64,000 nucleotides of DNA, from NCBI GenBank assembly GCA_036172245.1, contig JAYWIR010000016.1, positions 1,674,001-1,738,000 of the forward strand, read 5' to 3'. This stretch comes from Raillietiella orientalis (Eukaryota). Position 1 is the stretch's first letter. Each line of letters starts with the position of its first letter. Under the pieces are notes generated by a model. That model searched no databases. It had not been told where the DNA came from and saw only the letters and a program-made list of their open reading frames with translations. Below, piece after piece: positions 1-64,000 of the stretch. A program made the position numbers and the translations under genes.

Positions 1-59
1 ATTCCTCGAAAAATTCCCCGATCGCGCGCCAGGCACGATCGGGGAATTTTTCGAGGAAT
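1..59. repeat. Perfect 24-bp inverted repeat with 11-nt loop
   Basis: attcctcgaaaaattccccgatcg (1-24) and cgatcggggaatttttcgaggaat (36-59); may extend beyond the window edge. Confidence 0.95.
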
Positions 60-519
60 CCGCCTCCCGAGGGGCGGACCAACGCCGGGAAACCACAGGA
101 ACGGCTGGGCAGTGGGTGCCGTCTCCGGAGTGCGGTTTCCCGGCCACCTCTGTTGCCTCCTCGCCACCGGAGCCGCGGGAATTCCCCCAGAACGTCCCAC
201 TGCATGCAGAGGGCCTCGCATGCACCTTGCGAGCATCCCAGCCACGCTGTGCGGAACGCAGTAAGGCCTGAGGGGGGATGCAGGCACATCTCTTGGCATT
301 CACGGTCAGAGTGTGATTCATGCACCATCTTGGATCGACACAAGGTGACCACTTGTGGCGGAGTCTGACATTAACGAGCTCGTGCTCAGATTCGCTCTAA
401 TTCTTCGCCACAGCTTCTTTTCACCTTGGATTTTCAAAAAGTGCACTGCGGAGATCTCTGCATCCAAAGTTCTGCATCGGTAGTTCCATCGCCTCGTGGC
501 TGACTACCATCATTGGTCG

Positions 520-925
520 CAGCCTGGACTCTATCCCGGGATCTACCAGTCAGGGATCACTGACTCCTCAACGGACGGACGGGCGAGCCGGCGGAGAAGC
601 GCCGAGGCGGGCGCAGTCTGTGACCTTTCGGGGACCTCGTCGCTCAGGAGGATGGCCAGCCTCGAATCCTCGCTTCCGACGTCGGAGCGTTGGTCGTCGT
701 GCTAGGAAGCAGATCTCAACGGTTACTTAGAAACCGCTGAGAAGTCAGCGTTGCGTCGTAGCAGATAGGCTTCTATGGTGACAAGGATTAGTCCGTTCAA
801 TCCCTTCTTGATCCGGGCTACCGTTCCGGCGTGCCCTTTATGTGACGAGATCCGAGTTGCTACTCCGGTGGTTAAGGATATACTTGAGGGACTCTCTAGG
901 AAGCAAGCGACCGGGTCGGCGCTCA
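520..925 (-). mobile_element. Degenerate repeat, probably non-LTR retrotransposon ORF1 fragment; diverged second copy at ~4328-4570
   Basis: Visible nucleotide homology between the two copies; minus-strand translation (HKGHAGTVARIKKGLNGLILVTIEAYL) is only loosely ORF1-like. Confidence 0.45.
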
Positions 926-1689
926 AGTGACGGGTGATCGGAAAAGCTCATCCATCACTTTCGGCGGATGGCGGCGAACTCTGCCGTTCTTCCGTGCCCT
1001 GTTCCCGGATACGACTTATCGTCTTCAACGTCCTCTTTACTCGTCATTCCATGATAGCGGTAGACGATGAGTCACCGCATTCCCGTGTGGCAACGCAAAA
1101 GTGTCGGCAGAGACGAAAATCGTAGCCGGGGAAACCAGGTCACGAACCGCTTCCTGTCGGGGACGTGCGAGCTGCGTTTTCAGACGTCATAGTGAGCGTC
1201 TTCAAAGACCCCTTTGGGCTTGAAGATCCCTGTCGATGTATTCCTTCCATCCGCAGCAGCTCATCAAGGAGTAGGAGCTCCACACCTGAGCGTTTGAATT
1301 TCTCTATCCTTCCCAGGAATTCTTCCGCGCCAGCGCGCCGAGAAAAACCTCGCTGGAAAGCCGCTCTAGGGATTCGTCTGGGGATATTGGGATTCCGCTA
1401 ACGCGCGTTTTGTCTGTATCAGCGTAAGCAGTCGCGCTCCCGTGTCTCCGTCTGCGCTCTTCCACTAATGACAGCATCCGCCCGCGGAGCTTTGGGAAGA
1501 GGGAAAGGGTGGCAAGCAGTCGATAATTCCGGAATGGCTCGTTCATCGAGGCGGCAACTCAGGGTCGCCTTAGGTTTTCCGGCAGACCTTGTGGTCATCT
1601 TGGCAGCCACGCAAAGACGCCGACGGCCTCGTTCGTCTGGTCCGAACGCTGTGGTGCATCCGAACGCGCACCAGGGTGCGCTGGGGCGT

Positions 1690-2583
1690 TTATTTCATAG
1701 AAAAAAATAAATATTTACAATCCCTTCGGTTGGACCTTTGGTCCAACCACGTTCTTTTCAGAGCAAACCTGCCGCGTTATCGGTGCGCAGACCGGCGAGG
1801 TTTTCTACGGCAGCAGAGGGAAGGGGGCAAACAAAAAGAACAAAAAGAAACAAAATGAAAATAAATAAACAAATTTGGTAAAAAGATTACGTTCTGTTGG
1901 AGGCGGTCCTCGGCATCCCCTGCAGGATGCCGCAAGCTCTTGCTGAATGGCGTTTCCCAAGTGGGGTCATCTTGTAGCCACCCTCATGGAGCGGACGGCG
2001 AAGTGGACATGTCAAGTGACAAGGATACCCCTGTCGCTCGGTCCTCCTCTTGCGTCGCTTCAGGACGCCACAATCCTGCGCAGGCAGCAGAGAGCTGCTA
2101 GCAAGGCTGTCTGCCGAAGGGCGTCGCATAGGGGAGGGAGTCGTAAAGCGTCCCTGGAGTTGCTGTCGGGAGTTCCTGGGGTTCCTGCAGCAAAGCGTTC
2201 CCAAAAGGGCCAAGGAGCAACACAATCCACAAGCAGATGCAGGAGGGATTCGCCATCCCCACACCTGGCACAGTTCGGATCCACCAGCACCCGTGTCCAG
2301 TGATGCCGGCGGGGCGGGCGTTGCACGGGAGGCCCCTGTTCAGGAGCAGCAGCGCCGACTCCTGCCACTTTAATGGGAGGGTGCTTGTGTCCATGAGCAT
2401 TGGGATCCACTGAAGATCTTCCTCGGGAACATCCAGCAGCTCTCCCCAGCGCAGAATTCCTCGGGGCGGGGCACTCCGGGCCACAACGTCTGTAAGCTTT
2501 CCCGTCGTCCACTCACCTAGCCCTTTTCTCCTGGCGGAGGTTTCCACACGAAACTCCCATCTAGCCTCCAGGCTGCTGCCCAT
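1690..2583 (-). mobile_element. L1/Tx1-like LINE 3' end (ORF2 C-terminal zinc finger plus T-rich 3' UTR)
   Basis: DPNCARCGDGESLLHLLVDC = Cx2Cx7Hx4C zf-RVT motif; T-rich tail and AATAAA near 1690; 3' UTR homologous to 26880-27050. Confidence 0.8.
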
Positions 2584-4639
2584 ATGTTCCCTCAGGGAGG
2601 GCAGGATTCACAGGGTCCGAGGAACGATCGGCAGACACCATTCTTTTCCTGCGTCAGACGGAGGAGCGGCGTCGCATCTCTTATCCGAAGAGCAGAGGTC
2701 AGACGAAGGAACTCGGAAAGAAAGGATGGCTCGCGAGTGTGCCCTTTCTCTCCCCAATATCCCTGCAGTTCCTACGGATGATTCATCTGCATCCTTCGAG
2801 GAATTCTCATAGAAAGCTGCAAGAGCGAAGTCTCTGTATTTCTCTCGATTATTAATTAATCTGTTTCCTGGACTTCGCGTACGATCAAGGCGAGGGATCC
2901 ATTTTGATTTCATAAGCATCTCGTTCATCTTTTATTCACCCTTCTGGGATCGTAAGCCGGGAGAAGACGCGCCCCCGTCGATTCAGCTCTTCCAGCGGTT
3001 CCGAAAGTTCTCGGATGGTCTGGGCTGTTTCCGAAGGCTTCGGCTGCTACTCTCATCTCAGACGTTTCCTAGGAACGCCTGACCTGGAAGCTTCGCGAAA
3101 GAGGTTCCTTCGGACAAAGCTGAGCTGCGGAGGTCCTCAGCCGCAGGAGACCTTGTTTCTTCTCGAGAGGGAAAAAAAAAAAAAAAGAATGCAGGAAGTT
3201 TACCAAAGTCCAAGAAGACGGTGACCCGCCTGGTGAGAGCAGAGCAGCTGCGATCTTCTATTGGCTCCACGGCAGTTTGAGCGAGATGATGCTGAGGCCG
3301 ACGGCCTTTGCACAGCAGGCAGCCCACACCTAGCCGTAGCAGCAGCAGAGAGAAAATGCCCCGGAAACAACATCGCGAACACGTGCATCGATGCATATGC
3401 ACGGGCGCGCGCGCGCGATGTAAACAAGGCATTCGCACGCGAACTCATCATGTGATGCGGAAACAGAATTGCATTCGCAATTGTATTTTGGACCAGAAGA
3501 GAAAATGCGACTTTTCTCAACGGGCGCCTCAGAAAGCTGCAATTAATGATGCAGTAAGTGTACACGGAAGTGGAAGTTTGTAAGAATTGGTAAGAGCCAA
3601 AGGAGGATGAAAACAAGCAGTCCGCAGTCGGGTCACGTGTTACATAGTACATCGATCGGCAATCGACTGCCACATGGAACGTTTATTTCAGCATGAATGT
3701 AAACAGAGGTCGCTGTTTCGCCACAGCTTCCTATTAAGAGCTGGTCCTCCTTAGTCCCAACGTCGGATGTTCTGCCGGGGTCCGTGAAGAATTCTGAGAA
3801 AAATCCTGGTTGCGCCCAATGGGCTGCGTGCAACCGCGCTGCGTTGTTTACAATTCCTGTTTGATGGGGAGTGCAAGCAAAAAGTGGAAGGGGGGGGGGG
3901 AGGGATTTTCTACCATCTTCACAAACACTGCGTCCTCTTCATCTCGCCTTCCTGACGGGGCTTAGGTTCCCGGGAGCTGTTTCATACGGGCAGTGGCCCG
4001 ACACCGATGCTTCCGACCTACGTGTCAGGAGTGTGGGCTGCTCGGCACTTCATTTTCTTCGATGATCTGTTCCTCCCGTATTCGAGGCATTTCAGTCCTT
4101 CCCTCACTTCTTCGTTCTCCTTATCACCACGACCCGGGGAGTCGCTGACGGTGGTCTTCTTCGGCGCAGAGATTCTTCTGGAGGCGAAGCGGAGAGCCGG
4201 CCCCCATGGCTACCTCCTTCAGCTGTGCTGGTGCTTTCGAAGCCACCACTGAGCACATGCGGAGCCATCGAGCATCCCTCGGGATCGTGTGCTGTTGCTG
4301 TGCTTTGGAGAACAGATCTTAGTCGAGACCTGGAGTCCATCCCGGGATAGCCTGGTCAGGGACCTGGACTGACTCCTCAACGGTTCCTAGGTAACCATTG
4401 CGGAATCAGTCCGCCGTCGTAGCAGGTAGACTTCCACGGAGACAAAGGTCAGTCCTTCTAATCCTTTCTTGGCTCGGGTTACCGTTTTAGCGTGCCTTTT
4501 TGTGGTGAGACCCGAGTTGCTGCTCCGGTAGCTGAGGGACTCTCCAGGTAGCAACCGAACAGATCGGCGCGGCAGAGAATATCCAGAGAGCGCCCCAACC
4601 GGCAGGAGGGTTTCCTTCCAGTGATCGCAGCGCCCCTCT

Positions 4640-7600
4640 AATCTCTGAAAGACATACCCCTGTTAGCGATACAGGAATCGAAGATGCGTCGATGTAACCG
4701 AAGAGCAAAGGAGGCGGAACGACAACGCAAATGAAAGAGGAGCTCTGAGCACGCCACGCATCCACTGCTCAGTCTGCAGTCCACTTCGCCCCTAGTGCAC
4801 TGGATGGTCCTCCAGAATGACCCCTTATTCACAAATCTCAAGTTCTTTCCGTTCAACAGCGGATCTCCTGATCAGGGATGCCGTTTCCCTGAGTGTTTGT
4901 TGATGATGGAGACGGTGCTGCCTTGGCTCGGAACTAGACTGGAGGTGATTTCCTTCCCATGTATCGATCGAAAAGTTCAGATAAGGCTCGTTCTGTTCAG
5001 GTTCTTAGGGTGCCCATGTCCATCCGGACGCTTGCCTGCCCACAGCCCTGGTGCTCTTGACGTCTTCTAAAGGACCTGCTGAGTTCTGCTTCCATTACCA
5101 GAGCACGAATTCCCCAAAATTTTCGTCTGCAGAAGATTCCTGGAACTTCATTCCTGGGACCTCTGGCGTCCGTACCCAAGGACAGTTGCTTTAGAGAGAG
5201 AGCAAAGAGAGGTCCTGGAAGCAGGACTTGCAGAGAAAGGAGATGAGAAGGCCCAGAGGAGCTATCTCGGAGTTCCTGTTGTGGTTCTTGGAGGGAGATG
5301 CGATTCGGAGCTCTTAAAATCGTTGTTTAGCACCGCAATATTCTTTCCTGCTTCCAAGAATCCGGAAAAGCATATAACGTGGTTCCTGCAGCCATGGCAA
5401 TGCGTCCCTCGGTGGGGATGAAGATTCCTCATTCTTTTCCATTCATCCCGGACTTTCAGAATGGGAAGGCTTCCCTTTCCGGACTCCACCTCCTCCGGGA
5501 GAGACGATCGATCAAAAATGCGTTCTCGCCCTGAGGACATCACGACCCTATGAGGAGTCTCTTAGATCAAAGTGGACGCAAGGAGGTCTCCTCCTTTCAC
5601 TTCATCTCCACATCCATACTTTTTTCTCTCCCTCTTCGATGATAAGTGCCTTGGATATTGGGACGCGTTTCTTCGCCTCCCGAACACCGAGTAGGCAGAC
5701 CGTCACGCGTGTGTCCCCATTTGGGAAGACGGGAAGAAGGGCAGGGCGGAAAGACTGTCTCGTTCTCCTCCTCCTCTATCCCATGGTGCGCACTCGCCTC
5801 CCTGCTCCCGTCTCCTGCGAGCTCGACGCGCGCGTGGTGGCTCCATGAAACGGACTGGGGACTGAGCCAGGTCCTGCTTCCCCCACCCACCCAATCGAGA
5901 GAGAACTCCTCCATTGGGCCGAAAATGGGCTCATCGGCGCTGTATCAGGAGGCAGCTGAAAGTGTCTAGTGTGCTACAAAATAATCGGTCAGCCGCTGCT
6001 TCTGGCACGGCCTTTTTCTCCCGAGTGGTCCGCCGGCTGCAGAAACCGATCCATGATCTATTTTGGGAGTAAGAGGAGTTCTCGAGTGCCATCCCGTTTT
6101 CATCCTTCGACCCCTCTGCCCACCTGGACTCTTCCACATTTCTCTCTTCGCGAGCCGTGTTCCCGCGGAGATCGTGATTTGTGGGGACATCGGTCATCCA
6201 CTCCCGGGATCCACTTCGGTCGATCATCAGAAGCCTGCATTTCGCAGGGCATGCTCTGGAAGACCCGGAAGAGATCAAACGCCTTTCTCTGTCCCTCACA
6301 CAACTGACTGCCCATTCGGGTTTGTAATAAATCTGCTGGTCAGTCCTCCAGAGGCCATCGAGTCAAAGGGAAATCTGCTGCAGAAAGGATAGACTGAAAA
6401 TAAGTCCCTTCATAAGTAGGGCTGAGGCGGATCGGATGAATGAGAAAATGAGGATGCACAGGGAATGAAAGAGGGAGGAGCGTGTGGTTCTTCGGGAAAT
6501 TCTCGTCCTAGCATGGTGTGTTATGAGAACCATGGTTAATAGTTCTAAGTATCGATGAGATCCTCTGGTGGCACCGAAGAAGGGAGAAGACTAGCTGCTT
6601 TATCATTAAACCTGCTGATCGAAAAGATGTGTGAATGGGCAGGGTCAGAGGACCTGTTTTGGTAAGGATTCTTCTGGACAGGCGATCTTCAAGGAAAACT
6701 CGAAAGGAAAGGGGGGAAGAAAACTCTAGATCCAAAAGAGGCAATCAGCTTGCGAAGGCGTCGCATTCAGAGCTCCTGGTGTGCTTTTGAAGCGTTCATC
6801 AATCCCATCAGGGCGATGAAGGCAACCACGAATAGGGCTGTATCGGAGAAGTTGGTCCTAGTGCATGGGTGCTCTCCTTTGCTCTCGTAATTATTCTTTG
6901 TCACACTCGTTCCATTAGCGCTGCTTCCGCAGACCCTTCGGGAACACTGCTGAGGGAATGGAGTGCCCGGTTTGTTCCCAGAGTCCCAGGAATGCTCGGT
7001 TTGTTCAGGGAACGTGCTTTGCTATGCTAAAAAAGCAAAAATAACCCACGGTCCCCGGCGGCTGACCTACCAACAGCTGTTAGCTTCCTTGTATGTGGAG
7101 GACTCTCAGCCTGTGTACGAACATCTCTAAGATGTAAAACCACCTTTCTGATGATGTTGAGTCCCTTTTCGTTTGCCTTCTTCTGGAGAAGAGGAACTTT
7201 GAAGGGTGGCTGGCTGGTGTCTCCCACCTGCTGGCAGCAGGAATCCGACACTGTTGGGTAGGGAGGGAAAACCACTCCTCTGCTTCGGTCCTCTGCCATT
7301 CCCCACAACTCCTGAAAGGTGCCGAGCCGTTGTTTGCTTGAGGCTTTCTGCTATTTCTTCTCTTTTGCGTGCAGCATCAGGTGGCACTTCCTTGCGGTCG
7401 GTTCGCACGGTGGAGGGAGCGAATCTCCGCATCTAACAACCCCATAGACGATTCGGCTGCATACGCCACTGCAAGCGAGCCCTACGCCTTTTATACTAAT
7501 CTGGTTCCGATCTGTCAGAAGGCCTCAGCTGTCCCGACACGGGTGATCGACATGGGGCATTGCCACCGTCGGACCTTCGATGCCAGAGATACAGTCTGTG

Positions 7601-7750
7601 TCCCTGAAAGATGGTCAGATTCTGAAGGCTGGAGCTTGCGGAAAGTTCTTCCTGAAGGGTGAAGAAGGAAAGAAAGGTTGACTGAAGAAGACAACGGGGA
7701 GATTTCGTGTGAGGACGTCCTTTTGCTCGGTTAATGGACAATTGGTGTTA
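4640..7750 (-). mobile_element. Decayed I-like non-LTR retrotransposon fragments
   Basis: Frameshifted remnants, e.g. AYAAESSMGLLDA near 7440-7480 resembling the post-RT YGSA...L..LD segment and a PGH RNase H-like remnant near 6960. Confidence 0.45.
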
Positions 7751-8929
7751 CCTCCCTTGCTGGCACTGGTTGTAAAGCGCCATCCAGGCTGGCACAGAGA
7801 ACTGCCGAAAGTGGGGTTAGCTTACAGATTCATGCACCACCAGGAAGAAGAGCACCATTGAAGCTGTGGATCACGGAGGAAAGCAAAATTTTATCACTTT
7901 GAAATAGCAACAAAGATGAAGGACTTATGAGAGGAAAGGAATAAAAAAAAGATGGCTGACGAAATGTATAAGAGTGCTGCAAGCTACTAGGATGTTTAGT
8001 ATACTATTTCTATGCACCTCGCTGTACCACTTATCTTTCTGTGAGACTCACTGACTCACCTCGCTGTACCACTGGACGTAGATCAGTGAAAGGATGGGAT
8101 GAATGACGAAGAAGATAAGGCGCGCGCGCGCAAAAAAAAAAAAAAAAAAAAGCTGCGAGGAAAACAGAGAAGGCAGAAAAGAGACAAATCTCGGCATGCA
8201 TGCATGGCGAGAGTTGCCGGAGTCTTCAGTAGGATATCTAGTATTCATCCAAAAGATGCGGTTGTAATTCATCGACGAATGATATTCCTACTTATAATCA
8301 GACAGAAACATGTAGTTATGGAGAGCATCAAATAGATAAAAGCTTTGCTTCCATTAAAGAGCATCGAAGCTGAACAGGAAATCTCCAGCATGAGACTACT
8401 GAATGAAAGTTTACCATTTATGTTCATATACATGTTTACATATGTTCAATAGGAACATGTAAATGCCTCTGACTCCGTACTAAGAGTGGAATCGAAAACG
8501 GCTCTGTTTTGTTTCGCAATGGTCCAGAGCAAAACTGGCTAACCCTTTTAAAAAATCGCTATTGCCCTTTTGATTCGCATCCGTTGTCATTTTATCCCAG
8601 CGTGGAAGATCTCCAGACACCACTTGCTGCCAGGTACCACCAAAGTCGCCATCGTTACGGAGCTCTGAGTGGGACGTTGCTACAGGTTGCTCGTGCGCCG
8701 ACATTTCTCATCGCCAAACTGGCAACTGCACAGTCAGAGTGGCAGAAGGGTTCCTTCTTTGAGAAAGAAGAGGAAGCAATGAAAAAAGCACATCAATTAG
8801 CTCCAAACAATGACGCACTCGAACACGTGCTTGCTGCTGCAGCAGATTCCTAGATACGGAAATAGGGGCTGCTTCTGATCTTTAAGAAATGTTTGCTTTC
8901 ATGAGTTCCCCAGCGGAAAAACTTCCTTT

Positions 8930-9720
8930 CTTCCTCTTCTTCTGTTCTTTCCCCTTTCCAAGTTCCTTTGTCTATCTTTGGCAACTCTGCGCCCAAGTCG
9001 GCTTTCACGCAATGAAGGCCTTCGTTCCCTTGGGAGTCGCAGAGCGAAACTGCAGGCTTTTCTCGGAAGTGGTCAGCGAAGGCTTCGAAAAGAGGAGAAG
9101 ACGCAGCAAAAACCAACGCTCAGGAAGTGAGGCGCTCACACAACTGCTGCTACCTCGGAAAGAGGAACCCCATCTTTGTCAATTGTTCCACCGGCTTCCT
9201 GGAACTTCCTTGAGGTCGGATTGCACGCGTGGTGAAATTACAAGAACACGCTGCGCCTTCATTTGGTGAAGACAGAGATCCAATCACGGCCTTTCAGGAT
9301 ACACATCGATGGCAGTTTAGAAGCCCCCACAGGCAAGCCCACCACGATAACAGAGTGCCCCTTCATCAAGCCTGAAATCTCCCGTAGCAACCATCATGGG
9401 ACTGCTTCATTATGTGATGGAGAATTCAGCAGTTCCGGCAAAGCCCAGCACGAATCCAGAAGAGCTCTCGGGCTCTGTTTGGTCTGTGGATTGGAGCGAA
9501 AGAGCTATGGAAGTAAGATGCGGGAATGCTTTCTGGGTCGATGAAGAAGAAAGGAGTTGGGATAAATTGGCTGGGAAGCGATGTGATCTGGGTACTCTGC
9601 TGAGCGATTCTGGCTTCTGAGAAAGCATGTCTGGTAGCCCTTTCGGGCACGTTCGGGTCAAGAACCGAGAGGAACCGCGAAACCATGTGCACAGTCGACT
9701 AGCAGCCACAGAGTCCCGCG
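8930..9720 (+). mobile_element. Decayed LINE RNase H domain (I-like)
   Basis: RIHIDGS (cf. YTDGS) near 9295 and PFGHVRVKNRE (cf. WVPGHVGV.GNE) near 9640, in the expected order. Confidence 0.55.
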
Positions 9721-10939
9721 TGACGTCAAAGAAGGGAACAAACTCTTCCCCACCCTCTTCAGGGCGAACGATGCCGTTGGGAGTTCTGGACGTGCTGCGG
9801 AGGGCCCGCAGGATGTCAGGTGGGGCTGTGGATTTCGATCTTCAGTGCACGCATGCGCACGCGCACAGGGAACGGGGGGAGAGCGAAAATGGGGTTTCCC
9901 GACTTGTGTGGATATCGAAAAACTGTAAAGCACCCTCTCCGAGCAGCACATCTCCTTCGGAGTGGTCTGACCTCGTTCCCTCGCCCGCGAATGCGAAAAC
10001 AAATATTCCCAGCGCCGCTGGCCATTCCGCCACCAAAATTTTCCATTCGCGTGCTCCTTTGCGAAAGAATGTGAAATTATTGCCAATATTCCACGGCGTC
10101 TCGTAAGGAAATGGCGGCGCACGTGCCTTCCTCCAGCCAGCGCAAACATCATCAATAAATGTCGGCGCTGAGATTCCTTGGGATTGATTGACTCGCGTTC
10201 GTGAGCCTTGCTCTTCGAACTACGACCCCGGCTCTTCCTCCTGCTCGTGCATTCGGCATCATTTTTTGGACGCGGGAGTCACACGATTGGGTCGCGGAAT
10301 GGAGGTACTTCTTCGTGCCACCCAGCGCCCACACGGAACGTCGAAAAGCACAAAGTGCCTTTTCCGTGCAGTCACTGCAGAACTCGGATCTGCTAAAAAG
10401 GGTTCGCGGCTGCTCCAAAGTCGCTTCGTTTCTTGCGATGGCTCCACGCTCTGAAACGGAGCATTCCCTGATGCTAATGGAGCACGAAATGACGAGTAAC
10501 TGAGAATAATCAGTGGAGCTATTTAAGCAATTATCCGCTTGCTTATTTGCTCGGCACTCTGTCAGAGCCGCCTCACCGCCCGCTTTCGTTTCGCTGCAAA
10601 GGGACGCAATCTCAAAGACGGCTGCTGCAGAGATCGCAGGATGGCGTATTGGACGACTGCTATAGTTCAGTGCCATCTATCAGTCAAAAAGCGAACTCCA
10701 CCGGCATCTCTGTTGAACGAAAATTGGAATAGCTGCTGGGGCCTGCTGAGGAACGAGTTTGGGCAGCGTAAGAGGGCTGGGTACATTTGACAGAAGTCTA
10801 CTACGTAGCTCTCCACCCTGATCAAAGAATCACTCAAAGATATTAGCACCTCAAAGGGAGCGCTCGAAGAACGGCAGGTGAGGTCGCGCAGCTTTCGTCT
10901 TCCTTCTTGGGAAATTCTTCTGCCTCCATACAAACACCA

Positions 10940-11720
10940 TGCCTATCATTTTAGATTTACCAAGGGAGAAGGCATTTCGCATCTGATGCCTTCAGCTGCC
11001 GCGCAAGCGGTTGGGAGGCCGAACCGATAAGGTCGCGGTCAGGAGAGTCTCTCTGCACATCCCGAAATGTCTGCAGCAGCTGTCCAGCTTCAAAGACCAT
11101 GAAGATCTTCCGCCGATACAAGGAGCATCGGTCCCGCTTTGGAACCAAGAAGGAGGGCAGGTGGAGCTTCTCTGGAGATGTGCAAGGATTCATTTGCTTT
11201 GACCAGGTTGACAGTGGTGATCCCGACCTCAGGCACACACTTCTACGATTGTTTGCCCAGAAGGTCCTTAGGAGCTTTCCATCAGGTACTTCATACTTTC
11301 CATCTGGTTCTGAAGCGCAGTTCTTGCAGAATTTATCTGCGCTTCTGCTTCCTTCATTCTCAGGAGCATATTGCCCTCCCCCTCCCCCTTTCCCTGGTGA
11401 AGACTCGGAAATTCTGAAACAACGAGAATTTCCAGAAAATTTTCCCCACCTCAAACCATCGCGGACATCCCAAGATAAACTTGGGAAATCGTATTTAAAC
11501 AGGTTGCCCATCCTCTGATGTTTCCGAGATGCTTCTATGCTGTTGCTGTCGACTGTCCTACCTGTGGCCGTATGCCGACGCTTGTGATTGCCAGAGATTT
11601 ATTCCTTGAAAATCTAACAGGATGAGGGGTTCCGAGGACCAAGAAACGGTACTGTGCACTTGCTCCGATGGAGCTCATATCGCCTCTTTCTTCAGTGTTT
11701 TCATATCCTGGAGGTCTCAA
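10940..11720 (+). mobile_element. L1/Tx1-like ORF2 fragment (post-RT region)
   Basis: KIFRR...KKEGRWSF resembles the IFRFIW...KEEGGWGL segment. Confidence 0.5.
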
Positions 11721-12078
11721 CAGCCTCTTCTTGGTAAATTCTGCAAGAATTGCGCTTCATATGAAGTACCTGATGGAAAGCTCTTAAGGACCTTCTAAGC
11801 AAACAATCGTAGAAGTGTGTGCCTTCATCCTGAGGTCGGGATCACCATTATCAACCTGGTCAAAGCAAATGAATCCTTGCACATCTCCAGAGAAGCTCCA
11901 TCTGCCCTCCTTCTTGGTTCCAAAGCGGGACCGATGCTCCTTGTATCGGCGGAAGATCTTCATGGTCTTTGAAGCTGGACAGCTGCTGCAGACATTTCGG
12001 GATGTGCAGAGAGACTCTCCTGACCGCGCCCTTATCGGTTCGACCTCCCAACCGCTTGCGCGGCAGCTGAAGGCATCA
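10984..12078. repeat. Long inverted repeat: arms 10984-11335 and 11735-12078, 399-bp spacer
   Basis: Arms are reverse complements differing by about 9 substitutions and two indels (7 and 15 nt); also visible as matching peptides on opposite strands in the ORF track. Confidence 0.97.
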
Positions 12079-12079
12079 T

Positions 12080-12640
12080 CAGCGCCTCAAAGGGAGCGCT
12101 CGAAGCACGACAGGGAGGCAGCGCAGCTATCGTCTTCCTGCCCGCTCAGCTTCCCTCCTCGCCGCAGCTATTGAGCATCAGCAGGACCCAATTAGCACGT
12201 GTTCTCGATACGAGATCTCCTCCCTGGTCGCCGGACCGCTCTGCAGTCTCGTGCCCTACGTATCAAGGACGCAGCAGGAACCAGAAAGCAATGAAGCCAA
12301 GCAGACTCCTTGTACCTCATCTTCGCGCCCCCGCAAGCAAATGGAGTCCCCAGGAGATCTGTGACTCGACGTGACTTCCTCAGGAGCGTTCAGCAAAACC
12401 ATGTAGCACTCAACAGGATGAAGATGGGGAGCCCTTTGCTTGTTTCCAGCGAGGAACCCGGAAGGAGGCGAAACCAGGAACTTCGGGATGGAAATTCCGA
12501 GTTTACATGGAGTCTCACGATGATGTTGCGCCAGCGTTCGGCAGTCGGCTCCTGCCGATCCTCAGATTTCAAGGATGGCTGCATCGGAGAACCCGAAAAC
12601 TCCTGCTCCTGAAAGGAAGCAATGTCGTTCGCGATCATTC
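12080..12640 (-). mobile_element. Decayed LINE reverse transcriptase C-terminal part
   Basis: MIANDIA (cf. FADDIA) followed by ERWRNIIVRLHVN; appears to continue at ~10600-10905. Confidence 0.5.
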
Positions 12641-13039
12641 AGGAGGGAGGGGAGAAGTTTCTCTAAAGTGGACCCGAGATGATCCACGTCGAAAGGATTT
12701 TTGCTGCATCTGTTTCTTCCAAACTCGTTAGCCGCTTTCCAAAGAGGGAGGAAGAAATACGCTGAGTTCCAGAAATTAAATCCGATCCTTATTACGAATT
12801 TACATGCGGATTCATCCTCTGAAAACGGGATCCATTTATAGAAGTACCGTCATAAATAATATTGCAAGAGCCGTCCGTTCGCTCGAATTCTGCACCGAAA
12901 CAAGATCGTCTTTTGGCAAGCAATTACAAAGGAGAGACCATGTGTTGCACTAGTTACTCTTCGTCAGATGGAACGTGGCTTCCTCTGGCAGATCACTGCA
13001 TCACTGTTTTTCCATCTGATGCCTTCTGGACCACCACCC

Positions 13040-14300
13040 GCAGTCCTTGAGGACGGTTTCAGAGCAGGCGCGCACGAGCCCTTGCGTTCCGAGTGGTGTC
13101 TCTTAGGCACGGAAAAGGCATGGGTGCTATGCTTGGGCCTGACACACGCGAACCGGAGGCGCAAATCTCCTTAGTCCCATTAGGAGAGCCCCTCATCTCC
13201 TCTTCGTCGTCTCGGTCTCTGCGCAAGGGAAACCCAGTCACGAAACGCTTCGAACAGATGGTGCGCAGATGATACCGCTGCACTCCAATTTTCCTTCCCT
13301 GAAATTCTCCGGAACGGCTGCTCTTCTTGAAGCTTCGCTGTTAACCAGCCACCTCCTTTTCGAAGATCGGAGGAGGGAGCTCCGAGCGGGATGCAGAAAG
13401 CTGTCGTCACCCAGCGACGATCGAATCCTTCGTCGGATGTTCCGGAACTCTTTCTTGGGAGTGCAAGCTCCGTGAGCAAGCAAACAGGAGCAAAAGGAGC
13501 ACGCAGAAGAACTCCAGGCTCTTCACAGAGATCCGCATCAGTTCTATGGATCTCGGAAAAGATTATTGTCTGTCACGCCGACAGGGGGGAGTTTCAGGAT
13601 TCGCGTCCTCCTCCATCCCTCCCTCGCTTCACGGAAAGGAGCGAAATTCGATTCATGGATCGGCGTACTCTGGGGTGCGCCCGAATTCGGAGTCTGGAAG
13701 AAGCCGTGCAACCAGTTGTTTGCCATCTCCGCTGCCTGCGCTCCATGAAACCCGCATCCGAAATGGATCACGATGTTTCGAAAGGCCTCGAGTTGAAGCA
13801 CCCTAAGGGAAGTTCCGATCCTTGCAGAGAAACCATCCTGAAAGGGAAATCCAGGATGCTCTAGAAGAGTGTCACGAGTAGGCACAAGCTGGACTCCAGT
13901 TCTCGAGTCTGACAAGGATGAAGACAAACGGCGCTCGCCTGCTGACGGAGCAGGTCAACTTCAGAAGGATCATTCCAGTGTGCTCGCGACTTGGTAGATC
14001 GGACATCAGCCGGAGGAAGCAAGATGTTCCTCGAAATCCCAGTCATTCTCAGTGATTCAGATCTCTGTCCGATGCCGATTCCAAGGCGAGCCTTTTTTAG
14101 CTTCCCCACACTGCCTCCCGATTACTGGAGAAGAACGGACCTCAGCAAAGGTCCTATCTGGCATCAAAGCTCATGGAAAGAGACTCAGGGGATCCTGGAT
14201 CAGCAGACAAGTGACATCCTGTGTGGCATCGTCCGGACGTCCTGAACTGTTGAGGGATGGGAATCGCATTATCGTACTAAATGCATGCCATCCATGAGGA
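13040..14300 (-). mobile_element. Decayed LINE ORF1 / apurinic endonuclease fragments
   Basis: RAHWN...AVCLH..QT (cf. WN...ICLQET); VRVSGPSIAPMPFPC (cf. VRPY.P.PMRCF.C). Confidence 0.45.
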
Positions 14301-15425
14301 AGCATACCAGCAGCGTTCAAGAAGGTCCAAGAAAGAAAAGGAGGAAAGTGCGGAGTTGGTACGTTCTCCCTTCCACTCTAGTGGACTCGAGCTAGGGTTC
14401 GCGAGTTCATCGCGGCGATGTAGATGGAAATTTCGAGAACAGCTTGCGAAGCAGGTCTCTCATTGAGTGAACGGAGGGACTGCATAGAATAAACGGGGTG
14501 AGATCTTTACCATCTTCATCACCTTCATGTTCTGTAGCTAGTTTTGTCCGTGTGGGCTTGTGGCATCATTTCCAAGAATCTGCCGCCCGCATCCTCACCT
14601 GTCGGTATCAGTTATTCCTTGGCGTTCATGGTGTCGTTCACTATCCAACACGTCTGGGTCTATGGACGCTCGGACTTTGACACCTTTTAACGACCGCACA
14701 CAAACCCAGTTCGTCAGAGGAAGACCGTCAATGCTGCAACTCGAGTGGCGAAGCTCGGCGCAGCGGTGAGAACTCGCGATGCCCAACGATGGGAGTCCAA
14801 CAAGGTCCTTTTCCCCTTGTTACTTGTGAACTTCTATTTTTCTCCATTTTTTGCACATGGAGGCCGCACACCCTTCGGAAGCAGGCGCGGAAGACTCTTC
14901 AGCAGCACCTTCGTGTTCCCGTCGCAACTGCGGTCTCGGAGAGCGTTACTTCCTCGAGACGATCAGCTCGGCCTTGCCAAATGTGATGTACTGTCTTCCG
15001 ATGATCTTCCGGATCCTGGAAAATGCAAGGGTGGCTTTCAGCAAGTGAATCTCAAAGGTACTTTCGAACTGCAGGTGAGGGGAGATGGAGGAGGTTCACC
15101 TCGTCGAGGAACGTCCCTTCTCTGGTGCACTTGTCGCGGACTAGGCAGCAGAATGGATAGAGGAATCGGTGGTTTCCCCATGTAAAGAACACTCATTTAA
15201 AGAGACCTGGAAACTTGGCGAGGGAGAATAAACTTCTGTCGTGTCACCATCACAGATGCACTATTTCTCATCAAGAGGTCTTCGAGGGTCTCGTAAAGAA
15301 GGGATCCCACTGTCCCAAGTTCCTATTCTCTCCGATCCTTTATACATGCAAACTCGCTGCGGAGGATGCGACATCACTTGGCGAATCCAGCTGCAGCCAC
15401 AGCTTCCATTTTGAATCCGAGAACT

Positions 15426-16786
15426 GCATCCTGCTTCTTAGACACGCACAAATTGCGTCACCCGAGAAAGCCAAGGAAGCAATAAATCCCATTATACTTT
15501 CCTGAGGCGTGTGCGTCGTTATTGGCAAGAATGATCCTGAGGAACGACCAAATAAGAAAATGCCATCAAGTGAGGAAGGCGGAACGTGTGCATCTCGGGA
15601 CTCGAAAATCCTCTCTGTTGCGGGGGTGCTGCACATCTCTCAGTACTGCGAAGGTTTGAAGGCTTCTCCATGGCGAGCAGCAGTTCTTGCGAAAGTTCGA
15701 AGCCAATTTCCAAGGTTATTTGCTAACTTGCTCAGCTGATCCAGCTTCCAAGGATTCCATTTGAAGCTGAGGACTCGGTAGTCAGCTAAACTTCCGAGGC
15801 GTGAGAGAATTACCGTAGATGGATGGCTGATTTCAGGAAAGGAGACAGTGTGCAAGAAGATGGCATAGCGTTCGGGGTGAGGAACGATCCTTTGTTCGGA
15901 ATTCACCTTTCTGCGGAAGCCACGTCTCCAAGGTTTCCAAGGCAAATCGTCGGAGTAATGACATCGCGTTGGTGAAATCCATTCATGCGCTTAAATACTG
16001 CGGACTTGCTAGGAGCCACGATGCAAAAGCAGAGACAGCATGGCGGAGTCTCTCTGAAAATTCTTCAAGTCGAAATGGCCGTGCGGGGCGCAACGGTTTG
16101 GGAAAGAGAGACGACCCTGTTCCGAAAAGTCGTCTCGTATGAGAGTGCGCGCACCGAGAGTCTCTTCGGAGGAGCAAGCGGACGCGTTCCCTTCCTGAGG
16201 CGCCTGAAAACGGTCTTTCAGGTGACTCCAGACTGCACGTCTCTCGACGCGGGTGCAACTCGCTTTCGGAAAAGAACGGAAGCTTCTCAGAGGTAGGTGA
16301 GAGGCGAGGAACCGAACGAGGGACCATGGAAGGTCCTCCTGGTCGTTAAAGAATCGAGAATAATCGCAAGAAGAATCATCAAAACGTTGATGAATTTCGT
16401 AAATCCGTGGGTTTGCAGCAACTCCAAGCGAAATGAAGGCCTCCACCCAACCAAAACGTTCGCTCTTCCCAAACACAACCATTCATCCTTTGAAGGCACT
16501 AAGCAGCATAAGAGATGAACTGGACAGGAAGAGTGGGAAGAGAGGGATCCAGTAGAGGAGCGATTGTGAAAGATGGAATACTCCTTCTAGAATAGCAGTA
16601 TGAGGCTTTCTGTCAGTGCATGCATGGAGGAATCGCATCCCGCTTCCCAGACGCGCAGAAATTACGATACTCAAGAAAAATAGGGAAGTAAAAAATTCCA
16701 TTTGTTCTTTCTTGACGTGTGTGGGTCGTTTTTAGCAGGAATGATCCTGAGAAACAACCAAATAAGAAAATGCCATCAAGTGAGGA
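15426..16786 (+). repeat. Diverged ~150-bp direct repeats (15426-15576 and 16635-16786) flanking decayed TE sequence
   Basis: Identical 30-bp core accaaataagaaaatgccatcaagtgagga at 15547-15576 and 16757-16786 with partial identity upstream. Confidence 0.85.
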
Positions 16787-17229
16787 GGAAAGAATGGCAA
16801 ACAGATCCGAGAATCAAGCGAATCTAACTGAATCGAACGAGTGCTTCCAACAAGGAAGCAGGAAACCATAGGCAACGCTTCCGTCTCAAGTTGACTCTTG
16901 GTCGATCACAGCATGGCGCTGCACATTCACTGTACTTACATCTGAAAGAATTATGCAGGGAAATACACGCCAACCTAGTACACTGCACCTGATGTGAGAG
17001 TACACAGATCTGCTTAAATATGTACAAGCATCCGTGCGCGGGAGGAAGGATCTAGCTTCACTTTCCGATCTTCCCTCTGAAAAAGTTCCTGGGAGCTGCT
17101 TTGGGCTGGGAATCACGAGAACCGAGTGGAATGGAGAAACCCCCCACACTGGGGGGATCCCTCCGATTCGTTCAGATGGAGAAGGTGAGTAAGCCACCTC
17201 TCCAGATGTTGTTAGAAGAGAGGACCCCC

Positions 17230-17645
17230 CATTCCAGGGGGGACCCTCCGAGTCGTACTTATGGAGTCGGTATGCTGCCACCTCTCCAGAGAGTGCAAGG
17301 AAGCGAGAGCGATCGATCCCTTAGGGGAAGCAGCGCCCCTTCTGAATTTCGGTAGCGTCCCTTCGGGGTTCTCTTCAGAGGAGTAAACAGGAGAGGTTCC
17401 CTTGCGGGTTTCCTCCGGAGAAGAAACTCCTACTAGCGGATCCTTTCCGGTTTCCTTCGGAGGAGATGAAATGGAGAGGACCTCCCCCTCTCGGGGGTGT
17501 CTCTCCAGAGAGAATGAGGAAGGAGATTCCCTTAGAGGTTTTCCTTCGGAGACAATCAGGGTGGAGGAGTGATCTCTCCCTTTCCAAGGGGGATCCCTCC
17601 CCAGGAGTGAGAAGAATGGACTCCGAGCCCTTCCTGGATTCAGCT
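17230..17645 (-). repeat. Dispersed repeat with internal ~40-45-bp degenerate subrepeats; related copies at ~19195-19500 and ~36763-37230
   Basis: Recurring gggtt(t/c)cctt/ctcggag..gag..gagaggttccc units; direct alignment of 19195-19345 with 36763-36895 and 17230-17380 with 36935-37065. Confidence 0.7.
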
Positions 17646-17769
17646 TACTAACAGATGCTCGCTCCGGAAAAATGGAGGGGACAAAAAAATAAATAACAAC
17701 AACAACGGCAACAAGCGTTCTTGAAGAATACTGAGACCCTCCTTTTTTCCTCCATGCAGGCAAAGGAAA

Positions 17770-18134
17770 GGATTATTGGGGAATCCCCGGCGGGATGCAA
17801 GCAAGTTCCTTCTTATTTCGGCGTAGGTAGGGCCATCTTGTGGTCTTCCTCAAAAGGGAAAGGAAGATCAGGATGACGTTCTTGTTTCTCAGGCCTCTTC
17901 CGACGCATATTCCCGCCGTCCCGATTCTGCGGAGGCGGCACAAAACTGCGATCTCCTCAGCAGCGCTAAAGCCAGCAAGGGATAACCCCAGAGGCGTTTT
18001 AATACGCCACTGGGGTTGTCCCTTGATGAATTTAGGGCTGTAGCGAGGCGTTCCCACACATTCCGGAGAGAAACACAGTCGGTAGGTGCGGGAGGGATTT
18101 CTCTTTCACTGCAACCGGCACAGTCCTGGATCAC
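17770..18134 (-). mobile_element. L1/Tx1-like ORF2 C-terminus
   Basis: QDCAGCSEREIPPAPTDCVSLRNVWERL, a degenerate zf-RVT followed by VW; T-rich tail at ~17680-17715. Confidence 0.65.
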
Positions 18135-18149
18135 ATTTCCCTTAGTCCA

Positions 18150-18420
18150 GAGGTGAGATTCGAGAGAAGGAGGAAACGCCAGTGGTCAGTACTAGTTTGT
18201 CTCCTCCTGGAAGGAAGAGACACGCACAACATGAGCAGCTGGCGTCCAATCACCTTGGTGAACTCGGACGTCAGGCTACTTTCGAAAGTGTGGGTCTTGA
18301 GCCTAGAGCAGGTCGCGAACTTCGTCGTCTCCGTCCGGAGAAGTCCCCATGCTGTTCCCGGAGGAAGCAATCTGGGAAACAATCTATTCTTTGCACAAAC
18401 CTGGTTTCGGCTGCAGAACT
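18150..18420 (+). mobile_element. L1/Tx1-like reverse transcriptase N-terminal fragment
   Basis: SSWRPITLVNSDVRLLSKV...AVPGGSNLGN matches the WRPI(T/S)LLN.DYK...K...PGR.I..N consensus. Confidence 0.85.
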
Positions 18421-19599
18421 GGATCTCTGCCGAGTGCCGTAAGGCTAGAAGGACGCAGGAAAGTACCAGGACGACAGATCAGAAATCGAGGGAACCATAG
18501 AGGGTATTGGCAAAAGATGCAGAAGACGATGAAAAGGCGTTCACATGAGTGAACCCAGGCATCCCTAGGGGAGCTCCTACAACGCTTATGTCTCATGCAG
18601 GCTCTACTCCGTTACCTGCGTTCCCTTTGGTGCGATGCGATCATGAACATCTCTTCCAGAGGTCGGCACATGCATTTTCACCCGGTCACGCAGGAGCGCT
18701 CACAGCAAGCAATTTCCATTGCTTGTAATAAAACATTCATGTAACGTCTAGCTTCCGTAGCAGGCTTGAAATCCCTTCACATCCATACAGACTGAAGGCT
18801 GTGCTGCTCCCAAGCAGCTTGCCATAAGAGGAACGCACAGGGGAAAAAAGGAGGCTTGGGATAAATAGAAACAAAAAAAAAAAGTCAAAAATGTCATTAA
18901 AAAAAGCCTCCAAAAGATGAGGAGGGGAGGAGGGAAGCAAAGGAAGAGATCACCGAGACCACCCTGGCTTCCTCTCATCCTCTGCAGCATAGCGGCAAGT
19001 TTCTCCCTATGCCGATTGAGATCCAGCCATCTCGTGGTGGCCCTCAAAGAGGAAGTCAACATCGGCCATCTCGTGATGCCAGCATTGACGGCCGTGTGGC
19101 TGTGGTCTCCGCGCGTGGCACCAAGAGTTGCAGGTTCAAACGCCGAGGTTGGGACGCGCGTCGTGAGTTCCGAGTTCTCCCCTGCAGGACAGCGCTGGTT
19201 GACCTATAGGCTTCGGGAAGGGCACTGATGGAATCCAGGAACCAGATGCTCCTGTCGACTGGCTGGGATCGGAGAGTTGACCCTCCAGGGCTCTTCCTGG
19301 ACATCAAGGAGCCGGTTCCCTTCGAAGTTTTCCTCTGGAGAAGAAACGAGAGGTTCGCTCTAGAAAGAATAAGGAAGATCTCTTCCGGGTTCCCTTCAGA
19401 GGCAACCAGGGTGGTGGGTTCTCTTCGAGGTTTCCTTACCAAGTCCGGAGCCTTCCTGGGTTCATAAGGTGGTCCCTCTGGGATCGTCCATCCTCCCTAA
19501 CCTGAAGAGTTACACGCACCCTCGAGTGGCATGGACTGTGTCAAAGAGCTTCGGGGGGCCGGTAGGGGAACGGTTTTCCAATATGCAGAGAACCAAGAA

Positions 19600-22280
19600 A
19601 AGAAAAAAAGGGTAACCATTAGGATGGCATCTCTGTTTCGTCTGGCCTCCACCACCATCGCAGCTCTTTGCCGCCGCCTAAGCAGCGCGGTGATGCGGGC
19701 GACAGTCCGCTGCGAATGAGACCTCTAGCACGTTCCTCATCTTGTCTCCTGGTGAGTAAAGGGATGCAGTTGATCCTTCCCCAACACTCTGGAGCGTGCC
19801 CTGTCGCACCGGCACTCTGTAAGGGACCAGTGCTGCGAGTGCTCCAGGCCTGGAAAGTTCGCATCTTCAAAGAAATGGCACCCAGCCATTTCTTTGAATT
19901 CGATGGTGGCACAAGGAAGAAATGCATGAAACCACCACCGAGGACGACCAGAGGAAGGTTTCTGCCTCCCCCAAAACAATGGGGATGGGAGCGGCCATCC
20001 GTCCTCACAGAGTCGCCTTCCGCTCAAGGGAGGCGATGGGGCGCTGTGGCTACTGCTCTCGCAGCGGTAGCCACAGCTGGAAATGAAGCCTTTTGGGATG
20101 AAGCGTTGAATCGCAGCCTCATCCACAAGGTAGGTGAGACCTATTCTCCTGAGACATCGTGCTCCTTTGCGGAGAAGCTGCGCGGGCTCAATGCTAGAAA
20201 AGGGAGAGCTCAAGGGGCGCTCCGCTCGAAGTGGGGGACAGCTCGTGGAGCTGAGCTGCAAAGATGCCTTGCTCAAGGGCTGTCGAGAACCCCTACTGAA
20301 ATGGAGGGGTGGAGGGGAACGCAAGCTCTTGCCCGTGACAGTGGACCGCTCCTAAGCAGAACCACTATTCTCGTGGCAAAAGACTCCGTGCGGACCGAAC
20401 TGGATAAACGTGGCACCGCGCACGCTCTGTGGGCAAAGTCCAGCGCCTTTGAAGGTTATGACGGCGTTTTTAGTGGCTCTTTCAGCCCAGAGCGGATAAC
20501 GGGTCCATTAGGGCTGTGGGGTTGCCCCACAAACTACAGGTTGGCGAGGGATCCAGTGGCGGAGGGGCTCGGTGCACGGGACAGTCCAATGCAGCAGTCG
20601 CAACGCCGAGTTCTGCCGCTTCGTGGGAGAACGCCCCAGGGATCCTAACGTCTTCCAAGGGGATTTCGAAGAGATCTTTTAAGCGGAAAAGTCCCTTTGG
20701 GGTGAGAAGCGAGGAATGAAGCGTCAGCAAGTTGACGCGCCGTCCAGCATCCCAGTAATTTTTTTTCCCTCCTGCGATTTCGCGGGACACCTCCCAGCTT
20801 GCCTGGTCGCCGTCCTGTCCTTCTGTAGGAGGCGGTACTTTGCATCTGCCTCTTCTTGGTGGAACTTTCCAGCATCTCCGGCAACGAGCATGGAGCGTAC
20901 TCGGGGAGCATCGCAGACTCCGCAGTCACTCCGGACTCGTGCCGCAGATTTTGACCTGCATCTGAACCGCTTCCGGCTTCCATACGCTGCAGCCCGTGCG
21001 CGATCCGATTCGACCATGGTCCTGCGCCAAGGCAACCGTCTACCAAAGCTGATACCCGCTTCAGGTGCTGGAATCATCGGGAATGCAGGAAATGGAGTCG
21101 TTTCCTGTGTTCCTGGTGAGGTAATCACTTATGTTCACGAGAAAAGGAGGAAAGGTCGCCCCATAGACGAAAGGAAAGCATCTTGGCACAACACAGCCCT
21201 TCTTCTGCAAGAAGCAAATCCTCCAGAAATCAATCTCGGAAAGCAAACATCTACTTTGTCTTCCTACACTTCCCTCTTTCCATCCTTTTCTTTTCCCCAT
21301 TAAGTACCCATGGAAACTGTTGATTCTTGAAAGCATGGAGGTGGTTGCGTCATGGAGACAAGGGAACCTTTCATTCGGATCTCTTTTTCTGCAAATAGCC
21401 ACGGATAAAAGAGCGATCCAGCTGCTGTCGGTTTCCTGCCTCCCCATGTCTGTCAGGCACAGCGTGAAAATCGACGGAAGATGCTGCAAAAACAAATGAT
21501 CTTCGAAGGAAATTCTGGACAAGCTCATTGGAAAGGCAGCGGCACGACCACGCGAGCAAAGTGCAAGTGCCCTCGTGGCTCCACCAACGTAGGCAGCGGA
21601 ATGATCTTCGGTCTCTAAAGAGCAAGAAAAGATTCCAGCCTGTCATGGGTTTAGAAACCGGCAGAAGACGAATGCTGGGAGCAGACGAAGCTACCACGGT
21701 GTAGACCTACGTCAGGGTCCACGGACCGTGGAAGCCCGGTGGAATCTTTCCTGGGTCTGGAGTCTGCGGGTCACGAAAGTAATCCCTTCTTGATGAGCCC
21801 ATCGTTCATGTGGGTGTAGAAAAATGCTACCAGGAAAGGACGAAGGTTTTTCGGCGTGTGTGTGTGTTACCGTCGCCTTGGTTTCTGCATGGACGGGCGT
21901 CTCTCCTACGGTCTCATCAGTTCCGCAAACTCCCTCTCGGAGTCGTGCGTCACTCGAACAGCGCGCCACTTCAAAAACGAATTCCTGAAACCGACCGAGC
22001 ACGCTGCTGACGAATAAGTACCAATTTGTTCATCCCAGAAGACTCCTCCGTCCGCTCTCTCCTCAGAGCACGAATGTCCCGGAGAAGTCGATGGAATCCG
22101 GAGTTGGCGTTCCCGCTCCAACATTCGGATGCTGAAGATTCTTCGCCCGTCCTTCGCCTTCCCGATGGGAACGACATCGGGCTCTAATGATTCCAAAGAA
22201 CCCCATTGATGCACACTCCGGCTAGCCTCGAGCCAATTTGCATGATTAATTGCACTTAGAAGCGCATCTCCAGCGTTCAC
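19600..22280 (-). mobile_element. Deleted, frameshifted L1/Tx1-like ORF2 (endonuclease to RT to zinc finger)
   Basis: In order on the minus strand: LEPDVV (endonuclease), SWIALLSVAICRK (cf. WRPIALLNVDYK), KGCVVPRCFP (cf. RQGCPLS), GCHFF...EHSQHWSLTEC (zinc finger), T-rich tail. Confidence 0.65.
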
Positions 22281-22829
22281 TTCAGCGTGGAGCTATAATT
22301 CCCTGCTTTAAGAGCGGACTTCAATTATTCATGAGCGAGAGTTTGAGATTTCGCAGGATCTTTGAAATGAAATCCCGTGCTGCTGCTGCTACGCAAGTAA
22401 GTATTCCTTCTGCGGAGATGCTGTGCTCTCTCGCGCCTTCGTGCCACCTCCCAGCCACCGGAGCCTTCTGATTTTTCTTTCCGTTCGCCGACGTTCCGGT
22501 CGAAATCGATTGCAGCTTCCGCAGTCACTGAGTAGGCAATTAGCAGCGCACTTCTGATTTATCAAATGCTTCATAAGGAGGCTGCCTGCGTCCTTGGAGG
22601 GAAATTGTTCTCTTCTTACTGCGCTTTAATGACTTTCTTTGTGTATACTGGGAACCTGCCTCGGGGGGCGCGCTTTGAGCTCCGTCCCCACTTCCTTTTC
22701 GCGTGACGCACTCCGAGGTGATGCGTTGGACGGTGGGGTCGGAAATGCAAAAATAGGCTCGCGAAGGCTGAAGGAAGAAGCTGATGGTGAAGTTTCCCAC
22801 AGTGTATCTTTGGAAGGACGTCATGTTTA

Positions 22830-23330
22830 GGAGGAGGAAGGGGTGGGGCGGAGAGAGAGGTCGGGAATGAGGTGGTAGGTCAGAAATTCAGGTTGGTTCG
22901 GGACGAGGAGCAACGTAAATGTGCTGATGGGTCTCCAGGAAGGTGGAGATAAAGCACTAGAGTGCACGTGATGTAGGAGTTGGGCTGTTGTTGGTGTTGT
23001 GTTTCGATGCAATGAGGAATATAAAGTTCCTTTGGCATGGGATGCAACTCATGGAAACAGTGATTCCTGTCATTAGGCAAGGAGCCGGAAGGATTGCTAC
23101 GATACATCTGTATTTATTGACTCTGTGGCATTTTTTTTTCGCTGTTGCCTTTCGTAGGGCTTGTGATGATTGGACGGCGGGTAGAAGAGTTGCCCTGAGC
23201 TGGAAGACCATGCGTGGAATGACCGCGCGTTGCGAGGCACGGCGCCAAAAATCGGGTTGTGAGGATTTCAATGGATGCTCGCAGAATTTTCGAGGTGAAA
23301 GATTATGGGAAATCAGCGGGGAGGGGGAGG
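22830..23330 (-). mobile_element. Decayed I-like ORF2 C-terminus
   Basis: SCIPCQ...ELYIPHCIE remnant of C..C...LT..HIL..C. Confidence 0.4.
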
Positions 23331-25479
23331 GGGGAAGTCATGGGTAAAAGAGCAATTGCTGGAGCTGCGATTCCTGGTCAGAGGGTAGGCGCTTCATGAA
23401 AGGAAACAGGATGAGAACCCCTTCGAGGCGGAACGAGGTGGACAATGGCTCGCAAAAGATTTTCCATAGCACGTGTGTTAATTTGTCGTTTTCCATTATT
23501 ATGTACGTACGCGTGCAATGCAAAATGGAGATGTCACGAAGAGAGATGGAAGTTTTGAGATGGTGTGGAAGCTGGCTGGAATTTAAGGTGCTTTGAGATG
23601 CTTTTATCTGATAGCAAACGCTTGGTGTTGTTTTCTTTTAGGAGGATCAAGAGTTGGTTCAGTGGGGACGTTTTGCTGACGACGAAGAAAATTTCCCGTC
23701 CGATGCAATGGAAGAAACCTATAAAATGTAAACGTGCGGAGTCTGCTAATAGCAAAATTTTTGTATCTGACGTCGGACATCGGACTGCAACGCGCATACT
23801 GCACGACTCTCAAGGAGGTGAAATGGGTAGGTGATGCTTAGGCATCGGATAGGAAAGCGCTTCTGGTTGATAACCACGGGGAGATTTCGCTCATCGTGTG
23901 CTTGCAGCTGGGTTGATGCAAAGCCTCCTCATTCATGAGGGACCTGCAAATTTATATGCAGCAACCATGAATGAATGAGTCGTTACTTGTAAAATAGAAA
24001 TGGATCCTTTGGTATGGACAGCGTGCAAGCAAGCGATGGGGAAGGAACGCTTACGGGATTCGGAACTCTACTAGGAACCACTGGGGGAGTTCTCTTAGTA
24101 ATCGATAAGACCCGGAGAACTTTCTTCCTTTGGCATACTCCTTTGCTCTGATTTGCATATCGTTACTCTGATTATTCAGCAGATGGTTTTCCCTGGGAGA
24201 TGTGACGAGAAGCTGCGATCAAGGTGGAGCTCAGGAAAGAATAACCGTTGACAGCATGGCAAGTTGGGATACGCCGATTTGATTTTTCCTTGAGATGGCG
24301 TTCGATTCGAACTTCATTTGCGAATGGGAGACTGCATCTTGGAATGATCACGTAGCACAAATCGCTCCGGCGTGAAGGCTGACGTGGGGGATCGCTATAG
24401 TGGATGCAATAGGTGGAAAGTGGAAGGGAGGGAGAGCTCTCCTTGAGGCAAGATGCTATGAATTCGCGTCCGAGTGGTTTCCCGCTCGGTCGGAGGGGGG
24501 AAGGGGGGACCGGCGCCTGCCCTCGCAAAAACTGCCAGAAGAAATCTCTAAACAGTCAGAAAGAGATGGCAGTTTTTCCAGCTGTGGTTTCTCGAGAATG
24601 GATTCCCAGAATCCACCGTAGCTTAGTCATCATCTTCAGTGTGCTAGAAGCCTCTCGGATTTGTTCTTCGATCCTTTCTTTGATTTTGATGTCCCTTTGG
24701 TACCGATCTTCGCCTGTTCCAGACAGGTCTTGATTTTGCAGCCTCCCACGGCAGACTGAGCTAACTGAACTCCTAAGTCTGCATTCTCACTTTTTCCATG
24801 ACTAAATTTCCGCGGTGACTCTGTGCACCAGAAAACTTCCCACCGGGAGCGCATCTCCCGTTCGCAGAGCAGCAGACGCCGATTTCACAGGCGTTTCAGT
24901 GTTTGTGCGGACATCACGTGCTAATGAATTCTGAAGAGTAGGAGCACCCAGGAAACAAGATGCAAAAGTACCGCTCGGGCGGCTTTCGGCGGTCCTTCGC
25001 CTTTCGATGGAAGGCCATTGCTTTTCCCTTTATCCTTGCTTTCCCTCCTGATTCCACCACATCTCTCCGGTACGTGGAACAACGGCGCCTCTGCAAGGGT
25101 GCATTCGTCAATTACGACCAGATTCGTTTGCAGGGCTCCCAAGGGCGAACATCCCAAGATATCCCCGTGATTCCTGGCTCCCGTGGCGGAGACCGCTGTT
25201 GAAAAAACCCTACCGGAAACGGGCCGGTGTTTTTTCGACCATACCTTGGAGAGAGCTTTTCAGCCGAGATCACAGATGGCTGTTGGCTAACGAGGTGAGG
25301 CTTTAGAGACCACTTTGGTTTTCCTCTGCGCTAAAGGCGCAGGAGAATCCTGGTGTTTGCAGCTCCAGAAAGGTCACCAAAGGTGATATAGCGGTCGTCT
25401 GAGCTCGCAAAGAAAACTTTCGTGTTTACTCTTACGAAATCGCCCCGAGCGACGATTCCTGCTGCAGCGTTTCCCTCCG

Positions 25480-26780
25480 TTGAATGATTTCTACCAGAAA
25501 ACTTGCTCTGTGGATTTCTCCTTCGTTTTGCCGCATCCAGGCATCCGGGTTATCCCTCGCTCCCCCAAGCAAACGGAAGATCGGAGGCGAGTGGCTCTAG
25601 GAAGAGGAACAGGGGAATGGAAAAGATAGATTGGAAGGCAGTGATCTGGAGCAGGCATCGTTCCATGGTGGAAGGTGAAAGGTTGCGTGCAAGTGGAATG
25701 CAGCTAAAGAACGACAAAGACTTCCACCAGCTTCCAGCATCAGCATTTCCCCTATCTGGAAACCAAGGAAAAGTCCTAAGCAACCACGAAAACCAAGGTA
25801 AGCTTACTGCTCGCAACGAAAGCTTAATGGGAACGAAGGTGTGCGCAAATCCCCCCCCCTCCCGGAGCTTCATAAGAAGAGAGCCTCTGTGAGGAAAACT
25901 CAGAGTAAGAAATTGCATTCCCTCTGAACAGGGCTTCCCGGCTCGTGGTTCTTTGCACCCGTGAATTACCCCACACCACCACCACCCACCCGACCACCCG
26001 ACGAGATGCTCCTTTGGAAGAGAGCCTTTGGAAATTCTTCTAAATCCGTTTCCAGATTCAGTGATTGAGCAGCGAGAGAATTACTCTGCACGTGAGCGCG
26101 AGTTGAATGGGAGGAAGAGGGCTCCGAAGAGGGCGGGAGAACGAAAAGTAGGTCTTGGGATCGAGGAGCAAGTTCATGATGGAGAACGTGCCGGGTTTCT
26201 CTATGGAGCAGCCAAGCATTCCTGGTACTGACGATAAAGAGGAAACGTCCTCGTATTCTTGCCACCTACGAATGCAGCAAGGGTGACCCTGAGGGCAGGA
26301 GAAATCTCACATGATGCTGACGTGAAAATTGCCGCCAAAGAATGGTGCTACGAACACCGAAGTTCTTCTACGAAGCCTCACGTTCCCTTGATCACTTGTG
26401 CATCCTTGCTGGACCTTCTCAGTTGCAGGCCTTTAGTATTCTAAAATCGCAAAAAAGATGATTCTACGACTGGATGAGAGATGCGAAGAGTCTTTTTCTT
26501 TGCCCAGGATTTACCAACACAATCAGATCAGGCTGGTCCATCGGGTGTACGGTACGTCGGGTACACAGGGAACCGGGACTCTTCTTCAAGAATCCCAAAG
26601 GATTTTGCTCTTCTCTTCTGGAAGCAGCTTCCAAAGTTGCCAAATTCGGTGGAGTAACAGACTGTCTCAGGCGCCTGGCGGTGGTCGCTCTGCGGGTGTC
26701 CTTTCGGAGGACTCTCTTGGGTGAAAGAATCTTTCCATTCTCCCTTGAAGGATTTCCGGCCGTTTGCATGCTCTGCCACG
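25480..26780 (+). mobile_element. Decayed LINE linker/RT fragment
   Basis: EKIDWKA (cf. KKADW..F), KEW, SCRPL (cf. YRPI) and a GVPQG-like remnant in order. Confidence 0.45.
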
Positions 26781-26879
26781 AAGGCGGTAGCGCGAGGAGG
26801 CTCGTCTCTGGAACAGGCAAGGACGCACCATGCAGACCAGAACGTGTGCAACGAGTTGACTTCACACCCGGAAACGCCG

Positions 26880-28720
26880 AGGCGTTGATTATAAAGCAAT
26901 AAACATACAAGTCTGGGGCCGTCGGCCCTACTTCGTTGGAAAATGTTCGGAACCTGTTGCGTAACCGGCACGCAGGCCGGCGAGGTTCGCCTCTGCAGCG
27001 GAGGGGGAGGAGAAGAACAGAAATAAGAATAAAAACAAAAACACGATGCACAAAAAACTGGAAGGGTTAAGAAAGGGATCACCGCTCGATGGAGGGCACC
27101 CTCTGCATCCTTTCCAGGATGTTGGCAAGTTCCATTCGAGTATGCCCCAGGTGGGTCCATCTTACTGCAGTTCTCATGAAGTGCAGGGTGAAGCAGATGG
27201 AGTCCCTATCTCGCCGCCCTCCACTCGCGTAGTTCCAGGCCTCTGCCAGAATCCCACTCAGGCAGCAAAGATCTGCTAGGGATGTGGCAGGAGAAAGGGC
27301 ATCGCGCACGAAGAGGCGCTTCATCACGTCCCTGGAATTGTCCGTTGGTGCACCAAGGGCCCTTGCGTAACGCAACCACAGGGGCCGGAGGGCAACACAG
27401 TGTACAAGCAGGTGCAGAAGGATTTCCGTTCCCTACACCTGCAATAGTTGGGGTCCACAGCCCGCTGGGTCCGGTGAGACCGACGGGCGTTTCAGGGGAT
27501 ACCCTAGTGCAACAGCAAAAGTGCCGACTCCTGCCAATTCAGGGGGAGGATCCGGTTGTTCTTCAGCGCTGGGGGCCACTCGAGGTCTTCCTGTAGGATT
27601 TCCAGCAACTCACCCCAGCTCAGCTGTCCCTTTGGTGGGGTATTTGGGGTCGCTGCGTCCGTAAGCTGGCCCGTGGTTCAACCACCTAATTCCTTCGTCC
27701 GAAGACCGATCTCGCAACTGACCTCCCATTTGGCCTGCTGGTTACTGCCCTGGTGCTCTCTGAGAGAGGGCAGTGCCGCTGCTAGGGATGTTCTTTGCGT
27801 CCACGCACACGTGGTGGGCTGCACGATGACGTCCTCCAGCGAGCGGTTGCTGTAGGAGTGCAGCAGTCTCCGCCGCATCTCTGGGCTCGCTTGGTTTTTC
27901 TTGGCGACCGGCTTCCTACAACCAGGCACTACCGTTCGCAGGCCGGCATGAGGTTCAGTTGTTGGTCCTGGTTAGCTTGGCCACTCTCCGGAGCGAGTGG
28001 TCGTTCCAGTTTGCAGCTGGACACGAGGCCTCGGCGCTGCCGCGCCAGGAACGAAACAGTCCCGCGTAGCCGCTGGCTCGCTTGACAGGAATCGTGTAGG
28101 CCCGCACCAGTTCGTGCCCCATAACTCCGTCACTAGGGCGAGTGTCCGCCGTTGGAGCTGCCTCTCCAGGCCTCCAGCGTCAGAAGGCCGAGGTCTTCGT
28201 CGCGACTCGGAGCGCACAAGCTCTTCGAGAGGACTCGGAACCTCCCTGTGCCCCACAGGGAGATTAGAGTGAATTGGATTCCCATTTATACTGGAGATGA
28301 GGGGCGCACTGGGCCGAAAGTCCCCTGGACCTAGTCCGATAAAGCCGATCGTGCACAAATCGTCACGGAAAGATTCACGGGCATTTTTACATGTCTTGCC
28401 TCTGCCTCACAGCTGCCAAATAACCTCGGGGAAGCAATTGAGTCTTGTGGACGGCAGCAGCTTCCTCACTCTCACTTGCATGCCACAACCCTCTGCGGGA
28501 ACCACTCCGCCAGAACATAAAGGGGATGTTCCATAGAATTTTGGGATTTCTTTCAGCATCTTGTAAATCAAAGCCAAGGCTTGATTAGTTGATTCAAAAA
28601 GATGTGAAAAGTCCCCCTCGGGGGTAGTTTGGGTATCCAATCTAGGAATGCGTAATCCCAAACTGGGGCTTAACGCCAAGGTCTTATCGATTTTCCTGCT
28701 CATTACTTCGCACCTGCTAT
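26880..28720 (-). mobile_element. L1/Tx1-like LINE 3' half, related to the 1690-2583 element
   Basis: SLGLRIPRL (cf. GGLGIP.L), PNYCRCRERKSFCTC zinc-finger remnant, homologous 3' UTR. Confidence 0.7.
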
Positions 28721-29699
28721 CCTGTCTTCAGCATCTTGCCTCATCCCGTATGGAAATGGAATGGATTTAGAGTTGCTATTCCTGGGTCGAAGAGCACTTT
28801 CCAGTTGGTGGGGGCCGGATCAGGGCGCAAAATGAGATCCCGTCCCATACGGAGGTGCTCGCGCATGCAAGCGAGCAGTGGATCGACGCTTCGAAAAAGC
28901 TTATCCGGGCGTGAAGAGGTATCTGCTCATGCGCCCTCGCTCTCCACCCAAAACGCCTCCAGTTGGGCTCCCGTAATTAGACTGCTTGAGGTTTGGAAAA
29001 TGAGGTCCCTCCCGTGATCCTGCACCCCGCTTGGTCTTCCGCTGCATTTTTTGCTCACCTTCCTGACTGAGGAAGCTGCTCCTTGTTGGGTGGGTGGCCA
29101 GCTCCAGCGCACAGGCGATCAGAGACACCGTTGGGCGAGCGTTTCTCATCAGTTCGAGCAGACGCCCCGGCAGAACACACGCAGCGACGTTGCCACGCGC
29201 GAAGACACGGAGACTGCCACTGCAGTTGGAATGTCTGTCACTAACACGTTACCTATTGCCAGTCTCCTCCTCCGTAATCTTCCGCTGCTCTTTGTAAGAA
29301 CCAGCTTCTCGCTTGGCTCTCCTTCTCGATTAGAGAAGAGGAAATCGGAAAAGAGGAGAGGAGTGGCAAAATGTGGAGAGGCCACCAACAGCTACGGGAA
29401 GCAATCTTATCCGAGCGGTCACCTCGCTCCGAGATCACTTCTGCTGAGCCTGCAGAGCTCTCTGGTCAGCAGCGACAGGAACAGCGAGACAGAAACACCA
29501 CACCAGTGCGAGAAGAGAATCTGCAGAGAGAATCTGCGAGAGGCATCGGACACCTTCTCCTTCTTTAAGGAAGTCGGGGAGGAGGCAGCGTGCGCCTGTT
29601 GGGAGGGAGATCTAGCTGTGGACTGCGCAGACCCGAATCCTCTGTAGGGGGCGGTGGTGCTCACGACGGGCAATCAAGTGCTCCAGAACTTCTAATTTC

Positions 29700-32400
29700 C
29701 TTACTGTGCTACCTGGCTCACTTTTTTATATCCCAGGAAAATTCGAAAGTTCCAGAACTCGATCCGGAAGGGAAGCGATGGCACTCTGGAGCCTTGTGGG
29801 TTTGAGAGCATAAAAGACAACATAAATCCCCCAACTTCCTCCACAACCATACCGGAAGAACTGCAGGGAAGCCATGCACATGCCTCTTTGCAAAAGCAGG
29901 CGTGATCACCGCCTGCGGGGAGAAAAGACAAGCATTCCGTCCCTGCTACCGCATGAAGTCTTCGTCGAAGTTAGGTGTATGTGTATTTTTTTCGCCTCTC
30001 CAGCGGAAGAAGAGGGAGGCATCGGCAGCGGAATCAGTTTCCTGGTTCCTCTTGCCGCACACTAGCACCACTCTTGGTCACAGATGGCAGGCGTCCTGGA
30101 AGCCCAGCACCCCACTCCTTCCCGTGTCCAGTTCGACGGAGGCAGGTGGGTAGAAACAAGGGCTCTCAGGAAAAGAAGCCGAATCCTTCTGAAGCTCTCA
30201 TCATGCACATGGCCTTCCTGAAGACCTCTTCTTCGTTGCATGGAATCCTCAAGATTCCAGTGGAAAGACCAAGAGAGGAGACTGCTTCAGCCAGATATGC
30301 TCGGATCTTCCCCCTTGGAGAGCAGATCTGTTCTCTGGGTTCCAGAGGGAGGCAGATCCTTTACATTCTGAGCCGAATTCCATAGCAGCCTTCTGAGCAG
30401 TGGGACCACGAAAGGAAAACTCCCAAGTACTGTCATCTACCGTTTCCTAGAAGCAGGATTCTGTTCTCCCGTGCATTCTCTACAGCCGGATTCCCTTCTC
30501 CTCACCTTTCTTTGGAAGTACTGGAAGAAGAAGGACCTAAAGAAAAAAACCTCCTCCCCGGACGTTTCCGGAGCGTAACCGTCCCTGGAGGGGGAAACGA
30601 TGCACTCACGGGTCCATGATCTCCCTTGAAAACCTGAGTTTTCTTCCAACTGTCGGTTTCTCCCCATACAGCTCTTTCGTGTCTGATCATTAGCATCTGG
30701 ACAGCGTTTGCATTCGACACTCCCTGGTCGACTCCTTTGTTCGTGAACAGGCCACCGCGACTTCTGGGAAGAATTCACATTTCCCCTTAGAGGTCATCCC
30801 TGATTGAAGACACGTCCCCTCTTAGCCTTATTCAGTAGCTACGGCAGCCTTCTGACTGCTCCTTATTCTGAATGGAATCGTCTTCCCTCATTTCATCTTA
30901 AACCGACCCTTGAAGTGGTGGTTCCAGAGGAATTCCTGTCTGGGGGTGCACCTACTGATAGCTTTCCCTCCCGCTGTGCACTGAGGGGGGGGGGGGGGGG
31001 TGAACTGCGACCAGGTACACGCGCTGTGTGTGCCAAGTGCAACTCGCAGCTCAAGCGGGGAACCGAATGCTCTAATCTTTTGCTGCTCCCGGGAGAGACT
31101 CATGCACCAAGCGCATCCCCTTGTGATGAGCGTCAGCGGGTGTCGTCGGACAAGCAAATCCATCTTCTACGTAGAAGAAGGGAGTTTAGAGAAATTTCTC
31201 TCCCACGACGAATAGGACCAGAAGTGGGAGGAGTGCAAGGAAGGAGCTCCGTAATCCTGGTGCGGGAGTATCCCTCCGAGTAAGTGAGGGAAAGGGAGCT
31301 GCTTGATTCCATTTGCAGTCGAAAGGTGTTTTCACAACCCCATGCCATCTCGGAAAGAAGGCACGCGAATAGCTGACGAGAGAGCGCAAAGAAGATCCCT
31401 ACTGCCACAGGTGCTAAAGGGATGCAGAGCTGTCTCTCTCTCCCAACCTCAACATACTCTTCGAAAGCGGCAGTCATCTCGAGGGATGCCACGCTGGAAG
31501 GAAACGAACCACTCGCAGAATCGTTCGGAAAGAGCTTCAGGAAAGAGAGAATGGACAAGACAGTCCCTCGAGAAGCTCTGGAGGCTAGTGGGCTTCATTC
31601 CCATCTCAGACGTTTGACAGGATGGGTGAGCAAGGTAGTCCTTCCGGCCCGTTCGCCCTTCAGAAGAGCAGGAGTTTCCTCGTACGGTTTTGCACCTCAG
31701 CTTTCGAAGAGTTTTCTCTGATCCTGAGCAACTGTCTCGGTTTTTTAAGACTTTGTGGACTTGTCCAGGCTCCGGAAGCTCTTTAAAAGGCTTTTCCGGA
31801 GACCTGGTTTCTTAAGATGGATGATGGCGGAGATGGCGTTACGCGGAGGAGGGGCTCCAGAACAATTGGAGAGAATGAATGTTGCTCGATCTGACGTTGC
31901 AGAACCTTCTGGAAGGGAAGTTTCCTGCTTCGGTCAGGCAGCACGTAGCACGTAGACTGTACTGCTGTGCACAGAATGATGCTACACGGTGTAGGCTCCT
32001 GTGGTTGGCAGAACCACCGCGTTTTGAAGACCACAACCATTTCTGTCGTGGCGAATTTTCACAAGTGCATTTGTCTGCAGCTCCCAGAACGATTGGCGTA
32101 CGCGACAGACGTCATCCTATGAAGAAGACATCAGAAACACGGAGCAAACAAGTGGAGTCGCTCCAGCTTTAAGGTGCATATAGGAAGATACACAGCATAG
32201 CGTCTAGACGGTAACTATGGCACACAGAAAACATCTGTCGGGGTATCCAAGGACTTCTGAGACGAAAAAATGAATCTGATTGCACGGAAGCGAATTTGTG
32301 TTCATCCTTGCAGATTGTCCTCATGTAGATCTTCGTGCACAAAGCGTCTTTCGAGAAGATTCTCCAATCTTCCATTCTTCTTCATTAGGTCATCATGAAG
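29700..32400 (-). mobile_element. Scrambled, decayed LINE endonuclease/RT fragments
   Basis: Remnants such as SRPGSV and DANDQ (cf. GVPQGSV, YADD) and SGPIRR (cf. SPGPDG). Confidence 0.4.
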
Positions 32401-33195
32401 AAGAAATTCTTCTTTCTCCCGTTTTCAGCATCGAAACGCCACCCCGATGACTTAACAAGATGTGCTCATGAAATTCATTGCAGCAGCATCCGAGGGGGAA
32501 GTTCATTCTTCGGAGGACGGGCCAGTTATCCGGCGCAACAAAATGGCAGACGCCACTCAGCTGTCTGTATGCTGGTTGGAACCAATCTCTTGATTGGCGG
32601 CAAACCAAGCTTTCGAAAACGCAATCCATCTCACGAAGTCACCTGAAGATTCAGAATACCGAAACCCTCATCAGTCTTATCCCAGAAGGGGATCTTCAGC
32701 CACTTAACGGAAAGACAGTTTCCAGAGTGGTAAATTTGAATTTAGCAGCGCAACTGACCACACGATGAAAAAGTGGGCAGCAAAATTGACATCGCCATTT
32801 ATTTTGCACATGCAAAATAGCAGAAACGTTCGATTTTAGAAAGATAAAAAACGCTGTTCCTGAATACATGTTGTGTAACACAAGTACATTCAGCTGATTA
32901 TTGTTCAATCCAATGTATGTATACGAGTCCGACACTTTTGCACAGAAATACCTACATTATACACATGCGAGTTCCGTTGGTGAGAAGGAATTTAAAATAT
33001 CCTCTGTGAATACCACGAAAGCAGAGAATATTAATAAGCATGCGGCATTCTAGAATGCGGCAAGGGTCAGTGGCGGGCGTAACCAAAATGCGACTTGCGC
33101 AAATGGTTGACATGGGAAGAGGGACACGCAGCAGCAATCCTGCCTGTGGGTTCCCGGTGGCTCCTGTGAATGCAAGAGGAGAAGCTGCGGGATGG

Positions 33196-34131
33196 TACGA
33201 AACGCATTTCTAAAGTAAAGGCCGACCAGATAGAAAGAAAGGACAAGTAGGAGGAACAAAGATGCATTAGTGGTTCGAAACACATCCATCCATGTGTCCC
33301 TTTTCCACGTAGTCACCATTTTCTTCCCCAAGCACTCTCGATAGCTTTTTGGGAACCGTCTGCATCAAAATCCGCCGTCTGGGAGTGGCCAGCCAGTCCG
33401 GTGGCACTGCAGTTTTCCACTCCCCACTTCCCCCCTCGAATCGTGGAGCCACTTCTTGAGGTGCAGGAAGGAGGACGTGGTAGTCACTGGGCAGGACTCT
33501 AAGGTGGGTGATCAGAAAGCTGCCATTTGATTTTCTGGATTGTCTGGAATGTGCGGACAGCAGCAGTGCGTGGGACCAAAAGGGTGTGCTTCTGGTGGAC
33601 TTTATGGAGCCTGGAGCAACCACCACTTCGCAAGGCCGCCGTGTAGAAACACTCTCGAAAGTGCGGCGTGCCATTCAGGACCGACGACGTGGAACGCTGA
33701 GATCAGGAATCGTTCTTCTCCTTCACGACAACGCGCGCCTCGGCGACGCATGCTGTCCCCACATTCCAGACAATCCAGGAATTCAGATGGGAACTTTTTG
33801 ATCACTCAGTCCTGACCCGCTGCCTCGCCTCCTCCCACGTCTTCCTTCCAGAACCTCAAGAAGTGGCTCCACGATTCGAGGGGGGAAGTGGGGAGCTGAA
33901 GGCTGCAGTGCCACCGGACTGGCTGGCCACTCCCAGACGGCGGATTTTGATGCAGACGGTTCCCCAAAAGGCTTCTTCCACGGTATCGAAAGTGTTTGGG
34001 GAGGAAAATGGTGACTACGTGGAAAAGGGACACATGGATGGATGTGTTTCGAACCACTAATGCATCTTTGTTTCTCTTATTTGTCCTTTCTTCATATCCG
34101 ATCCGCCCTTACTTTTGAAATGCTCCTCGTA
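33196..34131 (+). mobile_element. Non-autonomous fold-back mariner (Tc1/mariner) derivative with TA target-site duplication
   Basis: Ends TA-CGAAACGCATTTCTAAAGT and ACTTTTGAAATGCTCCTCG-TA; centre encodes WDQKGVLLVDF...RRAIQDRRRG...VLLLHDNAR; GDYVEK C-terminus present in both arms (~33198-33563 and ~33750-34129). Confidence 0.92.
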
Positions 34132-35459
34132 GAAAGATCGTGGGGATTCAGCACCACGCGGTGTTGGTGGATTTCGTTCCAATGGTCGGAAACGTCTGGA
34201 AGAGCCGGTGGGCGCAGCGTAGGAGACCCATGATGCAATCGGCATTGCTCCCAAGACCCCCACCTGGATACAAGGGGTGTGTTCCTGAAGCAGCGAACGG
34301 GACCATGAGAAAGGGAACAGCGTGGCCGATCTGAAACGCCGAATCCGTCCGTCTTCGGCGGAGGTGGGAGGGTGAGAAGGGAGGGGGGTTATCCACGAAG
34401 AGACCACTCGCCTCCTCGTTGCAGCGTCGGGAGCTTTGCGCTGTTCCTCAACGCTCGCGCATCGACGATGCGGCCTGCATTTTCACTTCGCCTCTGAGAA
34501 ATCATCAGTGAGAATTAAACAGGATGTGCTCTTCATCTTGGGCTCCGAGCTCGTTTCCTCCTGGTAACTTTGAGTCTCCCGGGAGTGAAGCCTTCAAGCT
34601 GCGTCCCCAGTTGGGCTCGCAACCCCTTCGGTTCGAGTCGCTGCACGTCTTTCCTACTGCGGATTCCACTAATCTCTTTTAAATGGATGCTTCTTCCACG
34701 CCGGGATGAGAGTGGCCAGGCTCCTGGACTCGCAGTTCGCGGAGGGGGAGGAGGAGGCACGTGATCTTCCGGCACGCCTGAAGTGACGTTGAAGCGCGGT
34801 TCCTCTGGGCTGAAGGGGAGCCGCTGACTCGGAAACTTTGGGGATTCGCAGGGATCCCCGAAGGCGGTTCGGAGCTCGGGTCGCGGTGCAGCATTCGAAT
34901 CCTTTCCGAAAGTCGGGAAGGGAAGGGATGCTGCTGCAGAGAAAATGCTGCGACTGTGGCTTCTCGAATCGAAGCAACGTAACGGGGATGGAGGAATGAG
35001 ACCTATGTGCTCGGGATGTTAACGAGGTCAGTTCGGTGACGCCGCCCTTCCGTCAATGCCCGGTGGCTCGAGTTCACCAGAAGAGGGAATCGTGGGGCGA
35101 ATTCCTCCATCCGTCTTTCGCCTTCTGCAAACGATCCCGTCGCAGGCAGGTACCCCTTCGAACTTGGCGCTCACGGGTGTCTCATGACTTCCAGAGACGC
35201 CTCGACTTCCTTCGCAGCTCGCTAGAGTGTACCCCTGCATGTTTGAAAGACATGGGACGGCTGGTTTATCTCGCCATTAGGCATGGGAAACCAGGGAACA
35301 CGAAAACAGTCGCACACAACCCTAATTAGTAAGTAGGTTTGCCCGAACGCAAGCTCATATGCTGGGAGCTTCTTCCTGGCATCTTGGACCCTTTTTCCTC
35401 CGTTCCATTAGGCGCTCCCGCGCGCCGGTCGAACGAGCAAAGATGGGAAGGGCCACTCG

Positions 35460-35870
35460 CTGCTAGGTCGGCTCTCTCGAGGTTCCATCAGCCTTGAGTA
35501 CTTCGTCGGGACCACGTGAGTCCATTCCCAGCAGGGAATCGTGGCCTTGGGAGGAAGGAGCTCCGGGGAAGATGCCGTTCAGCAGCAGCACTGGCTCGGC
35601 CTCGTGGGCCGTGCCACCAGGGGGCGTGCAAATGCGGGGGACAGCCGCGTGCGCCGAATGGCCGCACGGCAAGCGGGGCGGTCCGTCTGGTCCTGCGCCA
35701 CAGGGGGGGAAACCAAACGAAGGGGGAGCAAAGGGGGAGGACCCGGGGAATCGAAGCGATAATCTCCCCATCCCCATCCCGCTTCTCTCGTGGAGATTTC
35801 CAGTTCGCCATCCCGCATGGGAAAAGGAGGAAAAAGGGAGAAGAAACTTCCAGAGAGAATGACACGTGAT
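35460..35870 (-). mobile_element. LINE ORF1 zinc-knuckle remnant
   Basis: LPCGHSAHAAVPRICTPPGGTAHEA resembles two degenerate CCHC knuckles. Confidence 0.45.
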
Positions 35871-36627
35871 TCCATCTCGCTGATGGACAGCTTAAGAGAA
35901 GACGCACGGCGCTACCTGAGCAGCAGCATGGGGAAGGAGAGGAGCAGCACATCAGAAGAATGAATCACGGAGCAGCGATGCCGAGAACACCTCCGAGACA
36001 ACACACCCGTCTTGCGGGCTGCTATTTCCTTTTCCATCCTTCCCATAACCCTCTCGGCCCTACTCCGTGTCACTCGTTTTCTTCCTGTAGCATTACGTGG
36101 TCTCTGCAGGAGTTTTTCTTAAGAGCAGGACCTGAGGATGAGCTCGAGCGTCCATGCAAAAACACGCGTGCTGAGTTTTCCTCGATGTCCACGCAACCGC
36201 TCTGTTCAGTTTATCGAATGGCCAAGCTTCCGGCTTACTTGCCTAGCAACGGTTGCCTTTTAATATGCGTGAACCCGTGCCGGTTATCCCTCCCCTCTTT
36301 ATCATGGCTCCGGTCCGGTGTTGCAGCCATGGGTGAGGCTCAAACTACTGTGCGCTCGCGAGAAGAAGGTGGGATCGGGATGAAGGACGCTCTCCGTGAG
36401 GGCCATGAACGCAGAGCAACTCCTGGGGTTCGCCGAGGACTGGGATGGGTGGCCTCTTGCCCGCTCGCGGAGCCCGCTCGGAACTGCCGAATAACTTGAA
36501 TGGTCTGGTGTCAGCTCTCGTGGGCCAGACAGGAGAGTGGGTGAGTATTGATTCCATACGGAAGAGGACGCAGGCACTGGTGAGGACTCACCGATGTCAA
36601 ACAGTGTCTCGCACTAGGGAATTTGAA

Positions 36628-36720
36628 GCCCGAGTTCGCGGTTCGCGTGGCAACGGTCTCCGCGCATGATACCCAGCACTGCGGGTTCGAATCCTCACAT
36701 GGAGGGTGGACGCCGAGAAA
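36628..36720 (+). mobile_element. tRNA-derived SINE-like head
   Basis: Consensus Pol III B box GGTTCGAATCC at 36684-36694 with a weak A-box-like sequence about 35-45 nt upstream; no intact cloverleaf. Confidence 0.5.
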
Positions 36721-37439
36721 TGGACGCGTTGTGGGTATCGGGTGTCCCCTGCAGGATGACGCCGGTTGATCTGTAGGCTTCAGGTGCGACACTGGTGGAA
36801 GCAGCTGGAGACCAGATGCTCCTCTGACCGGCCGGGATTGGAGATTGACCCTCCAGGGTCCTTACAAGACATCAAGGAGACGGTTTTCTTCGTGGTTCCT
36901 CTCCGGCTTTGAAGATGGAGCCGTCTCCCCCCCTTGGGGAAGGGATTTTCCATAGAGCATAGATGGTGGATTGACACATCTCCAGAGTACCAAAGGGCTC
37001 ACTGCTCCCTTCGGGGATGAAGCCTTCAGAGAAATTCAGAAGCGTGCCTTTAGGGTTCTCTTCAGTGGGATGGGGGGAGAGGGAGAATAGGGTAATGGGG
37101 GGAGAGGTTCCCCTGAGAGCTCTCTCCGTAGATGAAATAATGGAGTGGACCCTCCGGGTAGCCCCTCCAGAGGGAATAAGCAAGAAGTTCCCTTCGGGGA
37201 CAACCAGGAAGGAAGGAAGAGCGAAGGTTGAAAGAAGTGCTAGCGTTTGTGATTTCTTGCCTCCTTCCCGCTTCACAGGTGACGTAGCAACGGATACACC
37301 CACACAATTGGCATGGATAGAAGATTCGAGACTGCGGAACGAGTGGCAACCGCAACCCAACTGCTGCGCTACACGGGGAGGTCAAGGGATGATTCGCGAA
37401 GAGAACACCTGAAGTGAGGAAAAATCAAGAGCTTACGTG

Positions 37440-37830
37440 GTTCCAAAACAGCCAGGAAGAGTTTCCGGGAACTCTTTCCCCACAAAAGAAGGAAACCACG
37501 AGGCTATCCCCACGGCCGCCAGCCTCTACGGGATCCGAAACGTAAACCTGCAAGCGGCTAGAGAGGCAGACCGGAGAAGCGACCTGCCACCGCACACTCA
37601 GGACGACTCCCTCACGCTTTACCGTGGAGGAACCCCGAGTGGCTCAAGAACTCCACCCTGGAACGGTAACCTCCAAGGTGAGCTCTGCATGGTTTGCGGA
37701 AACGAAGAAACCCAACTCCACGTGCTCACCTGCCCAACGCTACGCCAAAACCGGAAAACGCCAATGGCGGTGACGAGCCTGAAGAGCAGCACACAACGAT
37801 CGAGATCTGACAGGATCGTTTAAAGGGGCA
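37440..37830 (+). mobile_element. Non-LTR retrotransposon C-terminal CCHC zinc finger
   Basis: LCMVCGNEETQLHVLTCPTLRQ. Confidence 0.65.
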
Positions 37831-38559
37831 ACGTTCCCGGATACAATCCCGTGGCGAGGATAATCATCGCTTTCTTCAGTGCGAGCACTCTGAAAAAAAG
37901 ACCGAAAATGAGAATGATGGCAAGGACAACGCCCGCCATTGATATCCCAAGAGAAATCATCCAGAGAAAGACAGGTGTCCCATCATGGGCGTGTCGTTAC
38001 ATCTTGAAAAAGATTGAGGACACAGCCCAAAGGATTGCCAATAACTCCTACCGACAAAATCCCGTAAAGGTGCTGCACAGAGTTGTGAATGCTGCTGTTT
38101 CGAAGCAAACGTGTACGCATTGTTTTCGTGTACGAGTGGTATATAATCGATTCGCCCCACCACCTGTCGGACCAGGGCAGAATTCCGGCGTGCAGCTCTG
38201 CTTGCGGCTTCCTTCTCTGTCGGTTCGTGGTGGTGCCGTGCAACACACCTTTGAAATGGACTCGTGAAGCTCTTCGATCTCCCTGCGAACCTTCCGGGGG
38301 AGATTTCCCTTCCCTTGCCGGGAAGCTCACGCGCCTTTTGCTGACGGCGCTCGTGAACGCCTCACAAATTCGAAAGAAGCGGTCGCCTCAGCTACCCCAT
38401 CTGCTGTTGCCTCCCCCTCAAGTGTTGCCACGTATCCTACCATTCTCGTCGGACCTTTCTAGAAGAGGATTCTCTTCTCGCCGACGATCCGTTGTGGATG
38501 CCCACTTCCCTTGCTGGTCTAGTTGTCAGCTGTCAGTTGCCGAAAGGTCCTTCGTTCCT

Positions 38560-40350
38560 TTATGTGAGCACTGAAGGTGTGAAACAAATGTTTCAGGAAG
38601 CACCAAACTGGAGGCTTGGAAAGAGAAGCTGCGTGGAATGCGTCCTGATCTTGGCAAGAGCAGCCACACATACATCCCGCCCAAAATTTCACGTCTAACG
38701 AAAGTAACACAAGCCACACTCAACAACACCATTGCCACCTCAGAAGACTCCCCTGCATCGCCATTTCGCAATCCTCCCCAAATAAAAGTCTTCAGCTTCC
38801 CAATCCTCTCGTACCAGGAAAGTCCATATCCATTTAAAGATGGAAACCAACTTGGCCTAGGCCGATCCGAACCCAAATCCCCTAGGATTTTCCGCCGAGC
38901 AGAATGCCTCCATAAATCTTCTACGTCTTATGGTTACCTAATCCAGCATCGAGGTCGCCTACTTCCACATCAGTTGGAACTCCCCATGAAAATTACACTC
39001 ATTATCCCTCAGATAACTTCTTCATTTAGAGACTTGAGATGTCCGAAAAGAACCCCCAGGTTTTCTCAACTGGTCAGTTGCCGTCTGGCAGCACCAGCAC
39101 CACTCCCTCAACTTACGGAGTTGGCGGTTCTTTCCCATGGCTACCTGGAACTGCGAGACAGCCAACCTCCGATGAAGCACAAAATCATTGGCGGCAGACT
39201 TCCGGAGGCAGCAGAGGGAGAAAGTCCTGTGCCGTTCGGCTTTGGGTACCTCCATTCTCCGTCCATCCTGGCGCAAAGTCAGATTTCGCCATGGATACGT
39301 GCATCAGCGACCGCTTGCGCGGCGGACGTCCCGAGTATGCTGCTGCATGCACATTCCCACCGATGATTCCCATCTACCTCCCCGGGATGCAGGTTGCCAG
39401 CGAATTTAAAAATCATGGAAGAGCCCTTCTTCCCGTGCTGGTTCCGTTCAAATTCGGGCGGGGGAATTCAAAAAAGCGATAGCCGTGCGAAGACCATGGA
39501 GGTCTCTTGGCGAGAGGGTTGAAAGGTCCAGCCTGCCAAGGTCACCTAAATCCGCGGGCAGGTGGCAACCCATTAACTCAAATACGAAGGCCTGAGAACG
39601 AGGGAATGTCTCGAGTGCCTAAATTTCAAGGAGGTTAAGAAGGAGGTCCAGGACGAAGCGCTCTCTCTGCTTCGCTTCTGCCGTTTTCTTTACGAAGAGA
39701 GCAGCAATAAAGGGAGTAGGAAGCACAAATGATGCTGCGTGGATCCTGAAGACGCAACTCATTTTTCAAGTATCCAGATTATGGAGCACGAAAAGCCAAG
39801 TTAATGTTGTGAAAAGAACTGATTGTCCTGGGGATCGATAAGTTGATGCTTTGAGGGCGGAAACGATTCGAAATGGGGGTGCTGCTGTCGCAGAAGAGAT
39901 CCAGCTCTTATCTCCACAAAGAGACGAGTAGCAGACGAGATGTACATTGAGCAAGAGTGAGACTATCGTCCCACTTTGGTTCCAGACCGGTACGTCTTGG
40001 ATACAGTTTTCAGTTTCCTTCGTTGTGCGTGTGGTTTTGAAGACCATCTGTCCCCCTTTAGCCCGATGCAGGAGTTCCTCCCAAGGGAAGGAAAGGGGCG
40101 TTCGCCTGAAAAGTGTGGACCGAAAAAAATCCAGGTGGGGGAGGAAGTCCCTCGTACGCGGAGGCAAGCCGTATGCACGGAACCTTCTTCCTCTTTCCAG
40201 AGATGGCAAGGAGGAAGCTACTGATGGCTGCACCACTGGTATCAGCAGACGTGGCAGCACGAGAGACCGGGGAAGAAATCGGAAGAGCTTATTCGAAGAG
40301 ACCCCCAGGGAGGATGAGGTGGTGTGAGGAATTGGGAACCCATCCATCTG
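38560..40350 (-). mobile_element. Decayed LINE RT fragments
   Basis: MRQDG, SAANDFVL (cf. YADD), KTFIWGG, EILGGM; a second fragment at 39760-40350. Confidence 0.55.
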
Positions 40351-41246
40351 CCAAAGCGGGGAGCGCTCAAGAGATGAAACAGAAAGGAACAGAAGCTCAG
40401 CTGCTGGAATGGCCGTCCCGGCTGCCAGAATACGTGAATACCCGCGGGTACTCCTGTCAAAAATACCAGTCCGTATTGATCACTGCTGGCTCTGGGACCG
40501 GTGACTCCTAGCTGAGTAAATGAACGAATCATTGGAGGCAATAGAGAGAGAGAGAGAGAGATTCCCGGAGCTGATGCGATCCCGGAGCATCCGATGCGCA
40601 GGTAAACAAAGCAGCATCCTGGCAACCCTCCTGGTGATTTTTTGTTTTTCTGCTGACATCCTGTTCTTTTCCATCTCCTTTCCTCTCCTTCCCTTCTCCC
40701 TTCCGGTCCCTCCTTCCCTTCGAAGATCCCGCCCTACTCCCCTTAGTTTTCCCTCCTCCTTTATTGTTTTCTTCCCAGTTCTTGCTCATCCCCGGCCCAC
40801 GCTGGTGTGCGCAGAGACAGCAGCAGCGTGCACCTCGACCTCCTTCCGGCGTACGCGCCGTGTGCAGGCAAACAGAAGCGGCTGCGTGCAAACGCAGGTG
40901 GTTCCGCGGAGGTGCGAGAAGGCTCGCCTTTGCCTCTGCCCCCTCTTCTGCCTACTCCGCTTGTGGAAGGAAGATCGCAAGCCGAAGCTGCTGAAACTCG
41001 GGAGCCACGTCGCCGCAGGGAGAGCGAGCGCGCGATCGCTCTCCCGAGGGCGGCAGCGGGAGCAGGAAGCACTCGGGAATTGGGTTCCGCCTTCCCCTCC
41101 TCCCTTGGCGTCTCGCGGGCGACCGATCGGATGAGAGGGGATGGAGCGGTCAGCTTCTTGTCATATTCGAAGTTCGTTCGGTTCTTCCTCGACCTTATCC
41201 GACCTCTGCTCTCAGAGGGGAACAAATCCAGGAAGGGAGACGTCTT

Positions 41247-41252
41247 TTTATT
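41247..41252 (-). promoter_or_regulatory. Polyadenylation signal (AATAAA) of globin B
   Basis: AATAAA about 35 nt after the TGA. Confidence 0.75.
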
Positions 41253-41287
41253 CGTCCTTCCCCCCGAAGAGGAATCCTGGATGTCCC

Positions 41288-41422
41288 TCAGATGTGTTTC
41301 ATCATCTCTTCCGACAGCAGAGCGAACGCCTTCTCCATGACTACGCACGCCTCGCCGCCTGAGTCCGGATGGTGCTCCTCCAGCCACTTCTTCAAGTAGC
41401 AGACGAACAGCCTCTTTGCATT
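41288..41422 (-). CDS. Globin B, coding exon 3 (NAKRLFVCYLKKWLEEHHPDSGGEACVVMEKAFALLSEEMMKHI*)
   Basis: ctcttttcAG acceptor, 135 nt to TGA; 21/44 identical to globin A exon 3; spliced CDS 150 aa. Confidence 0.93.
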   Translation of the reverse strand, partial: NAKRLFVCYLKKWLEEHHPDSGGEACVVMEKAFALLSEEMMKHI

Positions 41423-42412
41423 CTGAAAAGAGGTCATAGGACTCAGCGCCAGCTCTCGAGAGAGGGGGCAGGGTCTGTGACCGCCGCTCAACACGTGAGC
41501 GCCGGGACCTCCGCGGGCACACCCGCAAGCAGAGACCTCTCTGCTTCTCGGCAGCCACGCTGCAGCGGGGGAAACTGCGGCCGCTTGGGGCTATATCGGG
41601 AAACAAACCAAAGCAGAAGGGGAGGGGGAGGGCATCGCGCTGGAGAGCTCGTGAAGAGGGAGATGCGAACGGGAAGAACGGCCGACTTCCCGGATTTCAT
41701 AGCCGCTTCCGGGGAGGACGGGACAAGCGAGGAGGCTTCGCTAGTTCGACAGTGCGCGCGCGCGTGGGAGGGAGGGGAGGGAGAAGGGGAGCAGAGGATA
41801 GCAACGGTTCCTTTTCCCGCGCCGCGGGGGACTTCGCCTCCCCTAGGGCGTGGCTCGTGAGCTCTTTCCGATGCGGCGGCGAGGAGACGCGAGCGCGTCG
41901 CCTTCCACATCCTCGCGCACCCGCACCCGGAGAGACTGGTCACTCGACCATCAACCCCATCGGATCCTCTCGGAGGAACTGCCCGACACGCGGGTGCAGG
42001 AAGGTGAAGGGAGGAAGCGATCAGGAAGAGCCTCCAGATGGGAGAGGCGGACGGCGTTCGAGTACGCAGGAGTGCCAGAGGAGGAGGAGGCGAGGGAAGA
42101 GTGCTGGCGCGCTTCCAGCTCGTAGTCTGAGGCAGAGGTCGAAAAAAATGAAACGAAAAGGGGTGGGGGGAAGAAAAGGAAGCATCCTTCCCTGAATCTC
42201 AGAATCCCTGCCCTTCTCCAAGGAGGCGCGGCGCAGCGTCCGGTCGTGGACCGTCGCAGAGAAGGAGAAGTCGTTCGTAAGGACGGGCAGCTTCTCCTCG
42301 CTTCCTCCTCCAGGCCAATGACGAGGGACGAGAGCGCGGGAGCGATCAGCAAAAGGAAGGGAGGAGAAGGAGAAGGAAAAGAGGGAGGAGGAGAGGGATG
42401 CTGGAGGTTTAC

Positions 42413-42638
42413 CATGAAATCCTCCTTGTCGAGATTCATGTTCTTATGATGTTTTCCGGACTTCTCGCAGTACGCCTCGAACATATCCCGGTCGCCCACG
42501 TTCGTCAGGATCGCGTCCAGGCTGTTCATGAACATGGTGCCGTGGGCGCGCAGCATCTTCGAGTGGCGTATCTGGTCCACCGGTACGTCCTTCAGGAACT
42601 TGAACAGCGGGATGTACTTTGGATAGGTGGTGAGCAGC
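42413..42638 (-). CDS. Globin B, coding exon 2 (G + LLTTYPKYIPLFKFLKDVPVDQIRHSKMLRAHGTMFMNSLDAILTNVGDRDMFEAYCEKSGKHHKNMNLDKEDFM)
   Basis: tcttctccccAG acceptor, GTAAAC donor, 226 nt; Pro C2, Phe CD1, His E7, His F8; 46/75 identical to globin A exon 2. Confidence 0.96.
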
Positions 42639-45600
42639 CTGGGGAGAAGAGCAGGTGGACAGGTTACTGGGAGGCGGGATATCCTCCCGACGATGGCAGA
42701 CCTCGCTCTCAGCTCTGGGATCCGCCCTTCACCATCCCGACCCCCGGGAGGGGACGTGCTTCGAGGCATTGTTCCGCGGATTCTTCGAGATAAACCGGCA
42801 GCGCCTCTGCTCCGTTCGCCCAGGAGGCCCACTTTCCAGAACGGGTGGGGCTGATACGGGAGAGGGGAGGCGCCGTCGTTCCCTTTCCCAGATTGCAGGG
42901 ATGAACCTGTAGTCCTCACGTGAGATTCGGGCTCGTCGAGCAGAGGCGAGCTGCGTGCCATTGTCAGAGGGCTTTGCCCTGTTTGCCTCCGGGCACGGGA
43001 ATCACTTAAGTCAGCGGGAAGGGAGCGCGTGAGGCGATCTCCGGTAAGCGGCAAACGGGGTGGGGTGGATTTGCTGCAGGAACCGAGATGCTCCGAACGC
43101 GAGGACGCTCTCTGGATTCCCAGACGCTTGCCGTTACCCGGATGGAAAGGGGGAGGGGGGAGAGGGAGAACTCTGACGGAAGCAGTTCGTAGATCTCGTT
43201 CTCTCGCGCCTCCCCCTCGAGAGTCCTCCTCTGAGAGCAGGCGATAGTCGAACTCTGTTCTGTTTCTGTTCGTTTGCTGGAGCGGCCGGAAAGGGAAAAA
43301 AGGAGGGAAATTTTGGCTAAGGGGGAAGGGAGGAGAGACCCAGGCATCTCAAGGGGAGGGTCGGCGAGAGTCTCACGCTCGAAGTGTCCCGGGCGTCTCC
43401 CTCCGCATCCCCGGAGTGCCATCCGGAGAGATGAGAAGAGGGGAACCCGGGGCATTTCAGCGGGAGAGCCTCAGCTCCAGAATGGACCATCGAATGCGGT
43501 CTCTCCGGAAACATGATCTCCCGGTCGGAATCTGCACTAAGCTCCCAGGACCAACGTGATCCTGCGACCAACGTGATGCTGCCCACGAGGGAAGCAGCTG
43601 GAGGAACCAGGAACCGTGTTACGGCACGCCCCTTCTCACGGGCCGGCAAGCGGCTCCAGGGAAAACGCCCTTGCCCTTTTGCAGCATAGTGGGGAACGCT
43701 GTCTGCTCCAAGGTGCCCAAAAGAAGGGACTCTGCAGGATGGAACGCCCCGTTCGAGTGGCCAGCCGGTACCAGATCTAAGCTGCAGGATGCAGCTTAGA
43801 TCGTGCCTCGGGGATCCAGAGTCCTGTCCAAGCACGAGCAGGATGGTTCGGAGCAAGAAGAGATCACAGGAACGGGAGCAACAAAAAGGTCGGAGTCTGC
43901 TTGTGCAGTACGCGAAATCCTTGATCCCGGGAGATGAATCCTCGGAAGCAGTATTGCTTACCGGATAGTCCTGCAGGATGCGCTTACCTGAAGGGTGCAT
44001 CCTTGCGCTCTCCTCCTCCTTCTCCAACCCTCCTCTCCTTCCCTTTCCTCCTCCTCCCTTGCTTTAAACTACCAAGGATGTTGTGGTCTTGACAGGCTCC
44101 ACCTTCTGGACCAAACCTCGCGTCAGAAACTCCCTCCGTTCACACACAAGGGCTACTCCCTCTCGCGCTGTCGAAGGCGGTTGCTCCGATGGAATGAGAC
44201 CCGATGGCTTTCTGCAGCAACGCTGACGGAGCTCCCCCGCCCCGCTCCCACTTCTCCGCAGACTTCAAGGAGGGTGGTCAGTCCTCATCCATCCTGCACC
44301 CGCATCACCAGAGCCGTTTAGGATCCCCGAGGGACGAGCGCACTCGGGAATCTCTTGGGCGAGATTCCTACAGGCGGCAGTTTCTTCCGGCAAAGCCTCC
44401 GCACGTCGGATGGGCATCGGAAAGGCAGGGGTAGCCCCCTCTGGGCTTCCTCGAATAAACGCGGGTACTGCCGGGTCAAAACCGCCGAAACGCTAGCAAA
44501 GGGAAATTCCAGAATCTTCCGGGAAGGTTTCGCTCAGGAGGTGACTTCAGCGACCGCATGAAGAGCGGCGAAACCTGGGACATCTACCTCCTCCTCATCC
44601 ACCCCCGTCTTCCTCGTCTCTTTCACCCTCAGCAGCAGCATGGAGGAGCAGTCTTTCCGGCGAAGGCATCCCGAGCAACAAATCTCTCGCGGTTCCCGGT
44701 TCCCATGCGCGTAACCGGGTCCTCCACGGACGGAGCCGGTCACTTAAAACGCTCCCAGGGCGCTCCGGGCCGGTACAAGAAGGCACCGTGCTCTTCCAGC
44801 GCATCAAAGGACGGGCGATCGAGAAAGTATGCCATGGGTGAGGGTGGAGCACGGAGGATTCTCACAGGCTTGGTCGCTAGTGAAGAGTCGGCCCCCAGCC
44901 TAGTCACGATGGCGGGGTAGCACGGCTGCGGAGACCACAAATGGAGCAGGGTGCACCTCCTCCATTTGCGGGCGTTTTCATGCATGTTTCCGTTTCTGAG
45001 GAGAACCGGAAGGGTCGACTGTCAAGCACGTCGCACCACATCCAGAGGGCTCCCTTTGGAGGCAGGTAAGGTAAGCCTGGGGGGGGGGGGATCCCAGCCT
45101 CTTTCCAAGCTTCGCGAGCACCCCCTCTCCACCCTTCTGCTGATGGAGTCACCGGAAAATGCCGTCCATCCTACAGCCTCCCCTTTGCGGCGGAGGCCCT
45201 CCGCTGCAAGCCCCCGCCAGGCGGCGCCTTTCATTCCCGCCTGATAGCGCGCGCTTGCCGCGAGCCCGGAGGAGAGATCGCGCCAACCTCGATTCGCCGC
45301 TCCTCCGCCTGTGGCTCCTCCGGCTCGTCCTGAGTGCCAGCACGTGCTGCAGTCCGCATCCGTGCTCTTCCGTCTCCCCATCCCAGCAAGGACGAGCCAG
45401 GTCCAGTTCCAGAAGCCGGAGTCCTTCAGTACTCCCTCGCTCTTTCCCACTCTGATCTTCTTTGCATGGGGGAAAATCCTCAGCTAGCGTTCCGCGATGG
45501 GTCATCTGGTCCGGTGGACATCTCTGAGCCCAGAGATCGCACGTTTGAACCAGAATGGCTGAGGATGCTGCTGTAGCAATAACCGCGTTCCTTGTCTTTC

Positions 45601-48057
45601 TCTTTTTTCTTTTTGCTCTTCCCTCTTCCTCCCCGGGCAAGGAAGAGGAGCGAGAGAAAGATCCAAGAACTCACTTCCCTCCCCCGGAGGGATATTCGAG
45701 TCAGGAAGGAGCGGTTGATGGTCCAACAAGGACGAGATCCTTCCCGAGCGCTCATCTCGGATCCCCTGCCTTCAATCATCCCTGGAGTATCCAGAGGAGG
45801 ATAGCGGGCGGCTTCCTCGAGAGAGACGGACGCCCCCTTTCCTTCCATGATGGCGTCCGGGCACAGCTTATTCTTTCAGATGAGGACCTCTCCGGAGATC
45901 AGTTGCCCCACAGGGACTTCAGACTGATCCATTGTTTTGCTTCCTCTTTGGTAGCCGCACTGTGCAGAGTGGGAGGGGATTCTTCGGAGTGATGCCGGGA
46001 AAAAATCCCTCTCCTGACCGTCAGGGCTTCCTCCCGAGTCGGGTCCTCAACTCAGCCCCCTAAGAATGGAAGTGAATAGAGGATGCAAGGGAAGGAGCTC
46101 CTCACTGACCGCAGAGCAAGGTACAAGAATCCCCTCATCCTGCTCTCCTTCCCCAGTAGGGTAAACCTCAGAAAGGGACCCAGAGCATCCACAACTGCCA
46201 ACAGAAGGGGCGCCGTCTTAGCAGGAGCTCCGTTTGCTTTTTTTTTTTTTTTTTACTTCTTCTGGTAACCCCGGCAACCTTCTCTCCCGGTTCCCACCCG
46301 TCGCGCAGCTGCAGCCTTCGGTGCCCTCGCTCCTTCCCCTCGTGCTGAGGAAACGCTGAGTAGGCCGTTCGATCCCTCCTTGCGCCACGCGTCACAGGCG
46401 CGCGCCGTCGCGCTCGTGTCGCTCGCGCAGTTGGATGGGCTCTCGCCTGCCGACCCCGCCTCGTCCCTGCCGACGTGGAGGTCGGAAAGGGCGGAGGATG
46501 AGAGCCTCTGGACGGAGTTCGGAAGGGGATCGGCGGGGAAGCGGTACAGAGCCCCCCTGGAGCACCATCGTAGGCTGGTGCAGCTCTTCTCCACGTCCGG
46601 CGAGCAGAAGGGGGCGAGCACCCGACCCACGCGTCTAGCTGCTGCCAGAATTACGGGGTCGTCGAGGGATCAGAAGAGCCGAAGAATCCCAAGGGTTCTG
46701 CTGGAGCGGTTCCCCCGCAATGCAAGCGCCGATTTCTCCTCCCTCGCCCAATTCCCGAAGCTCCTGGTCCCGACAAATCCGTATCGGTCGCCTCCGAGGC
46801 GGGCGTCGACGTTCGATCCAAGCTCACTGCTGCTTCTTCAGATCGTGGTCCTTCCTCTCGAAGGATCGTTCTTGCCCTCCTCTTCCGCTCGATTTTGGCG
46901 GGAGTCATCTTGAAGCTTCTTGCTCGACAGTCCGCACGCCTGGGATGGCTACAGGCGGTCAAACACCGGGAGAGCCCAGGAGGGCTCTCCGGGACCTGAC
47001 CGCAGGGCAGCCATCAGGAGTGCCCCTGAACCGGCCCACGGCTCAAACTATGGGGAACGCCCTGGATCACCACTGCGTCTCAAGAAGGGTGCTGCGGAGG
47101 CGGCAGTGGAGACTGGAATGTTCCTCCTCTCAAAAGCAGAAGGCGAGTTTGCCCTGAGGGTTTCGTCACGACCCCACAGATCATAAGGCTGGCCGCGCAG
47201 TCAGGACTCTTCCCTTACCAATAGCTTTTCCCTTCCTGTTCCTGTCCCCTGTGTGACCCGGGATCCCAGACCGAGAGGCAGTGACTAGGGAGAAAGGGAG
47301 ACGCGGCTCCAGGAGGGAGCAACTATTGGTTGTGGGCTTTTTCGATCCCAATAGCCAATCCATCGAAGGAAGGGCGATTCTAGAAGACCAGACAGAGATT
47401 CCTGCAAAGGAGGGGGGTCTGAGAATCAGGAAGCGGTGCCTCGCCGGTCCTTCCGGAGCTGATTCACTCGGAAGTTGCTCCCAGGGGCAGAAACTCTACC
47501 TCTGTCTGGCCCTGACACAGCAAGTTCCCGTGCTGGGAATTCTCCCGTGATGAGGTGCGTGAAAGGTGGCTGTAAGCGCCGGGCGCTCCGCGCGAGGAGG
47601 CTTCGAGCTCCTACTTTCAATTTCTCGCCCTTTCTTCAGCTCCCGTCATCACTCCCTAAAAGGGCTGATCATGGCTGCGGTGGTCCGGGAACAGTCTCGA
47701 GAGCGAATGCGAGTGGGAGGACCCGGTCGCTCGCGGTCGCGCGGCGACGAAGGGAAGGGAGGGGCAGGAAGAGCCGACCGCCTTCCTGGAAGACGGCGGA
47801 GCTGGAAGGAATGCCTCCTCCTTTCCCTTTTCCTCCCAACCCTTTCCCTTCTCCTGGGGAAAGCAGCAGCGAGGACTTTCGACATCCAACCTCAGGGCAT
47901 CCTCGAGACTTCTCCCGCTCTCTTTCCCCGGGGCTATCGGTGAAAGGGCGAACTTCGCTCGAGGCGAGCAGGGAAAAGGGAACAAAGAAAAGCGAGGAGA
48001 AAAAGAGAGGACGCGGTGGGAAAAGCAGGGGAGGAGGGGTGGAGGGGGCTTCCTTAC

Positions 48058-48149
48058 ATCGTGAAGAACTCCAATCCGTGCTGAGTCTTATCCTGGAAGA
48101 TCTCCGCCCACACCTGCAGCAGCTCTAGCTGATCCGCATCTGACAGCAT
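48058..48149 (-). CDS. Globin B, coding exon 1 (MLSDADQLELLQVWAEIFQDKTQHGLEFFT + AT, phase 2)
   Basis: ATG at 48149, 92 nt, GTAAGG donor; 14/31 residues identical to globin A exon 1 including Trp A12 and KT.HG.EFF; B12.2 intron. Confidence 0.9.
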
Positions 48150-51100
48150 CCTTCCCGGACCATAAGCGGCAAGGGAGTCCCTCGATCTGGAAAAGTGTCG
48201 CTCAGTTTCTTTTTGCCCTGCAGAGCAAAAAGCAAACTGTCTTGTCAGCCACAGAGGGAGAGAGGTGGAAATCGCTACACCATCATCTCCCTTCCCACTG
48301 CTTTCCCCCCTTCCCCTCCCTCCCGAATTTTTCTAACTCTGCCGGTTACGACGCCATGCGGTGCCTCGGCGAAGCGGAACATGGCGGCGCGCAGCTTCCG
48401 CAACAGGCCATACCCCGCGGCAAAGGGTAGGGGGAGCAGGAGGAAGGGGCTGGAGCAGTCGAGGAAAAGGGGGGAGAATGGAATGGCCCCCTCCCCTAAA
48501 AGCTCCCTTCCCTTCCATCCCACGAGGGGGAAGCGGAAGAGAGAAGAAGAGCCTCAGGCCATTCCGGTACCAGGTTTTCTTCAAGACCAAGGATTATTTC
48601 CATCCGGAAATCTACTCTCCCTGTGGATCTCAACAAGGGTTGCCGAGACGCCGTCCTCGCGTCTTCCTTCTCCTTATGGAGTCGAGCCACACAGGAGGGG
48701 GAAACAGAGGAAAGGGTGGAGCTCCTCCCGTTTCCCTCGGAGAATGCCCCTCCTGTTTCCAGGAGGTCTGCGATCCCTCCTTCCACCTCCGGTGACGAGG
48801 GGGATTCCCTGCTCACGGGAAGAGAGAGCACCTTCAAAAAAAGAGGGTGGAGGCGGGATAAAAAGGGGTGGAATGGAGAGAGGAGCTGAGGGAACGTAAG
48901 AAAAGGGGAGTCAAAAGAAAAAAATACCGCCAGCTCGCTCCGGGCATCTCTGGACGCGTGAATGTGGGTGGAGAGGTGAGGATGGGCTTGGGGCCTTCCT
49001 TCATCGAACATTTCCAGAGCACTCGGGGCACCCGGGAAAGGGGGTGCAGGGGAGGGGGAGGACGCACGACACAGCAGGAGGGCAGGGGAGCAAGGGAGGG
49101 GGGAGGGATAAAAGAAGGAGTCTCACTAGGAGAGCGTTGCTCCACGCCTCGGGGCGTTCTCGCGCAGAACGGGGAGGCGCCGGAGGCCCCGCTTTCGCCT
49201 TCGCACGCTCCGTCGCCAAGGGCGCGGAGGCGAAGAACGCGCGAGCACTGCGCCCCGCGCCAGCGTCGGCCGGTGCCTCGTGGCCGGCACGCCTAAGTGG
49301 TGGGTAGGGGAGGGGGGAAGGGAGGAAGAGAAGAAGTGAGCGAGCGGAGAGGGGGGGGGAGAGAAAGGGAGAAGGAGCAGAGAGTCTCCTCGTGCTCTTG
49401 ACCTTCGGAATGACGCGCGTGGGAGGCACTCCCGAGGAGCAGAAGCGGAAAGGCAGCGCTCGACACCTGCGGAATTCAGACGGCATAGGAAAAAGGGAGT
49501 GGCAGCCGCTCCCCGCGCGCAGAAATGGGTATGCTTGCACTCGAGGGCTCTCCCTCTTCCCTGCCTCTTTCTCTCGTTCTTCTTGGTTCTCTTCGCCTCG
49601 AGGTCTCGCCGTCCCGTGGACGGCGTAAGAGGGTGCGGGGCAGAGGCAGGGGTGGTTCGGGGACGGAATGTCTTCCAGGGTTCGGAGTGGCCCTTCGGCT
49701 CCTTGGGGAGATCTCCCCGCACGCCTCCGCAGAGGAACTTCTGGAACCTCAGGAATCAGAGGACTACAGAGCGAGTAACGAAAAATGGCTCTCCTCGCTG
49801 GCGGGATTTTCGGCAGCTTCCCTGCCCTTCTTCGGCAGGCGAAGGACGAAGGACTCTCTGGAGCTGCCCGCGCGCCTAAGGACGCTCCGCCGTCTGGCGA
49901 CGACTTCCAGGCTCATCGGGCACCGGTGGCGCCCGAGCCGCCTCGGCTGCTCCTGCTCAATAGGAGGGAAGGAAGGGGGGAGAGGACGGGAACATACCGA
50001 GCGCCAAGGAGATGACCCATTCCTGCTCCTCCTCTCGTCGCTGAGGCGTCCTGAATCCATGATGCCTTCGTGGGATGGATGAGAGAGAAGGTGGGAGAGA
50101 ATTGCCGGAGGGGATGCTCACGAAGAAGGAAGTGCACCCCGGCATCCTGCTTGGAAACATCTCAGAATCATTTCAGGATGTAAAACTCAGGGAGGTGAAT
50201 ATGTGCAGGAGCAACTCGGGAGGTACTCCCGCCATCCCGATGGAGAAGAAGGAAAGTAGCCGCACCAGGACGCAGAGACATCGACGCCGCACTTCCTGGT
50301 CGGGAGATGCAACCTCGAAGCAGATCCCTCATCAGCCCAGATTTCAGAAACAGCGGATCCGCTCTCGTTCCTCTGTCCCTTTGGAAGCGGAGGATCCCAG
50401 AGGCTGAGCTACCCCCTCTCCTAGCAACGTATCACTTCGGCTGCTGCGCTGCAGAACGTATGGAGAAGCCCTTCTGTGTGCTCCCTGAGGCCTTCCTGTG
50501 GTTTCCAAGCGCGATCATACCAGCCGCAGCCGCAGCTGGAAGCCCTTGGACTGAGAGTCTTCGAACAGCCCGCACCCCAGGGGGGTCCTCGCTTTCTGCA
50601 CCTACTCCGAATTTCCGCGAGTCCATTCTCGCTGCCCCCCTGGCGTCTTGGAGATAGCGGGCTTCTTCCGTTCTGCAACGGAAACGATCCGTCTTCCACG
50701 CCTCGTGACGAATGCCGCCGTTCCCAGAGTTTGCATCCCGGGCCGCTTCTCCGTCAACCCTTCTCCCACTTGCCTCCTGTCTCCTCCCCATCCGCCGCAG
50801 GCACCTTGCCTGAACGGGCGCCCTGAGCTTCTTCCGCGAAGAGCTTCTGCCCTGCGAGAGTCCCGGTGCCTCTGACAGGACGCCACACGCCACTTCGTCC
50901 GCCGGAAGCGCTTCCGGTCCCTGTCCGTCCCAAGCCACTCGCCTTTAGGGAAGCTAGCAAGATACCTCCAGGATAAAGTTCGTTTCCTCCTCCGTCTCGC
51001 TTGCTGCTTCCAAACCCTGTTCACTTCCTGCTTGCTCCTTCCTCCTCCTTCCCGGTACGATGGCGTTCAGAGAGGATCCTGTTTCAACTGCCACCTCGGA

Positions 51101-54100
51101 CGCTGCTGATTCCTCTCGGCTGTCTCCAGCGGGAAGGCCAGAAGAGCTCCTTCGCTACGCAGCATCCATCGCTGGGAACTTAAGCCTCATCGACCCCTTC
51201 CTTCTCTTCCGCGTTCTTGGAGCTCCCTTCCCTCTTCTTCCGTGGTCCCTCCCTTGCGATCCAGAGAATTCTTCAGGTCAGCAGGCGGAATCTGGGTCGC
51301 GGGGTCCATGTCCCGAAGACCTTTCGCTCCAGCTTCGGCTCGCAGCGTGCGGGAACCCCGTGGCTCCCCCCGTGGGCCTGTCATGAACATGCCCTCTCGA
51401 AGCTCACATTTCCTGGAAGGATCCCAGCTTGCCGGTGGGTCACCGTCCTGCCCTTCCTACGGGAGGACAGTGCTGCCGCAAAGAGTGCTGTTTTTTGACT
51501 CCCCCGAACTGCAGGAGGGCAGCTCCCAGCTCCCAGAGGTGTAACCGCATCCGAGAATCCCCATCTCAAGGCTCACTCCCTAATATTTTCCGGGAAATGC
51601 CCGCTTACTTGATCTTCGCGACGAAAGAAGACGAAGGGCTGCAACTTTGTGAGCGATGCAGCCTCCTCTTTTTGGCTCTCCGGTTCGAGCTGAGCGACTT
51701 TTATCCATCCCCAAAGGCACTAACTATGTAGAAGGATGTGGCAGCCGGCCTGCTCGCGTCAGCTGGGGAACATAGACGGGACTTCCCGGGCGAGTTCCCG
51801 ATACCTCTCAGCAACTCTCCTCGAAACTCGGACCGGAAACTGCGGAAGCGCCGTTAGAGTCTCTCTCTCCTGTAGAATCTTCGACTCCCCCATCTTGATC
51901 GCCACCGCTAGAGGAATGTGCAACGCGATGTTCTCAGGGGTCGAGCAGGAATCCCTTCGTTCCTCATCTTCGCCATTTGCTGGATCGTCTCTTGTTCCTG
52001 TGGAAGACGGCCTTCAGCTGCACCAGCCAAGGAGCCATGGGAGCGCTCAGCAATGCGGTTGTTCGGGACAACACGCTACGCAACGGGCCGCACCCGGTGA
52101 CTTGCAAGCACGAAGCGCGCGCGCTCTCCCCTCCCGTGCTACCCAGTGCACCTTGCGCACCTTTCTAAAATCCGAAGGAAAATCCTTAGAAAAGGAGTTT
52201 GAAAAGCGAGAAAGAAAAGGAGCCACCTCATGCCGCTTGCGGGAACGTCTGGTTCCATTACTTCCGGAACCGAAAGTCCATCCTCCGAGACCAGCTCTGG
52301 CTGGTGCTGGAGTCCAGAGGAGGAAGAGGCGGAAGAAACGTGCTCAGTGTTTGGCAAAGGCAGCAAGCGATCACCAGCCAAACGCAGCTGCCTCCCGGAA
52401 GCATGCACGATCATCGCAGTCTCTTTTCCAGAAGATGGATTCCACAGAGTCCTGGAGAGAGCTCTGTCCACGGACAGAGATTCGCTCCCAAAAGGTGCTT
52501 CCTCATCTCGCGGCTTCGCTCCCCTGTGCGCCCGCGGAGGCAACCCGGGTGAAGTGCAAAGCCGGAGAAAATCTCGAGAGCCCCCCTCCCTATCCGAAGG
52601 GGAGGCAGGTGGACCACGGGCGCGGCGCTCGCGGGCCACCAGCGGGCGCCCGCTTCCTGAGGCGAGCGGCGGAGACCTCCTCCAGCTTTGCCACGGGCAC
52701 ATGACCCTTCTTTCGAAGGACAAAGTGCGTCGCTTTCCTTCAAACGTGCATGGGCATTCCACAAACCATGTTGTGCTGCTCCCTTCGACCTGAATGACAT
52801 ACAAGGGGGTTACGATGACCTCAGCGGATCTGATGCCTCTTTAGGAATTCTTGCATCATAAAGTGAACCCCTTCGAATATCTCGACGTTAAATATAGCAC
52901 TTAGAATCACTCCTCGAGAGCACGATGTGGAAGGGGGGATCTCGGTGCTCACCTTGGCGCGTAGAAACGAGAGGCTGATTTCCGTGAAAACGGCAGGTGT
53001 CATCGCCTCACAAACTCCTGCATAAATCCTTTAGGAATATGTATGGGATCACGGTCCGAATAGTCTCGTGGAAAGAATATCCGAGGACAGCTGTGACGTG
53101 GTCAAGGAACTCACGGCAGGAATTGAGGAGATTTCTTTTTTTTTTTTTTTCGAATTTCATTTGCTGGGAACGTTTGCTGCGTCACGGAAGAGGCACACAA
53201 TGTCTCTCTTCCGTTACGCAGCGAGCAGGGGAGAACAGAAATTTCTTTTGAAAAGTAGAAGATTAATGAAGCATTCATTGAATCTCTTCAGAACTCGTCG
53301 AAAACTCAATTTAAGCGTACGGGAGCTCTCAAAATTCGGTACTTAATACCATTGCCTCCTCCTGGCTCATTACAACTGGGTTGATTGGTTGCAACAAGTG
53401 TTATCAAGAGCGCGAAAGAAATTCCAGTAAGCAAAGGTATGCGTCAGATTGAGGTGCATTTTAACATCAGCATGCTCTCCCGAGGACTGCAGTGACCTAA
53501 CGTGTAAACCACGTGCCTTATTGCCCTCGCATTCGACGTGCTTTGCCCCTTACCCACCCGTGTGAGCGCACGCGAAAGAGATCCTCTGCGCTGAAGAGTT
53601 CCATCATTAGCATGCATGCGCAGTGGTCAACCCCTCCCACCATCGGATTACGACTGCCTTTGGCTGAGATCCCTGGAAAACCTGCCATCCCGAACTTGCC
53701 GATATTTCATATATACTTCCATCACTCCCCTTTCCCCCCCCCCCCGTAGGTGAAAGGAAAAGAAGGAAAACCTGCATTCCTTTTTATTTCCATGGAACTT
53801 TCCCATCCAGGAGGAAGCACCGCAAGAAAATTTGGATTATCAAGGATGCTACAAGAGCGCGCAATCTGCATCCGCGGCCGTCAAGCATCGAAGAATTCGA
53901 ACACCGTCAGCTTAGGAAGATAAGTGCGAAATGTTATGGAAGATATTTGACATTTATCAGGCTTTGCTGTTTGCTTTGGATGTTCTCACGGTTGGGTAAT
54001 GGTAAGCGGCATGTGCCCTGCGTAATAGCAAGCACGGAAGAAGTTGGAACTCGATAAGCTCCAGAAGATTGATTTCGACACCAAAATCAAGTCGCCTTGC

Positions 54101-54111
54101 TCACAAGTCTT

Positions 54112-54117
54112 TTTATT
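54112..54117 (-). promoter_or_regulatory. Polyadenylation signal (AATAAA) of globin A
   Basis: AATAAA about 50 nt downstream of the TGA; the same context AATAAAAAGAC follows globin B. Confidence 0.75.
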
Positions 54118-54167
54118 TAATTGGTATACAACAAAAAATGTACACGATGAATTCGGCGTTCCGACAA

Positions 54168-54302
54168 TCAGACGTGTTTCAGCATTTCGCTGGAGATGTC
54201 TGCAAACACCTTTTCCAGACCCGTACAAGCAACTTCTTTGATATCTGGATTGTTTTCCTTGAGCCACTGCTTCAGGTAATCAGAAAATAATTTTCCTACA
54301 GA
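54168..54302 (-). CDS. Globin A, coding exon 3 (SVGKLFSDYLKQWLKENNPDIKEVACTGLEKVFADISSEMLKHV*)
   Basis: cctctttccAG acceptor, 135 nt to TGA; G/H helices; spliced CDS 453 nt = 150 aa, frame intact. Confidence 0.93.
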   Translation of the reverse strand, partial: SVGKLFSDYLKQWLKENNPDIKEVACTGLEKVFADISSEMLKHV

Positions 54303-54678
54303 CTGGAAAGAGGAAAAACAATGGAACACCCCGAGTTGCTTGGAGCGATGGAACACCCCCAAGCATACACCTCCGCACCTTCCACCCCGAGGCCTTACAT
54401 GCGCAGAAACCGAAACGGGCGTTCCCCGAGCAGCGGTTGCTCAGCTTTCTGTGCGCTCAAGACTAAACTTTTTTTTTTTTTTTTCCTTTAGCTCGAGAGA
54501 AGAGGGGTTCCAAGAACAGCAGGGGGTTTACAGAAGAGGCAAAAGAGGCTCGCGCAACCACGCTACGTCCACTCTCTCTCATGGCTGCCTCGGAAGGCAT
54601 GTTCCATTCGCCGGTTCACATTGCATTCAACAACACTGATCGCATTACGACTGAAAATGAAATCCCGTCAGAACTGAC

Positions 54679-54904
54679 CAGAAAATCCACTTTGGTGAGG
54701 TTCATGTTTTTATGCTGCTTTCCCGCTTTTTCGCAGAATGCACTGAACAGCTCCGGGTCATCTGCGTGCGTAAACATATTATTCAGACTTGACATAAAGA
54801 TATTGGCATGGGCTCGGAGCATCTTGACTTCCCGAAGACTGTCAAGAGGCACATTCTTCAGGAATGCAAATAGAGGAATATACTTCGGATAGGTTGTGAA
54901 CAGC
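54679..54904 (-). CDS. Globin A, coding exon 2 (G + LFTTYPKYIPLFAFLKNVPLDSLREVKMLRAHANIFMSSLNNMFTHADDPELFSAFCEKAGKQHKNMNLTKVDFL)
   Basis: ttttcgtAG acceptor, GTCAGT donor, 226 nt; Pro C2, Phe CD1, distal His E7 (LRAH), proximal His F8 (GKQH), Phe G5; intron at G7.0. Confidence 0.96.
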
Positions 54905-55599
54905 CTACGAAAAAGAGCACATGAGAAATGGAGGTTTGTCCGTCCGTCCGAGGCTGCGCGAGCATTCTGGTGCCAACTGGTCTGCAGCCCAGAGGTGGCT
55001 GCAAAACTGTTGCGACCACCGGAGGTGTGCGAACCCATGGGAAATCTTCCTGCTGCGGACTCCGCCGTCACCGTGTAACATAACCGTCCGGGGGACGCGC
55101 GTGCACTTCCCGTTCACCACGCAACTCCTCCCCTCAAGACAGGCAGGCAGGGTTGTACTTTCAACCGTACGAAATTCCTCGCGCGGACGACACTTTACGA
55201 AAGGTTGCGCCCTGTTTTCTCGTGACAGACAACTGGAACTTGGCGTTCAGCAAACGGCACGCCTCGTGGTGTCATGATTCGGATGGTGGCACCCCTTTAG
55301 GGAACACGCGCTTCCCGTTCTGTAAAGGGGTACCACATCTTCTGCCGTCTGCTCTACAGTCATCTCGTTGTGATCGTGGGATGTCGAACGGGACTCTGGG
55401 ACTTCGGCATTCCTGATGCTGGTCCGTAGTTATCGAGAAGAATTAGGATGAGGAGATTGGTCCTGATGCAAAAAGGACCACTCGGCTTACGGTTAGCCCT
55501 CGCGCGCGCTCAAGGCGAAGAACGCCGAAAGAGGAGGAACCAAGCAGTGAAAGGGAAGTGGAGGATGCCAGCGGTTTACAAGACTCGAGAACGACTTAC

Positions 55600-55691
55600 A
55601 TGTTGAAGAACTCCACACCATGATGAGTCTTGCTTTTGTAGATGGCTGACCACGCTTCTTGCAGAGCCTGCTTTTCTTCGTCCAAAAGCAT
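55600..55691 (-). CDS. Globin A, coding exon 1 (MLLDEEKQALQEAWSAIYKSKTHHGVEFFN + AT, phase 2)
   Basis: ATG at 55691, 92 nt, followed by GTAAGT donor; Trp A12, Gly B6, Phe B9/B10; intron at B12.2; same size as and aligns with exon 1 of globin B. Confidence 0.93.
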
Positions 55692-58600
55692 TGCCGAAAC
55701 AGTTGGTTCTAAAACAAGGAACTTGGAACTTGCACCTCGATCAACTGAAAGTACGAGAATGCCTCATGGGTTTCCGAAACTTCCGTTTTAAACCAGCTCG
55801 AACGTTTTTTTTTTTTTTTTTTAAATATTCCTGGTTTCGCTACTACAAAGTAATTCTACGGCGTTTGCGTCGCCTGACGTGACCATCCGCGAAAAAAGTT
55901 ACGAATTTCCGATACGAGGAAATGCCGCGCTTCGTTGCCGAAGGAAGTAAACGGAATTTTCGAGCGTTCACAGTTGGCTTCGAGTTCTGCAGGCACGAAC
56001 AGACAGCAGCGACCTGGCTGAGAGACGACACTCGGGGTCGCGCCGCCTTGGGTCGTCGGCATGCCGGCGGAGCCCACGTTACGATCGCACGACACAAAAA
56101 CACGAATGGTGTGCGGCAAGCGTTTTCGGGTTTCGAGTCCTCAAGAACTTACCAAAGCCAACTCTACCCCGAACGAGCACCAACTCCTTCTGTCAGAGTC
56201 CGTATCTGGCACAGAAGTTTAAACTCCCATAATGACCTTGGATTGATGTCGCTTTTGTTCTCGAAAACACCAATCATAATTTGAATTTTTCCTGGAAAAG
56301 AGATTAACCGAGGAAACCTCCCCCCTCCCCCCCCTCTGTTCCCAATATGCAGGCGATGTGTGTTCCAGTTAAGCCGAGCCGCCGCGCCGGGTGCGCTTGG
56401 TGTGATTTCCACCAAAACAAAAAAGGTTTCAGGGTCTCCAGGAGGGGGAATGGGGGGGGGGGAGGGGGGAAGGAACAGGGTTCCGTCTGCCAGAGACTCA
56501 AGGCTGACTTCCTCTCTGCGTTCCTCCATGACGTCCCGTGTGAAGTCATCATGCAAGTGTTCGGGATTCAAACAGTAAGGAATTTCTGCTTTTCTGTCGC
56601 TCGGGCCAATCATCCATTCCCTCCCTTCCTCTCCCCCCACCCCCCGCCTATCCACCACATCTCCATTCTCCCCGCCACATGATTGCCGATTCGGAGAGAA
56701 AGATGGAGAAGACACGTCATGCCGTTCGAGACGACTCTTAGTTCTGGCCAATTGCATGCATCCATCTGGAAATTTCCTGCGGCCTCTCTAGAAAAGGTCG
56801 CAACCACAGCGTCGGCTGTGGATCCAGGATTTCGTGGAGCCTTTCGGATGGGTCCAAAAGATCTCCATCTCACGGAGCGGTCGTTCCCAGATCGTAGATT
56901 CACGCGAACAGGAAACCATCGATGCGTGTCCCAGGGAGTTCCCGCCTTCTCGCCCTAGGTCCAACACCACCGTGTGCAGCCCAGAGGCGCCGCGTTTCTG
57001 TTCAAAGTTGGCATCCCGGAAGTACCAACGGTCGTCTAAAGAATTGCGCGTGATTCCAGGGAATTTTCGTCTCCTCCCATGGAAAGACGTACGGTCCGCA
57101 AACACCCCGAGAACTATTTGGACACTGCGCGGTGTCTCCGCTTGACTGCCATGTCGTGTGTTCACGGATCTTTCCGCGGCGGCCTGGCAACGTACGAAGC
57201 TCTGCACATCTGCAGGCAGTCGCAGATGGGAGGAGGTGATTCCTTCTGGAGAAAGCCTGCTTGCGGATGATGTGGGAAACCGGCAAGGGCAAGGAAGCTT
57301 CGTCGAGCCTTGCTGCAGAAGATCTTGGCGATGGGATTCACACGACGCATCCGCCAGTGCGCGTGCGGTGAGGTCAGTACCCGACCACTGCGGACACGGG
57401 AGAGTGGCGGCTCGAAAATGACGGCGGGAGTCGCGCAGCTACGGAAAGCACAAAAGGAAGCGCCTTACCATTAGGTCAAGAACTGCCCTCAGCTTTCTAG
57501 CCTCTTCGGACGGTGGCCTCCCTCCCGAAAGCATCTCTGGAAGAGATTCAAAAGAAGAAAGCGATGTGCTGAGTGGCAGCTGGTTGAAACACTCGATGCC
57601 TTCCTCGGGGGGGCACAGATTGAACTGTCCGGCGAAAAGACGCCGGTGCCCTTGGGGTGACGTAATTCTGGGGCTGCTAGTGGCACAGAACGCTCGTGTC
57701 TTTTGGCATTATTATGATCAACTGCATGAGCAAAAATGACACTCGGAGAGCCCAAACCGGCAATTAGCAAGTTTTCCTGCCTTTGTTTCTTTTTCATCTT
57801 TTCCTTTTTTTAACTCGATGCCTTGCGGGAAAACAAAGTTCGGAGCAGTTTTAAATACGCGCTGGCCGGTTTCGGGAGAGTGGGGGGAAATAGGCGGGCT
57901 GGATGCGTCGTTCGCAAAGCGGAAGAAGGTCATTATCGCTCCGGCAGTCCGTTATCCAACCACAACCACGCTTTTCCTCGGTTGACCAGCGCGGTCTTAA
58001 GCAAGTCCGGTGATTTCTGCCCGAGCTCCTCCCTCCGGCTCCAAGCGCGCGCAGGCAGAGGGATTCTTCCTGGGAACACCGAGCCGATGGCACTCTCTTG
58101 CACTCGCCACTTTCCGTCTTGCTTGAAGTACTTCGAGTGGAAAAGTCTTCCATGCCCCGAGCCTGGAAGAGCCTTCGCTTCCGCGTTCAGTTTCGGGGAG
58201 GACGGGGGGAGGGGAAAGAAATCCTTCCCCAAAGGTTGCGAAACCTCTTCCTTATCACCGCGGAAAGTGAAGCCGTGGATCGCACAAACTGATGATCACG
58301 GGGAAGAACGTCCCGAGTGCGAAGAGGGGGAAATCCGAACTTCTTCCGCCTTCGAAATCCGCATCGTTATTGCGTCTTGGAGGATTCCAGGCAACCGGCA
58401 GCGAAGTGTATCGTTGAAAATTAGATTCCGAGATAGAGGGTCCGAATCTGATTGGATTATTCGCACCTCCAGCTTTTGAACTGTGAGCCTGCTGCACGAC
58501 GAGGAGGAGAAGCGAATTTTCCTTGTGCCTCCTGCTCTTTACGCTCCAAGACATCCCTTGATAAGCGCTCGGCTGCGGAGGCCATTTTGTTTGGTACATT

Positions 58601-59829
58601 TCATTGTGATTTTATTGGATTTGTTGCTGTAGTTGTTTCGTTCCCCTTTCTCATCAACGTCAGCTGCGAGTTTTATCACGATTCAAAGCAAATCGGAAAT
58701 GCAGCGAGGCCGTAAAATTGTACAGGCGTGCATGTGTACAGGTAGGTTGTCGGTAACGGACGGGCGTAACTACGCTCGGTCAGGACAAAAATGAGGTGCA
58801 GTTCTTAGCTTGGGGAGCCCCAGCTCCTTAGCTTCTTGGTTTTCCTCTTGGTTCCTGTTTTGGGGGGCAACACGCGCTGGTGGAGCGGCATCTGGTAGAG
58901 GCTGACGCCTGCGCCCAGCGGTGCTGTGTCGCTCGAAAGAAGACAGCTGCCCTCTTCGGATTTTCGGAAAGGCTCAGCGTCCAGCCGAGGTGTGCTTTGA
59001 GGACGTCAGTTTGAGGACATCGCCTTCAGGATGTCTTCTCGTCAGTTTTCCATCAAAGTCTTCGTCTAAGTTCCAGACGCAGGTGGATACGCGTGGTAGA
59101 GTGAGTGTGCCATGCATGCGAGTAGGGACATTTGGAGCGAGAGGGAGAGAAGGAAGAATCTCTTGTCTTTCCTGAGGGATATTCTAGAGAATTTCCCGCT
59201 AAGCATGAGGAGCACGCGGTTTCCGTGGTTTCTTTGACTGTCCCAGATGTCGTGTGCAAGAGATCTTTCGAGCTGATCTTTCAGAAGGGGACCATGTCAG
59301 CTTCGTTCGACAGGGTTCCCTTGCAGAAGAAGGACGAGATCTGACCGGCTGTGACTGAGAACGGAAAAGAAGGAGATGAAGAAGAAGAAGGACAGTTAGT
59401 TCAGCGATCTGAAGGAAAGGATTCTCCCATCCAGATGGGACTATGATCAGGGAAATCCCTGGCGAGAGAATTTCAATCTCTTCCAGCGCGAGCAAGGCTG
59501 GGGCCAATCCGAGCATTGAGCAGACCGTCGAGATGGCTGGGAAGCTCCCTCAGTTTAGACCAGGTCCAGGGTTGCGCTGGCAGTTGCATGGATCGCTGTT
59601 GCGTGAGATTTAGGTCACGGATTCTAGGAACCAAGGTCGATGATCTTCGACGCTAAGGTCAACGTTCTTTCACTTCGAGCATTCTAGTGTCTTTCAAGGT
59701 CGATGATCCGCTCAAAAAAGCTTCTATTTCTTTCGAGCGTCTCTCTCGACTCTTTGCTTTCATTGGAAAATCGGAACTCGATCCTTAAGCTCGTGGGAAC
59801 GGATTCGAGGATGAGGAAGGAGAAGGAGA

Positions 59830-61300
59830 AATGAAGGTGTCATGAGCACGCGCTATGGTGCTGGAGGATCAGGGAACGGAGATTCCTGCTAAGTCCCAGT
59901 CGAGTTGCAAGATGCCAGCCACCTGACTCTGTTGCCTGCAGATGACAAGAGGTCCTCAAAAGGCTGACAGAAACGCTTGACAGCTGTTTAAATTCCACAT
60001 GAATCATTCTCGAAAGAGCTCCGTGGACTACTGGTCTCACTCTTTCTCACATTCCTTTCCCATTCTCTATCACTGCGCTCTGAGAGCCTTCGAGTCCCTT
60101 CGCGTCTCACCGTCTGCGGTCCTCCCATTCCGCTCGTGACACGGTGCCATGAAGCCCCCAATCTCCTGCCGTTTGGGTATGAAAGACAAAATTCGTTACA
60201 CCTGCAAGGCGTTGAGGAATTTCCGCTTAATCTGGAGCAGGCTCGGCGTCTCCGACAGGATGTGAAAAATCCCGCTATGCCTCCCAAAGGGCAAAGAGAA
60301 TCTTCTGAAATTTCGGTCTTCGGAGGATTTCACTTTTCTCGCGTTTGTTTTTGGTAGCTGCACAATTTATCCACGCTGTTCAGGGCAGAAAGCACCGCTT
60401 TCTGGTACGACCGGGGAAATGGCCCCACACGGACGAAATCCTGCTCGGAAGATGGTCGCTAAGGCGCCTACAGTCCGAAGACCGCAACGAGTAAGGAAGC
60501 TGGGATTCGGGCTTCCGTGAAACGCTGGTTTCCTGCATTGATCTCTGTTTCTGATGAAGCATTTTCTTTCAGTACCTCCGCAGGTTCACTCGACTCATTT
60601 ATTTTTGCTCCGTTCTTACATGACCTGTCGCACCTCGGGATTACACAAACGTGGTGCGATGCTACACGAAAGGTAGTCGAGCCGAGCAAGAAGAGGCTCC
60701 ATCTACCACTTCATGCGGGACCGAATGGGTGCAGCTGCGTTTCCAAGACCGAGTTAGGTATTTTCGCCGTTGAATGTGAGGCTCCAGAGAGTTTTTGCCA
60801 CGAGAAGCGAGGAGATGGGATTCCCAGAAGTCCTCCCTGAGATTACTCATCCAAAGGAAGCCTAGGTCTTCCCGTGACAGTGGATTCGGTGAAAGTTTGA
60901 ATGTCCCTTACAAGACTCTGGGAAGCGGTGGGAGAAGAAGGAAGGGATGTTTCCATGATTTCGAAGGTGGCATTCCAATTCAAAAGGATGTCGTCCATAC
61001 ACGCACCTTCCTTCTTCCCAGGAGAAAGTGACCCGTCCCCGGTTCCCCTCAGAAGACGTCTTTTCGTTCCTACTACTGTTTTCTGCAGCGATATGTCGAC
61101 GGTCAGGACGTGGTGGTTTCTGGGCGACAGATCAAACAGGGAAGAAGAAGGGGGGAGGTAGAATGGTATAGCCTCTCTCCAGGAGATATGGCAGCAAATT
61201 TCACTTAGAGAATGCTCATGATCCAGAAACTCCTAGGAGTAGATTTTCTCCCTTCGGGACGACTCCCCATAAGGGAAGCGAGAACTCCTCTCGAGTGGCG
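59830..61300 (-). mobile_element. Decayed LINE endonuclease/RT fragments
   Basis: VPQGSVLSP-like remnant near 60385-60415 and a downstream L.W..H remnant. Confidence 0.4.
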
Positions 61301-62789
61301 GAATCCCAAATTCTTAACCTACTACCATGAAGGCGTGAAGGCTTTCGCAAGGAGAAAACCAGTAAGCCGCAGCTATTTGCTTTTCTTGTCTTCGCTATTG
61401 GTGTCGATTCTTACTTAACCCTCGACCCTAAAAGACACATTACGGTCGCCAAGCGAGCGGGGACACAAAAGGCACGAACATGCCCACAAAAACATGTTCT
61501 GAAAGTCTTGTCGAGGGGCTGTCCGTCTCCACCACTGCGAGGGCACAGGAGGCGTGATCCTGAGTTCGAAAAGCGAGAAACCCATTGGCCCCGTCCCTCT
61601 TTTCCAGGAAACGGCGGCGTCCCGACAAACACCGCTCTCCTTCCTCTCCGACATCCTGCCAGCACACACCCCACCCCCCCACGCGGAGACAAGCGCGGTG
61701 CGGAGGCGTTTCCGTAGTCACCGCGATGGCTCTCCCCTTTCTCTCTCTTCCCCCACGAGACCGAGGTCACGCAAGCGAACGACGCGATGCCACGGGCCGA
61801 CTCGCAGCTAGCGCCGTTCCCCGACCGCCGAAACGCGGCAGACGAAGGCCGACGCCATCCATGGCGAGCGACGAGCACCGCCACCGCCAGCCTCTCCAGA
61901 GGGCGGCTGCTCCTCCGATCCGAAACGGGCGCTGCGTCGACGGGAGGCAAGACGGAGGAGAACGCGAGCTCGCAGGGAGCGCACTCGCCTCACCCCCCTC
62001 TGCGTGCATGCGCTCACCGGAATTCCCGGCTTCCGCCCCGTCCCTACGACTGAGCACACCCGAGCAAGGAAGTGGCGAACGGGTGCCCAGCATTCAGCCT
62101 GCCTTTCTGCCCGGACCGCTTCGTTCCCTCAAGTCCCGGCCAGTTCCTTACAGCCAGGAAACGAAGCGACGGAAACGAACCGAGCGAGCGCTCCAGTCGA
62201 GGCCGAAGGCAAGGGATTCGCTGGAAGCACCGACCTGGCGGGCGAGCCAAAGCAAGGCAAGGACGCGCCACTCGTCCCTTGCATTCGTCCACTCGTCGGT
62301 CAGGACACCGGAGACATGCCCACGGCAACAGACGACGACGACGAGCCAACCGATCCATCCCGAGTCCGGAAGGCGCTCGCCGCGGAAGCCGGCAACGAAC
62401 GAGCGCCACCGACTTGCCCGCATCCTGGAATTCCACCTGCGGTTCCGATCGCCACCGGAGCTCGCGCCCCCTTCCCCGGGAACGAGGGACGTCTTCCTGG
62501 AGACTCTACGAAGCGGAAGACCACCATGCTCAGTTCCAAGCGTCCGAGCGTGATCAACGAAGCGCGGCTTCGCTCGAAGAGGACGAGAAGCCACGAAGGC
62601 GAGCACGGCGGCCTCTTGTCTCCGCAGTTCCCGCGGGACAAGAGGCGCTTCCTGTTTCCTCCCGCGCACGAGGAGGCGATCGCTTCCTCATCCGGGCCGT
62701 CGACCGGCCGAGAGGACCGCTTCCCGCTCCCCATTCCACGACGTCAGGACTCCCCCGGCTGCCGCCCAAGAGCCGCGCTGGCTCCCTTC

Positions 62790-63110
62790 CTTAATGGAAA
62801 CGAGCATCTCTCTCGGAAATGCGTCTTCCCGGCATGCGCGCCGCAAGCAGCGGTCCGTCGTCAGCAGGCAGCTGACGAGGACCGCAGCCTCGCCCGGGGT
62901 TCGGCACGAGCAGCTACGAAGGGGCGCTCGCACCCTTCCCCTCATCGCTGCTCGCACCCTCGTCAGCACGCTCGCGCGCAACGAAAAGGCCGGCGCGGGG
63001 CCGTTGCCGTGGATCCCGGCCCACCAGGCCGAACGGGCGCCGCGACGTCCGCTCGACCTGCTTCCGTCCAGCTGGGTGCGCTCCTCCGGCGCGGCATCCA
63101 GCTGACCGCA
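62790..63110 (+). mobile_element. GC-rich decayed RNase H remnant (I-like LINE)
   Basis: LPWIPAHQA...LDLL (cf. WIPAH.G..GNE.AD.L). Confidence 0.45.
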
Positions 63111-63339
63111 CGCGCGACCGGCGCCCGCCTTCCCGCACCGCTCCCTCATCACCGGGTGCCGCGAGGCTCGCTGCCCCGAACGGGATGACGCATCGGGCAG
63201 GCATCAGCCACCCGCCGCGGGGGAGCGGAAGGCGAGGAAGGCCGGCTGCCCCTCCCCCATGCAGCATTGCTCTTCTCCACGGTTCGCGCTCGGCGTGCTC
63301 CGCGACGCTCGCTGAGAAAATCCCCGATTGCTCCGAAGA

Positions 63340-64000
63340 TAATGAGGTAATCTCGTTTGATGACCGAGGTACCATTGTCTCCAGAACAAAAAGGAAAACG
63401 ACGAGGAAGGAGACAAAAAAACAAAGGGTTTGCCCATGTGGTGATGCGCCTGAGATGCCTGACAAACATCCTACCTGGGAAGAGCGAGATTACCGTAATC
63501 ACTTTGGTAAAATTTCTTCATGGTATTCTCACCAAGGTGATCGCGGTTTACGCTGCCTTTGCTGAGGAGGTAGTTCATGGGATGCTGAATGACACCTGGA
63601 TTCCAAGTCATTTGTCCTTCCTATTGCAACATTGCTGCCTTAGTTTTTCAGATCTTCTATAGGAGTTTGTGCTGCACATCACATTGCAAACACTGCCTGC
63701 TAGTTTCGGTAGGGAGAATAAAGTTGTGCGAACCCACGGAAGGGGAGGAAGGTAATCGAGAAGGAACAGGATAGCTCGCTGTAGGATGGAATTTGTCTTG
63801 AGGAGATATGTGACTGGATCTGGAGATGGAATACCAAGTTGAGAAGAGCCTGTCAGATAAGGTGATTTGGATTTTCTTCCAGGTCAGCTCGGGACCAACT
63901 TTTGCGCAAAGGGATGATTGGGATTCCACTCATGTACACTGAGGTAAATAGTAGGTGCGATTTGGATGCAGTCGGGTGCATGGGAAGATGATTTCAGATG
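63340..64000 (-). mobile_element. L1/Tx1-like ORF2 C-terminus and 3' tail, truncated by the window end
   Basis: TWKKIQITLSDRLFSTWY...H (zf-RVT lead-in), degenerate Cys region, T-rich tail at ~63385-63425. Confidence 0.6.

Follow-up and report, generated by a model that had tools for sequence, protein, structure and literature searches.

The closest described structure to the two globins considered here is the nerve haemoglobin of Spisula solidissima (PDB 8OUP), a protein of a mollusc from sandy shelf habitat, for which a myoglobin-like character and moderate O2 affinity have been reported. A pocket rich in phenylalanine is also present in HbI of Lucina pectinata, which serves a sulfide-oxidising symbiosis, carries Phe at B9, B10, CD1, and E11, and depends on Gln E7 for sulfide carriage, its Gln-to-His mutants reportedly forming non-functional sulfhaem. 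HbII of the same species has Gln E7 and Phe E11 (PMC9690805). Among arthropods, haemoglobin-like (HbL) globins typically have introns at B12.2 and G7.0, Phe CD1, and His at E7 and F8, and show lineage-specific duplication and fast divergence, the norm being 1–4 HbL copies plus GbXL, while an E10.2 intron marks GbX; the main text of the review describing these classes does not mention E11 (PMC7457136).

The window analysed, a stretch of 64,000 nucleotides, contains two real and intact tandem globin genes on the minus strand, hereafter A and B (Table 1). Exon lengths are the same in both (92, 226, and 135 nt), each of the four introns has GT-AG borders, the first intron of either gene being in phase 2 and the second in phase 0, and each stop-terminated CDS of 453 nt encodes 150 aa. 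The Pfam Globin model matched exon 2 of A (40.9 bits) and of B (45.7 bits), in both cases above the cut-off of 22. The spliced tandem pair proposed in the preliminary description was thus confirmed by intact frames, GT-AG introns, and Pfam matches. The proteins align without gaps at 81 of 150 identical positions (54%), synonymous sites are saturated (pS 0.78) against a pN of 0.27, and both genes are under purifying selection with intact frames.

Table 1. Positions of globin genes A and B, their exons and introns, and adjacent upstream features in the window.
Feature	Position	Strand	Details
Globin gene A	55691-54168	-	Three exons: 55691-55600, 54904-54679, 54302-54168
A exon 1	55600..55691	-	ATG to B12.2 intron; Phe B9 55610-55608, Phe B10 55607-55605
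A intron 1	54905..55599	-	695 nt, GT-AG, phase 2 (B12.2)
A exon 2	54679..54904	-	Phe CD1 54870-54868, His E7 54810-54808, Phe E11 54798-54796, His F8 54714-54712
A intron 2	54303..54678	-	376 nt, GT-AG, phase 0 (G7.0)
A exon 3 to stop	54168..54302	-	AATAAA 47 nt past stop
Acceptor-like AG 17 nt 5' of A ATG	55692..55710	-	Possible 5' UTR intron, from sequence
Globin gene B	48149-41288	-	Three exons: 48149-48058, 42638-42413, 41422-41288
B exon 1	48058..48149	-	Phe B9 48068-48066, Phe B10 48065-48063
B intron 1	42639..48057	-	5419 nt, GT-AG, phase 2 (B12.2)
B exon 2	42413..42638	-	Phe CD1 42604-42602, His E7 42544-42542, Phe E11 42532-42530, His F8 42448-42446
B intron 2	41423..42412	-	990 nt, GT-AG, phase 0 (G7.0)
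B exon 3 to stop	41288..41422	-	AATAAA 36 nt past stop
Acceptor-like AG 37 nt 5' of B ATG	48150..48188	-	Putative, from sequence
Out-of-frame ATG 14 nt 5' of B ATG	within 48150..48188	-	Sequence

Both genes encode arthropod HbL globins and not GbXL. Each has a 3/3 globin domain in which CD1 is Phe and both E7 and F8 are His, introns at B12.2 and G7.0, and no E10.2 intron, and the GbXL rows formed their own branch (100/100) that excluded A and B in a tree containing no GbX row. A GbX or GbXL identity was rejected, as was a neuroglobin or cytoglobin identity, for which PDB-search matches were weaker; the ESM Atlas returned generic globin clusters only. At 150 aa, both proteins are shorter than the HbL mean of 171 aa. 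Across the genome, at least three Pfam globin matches were recovered (A, B, and one GbXL), a normal arthropod globin repertoire, and 14 matches to Chitin_bind_4, an arthropod cuticle domain, also fit an arthropod. Two further weak genome matches (L008 and L009) were rejected as not globin-like on inspection. No third copy or pseudogene was detected by tblastn in the window, nor in the genome, where the count is a lower bound. Among the 146 stop-free frames of at least 125 aa in the window, only the two globin exons passed a Pfam cut-off, and when longer proteins were searched for homologues of A exon 2, none of 13 candidates scored, which is weak evidence.

The haem-pocket residues are Phe28 (B9), Phe29 (B10), Phe43 (CD1), His63 (E7), Phe67 (E11), and His95 (F8) in both proteins. 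The E-helix stretch of A exon 2 aligned without gaps to 8OUP and to Lucina HbII in a PDB sequence search, with His63 opposite the Gln and Phe67 opposite the Phe of HbII. An AlphaFold2 model restricted to exon 2 of A (pLDDT 93), which does not include B10, placed His63 and Phe67 at i and i+4 on one long helix. Regarding B10, exon 1 of B aligned weakly to a myoglobin (E 0.42), with Phe28 on the Ile immediately preceding Leu B10, and the phase-2 intron lies within codon 31, i.e., at B12, matching the conserved B12.2 site and supporting this register. The earlier assignment of Phe B10, CD1, and E11 with His E7 therefore stands in both globins on the alignment, the intron position, and the fragment fold, which also reject a shift of the Phe to E10 or E12.

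The same pocket, with Phe at B9, B10, CD1, and E11 and His at E7, occurs in Spisula nerve haemoglobin, which was the best PDB match by sequence and also by Foldseek fold (TM 0.89, rmsd 1.3 Å), although no Foldseek E-value reached significance (best 0.031, for a model of 75 residues). That protein is likewise single-domain with His F8, but it is molluscan and only ~25% identical over the fragment, and nerve expression and hexa-coordination are reported for it. The Phe/Phe/His/Phe quartet was found in 12 of the 61 related domains with B10 covered, a count biased by the Phe E11 of the query and by near-duplicates and repeated domains; Phe B10 alone was present in 54 of the 61. All four named ostracod rows among these domains had the quartet. 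By-eye reading of the supplement to the arthropod globin review, whose sequences were outside our trees, revealed it in four of the seven ostracod HbLs, as well as in Drosophila Glob3 and in amphioxus and acorn-worm globins, and cestode and mussel globins likewise carry it. The ostracod HbLs concerned (Darwinula stevensoni CAG0906541, Notodromas monacha, Cytherelloidea californica HbL1-3, and Cypridininae HbL1) share 26–33% identity with A and B; several ostracod HbLs have N-terminal extensions, some predicted to be myristoylated, whereas the modelled A and B do not. In non-ostracod arthropod HbLs, E11 is nearly always Val, Ile, Leu, Met, or Ala, and a hand count gave Phe in 1 of ~146. Phe E11 is thus unusual for arthropod HbLs generally, as had been suggested, but the accompanying expectation that it is not routine in ordinary O2-binding relatives largely failed, given the shared pocket in Spisula, ostracods, and others. 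A literature search for work on Phe E11 of arthropod HbLs found nothing.

No close orthologue of the pair was found, the nearest relatives showing 23–38% identity over exon 2 and 24–35% by full-length BLAST. The pair and three ostracod HbLs formed one side of a branch (79/87) that was unstarred and joined long branches; with the pocket columns removed, support was 68/87, again unstarred and with three ostracod rows only. Given the rarity of Phe E11 in HbLs of other arthropods and the weak grouping of A and B with ostracod globins, this residue is probably an inherited trait of an ostracod-related HbL lineage and arose once. A and B are sister paralogues (100/99), so their shared Phe E11 reflects one inherited event, and two independent origins were rejected. 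The preliminary emphasis on conservation despite only ~54% identity was numerically right but adds little, since sister paralogues co-inherited these residues. A and B would descend from a single arthropod HbL gene that was duplicated in tandem long ago, with Phe E11 presumably predating this event.

We consider it likely that A and B serve as an intracellular O2 store or diffusion aid that binds O2 reversibly, with an inherited pocket and not one adapted to sulfide. Both are probably cytoplasmic single-domain globins with a role like that of myoglobin or mollusc nerve haemoglobin. Judging from homologues, His F8 would bind the haem iron, and His E7 would form a hydrogen bond with bound O2. 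In the deoxy state His E7 may also be a weak ligand of the iron, as it is in Spisula nerve haemoglobin, a hexa-coordinate protein. In myoglobin mutagenesis, Phe at B10 or E11 shrinks the pocket, raises or keeps affinity, and slows autoxidation and ligand entry. By this precedent, Phe B10 and Phe E11 would shrink and dry the pocket, and a tight, dry pocket may raise or keep O2 affinity while slowing autoxidation and ligand entry; it is plausible that O2 affinity or kinetics differ from those of globins with Val E11. A literature search on myoglobin L29F/V68F found nothing.

Bis-His hexa-coordinate globins acting mainly in redox or signalling, or expressed at low levels in restricted (neural or gonadal) tissues, would not be bulk O2 stores. 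The best structural match is called hexa-coordinated in its title and HbL paralogues diversify functionally (PMC7457136), and the quartet is shared with Drosophila Glob3, which is expressed only in spermatogenesis (testis-specific), so that no single role follows from the pocket. We nevertheless regard such a function as unlikely: the Spisula protein, though hexa-coordinate, is nonetheless interpreted as myoglobin-like, the modelled CDS of both genes lacks an N-terminal extension or acylation motif, and a separate GbXL is present in the genome. Secretion into the haemolymph, with a signal peptide on an unmodelled upstream exon, appears very improbable. As described previously, the modelled CDS has no hydrophobic leader (best 9-residue Kyte-Doolittle mean 0.56 in A and 1.44 in B). 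The acceptor-like AGs just 5' of both ATGs leave room for an upstream exon in A and B, but the putative introns differ in phase (1 for A and 2 for B), a difference that fits introns of the 5' UTR, the Met start lies at the same aligned position in both proteins, and two HbL copies (a lower bound) are not an expanded cluster. Hemocyanin/phenoloxidase domains were unmatched in the genome, which favours secretion weakly because control domains were also unmatched. The 3-kb regions upstream of A and B showed no enrichment of the hypoxia element RCGTG (2.67 per kb for each versus 3.69 per kb window-wide).

The suggestion of sulfide or NO specialisation, drawn from the Phe cage, found no support, since a pocket that also occurs in ordinary O2-binding globins of invertebrates, clams and seed shrimps among them, gives no pointer to sulfide chemistry. 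A and B match four of the pocket Phe of Lucina HbI (B9, B10, CD1, and E11), which could stabilise ferric sulfide for transport or detoxification; however, the contrast drawn earlier at E7 is real, His63 replacing Gln in both, and a His at this position reportedly favours sulfhaem formation, even if, as in myeloperoxidase, His alone is not always sufficient. Lucina HbII/III ranked just behind Spisula in the PDB searches, but these are O2-binding chains, and HbI itself was missing from the 15 PDB sequence matches of A exon 2. HbI also lacks a D helix, whereas the model of A predicts a short helix before E. In annelid extracellular haemoglobins, which have a signal peptide, sulfide is bound by free Cys at E8/E18; A and B have no leader and no Cys there (E8 Ala/Gly, E18 Met/Ile). 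With the quartet also found in animals without a sulfide link, sulfide handling seems remote. Specialised NO dioxygenation or scavenging is scarcely more credible. In mutants of myoglobin and haemoglobin, bulky aromatic residues at B10 and E11 lower the rate of NO dioxygenation and do not raise it. Tyr B10, present in flavohaemoglobin, is absent, and Pfam indicated no reductase partner among the stop-free frames of at least 125 aa in the window; in favour, oxy-globins generally dioxygenate NO (PMC3820574).

As they stand, A and B are two further divergent arthropod HbL genes, and they add a minor comparative observation, namely that ostracod HbLs commonly carry Phe E11 while those of other arthropods almost never do. 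In a bolder and quite improbable scenario, ostracod-related crustaceans would possess an entire HbL lineage that had changed to a pocket of four Phe (including E11) plus His, convergent with bivalve nerve haemoglobin. A and B would be the sole respiratory proteins here, hemocyanin being unmatched in the genome, and, His E7 notwithstanding, would tolerate or oxidise the sulfide of hypoxic sediment. In any case, the pair would correspond in nature to the Gln-to-His mutant of HbI, posing the question of whether the four-Phe cage prevents sulfhaem formation. Greater importance would follow only if sulfhaem protection or real sulfide handling proves true; sulfide tolerance with His E7 would offer a naturally occurring exception to the rule by which this residue leads to sulfhaem inactivation.

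Both members of the tandem globin pair reported in the preliminary description are present as spliced genes, with exons of 92, 226, and 135 nt in each, GT-AG introns in phases 2 and then 0, and frames encoding 150 amino acids. The proteins align without gaps and are identical at 81 of 150 residues, exon 2 of each passed the Pfam Globin cut-off, and AATAAA lies 47 nt (A) and 36 nt (B) past the stop codon. Synonymous sites were saturated (pS 0.78) and pN was 0.27; the pair thus arose by an old duplication, and purifying selection acts on each gene. GC3 was 0.82 in B vs. 0.53 in A, tracking local GC (~60% vs. ~50%). Cys88 and Cys132 (F and H helix regions) are kept in both, and B has an additional Cys114. 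An out-of-frame ATG upstream of the globin B start could dampen translation if it lies within the mRNA.

Coordinates of globin genes and other features (window positions, except for the third globin gene, on the L003 stretch of contig C6 in the whole genome, G000)
Feature	Position	Strand	Remark
Globin gene A, exons	55691-55600, 54904-54679, 54302-54168	minus	
Globin gene B, exons	48149-48058, 42638-42413, 41422-41288	minus	
Frame overlapping globin B start	48163-48125	minus	12 codons; ATG 14 nt upstream of start
GbXL-type globin gene	L003:1507-1737 + about 2328-2460 (G000:C6)		B12.2/G7.0-like exon borders; His E7, Val E11
Inverted-repeat pair	33196-33562 / 33751-34131		85% over 383 nt
Inverted-repeat pair	10984-11335 / 11735-12078		91% over 359 nt
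Repeat copies	2029-2604 and 27204-27773		67% identity

Both long inverted-repeat pairs are possibly non-autonomous transposons. Read on the minus strand, the first of the two repeat copies resembles a degenerate Cys/His motif from the end of a LINE ORF2, and no Pfam match backed this resemblance.

Both proteins carry Phe28, Phe29, Phe43, His63, Phe67, and His95. The E-helix stretch aligned without gaps to Spisula solidissima nerve haemoglobin and Lucina HbII; in the latter, His63 stands opposite Gln and Phe67 opposite Phe, which PMC9690805 gives as E7 and E11 of HbII. The phase-2 intron interrupts codon 31, B12 on this numbering, in agreement with the conserved B12.2 site, and the second intron directly follows codon 106 (G7.0). 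Exon 1 of B aligned weakly with a myoglobin (E 0.42), with Phe28 at B9. AlphaFold2, applied to exon 2 of A (75 residues, B10 outside; 35-row alignment), gave a model with pLDDT 93 in which His63 and Phe67 sit at i and i+4 on the long E helix. The model's top Foldseek match was the Spisula nerve haemoglobin structure 8OUP (TM 0.89, rmsd 1.3 Å, E 0.031), and 0 of 79 matches of this 75-residue model reached E 0.001. The proposed Phe B10, Phe CD1, Phe E11, and His E7 therefore stand, the register agreeing in the PDB alignment and intron position and, for E7 and E11, in the exon-2 model. Spisula nerve haemoglobin, the best PDB match, has Phe B9/B10/CD1/E11 and His E7, as do A and B.

Among 76 aligned related domains, a sample biased by queries with Phe E11 and by counting near-duplicates and repeated domains, the 73 covering E7 and E11 (3 dropped) had Val (38), Phe (18), Leu (13), Ile (3), or Ala (1) at E11. 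Phe B10 occurred in 54 of the 61 also covering B10, and the full Phe B10/Phe CD1/His E7/Phe E11 quartet in 12: 4 rows from Darwinula and Notodromas, which we take to be ostracods, 3 from presumed cestode genera, 3 from Mytilus, and 2 domains of one multi-domain protein, presumably from a sea urchin. All four named ostracod rows of this sample had the quartet, and none of the seven named other arthropod rows had Phe E11. A query-independent sample came from the complete PMC7457136 sequence supplement (six parts), scored by eye. Of the ~146 non-ostracod arthropod haemoglobin-like (HbL) entries in which an E helix was present, a single one, Drosophila Glob3 (testis-specific according to PMC7457136), had Phe at E7+4; a small number of hemipteran and Daphnia sequences were difficult to register. 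Ostracod HbLs had Phe E11 in 5 of 7 and the full set plus Phe B9 in 4 of 7. Of the supplement's amphioxus globins, 4 of 15 carried the quartet, as did 8 of its 16 acorn-worm globins. By these sequence counts and the Spisula pocket, relatives usually carry Phe B10; Phe E11, rare in most arthropods, is frequent in ostracods and turns up repeatedly among invertebrates. The strong enrichment of Phe E11 in ostracod HbLs over other arthropods (PMC7457136 supplement; P0018, P0031, P0032) was not found mentioned in print, E11 being absent from the main text of PMC7457136.

A 29-row tree recovered A and B as sister sequences (100/99) with a long stem; the Phe E11 that they share is thus a single event. 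A, B, and three ostracod rows formed one side of a branch (79/87; 68/87 with pocket columns removed), a tentative grouping that involves long branches. Phe E11 required three changes on the first tree and four on the second, neither tree including sequence fragments, the PMC7457136 sequences, or the majority of the repeated domains.

The genome (210 Mb, 491 contigs) is that of an arthropod, since 14 of 16 candidates matched Chitin_bind_4. A Globin family search, itself a lower bound, scored three candidates, all of which matched: A, B, and the C6 gene. The latter grouped with GbXL-type proteins at 100/100, their label coming from our own comparison with PMC7457136 sequences. This search gave no match to a GbX gene, and further protein searches of the genome found no other convincing globin copy; two HbL and one GbXL make up an ordinary arthropod repertoire (PMC7457136). 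Databases held no close orthologue of the pair (33 representatives, 23–38% identity). Hemocyanin_M and Hemocyanin_C had no genome match, and neither hemocyanin nor prophenoloxidase was seen; this absence is only a lead, because the search controls matched nowhere either.

The Phe cage had been tied to sulfide handling, a link we do not retain, as the same pocket occurs in ordinary invertebrate globins and Gln E7 of the sulfide-reactive Lucina HbI is His63 in A and B. Papers on HbI state that Gln E7 enables sulfide carriage and that the Gln-to-His mutant forms sulfhaem (PMC9690805, PMC9926313), sulfide entry and stabilisation being linked to a flexible Gln E7 (PMC2657002); although His by itself is sometimes insufficient for sulfhaem (PMC9926313), which leaves a small opening, sulfide handling by the pair is very improbable. 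Given this dependence on Gln E7, the fate of the His mutant, and Spisula nerve haemoglobin, reported (via PMC9690805) as myoglobin-like with moderate O2 affinity, the pair probably stores O2 inside cells: His E7 would stabilise bound O2, and the phenylalanines would tighten the pocket.

The title of 8OUP describes a hexa-coordinated structure; a tissue-restricted or redox role with a bis-His haem seems unlikely for A and B. Myoglobin mutagenesis associates Phe B10 and Phe E11 with slower autoxidation, ligand entry, and NO dioxygenation, the last of which speaks against NO scavenging, a highly unlikely role. Secretion would need an upstream coding exon missed by the gene models. As originally described, the modelled CDSs contain no signal peptide, nor was an acylation motif found in them; acceptor-like AGs lie 17 nt (A) and 37 nt (B) upstream of the ATGs in differing phases and most simply mark 5' UTR introns, and a secreted haemoglobin is highly unlikely. 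RCGTG was not enriched upstream of A and B. The pair is real and correctly annotated, representing additional arthropod HbL genes with a pocket known in ordinary invertebrate globins, and the ostracod-enriched Phe E11 is the one fresh point of the analysis.
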